Shown piece after piece: positions 1 to 64,000 of a stretch of DNA of 64,000 nt. Position 1 is the stretch's first letter; every line of letters starts with the position of its first letter. The position numbers were made by a program, and so were the translations under genes. This DNA comes from Hydrolagus colliei. Its lineage: Eukaryota. Location of the stretch: NCBI GenBank assembly GCA_035084275.1, contig CM068748.1, positions 7,192,001-7,256,000 on the forward strand, in the 5' to 3' direction. The notes under the pieces are model-generated. The model saw only the letters and a list, made by a program, of their open reading frames with translations. It did not search any database and had not been told where the DNA came from.

Positions 1-63
1 AGATTTTTCTTGTAGTCCTGTGTCAACGTATTACTTTACTGAACCATACACCTTGTTGTTTAG

Positions 64-14309
<14,246 letters not shown>

Positions 14310-14933
14310 CACCTGTCATGTGGTTGCAGTTTGTGACGCCCAGGTATGGATTAATATTTAATAGTTTATTGACTTTCAGCACATATCCAGCAGTTTATTT
14401 TGGATTGGATAATAACCACTAAATTAAAGGTGGCCCTCAAAATCCAAAATGATGAGTGACCTTAGACGCTGGTGTTGTCTGCATTGTAATGCAAATTTCA
14501 AGGTCCCAACCTAGGCCCTGTGGGATAAGATTTTACAATCATTGCGTATTGGGATATAATCTGTGTGATGTGCCCGATGCTGCAATGACGGGATAGAAGA
14601 GTAAGTATTTTGCAAGAATAAAATCAAATAGGCTGAGGGTCCATCTTCATCCAATCCTCTCAGAATCTTCTGAAGCTTCTGCCCAGTGAATTGATGTCCC
14701 AGCCTCTGTGCGATGGATTGGCTGGAATATAATGAAAACAGCAGGATGGCAGGTTAGGCTGAGCTACATGAATTGCCTGGCAAGACTTGTGTGTGTATAT
14801 AAATCACACACAGCCACACCTGGAGTGAATTGCTTTCATGCCCAGCGTTTGAATTTTATAAAGATGAGGACTTATAGCGGGTGGAAAGGGAGCATGACGG
14901 CGCTAGGACCTGGGAATGAGCAAGGCCAGCAGC

Positions 14934-14937
14934 GAGA

Positions 14938-14980
<43 letters not shown>
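14934..14980 (+). repeat. (GA)n microsatellite followed by GTGA/GGCA-rich low complexity
   Basis: Directly visible. Confidence 0.9.
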
Positions 14981-14982
<2 letters not shown>

Positions 14983-15119
14983 AGCTGGCAGCGAGTGAGA
15001 CCAGCAGCGAGTGGGTGAGCCGGGCACGCAGTCAGTGAGTGAGCCACGCTGGCAGTCAGGGAGTGAGTGAGTGAGGCTGGCAGGCAGGCAGTCAAGGAGT
15101 GAATATAATGTTCTTTTTA

Positions 15120-15263
15120 GAAAAAATTGTCGGAAAATGTCCAAAAAAACCTAACTCCAGTTTTTACATTCATTCTTATGGAAAAAAGGATTCGCTTAAC
15201 GTTGTTTCGCTTAAAGTCGCACTTTTCAAGAACCAAACTACGACATTAAGCGGGGTCTACCTG
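15120..15263. mobile_element. One end of a second Tigger-like DNA transposon
   Basis: CATTCATTCTTATGG...TTCGCTTAACGTTGTTTCGCTTAAAGTCGC...CGACATTAAGCGGGGTCTACCTG resembles Tigger-type subterminal and terminal sequence; the partner TIR was not found. Confidence 0.5.
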
Positions 15264-18200
15264 TGTATAAAATGAAAATGAAATAGTCCAGTACAAAAAA
15301 AAGTGCCTTGGTCCCCGCTGATACCTGACCTCATTCAAAGGTCATGTAAGAGCTATATCCAGATTTCCTTTCTTCTGTAAACACAAAACAAGTGCACTTC
15401 AGTGAAAGTACAATCCGCAGCTGTGTTTGCACAACTTCCACAAATCCAAAATGATGCATGTGTTATTTAGAGTTATCATTTAGAACGTACCCTCTGACAA
15501 ACAATTCCTTTCATGTTCACCCATTACACAGGTCATTGTAAAGAAATCATTGATTCACTTGCTGTTGATTTGTGAATTATTACTCTCGGGCTGTGAGCCT
15601 GTGCTCCTCAGATCCTCCTGGTGAACTGAGCATTGGATGTGCTCACATGGACGGGAGGTCCCTTAGCTTGTAAATGTCACACAGTTCACAGCACATACGC
15701 TCCTCGTGACATCCCCAAATCAGAATCGAGGTCAGTTCCAGACCCCAACTTATACCATACACACTGACTCACATAATTCTGTTAGTTTTAGAATATAGAT
15801 AGACATCCAGATATACCCAAATAAAATGCTGAGTTGTCAGAGGTTTGTAACATGGAAATGTCATCTTAAAAGTGTGGAAACCTGACTAGTTACAAGATAT
15901 CCTGGTGACTAACATCAGAGGATCATAATTAATATTTCTCATGGGAAATACGTGGGATACCGAGTGAGTGATGAGTTATGTGGGGTTAGCCCAGGCATTC
16001 GTTATTAGTGTTTCACTATATATAAATGGGATCTATGACACAGCCATATCATCTAACTGCGTTTCACAGAATATACTATAAAGTGAATTGTGAATTCACT
16101 TTCTAGTATATTCTATGAAGTGCTTTGAGACATTTCAAAGACATGATCAGGTGCAATATTAAATGCCAGATGTATTATTATACAATTTGTATGTTTTTTA
16201 AATGCCAAGTGCTAAACTGACTTTTTCTTACAGATGTGTTGAATTAGAATTTCTTAAAAATTGGTGTTTTCCCAAATACAGTAGTTTTGCAGCCTGAAGT
16301 TAAAAAAAACTCAGATTATTCTTCTCCATTGGTTTAAAACAAAATACATTGGGACTTTGAAAGATTCTTTCTTCTTCTAGTTTAGACTACTGTTCACAGT
16401 TGATTCAGGTCTGTTTCTTACAGGTTGTTGTAATATGAAATTCAGCAGGACTGTGCCAAAGTGAAGCACATAAACTTCTAGCAAGTGTGACGTCAGCCCT
16501 TCCTCAGTCGCTTGGTGTTTTGCTCTTCTTTTTTTAAAAAAAACTGGAAATTGCACAAACGGCTTCGGTAAAGTAAGAAATCCAGCCACTGGAATGAAGT
16601 GCATCACTAATTAACGTGACACAAAGGAGAATGGGCTGGCAACGGTTCGGTTCCGTACAAGCAGGCTTGTTTCTTTGTGGACTTAAGTTTCAACAGGCAT
16701 GAACGAAACAGCCAGAAATTGGATCCCTGCAAATGCAGGATGAGATCTTGCAGGAGAATGGACAGAATGGCCTCAGCTAGACTGAGCATTGGAGGCTTCC
16801 AGGCGTAGAACCCCAAGAGCGTTTATTTTCTTGTTGTAAATCATCGTGCACTTTCCCTCCCACATGTTCCCCGACAGTCATTTAAAAAAAGGCTTGTAGA
16901 TGTTCAAAGGTTTGCTATTCTTCCTCAACCGGGATCATGTTGGAAGCCAGTGTTAGTTTAATAGTTACAGACTTGTTATCGCATGGTTAGAGTTCATTTT
17001 AGTTGCAGTTTACAGATATTTAAATTTGAAAGAGGGAATGATGATTAGTTTTGGACTGTGTTGGACACAGATCAGATTAATAGGAGTGTTCAGATGAAAG
17101 CAAATCTAATTATTTTACTTCAGTATAAAATCATGCACATTTTTAGATGTAAAAGACACTGACCTAGGTTTTTTATTAAATATTTTTAGTAGATGTCAAT
17201 TATTTATTTAAGCAGAGATTTAACACTATGTGCTGTTACATTTGTATTACCTGTTTGTTTCGATGAGTAACCTTATTTTGATACACATAACAAACATGTC
17301 CTGTAAAAAGAACCGCATTTGTTCTCTTCACACATATGACAATAGTGTATATAGTGTACTTTATATTTTCTTTTTTTTAAATACCGTAATGCAACCGTCT
17401 AACAGGATCAGAACTTCCTAAAAGTAACTCATTATTTTCCGGATATTTTATTACTTTTTTTTAAGAAAAGGTGCTCTGTCAGGAGATTTCGTTTTTAACA
17501 AAAATGTTTTAACGATAAGCAGTTAAATGTCAAAACATTTGAAATAGGGCTCGTTTAGTTGCTGCGTTGGGTGGAGTGGCTCAGCTGAGCTGCATTGTGT
17601 GGTGTTTGCCAATTTTGTGTAAATGCCAAATGACTGAATCTCCTGAAGGTGCCCAAAGCTGCCGCTCACAAGAGTTTGTTCCTTGTTGGGCATTACTGTA
17701 ATTAGAAAACTAATTAACAATTCAGCAGCTCCAACTACGAATGGGGAACTGGAGTGATAATTAAAGGCTTGACAGAGGACATAGGTTGTCAATGTGGAAA
17801 CTATGTCCATGCTAACTCTTCACAACATTATCATTTCCTAATATGTAGCCAAACAGACTAAAACGTTTGGCAACTGCTACTGGACACCAGCAAGTACAGT
17901 ACAGTAGTTGTGGTTTTGATTTTCCTCTTAAAGCAGCATTAGTTCCATTGTGCATTCATCATTTTTAATGCAGTGATGGATCATGCTTTCTCTCCCAAGG
18001 CTTTGTCCCACAGGTTCCGGCTAATTTCTCTATGAAATTGCTGTATTTTACTTTATAATAAGCAGATTTTCTTATAAATAGCAGCCTGAAAGGACAGTAA
18101 GTAGGAAAGCTAGTATAAACATTTCTGTTTAAACTACAGAAATAGCTACTACATACTACAAACAAATCTCTAAGGTAACAAATTAAACTTTGGCACAGTA

Positions 18201-19439
18201 CTTTGGGAGTACAATTCCTTTTGTGTTAGAGCTAAGTCCAATTTGGGAAGTTTGAATTTAAATATTAGTGGCAGACACAAGTACATTAATAAAAGTTTTG
18301 AGCAGAAATTGTAACATCTTGCACCATTTTAGAACCAGAAGTATAATCTTTGTATAAAAAGCACTTTCCTGTTGTCAGTGTGTATTTATTTCCTACCTTT
18401 TTTGCCATGTAATTATTTTAAAACTGTTCAATGGATTAGAAACATTGTAGATAAGAGGTAACGCAATGTGCTACTAAAAGAGATGGCCACAAAGTCTAAA
18501 CTTACCCCCCCGCCCCCCCCCCAACTAATGATTTGATCACTGATTTGACCCCTTAATAAACTGAAAGGGGCAGATTCTCTTTTGAGCTTTTTATTGACAC
18601 ATTCGTTCCCAATTTACTGATGAATGTTAAGTGTTTCTGTTCCACATCCAAGCACTAATAGTAAGCAGCTGTTTAGTCTTAACTGAGCCTCCACACCCTT
18701 GTCCTAAGGGACCTATGAGAGTTTCAACCATGCATTTTCCTCTAGAATTTGACGTTTTCCAATGGTTTTGCTGGGGAGTGTTTTCTTTGTTTGTTTTTTT
18801 TGAATATATCTTTGAGTGAAGTTAATGAGAAACATTATGGTGCCTTCTCACTACTCTCCTGCATCTTATACCAATGTACTGACGTCCTGAAGGGGACTGT
18901 ACAGATTCATCAAATGAAAGGGGGGACGGGTATGTAACACACTTTGTGCCATTTGAAACCTGGTCAGGTTGGAGTCACTGGGCCTGGTCACTGGGCCTCT
19001 GTAGAAAGTAATTGGTAAATATGGTCTTAAAAGTTTTGCAAATACTACAGTTGAACTGTATAATGTATTTTTCCTTGCAGTGAATGTTTTATTTATCAGT
19101 GATTGAATATTGAAGGTAAATACTTAAAACAATTGTTTTTGTGAACACATTGTACCTTGTGTGAAACCCACAATTCTTTTAACTTTACTCTTATTTAGTT
19201 CTTCTACCTGTATGGATTACTTTCTGAGTACAGTATTGAGGTTGTTGGTGTTTTGTGAGAATTTTATTTGTGCAATGCTATCCTTTCAAGTGTTGAAACA
19301 TTTTGCCATCAAGTCAGTTTTTTTTACAAAAATCATTTCTATGTATCTTCAGGTTGTATATGGATTGTGTTGTGAATTAATATTTGTATTTATATGTAAC
19401 TGACTTTGGGAATTAGTGTATTGATGTTGTGTTGACCTG

Positions 19440-19445
19440 AATAAA
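19440..19445 (+). terminator. Candidate PLCE1 polyadenylation signal AATAAA
   Basis: AATAAA after a long U/GU-rich, repeat-poor 3'UTR-like stretch and before the NOC3L 3' end; other AATAAA hexamers exist upstream. Confidence 0.4.
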
Positions 19446-20872
19446 TATCATTGATTCATGTTTAAACAATGAGAAAATTATACAGGTGGGTTATTTGACT
19501 GGTAAATTAAGTTACATTGATATTTCAGGATTAAAATCATAATTCTGCTTTCAAAGCTTTAATATCTCTGGTGATATAATTCTATCCACTAATCATATTT
19601 TACCCATCAAAATTGGTTGACAGGGTTGCTGTAAATTTCAGTTAGTCTAGAAAACAGAAATAAACTAAGATATTATACTTGAACTGTTAAAATAGGAAAA
19701 AGTACTGGTCTACAAAACCTCTGGAGGGAGAAGTTATCTGATTTGGCTGCAAGGTGCGGAAGAGGAATTCCTCACCTGCCTGGCAAGAGGAATTGAGGCA
19801 ATCACTGGGGCTGGGGGGATTCTTTGTAGACCAGTGCAGTAGTCAAAGGCATTGTTGATGATGGCTTGTTGGCTAGATTGAGTCAATAGGGACAGATTAT
19901 TTCGACTTGACTCATGTTAACCCTAATGTGTAGGATGGTCCTAGCTCGAGAAGCAATAGGAAGCTTGTTAAACAGCATTTTTATTGCTAAGCTATTGTAG
20001 CCGGTTAAACCTCAACCTGAAATTAGGTAAGTAGGGTTCATACCTGTGTAAAATGGGGGCAACTATTTCTAGAGGGGGACACTGAGCAGTGATGTTGTGC
20101 TGCTCTCATGCACCACCTTGTGGTTGCCTCAAGCAGCACCAGCAGCCATAAAGTAGGTATCTCTACTGAAAAAAATTAACCAGTGTTTTCTTGTTGGACA
20201 TCAAGAGAGGTGGGGGAACATATAATAATAATCCTTGCATTTGATATAGTGCTTTTCACATCTTCTAGCTGTTGCAAAGCGCAAATATTAATGGTAAATT
20301 AGTTTATTTCTGCAGTGAAGGGCCAACCAATATTTTGTTTCCTTTTCAGATGCTTACTGCTGCCTTTACAGCATTTTGTGACTTCAGCTGAAATGTATCA
20401 CTTAACTTACTACATAAACGCACTGAGTAGGGCAATTAGGAGAAAACAAATCTGAAAATTTATTCTCGTGTGTACATATGGATTAAGTGCTGAATTTTAT
20501 GTTTGTTTCTTAAAATGAACTCCACATAAGTTTGAAGCACCAAAAACAGAGTGAATGTTTTGTCCTTTAATAAATTTTGAAAGGTAAGATGTTTCATACA
20601 AATACGTTTACCTATATACATGAAGCATGGATACCATGATTAGCCTTACAGTTGGAACTGAAACATTCCATCTTCCCTTTCAACAACAACAACTTTGATT
20701 TATATAGCACCCTCCATGCCGGATGGCACCTCAGAGCATTTAAAGATTTGTGTTTCAGATCTATATCAACCATTGTTCTATTTCAGATATCTGCATGTGC
20801 AATATTTTAATGTTATAAAATGTATTTGTTGAGAGTTCCACTTAGAGTTAATATCCAAATGCTTCCAGCTGA

Positions 20873-21004
20873 TCAGCTGCAGGTGGATTCACCACGGAAA
20901 ATTTCAGCAAAGTTGAAGTCATCAGTAATGCAGGGGCTTTCAAGGAGCTGGTTGATCTGTTGTTGCAAAGCTGAGTCGTGGAACATATGCTGCATTGCAG
21001 GCGT
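20873..21004 (-). CDS. NOC3L: NOC3L exon 21 (last coding)
   Basis: ttcag|[21 protein letters not shown]...[18 protein letters not shown]. Confidence 0.8.
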   Translation of the reverse strand, partial: TPAMQHMFHDSALQQQINQLLESPCITDDFNFAEIFRGESTCS

Positions 21005-24000
21005 CTGAAATTATATTGGAATGAAAAAAATAGATAAGCAGGGTACAGAAGCAAATTACGCTGTATATATAGCAACTTTCACGTCAGGTGGACGTCTCGA
21101 CGCTGGAACTAAAATATGGATAGAACAATTAAAGCCTTACCTTTTTGTTTGTTGTTACAGAGGATGCGACTGGAGGATTGAATGTCATCTCGTTCATACT
21201 GTACTCCTCAAATAGTTCTGTAGCGTGCCTGGCACAAACATACAAATCTCTTCAGTTTCCAAAACAATCATGTGCCACCTTAGATTATTATTTAGTTTGT
21301 TAACTTACCAATAAATTGTAAATGAGGCACTTATTACACTTCAAACAGTGACCTAGCATCTTCATGAAGCTATTCAAGTGGAAGCATCAGTTTAAATTAA
21401 TGGGAACTCTGAATTAACTAATTTGAATCACAAAAGCATTTGTTTCTAAAGCCAAAACTTGAAGTTGTGGCAAATCCTGCTCCAAATTCTAATTTATTGT
21501 CTTAAAACCAGTTCTTAACATTTTAATTCATAAATGAGATGACCTCAACAAAACAAGTGTGTGCCATTGTAGGTTCAATTATGTGAATGGACAATAAATT
21601 AGAATTTGTCAACAAACCAGACTTGTCTAACAGAAGGACCTGAATGACTAGCATGGATTGACACTTGGGTTTATACAAAATGGTAAAATCTCTTACTTTC
21701 TGCAAAGTTCGGGTCTCAGAGCTCTTGAGCCTTCTGACGGAGCACCAACACTAAGATGCGTTGCAAAGCTTTGTACCACAGGATGATAATGCCTCTATAA
21801 CCAAACAAGGGAAATGGGAGTTAGTGGAAAAAACAACTGAGTTATGGTCATTTAGTTGAAATAAACAATCTGTACTTATCAGCAGGTCTGGCCAGAACGG
21901 TGCAGTTGGTCAATTATTAAGTCCGCAACATAACTGAATCTGTTTCCAACAGGAATTTCCCATGAAATTATAATTTACTCATGCAACTCTAAAACATGAA
22001 TTTAAATAATTCTCTAATTTTATTCAAGTAAAAGTCTCAAGTATACTGCTAAAATGATAGCAAAAGCCTTAAGCTGCTCCAATACACACAATTCTCATCG
22101 ATTACCTTAAATTCAAACATTTTCACACACAGCTCCCTAACTAATTTGTGTGGTGCTAGATATGAGATCGAATTACAAAAAGAATTTACCATGAGATAAT
22201 GTAACTCCCACAGAGCAGTGTTCTGTGCATTGCAGTGTTCAGGCTCATTTAGTTCTGGAAGATAAAGTCCACTTCCCTGAGACTCATTGTCTAGTAAAAT
22301 ATCCATTTTAGGAAATGTCTAGAGAGGAAAAATAGTTTGATCAAACATTAAATTTCATCAACATTGCTATTACAACAACAACTTTGATTTATATAGCGCC
22401 CTCCATGCCGGACGAAGTCGCAGAGAGCTTAAATATTATTAATACAATGTCTAGCAATTTAGAGGTTTTTTTGCCAATGAAAATAATTGTATTTTCACAT
22501 CAGGACAATCATCCAAGGCACTTGCACAGTCGCAGATTTGCATGAACTACATGTCAGATTCGAGAGGAGCCCAATGCTGTTGAACTGACAACTCACGCTT
22601 ATTTAATGCTTTGCACACTGAATGCACTTAATTATCCACATTCCTATACATTTACTTTAAGTGCTCGTCAGTATGCAATGTGGGACATTCTTCTAAAAAC
22701 ATGATAGTGTGAATTAATTATTCTAATAGAACTTACTGTCATTAATACTCTGTTGGAAGCCAATATACCAATAGATGAATCAGGCAGAACATGAAGTGCA
22801 AGTGTACTCAAGCGCTTAAAATAAGCAAGGACACGTTGTAGAGAAACTTGCTTTCTGCGTTTTGTTAGCATCGCATCCAAACACTGTAGCACAATCAAGA
22901 CATCTTTGTTTGTGTGACCTGTAAAATAAAATCATGATCCTGTCAAATTTCCAGGATATATCTATTGAAAATTTTACAACATGTGTTTTACATATCTAGT
23001 TTATTTTGTGCTTGAAATAGTCACAAGATGTAATGGGAATAGATGTAAATCAATGGGTCAATAATATAAGTTACAACTCTACATGCAGTTCTGGATGCAA
23101 GTCAAAAGCAAAATCCATAAAATAACCCAGTCCCATTAAATCTTTGACTGAACATTTATTGCTGAGAAGGATCATAAAACTCATATGCAACTCACCAGCA
23201 TGCAACTTGAACAACATTTTGTAAAGGTGATTGTAGAATTTCATGGGGTCAATGTTCAGCACATCACCTGAAGCAAATTGAAATGTATAATCGGAATGTA
23301 CCTTAAAATATGATAATTTGGATGTAATTTTACAGGAAAATCATCAACAACAATTTACAAAAATGTGACACATCTTATACATTTATAAGAACATAGTTGA
23401 AAACTTGTTTGGCAAAAGAACCCACCTTGACCAGAAAGAACACAAAAGGCAGTCTGAACACAATGAAGACACTCTCTGTAGTTAAGATCCTGCAACGATA
23501 AAGAACAAGTTCACTTAGTGTACCGAGCAACAGATTCTGAAGAACAAAATGCTTGCCTGGCAAACAACTAATGTACACAAAATAAATGGTCTCTAATCCC
23601 TTTTCTTTTAAAATAAAACTCCTTTACTCACCCCAGAGTCGATGAGAGAATGCAGCACTATAAAGAGATCATCAAAGAACTCGATGTTTATGACGTGAGC
23701 GAATCTATGACAAGATTTACATGGTCAGTTTGTGCAGTCAGATGCATGATACAATGGGCAACTTCTAAGGTCAGTTGCCACTTCCTGTGGGTTACACAAG
23801 AGGCACTGCTGATTTCACATAATTCGCAAAGTGAAATCAGCAGCAGGTCCTGTGTATCGTGAAAAACACACAGTGAAATTATTAGCATTTCTGTGCATAG
23901 TGTGCATGCACAGCACATACAAAGTGACTTTAGTGCATCTTCTCAGTGCCTAGTCTGTATGGGTGCCTCACAAGAAGTGAATTTAGCAACCACCTGACAA

Positions 24001-27000
24001 ACAGGAAAGTGGACATATTTCTGCAATGACAGAATTTAGATTTTCAGTATAAAAAAATGTCAGGGCTCACAACCCCGATTGTGTTATAGCAAGGTGCATT
24101 TTAATTGGGTTTTCTAAATGAGCACGAGCAATGTTTTTCCATGTCTAAAAATTCAAGAAGGTTCCTTACTTGGCAAGGCCCTCCAGGACAGCAGGAAGAA
24201 GAACTGATTTTTGTGCCTTCTTTAAGATTCTGAAGTATGTCAGAAACACAATGTTTAGGACTTCAGTGTGCTGTTGGCAAAACAAGAGAAACTGTCAATA
24301 AAATGATTATTAAAAAATATATTGTTGGGTCAGAATAGAAGGTTGTATTCGAACATTTCATGAACTAAGCTCTCCACTTTGAGAAATAACTTGGGACCCT
24401 CGCACGACTGATATCAGCAAGATGTCTGGTTCATTGTGAATTGCGCTAAAAGTTTCCGTGCATTGTAAATTGTGAGCTCCTGAGATATAGACATGCTGAT
24501 GCCAGTAGTCAAGGAATTTTGAAGTTATCCAAGTTCATAATACAATGGTGTAAGTCACAATTTAAGGAAATTTTACAGTATGTCACAATTTCAAGCAGAG
24601 ATAGATTATTGGTACTCCACCCACTCCAATTAGCCGAGATAAAGGAGTGAAACCCAGAAACCACGTACCAGTTTTAGTTTTTTTTCTTTACTTTCTGAAG
24701 CTTCTGTTTCTAGAAGTTCTTTCTCCAGTTTCTCCTCTGCTTTTTTCCACTGAAAATTAAGAGATAATTTAAAACAAAACAATTGACATAATTTGCTCCA
24801 AATAAATATAATCTGTAGGTATCCAGCATTTATCTGGAGTGTTGACAACTCGTTAATACCTTTCTCTGTTTCCTGGAGAGACTTTGGTGTTTTTCCTTCA
24901 TTGTCATGAATCTCTTTTTAGGGGCAATGTCTTCTGTATCTTTCTTAACCTCCACATCCCGAATTCGCAGGGAAAGAAAGGTGTTCAGCACCTGCAATGA
25001 GAAAAAAACACAATAAATTCATAGAATCTTACGACACAAAAGTAGGCCATTCGACCCATCGAGTCTGCCCAGCTCTTTGAAAAGAGCAATTCAATCCCAC
25101 TCCCCAGCTCTCTCCCCATAACAGTACAAACCCATCCCCCACAAATAAATGTCTACCTCTCTTTTAAAAGTTATTATCAAATCAGCCTCCACCACCTTTT
25201 CAGGCAATGAATTCCAGATTCGAACAACTCACTGAGTAAAAACATTTCTCACCTCCCCTCTTTTAGAAACTATTTTAAATATGTGACCTTGAGTCACTGA
25301 TACACCCACCAGTCGAAACAGTTAATTTAACTTTTTAAAAAAACATTCACACAGCTCTCTAGTGGTGAATAGAGGCAAGGGAGGGGAATGAAAGATTTGA
25401 AAGGTTGTTTGATGCTGGGAGTCATACATGAACCAGATTGAGTGACTTACAAGTAAAATATTATTATAATAATCATGCTTACATCTGATATAGCGCTTTT
25501 CACATCTTCTAGACATCTCAAAGGGTTTCACAAATATGCTGTAAAGTGAATTTACTGTATATGGAATCCCTCAAGAAAAAAAATTATTCATTTTAATCCA
25601 TGATGGTTCGTGGGATATTGCTGTGCGCAATTGGCTGACACATTTCACCCATGTATATAGTCAATCCACTTTACAGTGTATTCTGTGAAGTGCTTTGAGA
25701 CGTCTAGAAGACGTGAAAAGCGCTATATCAAATACAAGGACTAGTACTGTAATTATTTGCACGGTAAACTTCCAATTTGTTTTCAAAATTAGTTTGTAAT
25801 TAAGAGATAGCAATTGGGAAGAACAAAATATACCTCAGATTTGATTTCGTAATTCCTGCTTTTAACAAGGCCAGAAATGACTTTGATCATTGTCAGTGAA
25901 GACTCGCCAACTTTGTCCTGCTTCAAGAGCTTTTTAACTGCCTCGCAACACATTTCTGAAATCTGAAAACAAACCGTTAAACATCACAGCAAAAAAAAGG
26001 CGTATAAAATCCAAACAACCTAATTACAGTAAAAGCCTGTTTATCCGTGACCCGATCAACCATAACTTCCATATAATCGGCACCTCAAAAAAGGTCTGCA
26101 TTCGATTCATCAGAATTTATCCGGCACTCGGTATTTTTTTTGGTGTTTTCAACTGAATCTCTGGCATGCGCATTGGCCAGGTCCCAAGGGTGCCGGATAA
26201 ACGGGCTTTTACTGTACTCAACATGCATCCTGTCTCAATGTGTAACGATACAAGCTGCCTTTCTGTAGCAGTAAATTATCCTGGTTGTTGACATGGACCT
26301 TCAGGTATGATAACTGGACTATTAGGCCGACCTCTATAACATCAATGATTGAAATTAGTAGATGGGAGAACATTAGAGGATAGTCAGCTCTTTACAATCA
26401 GAATGACAGTAAGGAGCAGGATATATTTTGTAAGCAGACAATAAATGCATTGGGTGTTGTGTTAAGTGTAGTAGAACTACAATGTAAATCACAATGTAAA
26501 ATCACTTGCAGAATCTGTGCATTCACTATCAGTATAGAACCAACTGTACAATACTAAATATTTGGTACAGGGGAAAATAATTTAAAATTGGTTAAAAGGG
26601 GCACACAGAGTATTGGATTGTATCCAGCAAAATAAATTCCAAAAGGAAAGCGGGTTTCAAATGTAAAAAAACAGAAGAAAATACGCAAATATGCACTCAG
26701 AATTCTCTAAAAAAGGATTAAATTGATCCCTTCCAATCAAAAATTCTCTCTAGATACACTGCAATTTAATTCTGAGGTTCATGTACCAAGTTATTAATTA
26801 AAAATGAGCTCTCGATTGAGCAGCCGTAAAGTTAAATCAAGAGTAAAGCCAGAACAGTTGGTGAATGGCAGAATGCTAGATTGAATTATTATCTTAAACT
26901 TGCTTCCAAATTCTTGTTCGTCAAATATAGTATAAACTTTTTTAAAAAGTTTTAACTTTTTGTCCAGCAACTTATAACATCACACAATTAGTATAATCAG

Positions 27001-30000
27001 TCTTTTTTTTTACTTAAGTGTCTATTTTCATATAATCTGTCTACTGAAATTATGGACTAATATCACAGGAGTTATCTACTGTGAAGAAACGTACCGATTT
27101 TGATGCATCATTCATGAGTGGAACAATCATCACAGTAATGTTGTTATGGAAATTAAAATGTGGTAAAGCCACGAGCAATTCACATAAGCATTTTATTGCC
27201 ACCTCTGCCAGTCCTTTGTAGGCTTTTAAAGAAACAACATCGCTCTTCTTTAGCTTCATTTGCTTCCAGTCTGGATAAAAATAAAGTATGTTTAAACCAG
27301 ATCACAGTAAATAACAAAAATTTAATTATGCTTCCTCCATCAGACTAGTTCACTATTCAATTGTTCTAAGTTCCACAGCAACACCCTCTCCACACATGTT
27401 CTTTGAAATGTTGTTAGATAATCTAAAATGGCATATTTTAACACCGACAACTGGCCATTTAACTCATCCATCTGCTCACTTCAGTAATGCAGTCTATTCT
27501 TACTGATTTAAGGTCAATTAAGAGATTCAATATTGATAAACACAACCAATTCATTTACATACAACTCATTCACACTACAGAATGGAACATTGAAACAAAG
27601 ACTAAATGGCAATTAACAGGTATTCAATTTATTTTTGTTGAAATACAGAATCATATTTATGTTGGGAAAAATATCCCAATTCAACTATAAAACCCTACTA
27701 TACCATGTTAACTTTTTTTGTTTTGTAAACTATCCAGTGTATTGGTCTTTCTCTGTGACATTTCTTGATTTATGCTCAACTGTGACCAGTATTCCTGGAC
27801 CCTAAGACACGACTGATCTTTCATATTGAACATCTCAAATCTACAAGAAGAAAATATTTTTTTAATCCATGATCTGGACTGGATTCAAAGCTAAACTTTG
27901 CAAATCACTGTGCTAACTAATCCCCAATCAGCAGGATTCATTGTTGCTGCTAATTTTCCTTCTTTAGAGCCAAAGACAAATCACCTTAAAAAATGGGTCA
28001 ACAATAATGTATCCCAGAATCACTTCTTGAAATGCCTGCTTTCTTTTTGTAAAAGTGAATCAGCAAGTAGGAAATTCTGCATATTTATCATAATGAAATC
28101 TGAAATTATTTAGAAAGTTTTCAAGTACCTTTGATTGTCTGTTCAAGATTTTCCAAATAAAACTTATACTGGCTCACTAATCCTTCTTCGAATTCTCGTA
28201 AGTGCCGGGTCTCTTTCCTCACCTGAAATTAAAAACATTTGTTAAAATGGTTTGATTGAAACTATTTACAAGATCAATTTTTTTGTCACAACCAGTTTGT
28301 CTGGGTTGTAGGCACTTGTATCCATTACTTGCAACATAAATAACTCATCTTAATTGATATTTCCTCACAATTATTTGTTTTTAGTCACAAACTAAAGTAA
28401 CATCCTATATAATACAACTTAGGACAGAAATATTAGCAATTGTTACAACAGTAAAATCAGTGCAGAGTTCTGATCCTGATAAACCACTAGATGGCAGTGA
28501 AAGCAAAGTATTCTACTCTAAATTCCAGATAGTTTTATTCGAATCCATAGATACATATATAGAATAAGATATTTTTTACAATGAGCAAAAACAACCTAGA
28601 TTTAAGCATAAAGATCTTCTACCATATCTTGATAATTTTTTTAAAAACTTTTAACCTATCTGGTCTGTACCTTTGCAGTTTCCTCAGAATCAGTGAGAGG
28701 CCGTATTCTGTAGGATGGTGTGATGTCCTTGAAGAGTTCCATCAACGATACCATCACTAATTTCCGCACAGTTACTGCAACATTTGGATCCGTTTCCATC
28801 AACATAGCACGCAGTTCTTTCAACCTTCTGATCTGTTGACATAACATAACCAAATTACAATAAAACCCTATTTCCCTATAATACCACTGCTGTATTATAG
28901 TTATTCCATAAATCATTTTTACTTCACTATTCATATTCATCAGTTATTTTAGAATGTGATTATCAATCCTGCAATCATCTGTACCAAGTACCTTCGGCAT
29001 TAAAATATCAGGTCATTAAATGCTCTAAGTTGAAAATGAAACCACAGTGGAATATGTTGTTTCAAGATCCAAATGCAACTCAAACAAAATTCCCATAACA
29101 AATGGTTTTTTAAAAAGCAATCCATCAATATCTGTCATTCTTTGCTGCTGTGTATCACCCCCACTGGTAAGATTTGATATAGGTTTACCACTGGATAATA
29201 ATAATCCTGACATTTGATATAGTGTTTATCACATCTTCTAGACATCTCAAAATGCTTCATAGAATATACTGTAAAGTGAATTAACTCTTATATTTTGTGG
29301 GCAAAACGAGGCAGCCAATTGTGCAAGATGCTGTCTCTTGGAATCATTTCTCTCACGTCCCTTACATCCTTTATGAATTTAACCTTTTGAGATTATCTTT
29401 AGATTGCTTATACATACATTTTTATCTGGCTCAGATAAGATGGACGATGCCAATACGGCAATGTGAGTCTTTCTTTCATGCAATGTCTTTCTTCGCTGTA
29501 ACTGTAGCTCCTCTGTAGTCAACACTGGAAGGGTTGGAGCAACTAAGTGAAGAGGAAATATTAGACAGAGAGAAAAATAAGCCACGTGTCCAAGCATTTC
29601 CCTCTTTATATATATGAAAATAAATACAAGAATATAACTTGCTGCTTATCACAATGGTTATTAGCACAGTTCAGTAGTACACACTTATTTTGGCAACTAG
29701 CCATAGATTGCTTGGCTTCTTGAAGGAAAAACAAATCTGCTCCCTATGAGACTTGGGGAATTGTCACATGCCAGGAGGTAATATTTTGATAAACACCGTG
29801 TGTTTTTTTTTAAAACCATCCTCCAGCTTAGCTTCTTATCCTGTATATATTTTTAAATAAAATTATTGTTAAACTGTGCTAATCAGTTTACATTCCAATT
29901 GTTCATTATTTACATTATTCTTCAGTATCCACTTTTCACTTCTGTAGCAAAGGGAGACTTCAGCCCCACTTTCAAGGTGGTCACAAAACACAGATCTGCT

Positions 30001-33000
30001 TACGCTACACAAAGAGTACCTCTCTGCAGCATTGGTTTTCCAACTTTAGGATAGCTTCCAACAACAACTTGCATTTATATTTGCTTTGCAACGTCTAGAA
30101 GTCATGAAAAGCGCTATATAAAATTCAAGGATTATTTGTTATTATATAACACCCTTCACGTGGGATAATGTCTCGGACTGCTGAAAGCAGCTGTCTTGCA
30201 GCACTGACACTGCACTTTCCTTATAATGATTATTGGTAGTTAAACATTTATTGCCATACCTTCCCTATCTTGTTCATCTTCCGCTGACATTTCTTCTTCA
30301 TCTTCAGACTCTTCTTTTATAACTAGAGTAAAAACGTTACTGTTAAAAATGAACTAAAGCTATGTGCACATTTCATTACAAAAACTTTTTTTTAAGTTTC
30401 TAAAGAAAAAATGATCATATGATGCATGTTCACAAGGGAGATGAAAACTTCAAATGTCCTAATTTACATATGTAAATGGGAATATTATTAATAATCCTTG
30501 CATATGATATAGCTTCTTTTCATGCTTTAAATGCTTTGAGACATCTAGAAGAAATGAAAAGCGCTATAGCAAATGCAAAGATTATTATTACTAATAAAGT
30601 ATCCCATTATAGTGTCCTTTATTGATATAGTTGAGGTGTAGATCACTAGTTACTTACTCAAAAATTCCAAAATGTGCAAGCCCACCACTCCATTACTACT
30701 CCATAATAAGAGTAAAAGCCTGTTTATCCAGCACCCGATCAACCGTATAACTTCCATATAACCGGCACATCAAAGAAAAGGTCTGCATTCGATTAACCAG
30801 AATTTATCCTGAAAAATGCATTTTTTAAACATTTTGTGTGTCTTTTTGGCCGAATATCTGGCATGTGCTTTAATGCATTAGCCAGGTCCCAAGGGTGCCA
30901 GATAAACAGGCTTTTACTGTACTAGTTACTACAGGGAAAGCCAAAATGACTAACTTCCAGGTAATCAGGTCTCTGCTTATGTCATTTAACATGCTGTACA
31001 ATGTGACATCAGCATCAATCTAATGCCTCAGAAATTGGCAATTTTGACTTACCATTTTATATCATTTAGATATTTCTGTCCTCAGGCAGGGTGTATGTTG
31101 AGCAATAACTGTGCCGTTAGTGCACTGGTTGAGATCTTTATGGATCTCAATTACTCCATTATAACAGGGGTCCACTCTATTATTTATTCCAGTAACACAC
31201 AAAATATGAAGAAATTGTCTCATTTTTAAGATTGAACACTTCTAAACAGAAGTTTAAAGTTTAAAATGCAAAAATCTAAATACTTAGCACCACCTAGTGA
31301 GAAAATAGCATTAACTTTGCACAAGAAATGGGTATTTTTTTTCTTACTTGGCTTCTCTATAGACTGTGGAATGAGACCACGCTTGTCTTTGATAGGCAGC
31401 AAGTGAATGAGCTCCTTCTCAGGTTCAGCTTGTAATTTTCTGGGTATCTTTTCATATGATGCCACTACATTGTTCTTCTTTTGTTTTTTAGCATGGATTG
31501 GTTCACTGTAGATCAATAAAGCAAAGCATTGGATTAACCAGCGTGTCAACATTTAATATTAGAAAATAAATCAGCATGTGATTTGATGAAGGGACAATAC
31601 AATTGTACAGTATAATCAAACAAAAAAAATTGTATATTGAACTTAGGTAAATATACAGTCACACTAAGCACGAGTAAGAGAACAAAACAATGTTTTCGAG
31701 TTACAAATAATTAAGGCTGATGTATTGCAATTATTCTTTAACCAACTCTAGCAGCAATAAAGGAATTAAATGCTTACAAATATATAAGAAATGTAGCCAA
31801 GAGTAAATATTTACCTAACAAACATTTTACAATAAGTCTTGCATTTTGATACAGTGCGTATCACATCTTTGAGACATCTCAAAGCACTTCACAGAATATA
31901 AAGAAAACTAAATTGACTACATATTTTGTGGGTGAAATGTGCCAGGTAATTATTTCCCAATTTGCCAATCGACTAACAACTGGGTTCCTACTTTTATATC
32001 TTTGACGCAATATAGAAATATAAATCCTTATGTGCTGCAAGAGCTATGGTACAAAACAAAACAAGATGCACTGTGAACTCTCAGTTAAAATAAATTGACC
32101 AGAACAGATGCTGTAAAAGTCTTAATTGATCTCTACATGTCAAGTAGATAAACAGTTAGGAACAACAAATTACACATTAAAAACTAAAACAAGATTAAGT
32201 CTGTTTATCCAAAATCTGAAAACATATGAACTGTCTTTGCTCATGATATTTGACTACAGCATTAATTATATTATTATGGATCTTAGTTTTCTGTGTAGCT
32301 CTTTGAGATGTCCAGAATATGTCCAGTGCTATATCAAATGTAAGGATTATTATTGTTCATTTGTATTGTGTAATATAAGGAAGCAAAACTCTGGGTGAAA
32401 AAATACACCAAAGATCAAAACTGTGCCATACCTGGAAGATAGATCCCTGGTGAGAAAATTTGCTTTTTGACGCATGCTTTGCATATAGTCTAAATCATCT
32501 TCCTCTAGCATATCTAAAGGAAGAGCTTCATCTTCAATTTCTTCTTCCTCTTCTATTAAGAATTTGGGGAAAAACACTTGGTTAATACTTTGTAGAAATT
32601 GTAAGGAGCTATCTATCATTGTTTTTAATTAATCAGCAGAATTGTTCTCAATGCATTTCTGTTCCATCTATATTCTCATCTAATTCCAAACATTTTAAAT
32701 TTTCAAGTTATTTAGCAAAGATGACAATTCACTTCTTAGTTACATAAATAATGGTTGCATTATGAAGACCTGTGAAATGTCATGTACGTCATGAATGGAT
32801 TGATAAGCAACAAAAGTTTTGACAAAGACATCTCATCAAAGCAGTCACCTCTCATCCCAAACAATGTGGTTTATGGTTCGAGAAATTCTGCTTTATGCAG
32901 TTGGAAAAGACAGCAAGCCCAGAGTGACAAACACAGAGGCCATGAAATTTTCCCACAACTACATCTCAACATGCTCTTCTGCCAGAAGACATCCTTAGTT

Positions 33001-34988
33001 TGGAGCAGTACGAATTACAATTCTCACAACTTACTCATTCTAGCCTAGCCTAGCCAGATCTCTGGCTAAGACAAGATGGAATGGTCAGAAGTATTCACTT
33101 TGAAACATCTTCCAAATGTAGAAAGAAATAAACAAAGTATTAAAGTCCTAGAAATATAAAACCGTTTAAAACCATTTAACCCACAATATAGGCCTTACAA
33201 ATGCCCAATTGTAAAATGACGTACGATATATCGCCTTAAGACAAAAAGCCACACAGAACTACAGCATTTCACTTACCTGGCCTTTTCCTTTTGGGCTGAT
33301 CCATTGGAGCAGGTACTTTAGCTGTAACATCTCGGACAGCTTGTCGAAGTTGTTTCTGATCTTTCTTGAACTTCTTGGCAACACTTTGCTGCTTATACTG
33401 TCTATTCTTTAATTTATTTGCAAGCTTTATATTGCTGGTTTTCAACAGTTTGTGAAAACTTGGAATACGTTTTGTATTTTTTTTCTGAAATAGAATACAT
33501 GAAATTGTTGGGCTAAAAAACTGAATGCGATTACAGGTACTGTATATAAAATTTAAAATTAGATGATGAAAGTCTTCTCCTTTCACAATACTCAATCTAC
33601 TGCCTTTCCAGTACAGCTTCAGCCATTTTTTTTTAAAAAGAGTCAATTTTGTTGGCCTCAACTACCATTCTTATACAATGAGAGTCAAACTGCACACTGA
33701 GGTTGCGTTGCCTTTTTAAAAATATGTTCAATCAACTGGATTATAATAATCCTTGCAATTGATATAGAGCTTTTCACATCTTATCAACGTATCAAAGCGC
33801 TTCCAGAATATACACCATAACAGGTGGCTGTATTGCATAATATTTTCAGAGATGTTGCCCTTAGGATGAAACTTTAAAACTGATGAGTCTATGCAGGTTA
33901 ACGTTAAAGATCATAACACAAGCTGAAAGGAGGAGGGAGTTTCTCCTGATAGCCTTGCCAACACTTCTCAAGGCACCTCCAATAATATAACACATTCCCC
34001 TAAGACTTACTGCAGTCATTGGTCTGTCAGCCAAGAAATCACAATTCAAAATCCCAACATGTGGCTTGAATCCACAACCTCTGATTCAAAGGCAATTGAG
34101 CCAAACAGATAAAACAATTAACTGGAATATTGATGAAGATGATGATAATAATAATCGATAAAATGTTTATAACCCCTTTCACGTCAGAAGATTGTCCGCA
34201 AGCACTTGACTGAATATAGTGTGGAGTCCAGTGACTGTGTATTGCGTGGGTTAATACAAAGCAATAAACCAGAAACAGTAACAGAAGTGAATCTGAATAT
34301 CCCCCGTCACACCGTGAAATAATTTAAGAGTGCAGACACTGACCGCTCAGACTTCTCTGGTATCAAAGGCTAACACACACATTCAAATGGTATTGTAACT
34401 GACGCAATACACGGGACTGTGATGTGAATGTTCACCATCAGACACCTCAGTGATTAGAACACTCGCCAGACAAGTGTGAGACCTGTGTTTCGAATCCAGG
34501 CAGGTCAGGGCAACAAAACCTTGGGCAAGATTCCTTACTCCTCACGCCTAATAACAACAATCCTCCTTCCCCCCCCACCAAAAAAAAACCCTATAATAAA
34601 TTGGTCATTTCAATCCACGACTGTTTGTGGGGACACTACTGTGCGCAATGGGCTGCCGTGTTCCGCCCACAAAAATATAGTCGATTCACTTTACAGTACA
34701 TTCTGTGAAGCGCTTTGAGACGTCTAGAAGATGTGAAACGCGCTATATCAAATGCAAGTATTATTATTTTTATTATTATCAGATGATTGCCTCCACCCTC
34801 CCCTCCCCAATCCTTTCCCTCCCCGGGGTCTCAGGTCTCCCCAAACCGCCAGAGTGTAACTGCCCTGTCCAGGCTTCAGATTGACTGAAGGCCTCGGAGC
34901 CCCCGTTTCAACGGCTCCGCTGTACAGAACAGCTCCAGAGTAAAGTGCCCCGAGCCCGACCCTGAGCGGCTTGACTCACCGGCCTCAT
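20873..34988 (-). CDS. NOC3L: Nucleolar complex protein 3 homolog (NOC3L), complete, 21 coding exons, 798 aa
   Basis: Exons in transcript order: 34988-34980, 33484-33277, 32552-32432, 31505-31348, 30322-30260, 29542-29418, 28832-28671, 28222-28129, 27270-27095, 25962-25834, 24991-24860, 24749-24669, 24270-24170, 23704-23632, 23489-23426, 23267-23196, 22918-22737, 22318-22190, 21794-21697, 21228-21141, 21004-20873. Total 2397 nt, all GT-AG and in phase. Motifs: [67 protein letters not shown]. Confidence 0.97.
21141..21228 (-). CDS. NOC3L: NOC3L exon 20
   Basis: [20 protein letters not shown]...; AAG|gtaagg. Confidence 0.92.
21697..21794 (-). CDS. NOC3L: NOC3L exon 19
   Basis: [32 protein letters not shown]. 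Confidence 0.93.
22190..22318 (-). CDS. NOC3L: NOC3L exon 18
   Basis: [17 protein letters not shown]...[15 protein letters not shown]. Confidence 0.95.
22737..22918 (-). CDS. NOC3L: NOC3L exon 17
   Basis: [26 protein letters not shown]...NRVLMT. Confidence 0.93.
23196..23267 (-). CDS. NOC3L: NOC3L exon 16
   Basis: [24 protein letters not shown]. Confidence 0.93.
23426..23489 (-). CDS. NOC3L: NOC3L exon 15
   Basis: [21 protein letters not shown]. Confidence 0.92.
23632..23704 (-). CDS. NOC3L: NOC3L exon 14
   Basis: [24 protein letters not shown]. Confidence 0.93.
24170..24270 (-). CDS. NOC3L: NOC3L exon 13
   Basis: [20 protein letters not shown]...LPAVLEGLA. Confidence 0.93.
24669..24749 (-). 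CDS. NOC3L: NOC3L exon 12
   Basis: [27 protein letters not shown]. Confidence 0.93.
24860..24991 (-). CDS. NOC3L: NOC3L exon 11
   Basis: [22 protein letters not shown]...LSRKQRK. Confidence 0.93.
25018..25322 (-). mobile_element. CR1 LINE 3' fragment
   Basis: CATAGAAT..AGTAGGCCATTCGACCCATCGAGTCTG..GCCTCCACCACCTTTTCAGGCAATGAATTCCAGATT..ACTCACTGAGTAAAA is the typical reverse-strand CR1 3' end (FTQ.V...WNSLP.KVVEA). Confidence 0.75.
25464..25745. mobile_element. Two SINE 3' fragments in inverted orientation
   Basis: - strand copy about 25464-25560 abuts a + strand copy about 25565-25745. Confidence 0.75.
25834..25962 (-). CDS. NOC3L: NOC3L exon 10
   Basis: [19 protein letters not shown]...RNYEIKSE. 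Confidence 0.93.
26027..26214. mobile_element. MITE of the same Tigger-like family
   Basis: ta|CAGTAAAAGCCTGTTTATCC...GGATAAACGGGCTTTTACTG|ta. Confidence 0.88.
27095..27270 (-). CDS. NOC3L: NOC3L exon 9
   Basis: [10 protein letters not shown]...[24 protein letters not shown]. Confidence 0.95.
28129..28222 (-). CDS. NOC3L: NOC3L exon 8
   Basis: [31 protein letters not shown]. Confidence 0.93.
28484..28497 (+). promoter_or_regulatory. CTCF-like core motif CCACTAGATGGCAG in a NOC3L intron
   Basis: Close match to the CCACYAGRKGGCAG consensus; motif only, binding unknown. Confidence 0.4.
28671..28832 (-). CDS. NOC3L: NOC3L exon 7
   Basis: [11 protein letters not shown]...[23 protein letters not shown]. 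Confidence 0.95.
29418..29542 (-). CDS. NOC3L: NOC3L exon 6
   Basis: [14 protein letters not shown]...[16 protein letters not shown]. Confidence 0.9.
30260..30322 (-). CDS. NOC3L: NOC3L exon 5
   Basis: acidic [20 protein letters not shown]; phase 1-1. Confidence 0.85.
30710..30919. mobile_element. MITE of the same Tigger-like family
   Basis: AGTAAAAGCCTGTTTATC...GATAAACAGGCTTTTACTG|ta. Confidence 0.85.
31348..31505 (-). CDS. NOC3L: NOC3L exon 4
   Basis: EPIHAKK...[22 protein letters not shown]. Confidence 0.93.
32432..32552 (-). CDS. NOC3L: NOC3L exon 3
   Basis: [21 protein letters not shown]...FLTRDLSS. Confidence 0.9.
33277..33484 (-). CDS. NOC3L: NOC3L exon 2
   Basis: [17 protein letters not shown]...PKRKRP; G|gtaagt. 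Confidence 0.93.
34445..34778 (+). mobile_element. tRNA-derived SINE, near full length
   Basis: CTCAGTGATTAGAACACTCGCC...TTCGAATCC head; tail AGCGCTTTGAGACGTCTAGAAGATGTGAAACGCGCTATATCAAATGCAAG(TAT)n. Confidence 0.85.
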
Positions 34989-35200
34989 ATTGCCCTCTCT
35001 CTCGCCGGGTGCTCAGCTCAGGCGGCGGGGGTGGGGGAGGAAGGCGGTCGGTCCAGGTTCGGGTCCCGCTGCCGGTAACGCGGGTTTAAAAACTCAATCA
35101 GGCCACACGTGTTACCGGCCCGTGGAGCTGCCGCGATCCCTGGTCCGCCAGCCGCCTGCAGCGCCCCCCGCCGATTGGAGGATCACAGGCACTGCAGGCT
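34800..35200 (-). promoter_or_regulatory. CpG-rich NOC3L promoter / first exon region
   Basis: Strongest GC/CpG-rich non-repeat segment of the window, surrounding the NOC3L ATG; E-box CACGTG at 35106-35111; CCAAT on the - strand near 35174-35178. Confidence 0.75.
34980..34988 (-). CDS. NOC3L: NOC3L exon 1 coding part (MRP)
   Basis: ATG AGG CCG|gtgagt within the CpG-rich region; phase 0 matches exon 2. Confidence 0.85.
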
Positions 35201-35465
35201 CTTCTCCAGAGCAGAGCAATTCCCACATGTCAAGGTGGGTGGGGAAGGCTACACTGTAAAGTAAATAAGTGTCTGAACTCAAGTTATTTTTTGCTGGTTT
35301 GGATCCAGAGCAATGCATTTCTGTATGTGTCAGACACAGGGCTGAGCCCATTCTAAAAAAAAAATCCATTAGCCTGTAAGTTTAAATGCGATAAGTTATA
35401 TTTCTCTCCCCATACCTACCATCAAGACCAGAATCAATTATATTCATTTTAGAGGAAAACTGCAT

Positions 35466-35816
35466 ATAATAATCCTTGCATTTGATGTTGCACATTATGA
35501 CATCTTCGAGACATCTCAAAGCACTTCGCAGAATATACTGTAAAGTGAATTGACTGTATATTTTGTGGTGAAACTGCACACAGCAATGTCCCACAAGCAG
35601 TCAGGGATTGAAGTAAATAATGTATTATTTTTTATGGAATAGTTACCCTCAGTTGATTGGTAGATCACTTTTCTAACAACCAGGTTCCTACTTACTGTTC
35701 TCTGTAAACAGAGAAGTGTGGAGTAAGGAAACTTACCCAACATTCGCCCTGCCAGGAATTGAACACTGGCCTCTCACTTGCAAGGCGAGTGCTCTAATTA
35801 CTGAGCTGCAGGACTG
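35466..35816 (-). mobile_element. tRNA-derived SINE, near full length
   Basis: Reverse-complement copy of the same family. Confidence 0.85.
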
Positions 35817-36415
35817 CACATTTAGATGCTTCATTTGAAAGGTACAGTCCAGCCAGGTCTAATGTGGAATCAAGTCAACGTACTGAATAAATAAAATGAG
35901 TCAGTCTGCCATTCAATTCTATCTGGAATTGAAACCCTACCAGGAGATAGTTCCCCAATCAAATTGGCAGCAGGAGGGTAATCCAAGATAGGAACTGACC
36001 AACAAGGCACTTTGAACCATTTGATCTCATCCTTCCAGACAATATAAATACTGGATCAAGTGGTTTCTTAAATGAGCCCAACAACATTGTCTCGATCACT
36101 CTGCCTGCTAACTCAGTCAGCTGTTTATTTCCATCAGTCTAAAAACTTCAATTTGACTTCAACAAAGGTAAAGCCCACTTTGACAAACAATCTTATATTT
36201 ATATTGCATCTTTCACATGGCGAGGATGTTCCTAGATGCTTGACAGAACATATTACATTTAAAATTTACTGGGTAGTCTAATGAGCTATTTGTTTAGTTC
36301 TTGGTTGTACGATTCGGTCAGAGCATAATTTTAGTTCATCTTATACCACCATCTACAGTACTTCGTTTTTTTTTGCCTTGTGTCCATCTGCTGTTTGCCA
36401 TCTTAAGGACATCAT

Positions 36416-36695
36416 TAATAATAATAATCCTTGCATTTGATATACCGCATTTCACGACTTCTAGACGCCTCAAAGAGCTTCACAGAATATACTGTATATC
36501 TGTGGGTGAAATGCGGCAGCCAATTGCGCACAGCAGTGTCCCATAAACAGTCATGGATTGAAATAACCAATTTTATTATCGTGTTTTTTTGGGCAGATTA
36601 TTAGGCGTGTAGGGTAAGGAAACTTGCCCAAGGTTACGCCCTGACCTGCCTGTATTCAAACACGTGTCTCACACTTGTAAGGCAAGTGCTCCAAT
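36416..36695 (-). mobile_element. tRNA-derived SINE, slightly 5'-truncated
   Basis: Same family body and tail. Confidence 0.85.
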
Positions 36696-37068
36696 CTTGA
36701 CCTTGAATAGGACAACATTTACCTCCTTAACTAGAAAGTATTGCAAAAGACCAAGTTTCAGCATCTTGAGACATCCTCCCGACGTGAAAGGCGCTATACA
36801 AATGTAATTTTGTTGTTGGTTATAGTAAAAGCAGATACAATAGATATCCAGAATTTCTCAGGGTTCACGTCAGCAACTAACAGTATTCAGTTTACACTTT
36901 GCTGTAAATCATAAACCACACCAGCAAAAAACCATCTTAAACACCCAACAATGTGACCTCAAGACACAAGCCCCACATCTAGGGCAATACCAAAGACATG
37001 CATCTTTCAACATCTATTATGTTGCGCAATACAGAAAAGCACACATTTGAAGGCACTCAGCTTCATTC

Positions 37069-37074
37069 TTTATT
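37069..37074 (-). terminator. Candidate TBC1D12 polyadenylation signal
   Basis: AATAAA on the - strand at the end of a repeat-free AU-rich stretch about 1.8 kb past the stop; repeats resume beyond it. Confidence 0.45.
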
Positions 37075-38888
37075 TACAAGTGAAAGTGGTATGTAGTGGT
37101 ATTAGATGCGGGCAATTTTCCTTCTATTTACAAACAATTTTTATGTACATCTGCAGTGAGTAAGAAATCTGTACAATAGAAAGCTAGAACATAGATGAAT
37201 TTCATTTTAACTAAATGAAGGAATACATAAATAAACATTTCAATTGAAACAAGTATTTTGCACTCACTATTATACTACTGTTTATGTAACATGAAAATTC
37301 CTTTGATACAGATATACTGAAATTCAGAACATTCTACAAAATAATTCCTACATAATTCATATTTTTATATTCCAATAAAATAATTTGCAATACAAGAAAT
37401 ACAGAAATTGGTTCTGCTATCTAATACACAAAAATATACAAGAAAATAAAGTACAAATCTTTTGAAATAAAAAAGAAACCATAGGAAAATTAAGAGCATA
37501 CCTTGCCATTTGCATACAAGACAAATTTCAAATTCGCACAAATCTGTCAAACTCACTGTAGAAATTACAATTCAATTTAGCGGGGGAAAGGCGTGATAAT
37601 TAGCTCTCTGCCCTTTTGTGATTACCAATAACCCTATTTTACTTTTCTAATGGAAGCTGGCAATGTATTACTTTAATACATCACTACAGCCTGCCGCTGA
37701 CATCAATTTTCACCACCTGATTTTAAATAAAAGGTTACTGAATGTTGCCATGGTTACATTCCAAGACTTGTGCAAAGCACTGTGCCATTTTGGAGTTTCC
37801 GTATTGCACATCATAAAACATACTAAATACAGTTACTAAAGTAATGTCCACAGCACCAGTCTGAGGACAATCACAGCAAAGGCTTCATCAGCTGAGAGGC
37901 ATTGCATTTTACCTGGAGTAGAAAAAACATTTGGAAATTTCTATTTCATAGTTCTGCCATTTCACTTGCAGTTTATCCCTGGCCTGTAAATGGCAGAACA
38001 CCCTATTCCTTCTTGAAAGCACCAGAAAAGCAGCTAATTATTGGGAAAAAAAAACTCATTCAAAATGCTTGCAGTAAAAATACCACAGTTCAATAATTGA
38101 ATAAAAAAAGACATTCTCAGGTTTCTAAGCAACAGACCCAAGGATTGGAAATGCTTATAGTATTAAGAGGATATTGTGGAATATTATAGAACCCAACATA
38201 TAGATTGTTAAAAAAAAACTCTGGTTGTGTATAGCAGTAAAGTTTGGGTTTTGAAAATAGAAATTCTCTCAGCCTTGGCCTTTCAATTTCAGAATTCTAA
38301 ATGGTTTCAGTATATATTTGTAGAAATCAAAATTACCTCATCAAAAAGTGAAAAACAGACATTTCCTCAAACAGAATCAACATGTCACTAAAAAGCTACA
38401 TGTATTATTGGATGAAAGTAAGATCCATTTGGTCCACGTTAGGTAGTATCTGGGAGTTGACTGGCTTTGGAGGTATTCTGCGCACCAAAAATATGGTACA
38501 GAATGGTGATTGGTCTGTTTAAGTGCTTGACATTTTACATCTCAGGTTTCAATCAGATAATAAATGCAGAAGAAGCTACTGTATGCTACTGTACTTTGCA
38601 CGGGACTCATTTTTTTCCTTTAATACTGACACTAGTGTAAACATTTCTTCAATTTATTGGACTTATGCCATAAAGGACCAACTATACCTCAAATCTTTTC
38701 CCATTCAATTGGGATAACAAACACAGGTCTTTTGCTCATTCGCAGTCCAATATTTTTCAGTTCATTTACTCTGACAGACATCAATTTCATATAGATGATC
38801 TGCAGAAATCTCCATACTGTATTGCTCCACCATTAGTCATAATAAACTCCAGCTTTCGGATCATTGTGAACACATCTTTCAAAGTTTA

Positions 38889-38954
38889 TTAACTTTTCAG
38901 TGGTGGGCTGTGATTTTTCTCAGCTTCTTTGCCATCCTTCAGTGAAGCAAACAC
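38889..38954 (-). CDS. TBC1D12: TBC1D12 last coding exon
   Basis: [24 protein letters not shown]. Confidence 0.9.
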   Translation of the reverse strand: MFASLKDGKEAEKNHSPPLKS

Positions 38955-41900
38955 CTGTCAATTATGAAACAAAAAAAATAAGATTTGTACAATGGCCTAA
39001 TATACATATTGAATATTAAACATTAGCATACTAAGCTAGTCATTAAATGCATTTTTACTTGTATGAATTATTGTTCCACTAGAAAGTGTTATTCTTCCCT
39101 GGAATGGGCTTTACAGAAAATATTTCTAGCAAGACTCAATGTTTCAATTTCAACAACAGTTTGAATGCTTTTATACATGTAAACAGTTTTGCTCATGTGT
39201 GGTAGAGTTGTTAGTCTTGCAAAAATAAATACTTTATATATAATGCTTGGAATCTCTAATCAAGAATACATTTATTGGATTCTATCAAATACTCATTCAA
39301 ATTGTTGGCTGTATTAATTTTTTTTTAAATTTAAGATCGAGATTATCACTCCACTGTATATATTTAAGCAACCATACAGGCTGACATCACTGATTTAATG
39401 AAAGATGTGATGCAGCAGTGCACAGAAGTATTTTGAAGCCGGGGAACTAAGATAATTCGAGGTTAAGAATAAATCTCACCATAATAAGCTCAACATTACT
39501 AAAAGATAAAAGGTCAGTTTCAAATTACAGAATTCTCAGACATGTTTGCTGAGAAGCTATTGGCCCCAAACGTTTACCTGGTGAAGATGAAATTGCATAC
39601 TGAATCTCTGTGGTTAACACATCTGCTCAAAAGTACAGTAAAAGTCTATTTATCCGTGACCCAATCAACTGTAACATCTGTATAACCAGCACCTCAAAAA
39701 AAAAGGTCCTCATTCGATTAACCGGAATTTATCCAGCACAATGCATTATTTTTCTTAAAGTAGTGTTTTTGGCTGAATATCCAGCACATGCTTTAACCAG
39801 CATTGGCCAGGTCCCGAGGGTGCTGGATAAATAGGCTTTTACTGTAATTCAATATTCTAAGGTCAGGTACCAAATGTGAGTTGGTTAGATTACAATCAAA
39901 TAAAAGAATACCTCTTCCAGAGGCTCCAAAAGTATAGGTGTTGATAACAAAGGCATTTCAGAACAGACCTTATTTGAGGAAATAGCTACTCTCCGGGATT
40001 TCATATATAAATAACTTCAAGTACCAACCACAATGAGATCTCCAAACATGGTCAATAACTAACCTGTGTCCACCGTTTGTTACTACTCTGCATCTGAACA
40101 CTAGTGATGCAAGCAAAAAGTTTCTCTGCTGTGATGTCTTCAGGCAGTTTGGTAAGAAACTGAGCTATGTGAATAAAGTCCATTTGAACTAAAATGTCCT
40201 CATACAATTTGAGGATTCCCAATGCTGTCCGAAAAAGAAATTCCTCTCCATCACGGCAGAAAACATCCCAGACTCTGCAAGCCAGATCCAGAGGCAATGA
40301 CTTACTATAAAGTGTAAATATCCTGTAATTCAAGGAGAACAAATTAAAAGTACAGTAACAATTAAATCTCAAGTTGTGTTTCTCTAATGAAAATAGTATC
40401 CATTTGAAAATTTAAAGATAAGATAGTCTCCCTTATATTACTGAAGTATTATTGTGTAAGAAATGGGACACAAACCAGCAGCAAGCTTCAGTAAAGTTTC
40501 TAAAACCATAACATTAATTTGATACTGTATTAAAGGAAAGTTATACATTGATCCTAGCCTCTCATTGATAATAAAAATTCAACAAGTCCAAACTCATAGT
40601 GGAACTTACCAGTCTATAAGGTAAATGTCTGGCGTCAGGTTATTTGTCTTTAAGTGTGCAAAAAGATTTGGAAGATTTTCTTCAAAGAACACTTCAAACG
40701 ATGCAAAGTATTTCAGCATCTGAGAAAATAGACATTTATTCAATGTTTCTTAATATCTCAATGATTAAATAAACCAACTTGAAATCTGGAACTATATTGA
40801 ATAATTAATCATCAATTTATTTTCAAAAAAATTACAAAATTAACTAGATCAATCCCAGCAGATAATTATTTATAACACTGTAACATACACCTAGACTCTG
40901 CTGGCTGGCAGGGTGAGAGAGATAAAGGGAGAAACAATGTGGGTCGGTTATGGTTAATTGGAAGCTTGGCCAATCAAGGGAAGCACCGCCTGACTCCCAA
41001 TCCCCATTTCCATGAGTTAGTTCACCTCCCTGCTTGAAAACCCATGGTGTTGAATGAGGACAAAAATTGAGAAGTTTTGATCATTTTCGACCACCATCAA
41101 GGGCATATAGCTCAATGACACCCTCCTCCATCAAAGCTCACCCACAAGATAATCCCAATAGAGGTACTGTGGGGACTATGATACTGTATCCCAGCCTTCA
41201 GATGAGTGGAATGCTACAACTTTAAAACTGGATGAACACAGAGAGGGGGCTGTGTGACAAAGGGGAAAGAGAAAGAAAACTACAGTTCCATTGTTTAATT
41301 GTCCCATTTCCAGTTAATAGTGATCTATAATGCAGGTCAAATCTACAGCCAGCATCATGACCAATATAGATGTAGACTACCTTGCAGTATGCTTACCATG
41401 CTGTGATCCACACGGAAAAAGGCCAACTGACAGGGTTTGTTCAATAGATTAGCAAATGCTATGAAAGCATCTGCTTCCTCCAAGTTGAGAATCAGCACTG
41501 CAGCAACAAAGGACATTCCTTGAACCTATAGTAAATAGTGCATTTGGGATTAATTGGCATTTAAAAACTCAATGAACTAGTCAATTTAAGTATTTACAAA
41601 TAAGTTTTGCACAATAGATTTATGGTAATGATATAATTCTGCCTCTTCCAATGCAGCCCTAAAATATTATTTCACAAAAAGAGAACCAGCCACCTAAGGG
41701 CATATTGCATAACATGAATTTACCTGCTATCAAGTGGATCAATATGCTAAGAAGCAGCATTAATTACATATGCATTATCATGCAATTGTGCATTACCCAG
41801 AAAGAGGGTGGGGGCGGGGGAAGGGAGAGTCCACTCAATTTTGGAGGACAAACCATCAAATCTAGTCCCATCAAGTATGGATGTTTCCCCCCCAGTCTCC

Positions 41901-44900
41901 AAATTGACATTCAAAAAGGTTGAAATCTTTTTCAGACAGCAAAAACATTTGCTGATATGTATTGGAGCTCTCAATTTTGGTTATGGCACCTAATATACAA
42001 AATAGCAACTCAGCAGATACTAAATATAGGGGACAATTTGTTAATTACATATAAAAAATTTGAAGATACCGAATACTTAAAAGTATTCAACATTTAATTT
42101 AACAACACAGATTTGCTCTCCAAAATTTGATCTGGCTCTCCAAAATTTTAATTACTGACAAATGGAGAAATTTCTCAGGAATACGTTTAACTGAAAACAA
42201 ATTAAATCTAGTTCATTCTGTTTTTATTAAACCCGTAGACTAATCTAGAATTCCAAATAGAAATGTAATACTTGATCAATTGGTGAAAATTGATAACTCA
42301 AATTGCAATTGTGATATAGTTCAGTGAATTACAGACAGATATACCAGATTTTGCAAGAAATATTTGGCATAAAAACCACAAATACCTACATATCCAACAT
42401 CAGGCCTGTAGCACGTGTAAGCCCCAAGCACATTATGCAATAGATCGTGATATGGTCCACCCTTTAAACAAACATAATTTAAATACACATCATTTTCTTA
42501 AGTTATATTTGTGAAAACAGTTTAACCTCTAAAAACATGAGGCCAAATTAAAGCAGTTAAATTGGTTAAATAAACAATAGTTTGCAAAGGCGATTGCCCA
42601 TTTGTTACACCCACTTTGTTTCTAAGGTCATTCTTTTTTAAAAAATTCAAATCAATGCAAATAATCAGGGCGCCAAGGTTGAAAAATAGGATTAAAGTCA
42701 TTCACATTTGACAAACTAGTACTTTTAATTTTATTGTAGGACTAAGCCATATATGTACAGAAGCAAAAAATTACAAACCTTTTGGAAGATGAAGAGTGAT
42801 GGGAATGTACGGGAGATATCCAGCTTTATCAATTCAAGACTGGCCTCTCGGTCAGCCCCTGATGCTCCAGAGTCTAAAAAGTCAACGAGGTAAGTCATTA
42901 CACTAAGTGGGACATGGAACAAAATGCAGACTGTGCTGAAACCAACAAACGAATGTTCTGCTGAAAGTTATATTCAAATGTTAGCTGGTTGACCTACTGT
43001 GGATTTCTGTATTTTTTAAATGTCATAGTAGCATCTGTGTGACTATACTATTCCAGACATTTTAATGTTTCAACAATATAGTTGTGCACATAATTTCTCT
43101 AAAGTCTAATGTAAATGTTCACCTCAACTAAATATTAATTGGATTACAAAGAATATATTTCTGGAAATAAAACTTTCAGCATTTTATTGAGACAATGTAA
43201 ATATCTTGAAATGCCTAGATACCAACTCAGCACATTTTACATGAAGTAATACCTGCCCAGTTAAGAATGCAACCTGATCTTGAATTGTGTGTATATGTAT
43301 AAAAATCACACTTGAGCCCCCCATATACACATATATGGGGGGGCTCAAGTGTGATTTTTCCATCAGTATATTTTACAAAGACCATGTTTAAATTTCCAGT
43401 TAAATCCCACCTGTTTTTTCCTGTAACAATTTTAGGTTCAAAAGAGGGCATCCCAAAACATTTAGAATAAGGGCATCTTATCATTTAGATTCCAAATATA
43501 CCTTTAATTGCTTTTAGACTGTAAAAGAGCAAAAAGTTAATTATCTTGGAGAATGAGGCAAAACGTTGGAGAGCAAAACAGTTGAGGATATTTTTGGATA
43601 ATACTGCATGAACTGACATAATTAAGAATTAATTTAGTTTGGTTTGATTTAATCTATTTTTGAATGTTGAAAATAGTATTTGCAGTGAATATGGTTCTAA
43701 ATTAATCATGGATGTTGATGTTGTTGAAATATAATTTAAGGAGGAGGCAAGTTGAGAACAGTGCTCCTCTATTTTGCATTGATGTAGAGAACAAATATTT
43801 TAAATTGGTTTTGAAAATTGAAAAATCTGAGCTACCAAAACATATACATACATATTGAAAGCAACTTTCCAGCATAGAACAGCTTACTTATTTGAATTAC
43901 AGTAAAACATTTACCAAGATATTAAACACCTTGTGTCAGCAAAGGTAATGTAATAGCATAGTGCATTCAATCTAGCAATGCAAAAAGTAGCGGCCTGGTA
44001 GGATACAGGATTAGTGCTCAATTTCTTCCTTAGAAAATATTTAGCAGTTTGATAGTACAATTATGGATTTTATTATCGATATCAAAATGGTCAAATCAAC
44101 TTTTAGAAAGAACTTTTTGGAATAGTCTAAGAAACCTCTATCAGAAGCTCAATTAAAAAAAAGAAAATCATTAACCAAATACCTTGAGTTATATCAAGGA
44201 AAACAAAGACAAGTTCTGTTTGAATCATTGCCTAACTCCAAAAGTCAACCGAAATAGTGAAAGTGGCTGAAGATAGGAGGCTTCAGCATTAGAGATGATG
44301 ATGTTTTAAAGAAACACATGAGTGGGATTAGATTAACATTAAACAAGTGATCGCTGCAATCAAGGAGAAGAAACAATCAAGGAGAATAAAATTAAAGAAA
44401 TTGTTCGAGTTTAAACAGCAGAACTTTCACTGAATGGTGATCTAGGAGGACAGGAACAAGATTAAAATCAATGCCAAAAAAAAGTTGCTGGGGAAACTCA
44501 ACAGGTCAAACACCATCCATGGAGAAAGGAAAAGGAGTCAACGTTTCGGGTCTACAACCCTTTTAGGACTTCGTCAGGACTGGGAAAGAAACAAGCCCCA
44601 ATCCTGACGAAGGGTTGTAGACCCGAAACATTGACTCCTTTTCCTTTCTTCATGGATGCTGTTTGACCTACTGAGTTTCCCCAGCAACGTTTGTTTTTGT
44701 TTCAGATTCTCAGCATCTGTAGTATTTTGTGTTTTGTTTAAAATCAATGCTGTCTGACTGGCTGGCAACAGAGTGCATGGAGACAACTTACATCTGACCT
44801 CAGTTGTAGTGTTTGTAATGCGTCAATTAATCTTTAATGCAAAAATGCTACTTGAATCAACAGATTAAAAGAGACTGCTCAGTCATGAAATTAATATATC

Positions 44901-47900
44901 TGGACGACTTGAATGAGTGAAATAAAAGTGCAATTTGTTAACGCCTGTGTGAGGTGCTTCAAGGGAAGGCCTACCTTCAGTTTCATTCTCTGATCCAGTC
45001 TCACTGAAGCTTTTCCATCGCTCTTTAGCTCTCGACAGAAAGATTTCATAAAGCTCTATGAATGAACAAAACAGCAATGAAGTAATTTAAAAAGAAACTT
45101 CACCTCCAACAATCTCAGTCTATAACTGACATCCAATCACCATACCATATCGTTTATTTATTAACCATTCAATTTATTTAGGAACTGCTTTTTAATATAA
45201 ATAAAGTCTCCTTTAAATTAACCTAAATCAAGCAACTGAATTGTACAATATAAATACCATGAGTAATGTTCAGCTCATTGCCGATGGCTAAGATCCACAC
45301 TTTCCCGCGAACACTGGGAGGAACGCCCTGCCACCAGAGTTCACGCACCTTTCGTGTATTTCGACTGAAGGTTTGAGAAAATAAAAATTAAGTATTAAGT
45401 ATAGAAATCATCAATTCTCTCAATTATGTTGTAGATACTTCAAGTAGTGATCACTATGAATAGAATATACTTACATGGTTTCCCAGTTGGGAAGAATATC
45501 CACATTCCAAATAATCATAGCGTGAGCAATATTTTCTTCTTGCCTAAATCGTTCCTTCATAATTTTTTTCCTTCTCTGTGCCTCTTTCATCTCTACCAAA
45601 AGAATTCCCAAAGTTACAGGTCTGCAAACCAAATGCGTGAATATAATATCCCTATCACATTGTTTTCCTCAACTTGTGTCTCTTTTTCCAAGAAGGTCAG
45701 TAGTCTGTTCCAATAGGTAAAGTTCTGGAAATTTACATCTAATCTGTTGTTCCCCATGGAAGGTAAAAAAAAAATCAACCTGGCTTCTCGCTCCTTAATA
45801 TGATTCGGATTGGGAATCAAAGCCACATTCTCCTGCTCTAGGTTGCCGTGTACTGATGTCCTAAATGGTACTCAAATTATTCAAGAAAATGAAGTACATA
45901 ACATTGTCCTACACAAATTCACTTAATTAGTAAAATTTCACATGTAGTTTAAAAGTGATCCCTTTCTGGATTGCTTTATTTATTGAGTCCTTAGTCTCTG
46001 CATTGATCAAGCACTTTTAAGACTTCCACCCGATTAGTAAGGAGTCAAGTAAATTGTATTTTATTTCCTCCATGGCCAGCATCAATACGTTTTTTTCCAT
46101 CCACAATACTTTGCACTCCGGGTGTAGCACTGCAATGCTTATCATGGTTAGTAATAATCAACAGATTGATGCTATTGTGTGCCCAACAATAGATGCCCCA
46201 ATATTGATTATATAATTTGAATTGCAAAGTGGACATTTCAAGAGTAAATATTTGCTGATTATGAATCTTAAGGTCTAAGTCCCCCAAATACGAAACCTAG
46301 TTATACAAGATTTTGACATATCAGAGTTTGGGTGCCCATTTTCTGTACTAAAACAAGAAGTTAATTGCAATAAAACGTTATAATACTTAGAAATTCACAG
46401 TCACAATAGTTTAGAAACAACACCTCTTTTCTTTGCCTCTGCCACCATCTCATCATATTCCTGTCGATGCCTTTGAGCCTCCTCTGCAGACTTTGCAGGG
46501 AGATGTCTGCAAAAAAAAACTTCCCCATAAATACAACAATAAAGTGCTGAAAAGATAGTAACTCTAGATTGTTCAAAGTAATTATCCCCTTTCTCTCTTG
46601 CATGCAATATAAAAACACCATACCTTCTGATTTTTAGCAATGATAAGAAACATCCTCAATATCCCAAATCATCTCCATGCTAGCAGTGCAGTAGTTTTGT
46701 TGGGAGCAAATTATATGATCGTCAAAACTAAAGGCTATGGAAGCAAAATTTTCTTTTAAAAAGAACATGCGTGTACAAGCAATTTTATACTCCACAGTCT
46801 AAACACTGCTTTTAGGAAGATCATTTATTGCATTCATAAACTGAGTTGGGCAGTTATGGAACCAATTAAACATTTAAAAAAAAACTTTTCCCTTTGTCAT
46901 ATTTTTCACAGAAGTAAACAGCAACTGAATCATGTTTCTTTTTAGATTCCATTAGTTTAAATAGAACATTAGCCATCAAATATTTAAGGGGGACAATATA
47001 ATGTGCTGCTGTAGGCCTTGTAAAACAGCTGGCTACACCTGAACTAACACACACGGAATTGCATGAAGACCCAAATTGGCTGTATTTTGCAAAGTTAACT
47101 TACATCTTGTAAACTATCAAAACGAAATACAGCAGCTGAAGAGCAACAAATTTGCTGATCGGCAAATCAAAACGGGAATAAGAATGAAATAACAAATCTC
47201 CCACATTTGGCGCAAAGCAATTTTGTTTTTAACTCCTTTTTCTGACCTGCAAGAGCCTGATATGACCAGGAGAGGGCAATTGGGAGACCAAATTTTCGAC
47301 AATCCACGTCACCGCTAACCCAAAAGCAGAAATCCAGGCAGCAAGAAACAAGGCATTATATTGTCTCTCCTCTTCCCCCCCCATCTCTGATGAACATTTC
47401 ACTACTGTATTATGGATTGTATCAAATATCCCAAGGCCAAGTAAATACAATTTGCTTCATGTTCCCTTAAAATTTGAACCAATATGATCTTTTGGTTGGG
47501 GAAATCAGTACCTTTTATGTTGAATTTAACTTTTTACCTCTCCCCCATTTTTTCTTCTTTGCTCTTTTGCCCTAAAGACAGTAACTCATCTTGGGTAAGG
47601 GCCAGCAGAGATCAGGAAGGCGACCTACATTTTCCCTTCTCTAATCCAGTGAACCAAGGCCAACTGTAGCATTACCACATAACTATTCCAGCTGAGCCAC
47701 TTAAAAGTTTCACAGAAGCATTTCATTTCACTTTTTCGTTTATATAGTAATTGTTTAATTTCAAAAACATTTGATGAGCATTTTCGATATTATTTCATAT
47801 AAAATATTTGTACTCAAGATGAAAATAGATTGTTAATAAATAATAATACTAGTCTCTTTCTAGTTTAAATCCCAATGTCACTAATGTTTCAGATTTGCCA

Positions 47901-50900
47901 GGCATAAATGAGTGTTTCAATTAACAGTTGTAATGTAATCTCAATGCCATCAGAAAGAAAGAGTGCTGACAGAAGTATTCAGTGCATCATAAATTGACCT
48001 TTTCGAGTTTGTTCACCTTTCTTTAATTCAGACGGATAACTATCAATGTTTATTCCATCCCCATCTTTTCCCCTGGATTTTAGTGAACTTTACAAAAATG
48101 GCAGATTTCCAAGTTCAAAGATTTCCATAGATGTAATTTCCTGCAGTGGAAATGCAGGCTACACAGAGCAGGACCTGTAACGTTATGTCCTGTGCAGCGT
48201 GCACGTGTACTACACGGGGGTGGTCCCTCTAACATTAACATCCTGCCATCAAGCAGGAAGCAACACAAATGGCTACTTTACAATTGGGAACCAATCGTCA
48301 TGCAAAGCACCATCAACTAAATATGTTTTTAAAAAAGGTTATGGGGAAAAATTATGATTACCATTTTCTGCAGATTAAAATCTGTAAATTGGCAAACTAA
48401 TAACCAGAAAAAAAATGACCAACTCTATTGTTCTTTCCTACCCCCATCCCACTTGCATTTCTGCAATATATATCAGAGAATACTTACGCAGGCCGATCCT
48501 CCAGGATCAAAGCAGTGGTTGACAATGGTTCAAACTCAAGATTTCGTCGCCTGCCTACCTGGAGTGAGGGTTTGGTCATTCGGCCAGTTCGAGCTTCATA
48601 TTCCTATTTGTTTGTAGAAATAAAATCAACATTAATATAGCACACAATTTCAATATTTTCACATTATGTGCTTAAGTTTTTCTCTTACATAAAAAACAGA
48701 AATTATGGCAGTGCATTCAAGAAGAACACTTTTATATTTCACATAAATTATTTATGACATTGGTAGCAGAGGAGGAAAGGTAGACCTGGCTACAGTCATT
48801 AACAGATTAAACTGAGATGCAATAACAATCACTTCTAATTAGGCAGCAAGATATTTCCTGGGTACTCTAAACCGTAAACCAATTAAAAGAACCATATTAA
48901 GAATTCCATTCATTTTTTTAAGACAAATAAATCAAACTTATTCAGCATTCATAAACCATTTGTTTTCTTTGTAAGGTCTTTGTTTCCATCAATCATAAAG
49001 CAATGAAAAAAAATTCTGGGCACAAACATGAATGAAAAGCTTTCAAAAGTTCAGAAATCCCACAAGATCTTTAAAGAAATGAGAATATAAATGCACAGAG
49101 CTTTTGGTTACATATTTACTGAACTAAATTTGCTAAGCGACCACCACATTTGACAACTCAAATATGAACAGATAGAAGGATAGGCTTTCTCTTGAAAAAA
49201 AATTTCAACAACATAAATACTTTCTCCACCAAAAAAACTTTCATTTAAAATTTCAAAGATGTTACCTAAATTTATTTTATCCTTAAATAATCTAATAGCA
49301 TGTCTACATTCCCATGTAATCAATGCACAATTTTAGGATATTGGATGCCAAGTTCATATCATTTTTAAAAAATGCCTAGCTGGCAACTCTTATGGGATCA
49401 GTACTCAGAATAAGGGCACTTTATTCAGTGAGTGTTTATATTTACCTGCATTGCGTGAGTTATGCAAAGTGTTTTCTACTAATATTAACAAATGTGACTA
49501 AAACAGTAGCCACACCTGTGGCTAGTCAATGATTTCTGTTGAAATACAGTAACAAATGCAATTATGAACCCATTGTGCCTGTCCCCTCACTATATTGTTA
49601 CTGTTAGAAGCCTCCTGTATCCGAACCAAGTTTGGAAGTGTACTAAGACGTTGATGGCAGTGTGGTGCTTTCCACTCTTGTTTAAATGTAACCTGAAGAT
49701 ACACTGAAACCTCAGCCTTACAGGTATGTTTCAACTGGCAACATATGCCATTTTATTCTCAATAGACAGGCTCAGAATAGCAACTTGTATTTATTCGTCA
49801 CATAGAATAGGGTCTCAGTGTTGGATAGGAATAATACATCAGTAGTATTTCTCCTGTCCATACTTGATCCACGATGGAATATTGAGCAATCATGCAACAA
49901 GTGATAGGGCGTGCCATTGGAGCAGAATGTAGGGTAAATATTTAAGAACCACAAACAGAAACCTCTCTCGGATTCCAGTTTTCTATAAATACAGAAAGCA
50001 CTTACTACAATTAAAGTGCACAAATCATATTAGATTCAACCATCTGTCCAGTGAACAACAACAACATGAAATTTAAAACTAGTCAGTTAGGGGTCTTTTT
50101 AGCTGTATTCTGCCAAATTTGAAACAAAACCTTAAGTTTAAAAGAAACACCTTAAGTTTAAAAGAAACACCTTATATTGAAAAGCTCCCAATAATGACGC
50201 AACACATTTTATAAATTCACTTCAACATGAACTAAACTGCATTTGCACAAAACATAAATAACATGGTCACATATATTTCAGAATACATGGTGCCACTCAG
50301 TCCCTCTTATAACCGGTGCCATTATTGATTTCCATTCATTGGAAAAATTCTGAGTTTCAAAAAGTGCACCATTTATTCTCCGATCTGAAGCCCCTTAGAT
50401 AGTCGCTCAATTAAACCATTATGTAGCTCAGTATAACACACTGAATGCAACAATTGGACAGCTGGCATTCCAACATTTCAGAGAACATCTGTGAGCTATT
50501 ATTCATTTGAAACATTTCACTCATGCAAAAGTTCCTTTCTAAAGAAATGACTGTACAGATAGCCAAAAATCTGGGTTTCTCATTTGCATGCTGCCAGAAT
50601 TCTGAGTACAGTAAAGCTGTATGTCTGCACACAAAACATAATCAGCCATCAGAAACTAAATCAAATGATTCAGAAATAACTAATTCACCAGCACCATTTT
50701 CTATGCAATGGCATGTTCCAAAGCTATAAGGAAATTTTTATCCTCATTAATAATACCAAAGTACTGAAATCAGCAGACAGTTTTAATAGATATCTATCTC
50801 TCTTAATTGGTGGAGTTTTTTTTGCATTATTTACATAAACCAAACACAACATAACCATTTCTAAGATCATTTCTAAACTGGATGTTATGAATTTCACACC

Positions 50901-53900
50901 TGTTTCATTTAAGAATGGTATGAAGTTTCAAATTAGGAAGCAAAATGTAAAATAAATTCATACTAATTTGCAATTCAATATTCTCTATACAAATCCATCT
51001 GGAAGATAAAATTATGGCTATTTCCATAAAGTGTTAATGACAGCAGACTTTATTTATTTACACATAGCTGAGTAGAGAAATAGAGAACCTGGAACAATAA
51101 AAGTGATACAGGCCAGCAATTTCTTGAATATATTGAATTGAAAAACAAACTCAATTTGTAAAATGCAAAAACAAAATCAATTACAACAACTTAACACAAT
51201 ACATTTAACATTCCCATCATTGCAAAATTCAAGTTTAGGCACACGTGGAAAAAAAAGGTTGCATCTGAACCATTTAAAAAAGGAATTGGATAAATATTTC
51301 AAGAGAAAGGCAATAATTGATATAGGTAAACAACAGGGAATTGGGATTAGTTAGTTCCAGTTGCTAAAATAGCACCTATTTAAGATCAAAGGGTGACATG
51401 TCTCTCCTTAATGTTATACTTTCAGTATTTCCAACATATACACCGTTAATAGTTACAGAACAGACTTAACCATCCCTTCAATCTTTCTCTAGTACAACAA
51501 ATTAAACATCAAAACATGAAATGCAAATTTCCAGTGAATTATTTCAGTAATAATGTAGTTTAAATGCAAATTATTTAAACAATTTTGCATAATAATATTT
51601 GCAAGAAAATGCATGCAGGCAGGCAGTCCTGTACAATAAGCTTTGGTTAGAAGTAAACAGTAAACAATACTAATGGGGGAGGGGGGGGGGGCAGATTTTA
51701 CTTTATTGCCAAGCAGAAACATTACATTCATTATCAGAGCAATATATAGTTCTCAATTTCCTTTTGATGGATATAATTTACAGGACATTGCAGGTTTGTT
51801 GTCATGCTAAAATAAACCAGGAGGGAGAAATTTCCACCACACACCAGTAAAAAAAAACATTGATGTTGTGTGGGTAAGTTTTAAGGAGGTACAATGGCAA
51901 CCTCAAATTTAACTAATGGCTTCTGTTACTTTTCAAATCCTTAGTTAAGTAACTTACCGGAGAACAAACAACAAATTGTGTTTAAAAAATAAAATCTTGT
52001 CACTTAGCATCACAACCAACGTAACAACATTTTGACTTTAATGCTGTACTATTAATGTAAAAGTGCACTAAAATGATTAGCTAGTCAGATGGCATTTGAA
52101 GTGTTCAGTGAAGATCATTGTGACAAGCGAGTTCAGATGCATTCTCTTATTGCATTCAAATGGGGGTTTCAATGTTGTTATGCCAGTACAGAAATATGGC
52201 TTGCGCACATCATGCTAAAATAAAGAAATGTGCAGGTGAAAGACAAACACACTTCAACAGTAGTGTCATGCATGGTTTCAAAACTGACTGAAGGAAATGT
52301 AGTAAGTTCATACCCCTGTATTGAACAGGTTAGGTGCAGACACTGACGCAAGATTGCAACCATAGCTGTCCTGATGAGAGAAACAGAGTCAAATCAGAGA
52401 AAACAAAAACACAAGATACATACACACAATTTAAAATACATTTTGGTGGGGATGGGACAGGCAAAGACAAGCGGTAGCATGATACAATAGAATGCACACT
52501 CAGAAGCTACAATATATCTGTCCCAATATAAACATAGATCTTTATTAAAAACAAATAACAATTTTCAATTAATGACCGCAAATGTAATATAAAATGTATG
52601 TGACTTTATCATTGGAAATAAAGATTTAAAATAGTGGGGAATTTACACAAAAGTGATATTTGGAAGGGTTAATTTATGAAAAGAAACACGAGAAATTAGA
52701 TGTCCATTGTTTGCTGTATTTACAACTAACCTGAAACATACTAAGTTCAAACAAAATTACTAATTCATCAGGGAGATCTAGTCAGTATAATAACAGGAAA
52801 ATAGATGTTTCAGAATTCTCTTTGCTTACTTGTTAATAACTATATCATATGTATGGATGATATGGAATGCTTGAAGATGGATGAAAATTGAGTTTCAAAA
52901 CAGTTCCATTCTTCACAGTTGGGCAACGTCCGCAGTTTATCAGGATAAGATACCAGGGCATTAATGAGGTCAATGCTTTTGTAAATGAAAATACATACAA
53001 TTTAGATTCATATAGCATCTCTCACATATGGTATAATGACTCAAAGCACTTCACATCTGAGCTGGAGTTGGGAGGAAAGATAATGGAAAGCGCAGTCGAT
53101 AATGTGTATTTTTGGCTAAAAATACATAAATAATTTTACTGCAAAAATGCAATTAGTGATAATCGGCATTACCTAAACGCATTCTAAAGCAACTATCTCC
53201 TCCAGATGGTGGGTTAATGACAATTTGAATTGAATGACACCAACTATTTACGCCATGCTCTGAGGTCTGAATGAGCTCTCCTGCAAAGCTACAATTATAA
53301 TAGCTATTGAATTTAATCCAGTATGGAGCTCAGTTAATATCCTGGCATGGAAGTACAGTATATTCAGCATGAAAATACTAGCGTAAATCAGTAGCATCTC
53401 ATTGAACATCTGTCCAACCTCCAGAAAGCATCAAGCAAGCGAGCAGGCTGACACAGAGGAATACTGTTCAAGTACAGCACCTAATATAAATCATGAAATC
53501 AAAAGTGCATCTGCCCTACCTACTTATTGACAAGAATCAGACACCCACATTTTCATGCTGATGAACCAAGGGAGTGGCTAGCATGTTTGAGAGAGGAATA
53601 AAGCAGGCCAAACAATGCTCAAATGTCTCTAAAGCTCAGCACGGTTTTCTCCAACATTCAAACCACTGACTAAAAGAGGCTTGGCTAAATGCCCCTCATT
53701 CTTACCACAGACTGCGCAATATACATGTTCAACTTTAAAATTTAGAACAGTTCAAGGACTAACAAATGTATTGTGTTTAACGCTTTTTCTTGCTTCTGAT
53801 TTTATTTTGCACTTGTAACAATATTTATTTAAGGTATCTTTATAATTGCGGCCATAATAGATAATGCTAAAGGTATCGCTGCATCTTGACCTCAGTCACC

Positions 53901-56900
53901 TTTGTCAAAAAAAAATCAAAGAATATTGTCCTACATAAAAGGATCAGGTTGGCGTTGGCTCACATGATTTGGGTATCAAAATAAAGACTAATGACTAATG
54001 TGAAACAATTGGTCAGATGAAAATACTGCCAGCTGTAAATTGGGCCTAACAAGCTCATGGTGCAACGATAGATCAAGTCCGATATTGGTGTACATGATAT
54101 TACACGAACGGGCCAAAGCAGAACCTTACTGCAAAAGGCATTAAGAGAATGTTGCACAATAGTCCCTGCCCATATCAGTTTACCTACTTGTCGCATGGAA
54201 ACTATTCATTATAACTTGCCCTTTACTTTGAAGATTCAACTTAAAATTCCACGTGTTTAGTATAGTAACCTGGATTTTCTGGTTGTATCCAGCATGAACA
54301 TTGCTAATCCTAATCAGAACAAATTGATATGCATGATAACCGGTTCAGTTACTTGAAAAATGGTTTGCAAAGAACTGAGCCAGTTTGTTTCAAAATTTGG
54401 ATAGAAGTTGTCCTAGATAGTATACAGGAATGCATGTAAACTACTTATTACATACATACTGTACATTCCTTAGCATTCATTGGTACATCTGAGTCCCGTA
54501 GATCAGTGAGTGGTTAGAGCACTCGCCTTACAAGTGAGAAATCTGCGTTTTATACCCAGCAGGGCAAAACTGGACAAGATTCCTTACTCCACATGCCTGA
54601 TAATCCCTCAAGAAAAAATTAAATAGTAATATGGTCATTCAATCCACAATTGTCTGTGGGACACTGCTGTGCGCAGTTGGCTGGCACATTTCACCATCAA
54701 AATATATAGTCAATTTACTTTTCAGTATATTCTGTGAAGTGCTTTGAGACGTAGCAAAGACGTGTTAAGGCGCTATATCAGAATGCAATATTGGTAAATG
54801 TTTGTTTGGTAAATATTTGCACTTGGTTGCATTTCTTATATATTTGCAAGGATTTAATTCCTGTATTGCTGCTAGATTTGGTTAAAGGATAATTGCAATA
54901 TATCAACTTTCATTATTTGTAACTTGGTCCAATTCGCTGCCACATTCCATCGACAAATATACAATTCACTTTACAGTACATTCTGTGAAGTACTTTGAGA
55001 TATCTAGAAGACGTGAAAAGCACTTTGTCAAATACAATTATTATTACATATGGTTCACGATCAAACAGTTTTGATAATTTACATTTCCTGTGCAGAAATT
55101 GATACGAAAATATTTATTCTTGCTATAGCTTAAACTATCTTAAAAGTGATTATTCGATTATATATTATTTTGCTGAACACAAATAACCCTCTTCAATACT
55201 GGAGTGCTTTCTCTGTCTGCAGAACAGTGTTCATGGGCCAGTATGCAATTATTGGAGTATTATTTGGGGTTGAATACTTTAATTACGAAAATTAAATACT
55301 GCCACCAGAAGCAATCTACCTACTCTTTAGGTGGAGTTAATCATCCAGTTACCAATTATTGTACTACAGTATTCACTTACCCTGTGCCCATTTATGCTTA
55401 CATTCCATTGGTTAAATCATTCAGGAGCTAAAAATGGTTGGGGGCAAATGGGTTTAGGAAATTATCTAAGCTAACCACTAAAACGTTAAATCCAATCATT
55501 AACATACAGAGAAGTTCACCACATTCAGTGATCAGTGTATAAAACAATAGATTTCAGAACCAAATATTAACCACACATGTTTACTCAGTAGTGTTGGTAT
55601 AGTAATTATTCTACACCCAAGAGCCTTATTGTCACAGCAGAGAATGGGTACTTAAATAAGAGTTTTCATTAGAGGGAGATCCTGAGGTTACAAATTTCCA
55701 GAAGGAATAATTCTGATCCAACTCAGTTGCAAAATACAATTATTTATTATCCTCACGGACAGAGAAATAATGAACCATTGATGAGTTATCAATTTAATTT
55801 TCAAAAATAAGTAAAATTACTTTTATTTAAACATTTTTTGTTTCCAAACATTTTCTGAAAAGTTGCTAGCAAGCTTTGATTCACAAAGTTTCTTGTTCAT
55901 TTGCAAGGTCAGTGGTTTCTGCACCACTGAACGGATTACAGTCTTGAAGGGGAAAACAAAGGTTCAGTTTACACCGCAAGTATGAGATCACTATTTTGAC
56001 TCCACTCTAACAAATATGCAGAGCAAATTCTTGTGGTTCTCAAGTTTAAAACCAATAAAATGTCTGAACTCATGACTATAAATTATAACAGTCTGAATCC
56101 CACCGAGTCAATGAGTCAATCACTTGACTGATCACAGTTCAATATATAAATCCAGGTATGTGTACGCACAAGATACATTCCCAGTCTATTCCCAATAGAT
56201 TTATTCAATTACATGCTTGAGTTGAAAAAATTATAAATAAAATTACCAGTTCAAAGCGATTATTTAGTTCCGTATGAGCAATTTTTCCAAAGACCACATC
56301 TGGCTGCATGAAGTGAGCTTAATAATGCATTAACATGTTACATAATATCTGATTATCTACAACAACCTGCATTTATACAGCACCATTCCTTTAGTGTAAT
56401 GTCTCAGAGTGCTTTATTTGCACAAGAGATAGGGTTAAGGGTAGGAGGGGTGGGGAGCTGGCCAGAGGCACATTCAAAGATGTAAGATTTGGAATTGCAT
56501 TTAATTACAAAACGTGGAGTGAGACAGAGCTGTAGGGAGAGGGTGTTCCAGATGTTCATTTAAACTGTAGTCATAAAATAAATTCTAATCATCAAAACTG
56601 ACAGGAGTTCAGAAACAGATATTTAATGTCCGGTTTAAGTTACAGCTGTAAAACTGATGTTTGTAGCAATTGCCTGGCAAAGTATACAAAAAAATAAAAT
56701 TCAGTATGTCATTTAAATTTCTATCAGAAGAAAGAGGAAGGAAATCCAAATGATCAAATATAACCAAATCTTATAGCGTTTAGTTGCACTGCTGGCTGAT
56801 GACAAACAGCAGCTGCAAAATTTGGTTGCCAACTGTACTTACCTTTGACCCCTATTATATCCTCGGGGGGCCAGAAAGACACTTGTAAGCGACAGCAAAG

Positions 56901-58284
56901 TTGCTCACACTAAAAGGACTGAATTATTGTGTTGGAGGCAGCAGAGACAGTGTGATGTGGGAGGGGAGCATAATAAATCACAGTACTGGTTTAACCAGCA
57001 ACATTAAGGCTTCAGGACAGATGAGGAAAAGGCACACTAATTACATAATTTTAAAAAAAGGTTACCCCAATGCTTGCATGCATGTCCTTTATTCTAAACG
57101 GTCAGTTATACATCATATTTCTGGTTAGGATTTAAGACTATGGATCCACTAAACTAGAGGTTCAGAAAACCTTCTGCTTCAGACCCCGCCTGGCCAGCTT
57201 CCTGTATACACCCTCACAGGAGAGTGGTTCAAAGCTGGCTGGTTAATTGTGATCACTATCACAGAAATTTCAAATGCTAGAAACATTTGAGAATGGTTAT
57301 GCTCACTGGCTATTTTCTTGTATGCTGAGCACATGCACTGGAGGCCAGCCAGTCAGCACCAACCTGACAACCTGAACGTGGAACTGTAGGCTATTTTTTA
57401 CTTTGTGGACCTAGAATATGCCTCTAATTTAATAAAAGCATCACCACGGATTACACAATTACTACTGCAAGCACCAGCCTCGTCTGAATTAGTTTTCAAG
57501 CAATGCTAGTGTTAATTTTATGTTAACTAGATGACTCTTTTGTGAAATGACTCAGCATTCGAGTTGGCTGACAGCCATTTGTGATCATGAACTTAAACCT
57601 TCAAAACTATCTCATGGATAGAGGTTGCTCAAGGAAGAGTTTTGTCTTTGCTCTTCAGGGTAATCCTGGAGTAAAATAGGTCAACGCCAAAGGTTTAATC
57701 AATGCCAACCATGTTCTTCTTTATAGTTTCAAGTACAGCTACTGATTTGTGATTCAGTAAACCTCAAACAAGTCTTACCTTTATAAGTCATATAATTGCC
57801 TAAGTCGTACATGCACCAGAGTCCCATTCATTTTCCTACCAAACCCATTTGATTTTCTTTGCACTAGTCCTACGTTATAAAGCATCCCCTGCTGCACTTA
57901 CCGGCTGCATTAGAATTAAGGCTACCATCAATGAAACCAATGTCCATGTTGATCCTGTTATAATGTAGTGGTCCATAACTCAGATCCTTTGTTAAAACAG
58001 GAAGCACAAAATTCCAGAAATGTGTTCAATTTATCACTTGGAGGGTGCGACGCATAGCTTGGATATCAAAGAAACTATTTTCAACCATAATAGGTTATAA
58101 AGCGTATTTAAAAACAGAGAAGCCAGAATAACGTGGCATGTATAACTGTCAGCTACTTACCTGTTGGATTGTTTTGGAGTCTTTCTGTGGATTCTCTCTT
58201 GGTGGGATTTTTCCAAATAGCTTCCAACCAGGAGCACTGTGAGCAGGAGTTTTCTGTTCTTTTATCTTCTTGGTAAAAAAATTT
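38889..58284 (-). CDS. TBC1D12: TBC1 domain family member 12 (Rab-GAP TBC domain); exon 1 lies beyond the window end
   Basis: Exons in transcript order: 58284-58161, 48603-48488, 46506-46424, 45592-45475, 45364-45258, 45055-44975, 42873-42779, 42461-42390, 41525-41397, 40719-40610, 40322-40064, 38954-38889 (TAA), all in phase. TBC motifs [11 protein letters not shown] and GYVQGM; [11 protein letters not shown]; C-terminus SPPLKS. Adjacency to NOC3L and PLCE1 favours TBC1D12 over the paralog TBC1D14. Confidence 0.93.
39636..39844. mobile_element. MITE of the same Tigger-like family
   Basis: ta|CAGTAAAAGTCTATTTATCC...GGATAAATAGGCTTTTACTG|ta. Confidence 0.88.
40064..40322 (-). CDS. TBC1D12: TBC1D12 exon
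   Basis: [31 protein letters not shown]...KRWTQ. Confidence 0.95.
40610..40719 (-). CDS. TBC1D12: TBC1D12 exon
   Basis: [36 protein letters not shown]. Confidence 0.95.
41397..41525 (-). CDS. TBC1D12: TBC1D12 exon, Q-finger motif
   Basis: [43 protein letters not shown]. Confidence 0.95.
42390..42461 (-). CDS. TBC1D12: TBC1D12 exon
   Basis: [24 protein letters not shown]. Confidence 0.95.
42779..42873 (-). CDS. TBC1D12: TBC1D12 exon, R-finger motif
   Basis: [32 protein letters not shown]. Confidence 0.93.
44475..44737. mobile_element. Palindromic Penelope-like retroelement remnant with hammerhead-like core and 13-bp TSD
   Basis: Inverted arms 44484-44580 and 44602-44688; CTGACGA-A-GGGT..ACCC-GAAAC at 44604-44629; TTAAAATCAATGC at 44462-44474 and 44738-44750. 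Confidence 0.75.
44975..45055 (-). CDS. TBC1D12: TBC1D12 exon
   Basis: [27 protein letters not shown]. Confidence 0.93.
45258..45364 (-). CDS. TBC1D12: TBC1D12 exon, TBC start
   Basis: [35 protein letters not shown]. Confidence 0.95.
45475..45592 (-). CDS. TBC1D12: TBC1D12 exon
   Basis: [39 protein letters not shown]. Confidence 0.93.
46424..46506 (-). CDS. TBC1D12: TBC1D12 exon
   Basis: [27 protein letters not shown]. Confidence 0.93.
48488..48603 (-). CDS. TBC1D12: TBC1D12 exon
   Basis: [12 protein letters not shown]...[16 protein letters not shown]. Confidence 0.93.
52314..52370 (-). CDS. TBC1D12: Candidate 57-nt cassette exon of TBC1D12 ([19 protein letters not shown])
   Basis: Long pyrimidine tract and cag acceptor, GGG|gtatga donor, phase 0-0, no stop, TGCATG about 42 nt downstream. 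Confidence 0.55.
54491..54790 (+). mobile_element. tRNA-derived SINE, near full length
   Basis: GAGTCCCGTAGATCAGTG..GGTTAGAGCACTCGCC head; family tail. Confidence 0.85.
57902..57976 (-). CDS. TBC1D12: Candidate alternative first coding exon of TBC1D12 ([25 protein letters not shown])
   Basis: Kozak-type gttATGG, 25 codons, CCG|gtaagt donor, phase 0 matching the 48603 acceptor. Confidence 0.45.
58161..58284 (-). CDS. TBC1D12: TBC1D12 exon (first in window)
   Basis: [41 protein letters not shown]|gtaagt. Confidence 0.92.
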
Positions 58285-58532
58285 CTAGAGAAACAAGAAG
58301 GAGTATTGAGCAGTAATTTTACAGAGGTCGAAAGAGAGCATACAGATTTAGATCATTAGCACAAGTGTATGAAGTTAAACAAAATTATTAATGTTCAATG
58401 TTACCTTTCTTATTTTTTCTAACATTAATGTCTAGTGTGCTTTCTCTCATTATCTATCACCACAGTCTTCAGAATGCAATTAAACAAGTGAATGTAACAA
58501 AAAGTGCAAGGTAAGTCAGAGAGGCAGGAATA

Positions 58533-58785
58533 CACAACAACAACAAAATTGCACTTATATAGAACCTTTCAAGTTAGGAGGACACCCCAAAGTGCTGGTT
58601 GGGTCGGGAACCGAGCGAGGGGTGGGTGGGGTGGGGGGAATAGGGGTAAGTCCATCCTGCAGCCTCTCCGTCTTGCTTCCTCCCTTTCCTCCTTCAAAGC
58701 CTGTCTCAAGACCTTCTTCTTCGACCGCGCCTTCGACTCCCCCACCTAAATCTTCCCACTCTCCTTCCCCGACCACCCCCCCACC
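58533..58785. mobile_element. L2 LINE 3' end with internal inversion
   Basis: - strand L2 tail with (TTG)n at about 58533-58650; + strand ORF2 C-terminus LRLASSLSSFKACLKTFFFDRAF* and start of the 3'UTR at about 58651-58785. Confidence 0.7.
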
Positions 58786-59116
58786 TGTACTTGTTTAATG
58801 ACTCTGCCATGTCTTTGTCCCCTATTATAATTCCCCCTGTCTGCCTGTAACGGACCCACATTCACCCTTGATAGCCTTTTCCTCTTTATATATTTGAAGA
58901 AACTCTTGCAGTCTGTCTTTATGTTCCTCGCTAATTTGCCCTCATATTCTATTTTCTCCCTCTTGATCAATTTTTTGGTTCTCCTTTGTTGATCCCTAAA
59001 GCTCTCCCAATCCTCGGGTTTACTACTCACCTTTGCTGTTTTATAGGTTTCTTCTTTTAACTTTACACTTTCCCTAACTGCTCTAGATAGCCACGGTTGG
59101 ACCAACTTTCCCATGG
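58786..59116 (-). mobile_element. CR1-type LINE ORF2 internal fragment (endonuclease-RT linker)
   Basis: PWLSRAVRESVKLKEETYK..PEDWESFR..KREKIEYEGKLARNIKTDCKSFFKYIKRKR..VGPL. Confidence 0.8.
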
Positions 59117-60787
59117 TATTCTTATTCCTCATGTTGTCTGATTCCTGATATGTGGAAAGATCAGTACTAAATAAGGTTAAGGATCTAGGATTTTGTTCGG
59201 TAATAAACATAAAGCCTTTCCAGTCAGAAGACTAGGAGTCCCAAAACATCTTCCAAAAAAAATCTTGTCTTACAGTACAATGATATTTTGAAAACTGCGA
59301 GTTCAGATGAATGAATTCATAGTTTGCAATGAAGAAAATATGGAAAGAAAATAAGCTGTTTAGAATAGCAAACAAGCAGCCAAATAAAGCAGCTGAATCA
59401 CAATGCTGAACATAACCATCTTTCTACAAATTCTAATCTATTTGTATATGAACTACTCAAGAGAAAGCCACTGTTTTCCTCCATCAAGAAAGCTGCTTCT
59501 AGCTAAGTAGCTATAAAGCAGATTATAGTAATTAAATGTGACACAAGAAATTTATCACAGTTGCTGTAAGCTCTGGTTGGGCAAGGATCCGCAGAGCCTC
59601 AATAGCGAGTTGTAACATTTAGGAAGAACGATAGAATAGTTGTAGGTCCTTTCTCTCCAGTGGTTAATTATATATTTTAATAACATGAATTACATGTACT
59701 GTATATGTTAATTCCATGAGGTATGGTGCAGTGTTAACATAGATCTGTAATTGTGTTCACCAAAAGTCCCGAGAGTCTACTCTAATGCATATCGAATGCT
59801 AAACCATACCACAAACATAAACTATACTTCGAAAATTATTTCTATAAACCACAGCAAAATGAATCAAGTTAAAAATAAAACAACTAGCAGTTGTTTGGGA
59901 GCAACATCCTCCAGCACACACCTCTAAAGAAAAACTGATGAATCAAAAAAAAGCTAAACTATTAAAAGGCAGGAAAAATCTAATATAAAGTGCAAAATCA
60001 AACTCACGATTTAGATCAATTTTGGCAATTCTGCCAGCACAGTATGAACAAACGGACTATTACAATTTCCTCATTTTCATCTGATGTACGAAAGCCAATC
60101 TTCACCCTCCCCCACCCACCCCCTCCAACCCTACCACCACTCTGTTCCGTCGAAAGCCATTAAAGCTGCAGTCAACTCAAATTAATCTATCTCAACAGTT
60201 ATATTTATCCATGATCACTGATATGATTTTTAGCATGACAATTTCACTTGATATTCTTACCTAATTTATGCTGATCTGGAAAGCTTTCAAGACTCCTTTG
60301 TTCTCCAAAAACAAACTTTTACTTCTCTCTTTCGTAGCATAATTTTTCACATTTCATTCATGGTTATAGCATTTATATAGTACACTAAAGAATAAATGAG
60401 ATTGAGTTTAAAAGGTACCAAGACTGAACAATTTAGACATTTTGCTTTGTTAAACCAATATTACTATAAGACAAACTCAAGTATGAATGTAGATGGACCC
60501 TATTATGATTTACGGTGCAAGTCTACTTATAGGGTGTAGGGTAGGCCTGTTGTATACTTCCTGTTTCTGCCATTTCCCGTTTCAGGTGCTTCCTGATTCT
60601 GGCCAGATTCCTCCACACAATGTGTGCACATGCAACATACAAGACATGTCGTCAGCAGAAAACTGATAACCTATAATCAATGATAGGTGGTCTTTTTTAG
60701 TACAAGCCCTAATGTGGGGACTCAAACCACTGTAACAACCAGGGCAATCTGTATTAAACACCCGACTGAAAAGTCAAAGCTGATAAT

Positions 60788-61077
60788 GGAGTCCTGTAGC
60801 TCAGTGGTTAGAGAACCTGCTTTACTGGATTCAATTCCAGGCAGGACAAAACCCTGGGCAAATTTCCTTACACCACATGCCTGATAATAATCCCTCAAAA
60901 AACAATAATAATTTAGTCATTTCAATCCACAACTGTTTCGGGGGCACTGCTGTGCACAATTGGTTGCTGCGTTTCACCAAAAAATATGCAGTTAATGCAC
61001 TTTACAGTATATTCTGTGAAGCTCTTTGAAATGTCTAGAAGACGTGAAAAGCACCATATCAAACTCAAGGATTGTTA
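60788..61077 (+). mobile_element. tRNA-derived SINE, near full length
   Basis: GGAGTCCTGTAGCTCAGTGGTTAGA head; family tail. Confidence 0.85.
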
Positions 61078-64000
61078 CTTTTATCTGATAAAGTACTAAA
61101 TTTGCTATTCTTCAATTACATCACCAACACTAAGCTAAAATTAGCATCTTTATCTTAAATACCACACTTCCCACGACCAAATATGCCACACATCACATGC
61201 AACAGCTGCTATACCAAAATTCTGACTTCTAACAATAATATTCAGACACTTAAAAGTACAGTTGCTCCAGTTTTGTGCTGTGCTCAGCTATAAAAGATTG
61301 ATCATGAATGCTTGAGCAATAACATTTCTTAAAGAGTTTCACTTTGAATCAGTAAGCTCCTGATAACTCTTCAATCCACAGGAAAAGGGTTCAACCAACT
61401 AGTTATCCAGAGTGACAAGTCAGATGTCGGTCCTCCCAGTCCACAAGGGGCGTTGTAACTGGTACGGGCACTCAGCAGAGGTTGGGCACCATTGCACTGA
61501 TGCATCGCAAAGGCTTCTGGTCTAATAGAATGGAGTGGGGGGCAGGTTGGGGCCCTCCAATAGATCAGAAGCCTCTGCGATGTAAGCAAGTTTGTGAGTC
61601 CAACCACCATTGAGAGCCTTTATAATTCACAGGATAGGGAGGGATATCTCTGTGATGCAAAATGGCAACTTATAGGATGAGTTATCTGAAGTACTTAGAA
61701 GAATTTCTGGAACGCTATTGGTTACGTTAGTAAAGCATAATCCCTTATTAATATTTTGCATTGGAAGCAGACAATTTGTTATTCAAATTCAACATCATAT
61801 GTTTCACATTTTAAAATAATACAGATCTAAAACTTCAAAGTCTTATTCTTGGGTTAAAGCAATTCACTATAGCAAGGTAGAGCAAGGTACATCCTACATC
61901 TCTTTATGTAATTATTATTAATAATAATAATCCTTGGATTTGATATAGTGCTTTACCCATCTTCAAGACATCTCAAAGCGCTTTACAGAACATACTGTAA
62001 AGTGAATTGACTGCATATATGTGGGTGAAATGTACATTCCCAGGACAGAAGAAAGTCATTGTATATTCGCCAGCTTTCTGTAAGGCCTATCAGATGAGTC
62101 CCTCGCCCTCATCTTTTCCCAATACACATTTCCTCATTCTGTACTTTTACTTTACATTGCAGATTTGACCAATTCCCCTTTTATAAATACTATTATGGAT
62201 TATGTTCCCGGCTTCTTTGCTCCTATGACTGGAAAAGGTTACCAAATACATTTTAAATGTAAACTGCTGCTGTTCAAAGTGGCAGATCTCAACCAGCAAT
62301 GAGTACCTTTAAGTGTTCTTTCAATTCAACACTCTTTAAAATTAAAATAACTTTAAAAATGTGGCATTAATGCTCTAATGCACTGCTTGTACTTCAATGA
62401 TGTCTTTCCACTCAAGAGGAATAAATAGGTTCGAAGTCAGCTCAGCAAATAAAAAAAATTGACCCTTGTAATGTAATATAAAATTAATGTTAATGCATCA
62501 ATGATCCAAAATAGAGCTTGGTTATTTGTGCAATTTGGAATTTATAGTATTGGCAGCTTTTTGTTCCAAGTTATTTCACAAAGTAATTAAATTTGTTAAA
62601 AACGCTGAAACTATAAAAGTAATTTGTTCCATAACTGTAGGAATCATGTGATGTTCAATCGTTAATGGGCCTTTTGTTCTGATAAAGTGGTTTGTAATGT
62701 TCGCAAATAAAGAAAATCACATTACCCATCAATAAAACCAACCAGATTAAAAATCTCTTCCAGTCGTGTACATTCCCATGCTGCAAAACCAAATTTGGAT
62801 ATTATTAAATTACTCAAATAACCAGAGCACATGGAATAATGAAATCCATGGAGCATCATTTGAGTTATTCCCTACTTAACACCATAAAATATTGTTAGTA
62901 GGGGATTGCTTCCTTTGCAATTATTATTTTGTAAATTTTAGACCCTACATCAGGCTTGACATTATGTTTTGTTAGATATTTCTTTCCCATAGTTGATCTG
63001 ACAATCTTAGAGTGGAAAGTGACATAATCCGAGCTCCTCTTGGACAAAAATCAACTTTTAAATAACATGAAGTTTTGTTTTATGGCCTTCAGATTGATTA
63101 ATAAAAGTTATTGCTTTCAGTATAATATACTTAATGCAACCTGGAGACAAGCATATATTATCTAAGAGACAACGTGATTATCTACCCCATTAATTGTTCA
63201 AAGCTTAACTTCATTCTTTGAATATCTATACATCAAATCGTCAAATCAATATGAAATTTTTACAGTTCTGAAACCGTTTCAAAAAGATTAATACGATTAG
63301 ATTAACACTCACAAAGATAGGATATCAATCCATATGGGGACTGATGTGAAACACACGGAGGACTGTTCCAGCAATCATTTTTGCCTTAGAAAATGTCAAC
63401 GATCAAACCCATATGCGCTCTGAGATGTTACCCTGTGTGGAGGGCACTATATAAAGGCAAACTATTATAAACACAAAATTCTAAGAAACCTATACAATTA
63501 TTTAACTAAAAAAAATGCTGTACCTCATTCAGTATTTATAAACTGCAGTGGCTGTTTGTGGGACATGGAGCGAATGACCAGATAGCCAATCTTCACAGTA
63601 GATATTTGAAGGCTATGATGTTATAAGACACTATTTCAAATGCAAGGATTATTATTTTAACAAAATACTTCAGGAACTACTTTGACCCAAGTTATTTTTG
63701 TAAATAATGACATTCACTCCACATTTCTTAACCAACTACTTTGAGGGAAATACAATTTTATTAAGAAATGAACTCAAGAAATGAACTTCTTGTATTCAGA
63801 GCAACATCTGCTGTCCATTCTACTTTGGTTTGATCCACAAAAATCTCAACCCCCCCATAAAGATTTATCTTACAGATACAGTAGAAGCAACCACTGTTGC
63901 TATAATTCAACAACAACAAAATTACACTTAAGACAGTCACTGTGTCAGATATTCAGATGTAAAATTTAAGATTTAATGTTCTCTGATAACTATCAAACAC

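Follow-up and report, generated by a model that had tools for sequence, protein, structure and literature searches.

The 263-bp insert at positions 44475-44737 of the window (the whole 64,000-nt stretch of DNA analysed) very probably consists of two 5′-truncated pLTR copies of an abundant Penelope-like element (PLE) encoding reverse transcriptase (RT) and a GIY-YIG endonuclease, placed head to head and likely inserted in one event. It is not a self-standing mobile unit or a separate retrozyme. The arm of the insert is the pLTR of an ~3.2-kb RT plus GIY-YIG element in the same genome, which bears out the short Penelope insertion that a preliminary description of this DNA had offered as one of two readings.

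Structure of the insert and its setting in TBC1D12

The insert lies between exact 13-bp direct repeats (44462-44474 and 44738-44750). Insert, repeat and inverted arms of ~90 bp had all been reported in the preliminary description, and their coordinates were confirmed here; what it had missed is an asymmetry of the arms, the right one ending in a tail of ~41 nt (44697-44737) that the left one lacks. The inverted matches at 44476-44562/44610-44696 (87 nt, 92% identity) and 44569-44584/44597-44612 (16 nt, 94% identity) are parts of a single arm pair, interrupted by a 9-nt insertion in the left arm; apart from this insertion, the arms differ by 8 substitutions per 100 aligned positions. The features are:

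44462..44474, no strand: target-site duplication (TSD), left copy, 13 bp (100% direct-repeat match; family-level TSD test)
44475..44584, minus strand: short arm, a 5′-truncated pLTR without tail, from ~141 to ~42 nt from the element's tail end (repeat comparison)
44536..44581, minus strand: minimal hammerhead motif of the short arm, sense in TBC1D12 pre-mRNA (motif alignment)
44561..44569, minus strand: 9-nt insertion in the short arm (its likeness to the 11-nt junction-duplication class is inferred)
44585..44588, no strand: 4-nt filler at the head-to-head arm junction (sequence compared with family upstream sequence)
44589..44737, plus strand: long arm, a 5′-truncated pLTR of ~149 nt that ends at the main family 3′ end (alignment to L112)
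44600..44636, plus strand: minimal hammerhead motif of the long arm (motif alignment)
44697..44737, plus strand: one-sided PLE tail, ~41 nt, between two start sites (tail as defined in the available text of PMC8557442 and PMC11167929)
44738..44750, no strand: TSD, right copy (exact repeat of the left copy)
44976..45055, minus strand: TBC1D12 exon of the host, upstream of the insert (identified by its reading frame and splice dinucleotides; name from the downstream exon)

The long arm has 91% identity over 146 nt to the 3′ pLTR of the near-full-length copy L112. The insertion had been called complete, which holds for its two ends and TSD, both intact, while the product itself is heavily 5′-truncated. 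It sits in an intron of minus-strand TBC1D12, ~240 nt past a donor, as proposed earlier: the donor GT is at 44975-44974, 238 nt from the insert, and the exon downstream in the host gene, which gave the gene its name, has 94-96% identity to chondrichthyan TBC1D12 (by protein similarity the host is a cartilaginous fish). Elsewhere in the window no PLE ORF or second copy of the arm was found, only self and inverted matches. One contig from a second sample of the organism bridges the left insert junction by 34 letters, and among the 15 joints listed (there are 137 further) none skips the insert, as at an empty site. In two other runs, contigs stop after 23 and 16 letters of the element, fewer than the 31 letters required for bridging, and presence of the insertion in other species is only hinted at.

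The window contains other repeats. In the same TBC1D12 intron is a 59-bp near-perfect palindrome (43301-43359; 90% self-match), unrelated to the PLE arm and with no obvious TSD, while in a 57-bp imperfect palindrome (16063-16119) two pieces of a dispersed repeat that is abundant in the window meet head to head. Copies of an older SINE-like repeat (100-320 bp, 70-85% identity) are numerous and lie in both orientations (5492-5674, 11869-12173, 25460-25757, 34449-34778, 36411-36696, 54491-55049, 60787-61084 and others). A 189-bp direct duplication (2913-3101 and 4169-4357; 99% identity, 1.26 kb apart) is found on the side of the window holding a Ras-association-domain exon (13252-13590), presumably of PLCE1, judging by synteny.

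Parent element and hammerhead motifs

Followed upstream in other copies, the arm leads to endonuclease and RT remnants. A linked RT and GIY-YIG frame, for which the preliminary description had recommended a search, was found with RT followed by endonuclease in 16 of the 18 RT loci examined (picked from 150 hits). The arm lies downstream of RT, in the same sense, in 15/18 (~280 bp after the endonuclease in 14 of those), and an inverted arm lies upstream of RT in 5/18. L112 (~3.2 kb, near full length) has a 10-bp TSD and comprises a partial direct 5′ pLTR, ORF, RT, endonuclease and 3′ pLTR; in both L112 and L122 a direct-sense arm is present upstream as well as downstream of the ORF. No intact ORF was found among the 18 loci read, every copy read being broken, and Pfam matches to GIY-YIG (E 2e-4) and RVT_1 (E 3e-4) both fall below curated cut-offs. 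A PDB sequence search with the RT piece gave unrelated weak matches only. Most of the 120 homologs listed (of 245) have RT-type domains and a length of 600-1000 aa, many being single ORFs of ~900 aa, and the closest among those listed is from bamboo shark (67%); the RT-linker-endonuclease region has 47% identity to an 889-aa single-ORF homolog. In sum of organisation, the family has the features of an EN+ PLE: a single ORF with RT and C-terminal GIY-YIG (pieced together from broken copies), pLTRs in partial tandem or inverted at both ORF ends, a one-sided tail of the 30-40-bp type (~41 nt in the window copy) and a TSD of variable length. The linker between RT and endonuclease carries C-x4-C-x2-C in L109 and homolog P0004. 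According to the available text of PMC8557442, a CX2-5CxxC linker marks Neptune and is shared with Nematis, and by this motif the parent would be a Neptune-type PLE. Beside PLE fragments at two other loci (L113:1-1005 and L123:7042-8001) are long open frames of a LINE-type RT C-terminus, which suggests that these LINE copies are younger.

The family motif consists of a 4-bp stem I, the core, an extra A, a 4-5-bp stem II, a 4-nt palindrome replacing stem III and a GUU site; failure of the consensus to form stems I and III around an NUH site and to cleave had been named in advance as grounds for rejection, and the family motif does form stems I-III with such a site. Core, stems I and II, NUH site and palindromic 15.2-16.2 are those of minimal PLE hammerheads. 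As in the minimal hammerheads of PMC4209133, so far as its text was available, stem I is short, an extra nucleotide lies between A9 and G10.1, a G10.1-C11.1 pair is present and palindromic 15.2-16.2 occurs without loop 3; the same paper describes dual motifs of metazoan PLEs, 100-700 bp apart on opposite strands, derived from truncated PLEs. Unlike the schistosome motifs (stem II of 7-8 bp), those of the insert family have a stem II of 4-5 bp and both window motifs are damaged in sequence. Across arms, stem I pairs are kept in 88-96% and stem II pairs in 91-99%, and two subfamily changes from U-G to C-G preserve pairing; no two-sided covariation was seen across arms. The motif is intact in 14 of the 50 arms spanning it.

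In the long arm of the window copy, core and stem II are intact, as first described, with an extra A after A9 and a predicted cut after 44632. Stem I has a mismatch at 44601, and the dimer palindrome is lost because G16.2 has changed to A at 44630. The short-arm core had been described as decayed and accompanied by an extra copy; the latter corresponds to 9 extra nt between core and stem II, and the core proved intact, together with stem I and the ACGU palindrome. Neither arm thus keeps all core, stem and palindrome positions. The minus-strand motif is the only sense one in the pre-mRNA and is transcribed after its complement; in the modelled pre-mRNA hairpin, 36 of its 46 positions are paired at ~1.0 probability. 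Given the damage to both motifs and the trapping of the pre-mRNA-sense one within the hairpin, both are predicted to be inactive and no cleavage is expected, in silico support for the earlier suggestion that this copy may be inactive. For the one other copy that was folded, L127, whose stem I is altered, the hammerhead structure comes to -5.4 kcal/mol vs -8.2 kcal/mol for the minimum-energy structure. An Rfam scan of the insert found no hammerhead family, and its miRNA matches (MIR6136, 52 bits vs gathering 99) were rejected as reflecting the hairpin shape.

The family in the genome and the origin of the head-to-head layout

A DNA search of the 1.0-Gb genome returned 3,573 candidate homologs of the insert, of which 40 were scored, and exact patterns matched at least 1,703 times (35-nt tail) and at least 2,260 times (22-nt hammerhead). 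The short-arm/long-arm layout is common to all 30 best loci, and the genome search for copies with the same ends and TSDs, called for in the preliminary description, showed an exact flanking repeat of 7-16 nt at 27 of these 30. A tail-anchored sample was drawn from the first 90 of the 1,703 tail matches, all on contig C1, and comprised 87 copies after three segmental duplicates were dropped. A flanking repeat of ≥10 nt with ≤1 mismatch was present in 44/87 copies vs 1.3% of shuffled flank pairs, so the TSD is real at family level too; its length varies from about 9 to 16 bp. An adjacent inverted arm was present in 40/87 copies and absent from 47/87. Stubs of ≤142 nt, which make up 75 of the 87 main arms, predominate among the sampled products.

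Several copies depart from this pattern. L002 (G000:C21:13336018-13336316) has two full arms, both with tail and sharing rare variants, and its inversion runs ~22 nt into the flank with no TSD found; a later rearrangement or a conversion may have produced it. The four copies L141-L144 (G000:C1:8.59-8.66 Mb), which belong to a diverged PLE subfamily, have near-identical flanks and represent a local segmental duplication. L153 (-883..0 relative to the tail end), L196 and L208 have three arms or direct partial tandems (pLTR-spacer-pLTR) and are the nearest to retrozyme-like tandem units in the sample.

In 34/40 pairs the outer end of the inverted arm is 29-48 nt from the tail end, and the outer end of the short arm in the window agrees with this second start site of the family. 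Paired arms agree at 163/173 subfamily sites vs 65% when shuffled (0/5000 shuffles reach the observed value), a measure blind to whether the template was one RNA or two from a single source locus. Gene conversion between arms was rejected as the cause of this agreement, because private variants are mostly unshared (6 shared, 142 unshared), so the paired arms appear co-templated rather than converted; a single RNA template for both arms is rather likely. In 4/40 pairs the sense arm consists of nothing but the tail and directly adjoins an inverted arm that it does not overlap, an arrangement explained most simply by two primers on one RNA. The central junction differs among the 29 independent places aligned (read by eye), often with short templated fillers. 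Because of this variation from copy to copy, the palindrome was probably built at each insertion and not copied as a unit.

These observations suggest a model of integration in which the element protein would nick both target strands ~13 nt apart, and reverse transcription would be primed on each strand from two internal start sites, one being the tail end and the other, probably located on the same RNA, ~36-42 nt further in. Synthesis of both cDNAs would stop near the hammerhead 5′ edge, where either the RNA begins or RT stalls, and end joining that adds small templated fillers would then connect the two cDNA ends. In this scheme the hammerheads would be passengers, the antisense arm, made first, being predicted to trap the sense motif in read-across RNA. 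For priming on both strands the model draws by analogy on the anole element: in vitro, both strands are cut and extended by its protein, and its tail is delimited by two RT starts (PMC11167929, available text).

The unit of inverted 5′-truncated pLTR, one-sided 30-40-bp tail and TSD has already been published for EN+ PLEs, e.g. Adineta vaga Pen2a (PMC3846280; PMC8557442, Fig. 2 legend). So far as those sources could be consulted, Pen2a shares with the insert family the head-to-head inverted pLTR, the one-sided tail and frequent 5′ truncation, with TSDs of 8-10 bp as against about 9-16 bp; unlike in Pen2a, both insert arms are too short for any ORF. Compared with the account of the anole Poseidon element PAc in the available text of PMC11167929, the hammerhead similarly lies ~100-135 nt upstream of two internal RT starts bounding the tail, targets are AT-rich and there is no sign of ribozyme cleavage making template ends. 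Unlike PAc, the insert family has a CX4CxxC linker of Neptune/Nematis type, and the first ATG in L112 comes after the tail, whereas in PAc it is inside the hammerhead (putative start codon).

The same element could also have given rise to the inversion if one cDNA folded back or if an antisense template supported self-priming. Such an origin has been proposed for rotifer PLEs (PMC3846280, in the part available), either route would also yield arms agreeing at subfamily sites, and the inversion in L002/L003 reaches into its flank; yet a central fold-back does not by itself predict the fixed outer end of the inverted arm, which directly abuts the TSD, nor does it sit well with the four pairs without any overlap or with junctions that hold fillers rather than perfect palindromes, and we regard this origin as quite improbable. 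Two primers and head-to-head joining remain the preferred explanation. Still less probable, and largely refuted, is the second reading of the preliminary description, a retrozyme-like non-autonomous unit in which RNA of the whole palindrome would undergo self-cleavage or circularisation before the PLE machinery inserted it anew. The hammerheads, a size within the 170-400 nt range and the long TSD fit the general description of retrozymes (PMC7229834), which have been proposed to derive from pLTRs (bioRxiv 10.64898/2026.07.22.740005), and like non-LTR retrozymes the insert is non-coding, small and pLTR-related with a type I hammerhead. In the available text of both papers, non-LTR retrozymes have head-to-tail repeats, canonical or dimer-active motifs and circular RNAs, and by definition each head-to-tail unit has a motif; the insert, in contrast, is an inverted pair with minimal PLE motifs on opposite strands, no head-to-tail repeats were found, and the variable junctions and 5′ ends imply that there is no fixed monomer. 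The absence of a 5′-end peak at the cut site and the predicted pairing of most of the sense motif in the hairpin likewise count against a retrozyme.

There is next to no likelihood that the insert is a MITE or foldback derivative of a DNA transposon with long terminal inverted repeats: it is short, non-coding and of high copy number with long inverted repeats, but its ends are asymmetric (one-sided tail), the TSD is not of fixed length, more than half of the sampled copies have no adjacent inverted arm, and linkage of the arm to RT and GIY-YIG remnants refutes this origin unless the same ends turn up at a transposase locus. Equally hard to credit is a hairpin kept for a role in TBC1D12 RNA, as an editing substrate, in splicing control or as a small-RNA source. 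The hairpin in TBC1D12 pre-mRNA that had been described earlier was recovered as a very stable predicted fold (44462-44750: -162 kcal/mol, z -19.9; 0/200 shuffles as good) close to the donor, and the insertion is also present in the second sample of the organism; any function, however, is putative, the arms have drifted apart like those of other copies (most pairs 83-98% identity), and the miRNA matches are far below gathering scores. The head-to-head pair of truncated pLTRs is thus retained as the account of the insert.

Stops at the hammerhead edge and the junction repeat

Arm ends were taken as BLAST ends against one copy (L112), so that an end may be moved to 134 by a mismatch at 135 nt. 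Of the 70 arms that extend to 133 nt or beyond, counted from the tail end, 52 terminate at 133-142 nt, the 5′ edge of stem I, most often at 138 (15 arms); one counted stop (L141) belongs to a diverged subfamily that continues upstream. The stop rate is 0.074 per nt at 133-142 nt vs 0.008 just upstream. The edge is not absolute, since the window arms reach ~141 and ~149 nt and 18/127 arms pass 142 nt. Loose contig ends pile up at the hammerhead edge in 4/4 other runs (92, 99, 34 and 20 contigs), and smaller piles at the edge continue into native sequence. Ribozyme-made 5′ ends were rejected: there is no stop peak at the ribozyme cut site (105 nt; 1/127 arms), and the stop rate at 97-105 nt equals that at 106-123 nt. 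A spliced template, suggested by resemblance of the edge to a 3′ splice site, was rejected by eye, there being no common upstream exon and copies abutting the TSD or inverted arm.

As to the cause of the stops, an RNA start at the edge has about an even chance, an RT barrier at this position is a serious possibility, and some further cause is rather improbable. An RNA start is possible because the edge reads like an initiator. A capped RNA end is not supported because truncated arms show no excess of an extra G before the edge (3/20; 2/11 in the unbiased set; background 0.22).

In 21 copies, ~1% of arms, 11 nt of the edge are repeated exactly, always at insertion junctions; a mid-arm control gave 0. 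The 9-nt insertion at 44561-44569 is likely a decayed 11-nt junction duplication. Host end joining with templated insertion explains the 11-nt repeat as well as RT realignment does. One conceivable though unlikely interpretation is that the hammerhead 5′ edge acts as a template boundary, where the telomerase-related RT would halt on both cDNAs, primed on a single RNA, and would sometimes shift to a 2-nt match and copy the final 11 nt a second time; if so, the ribozyme fold would set the end of copying instead of cutting the template, and the extra core in the window insert would be a fossil of re-copying, like telomerase repeat addition. No description of the 5′ pile-up or junction repeat was found in the openly accessible article text searched. 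The available text of the PAc paper (PMC11167929) does not mention such a pile-up and a term search of its text supplements gave no match, while its Fig. S2 may already show a 5′ boundary.

The layout and motif of the insert are already known, and it is an ordinary copy of an abundant family; as one of thousands of dead stubs, the single locus matters little. The family as a whole provides a natural data set on how PLEs finish integration, and its copies suggest that priming takes place at two sites of one RNA and that copying stops preferentially at the hammerhead 5′ edge, with no use of the ribozyme cut for making template ends.
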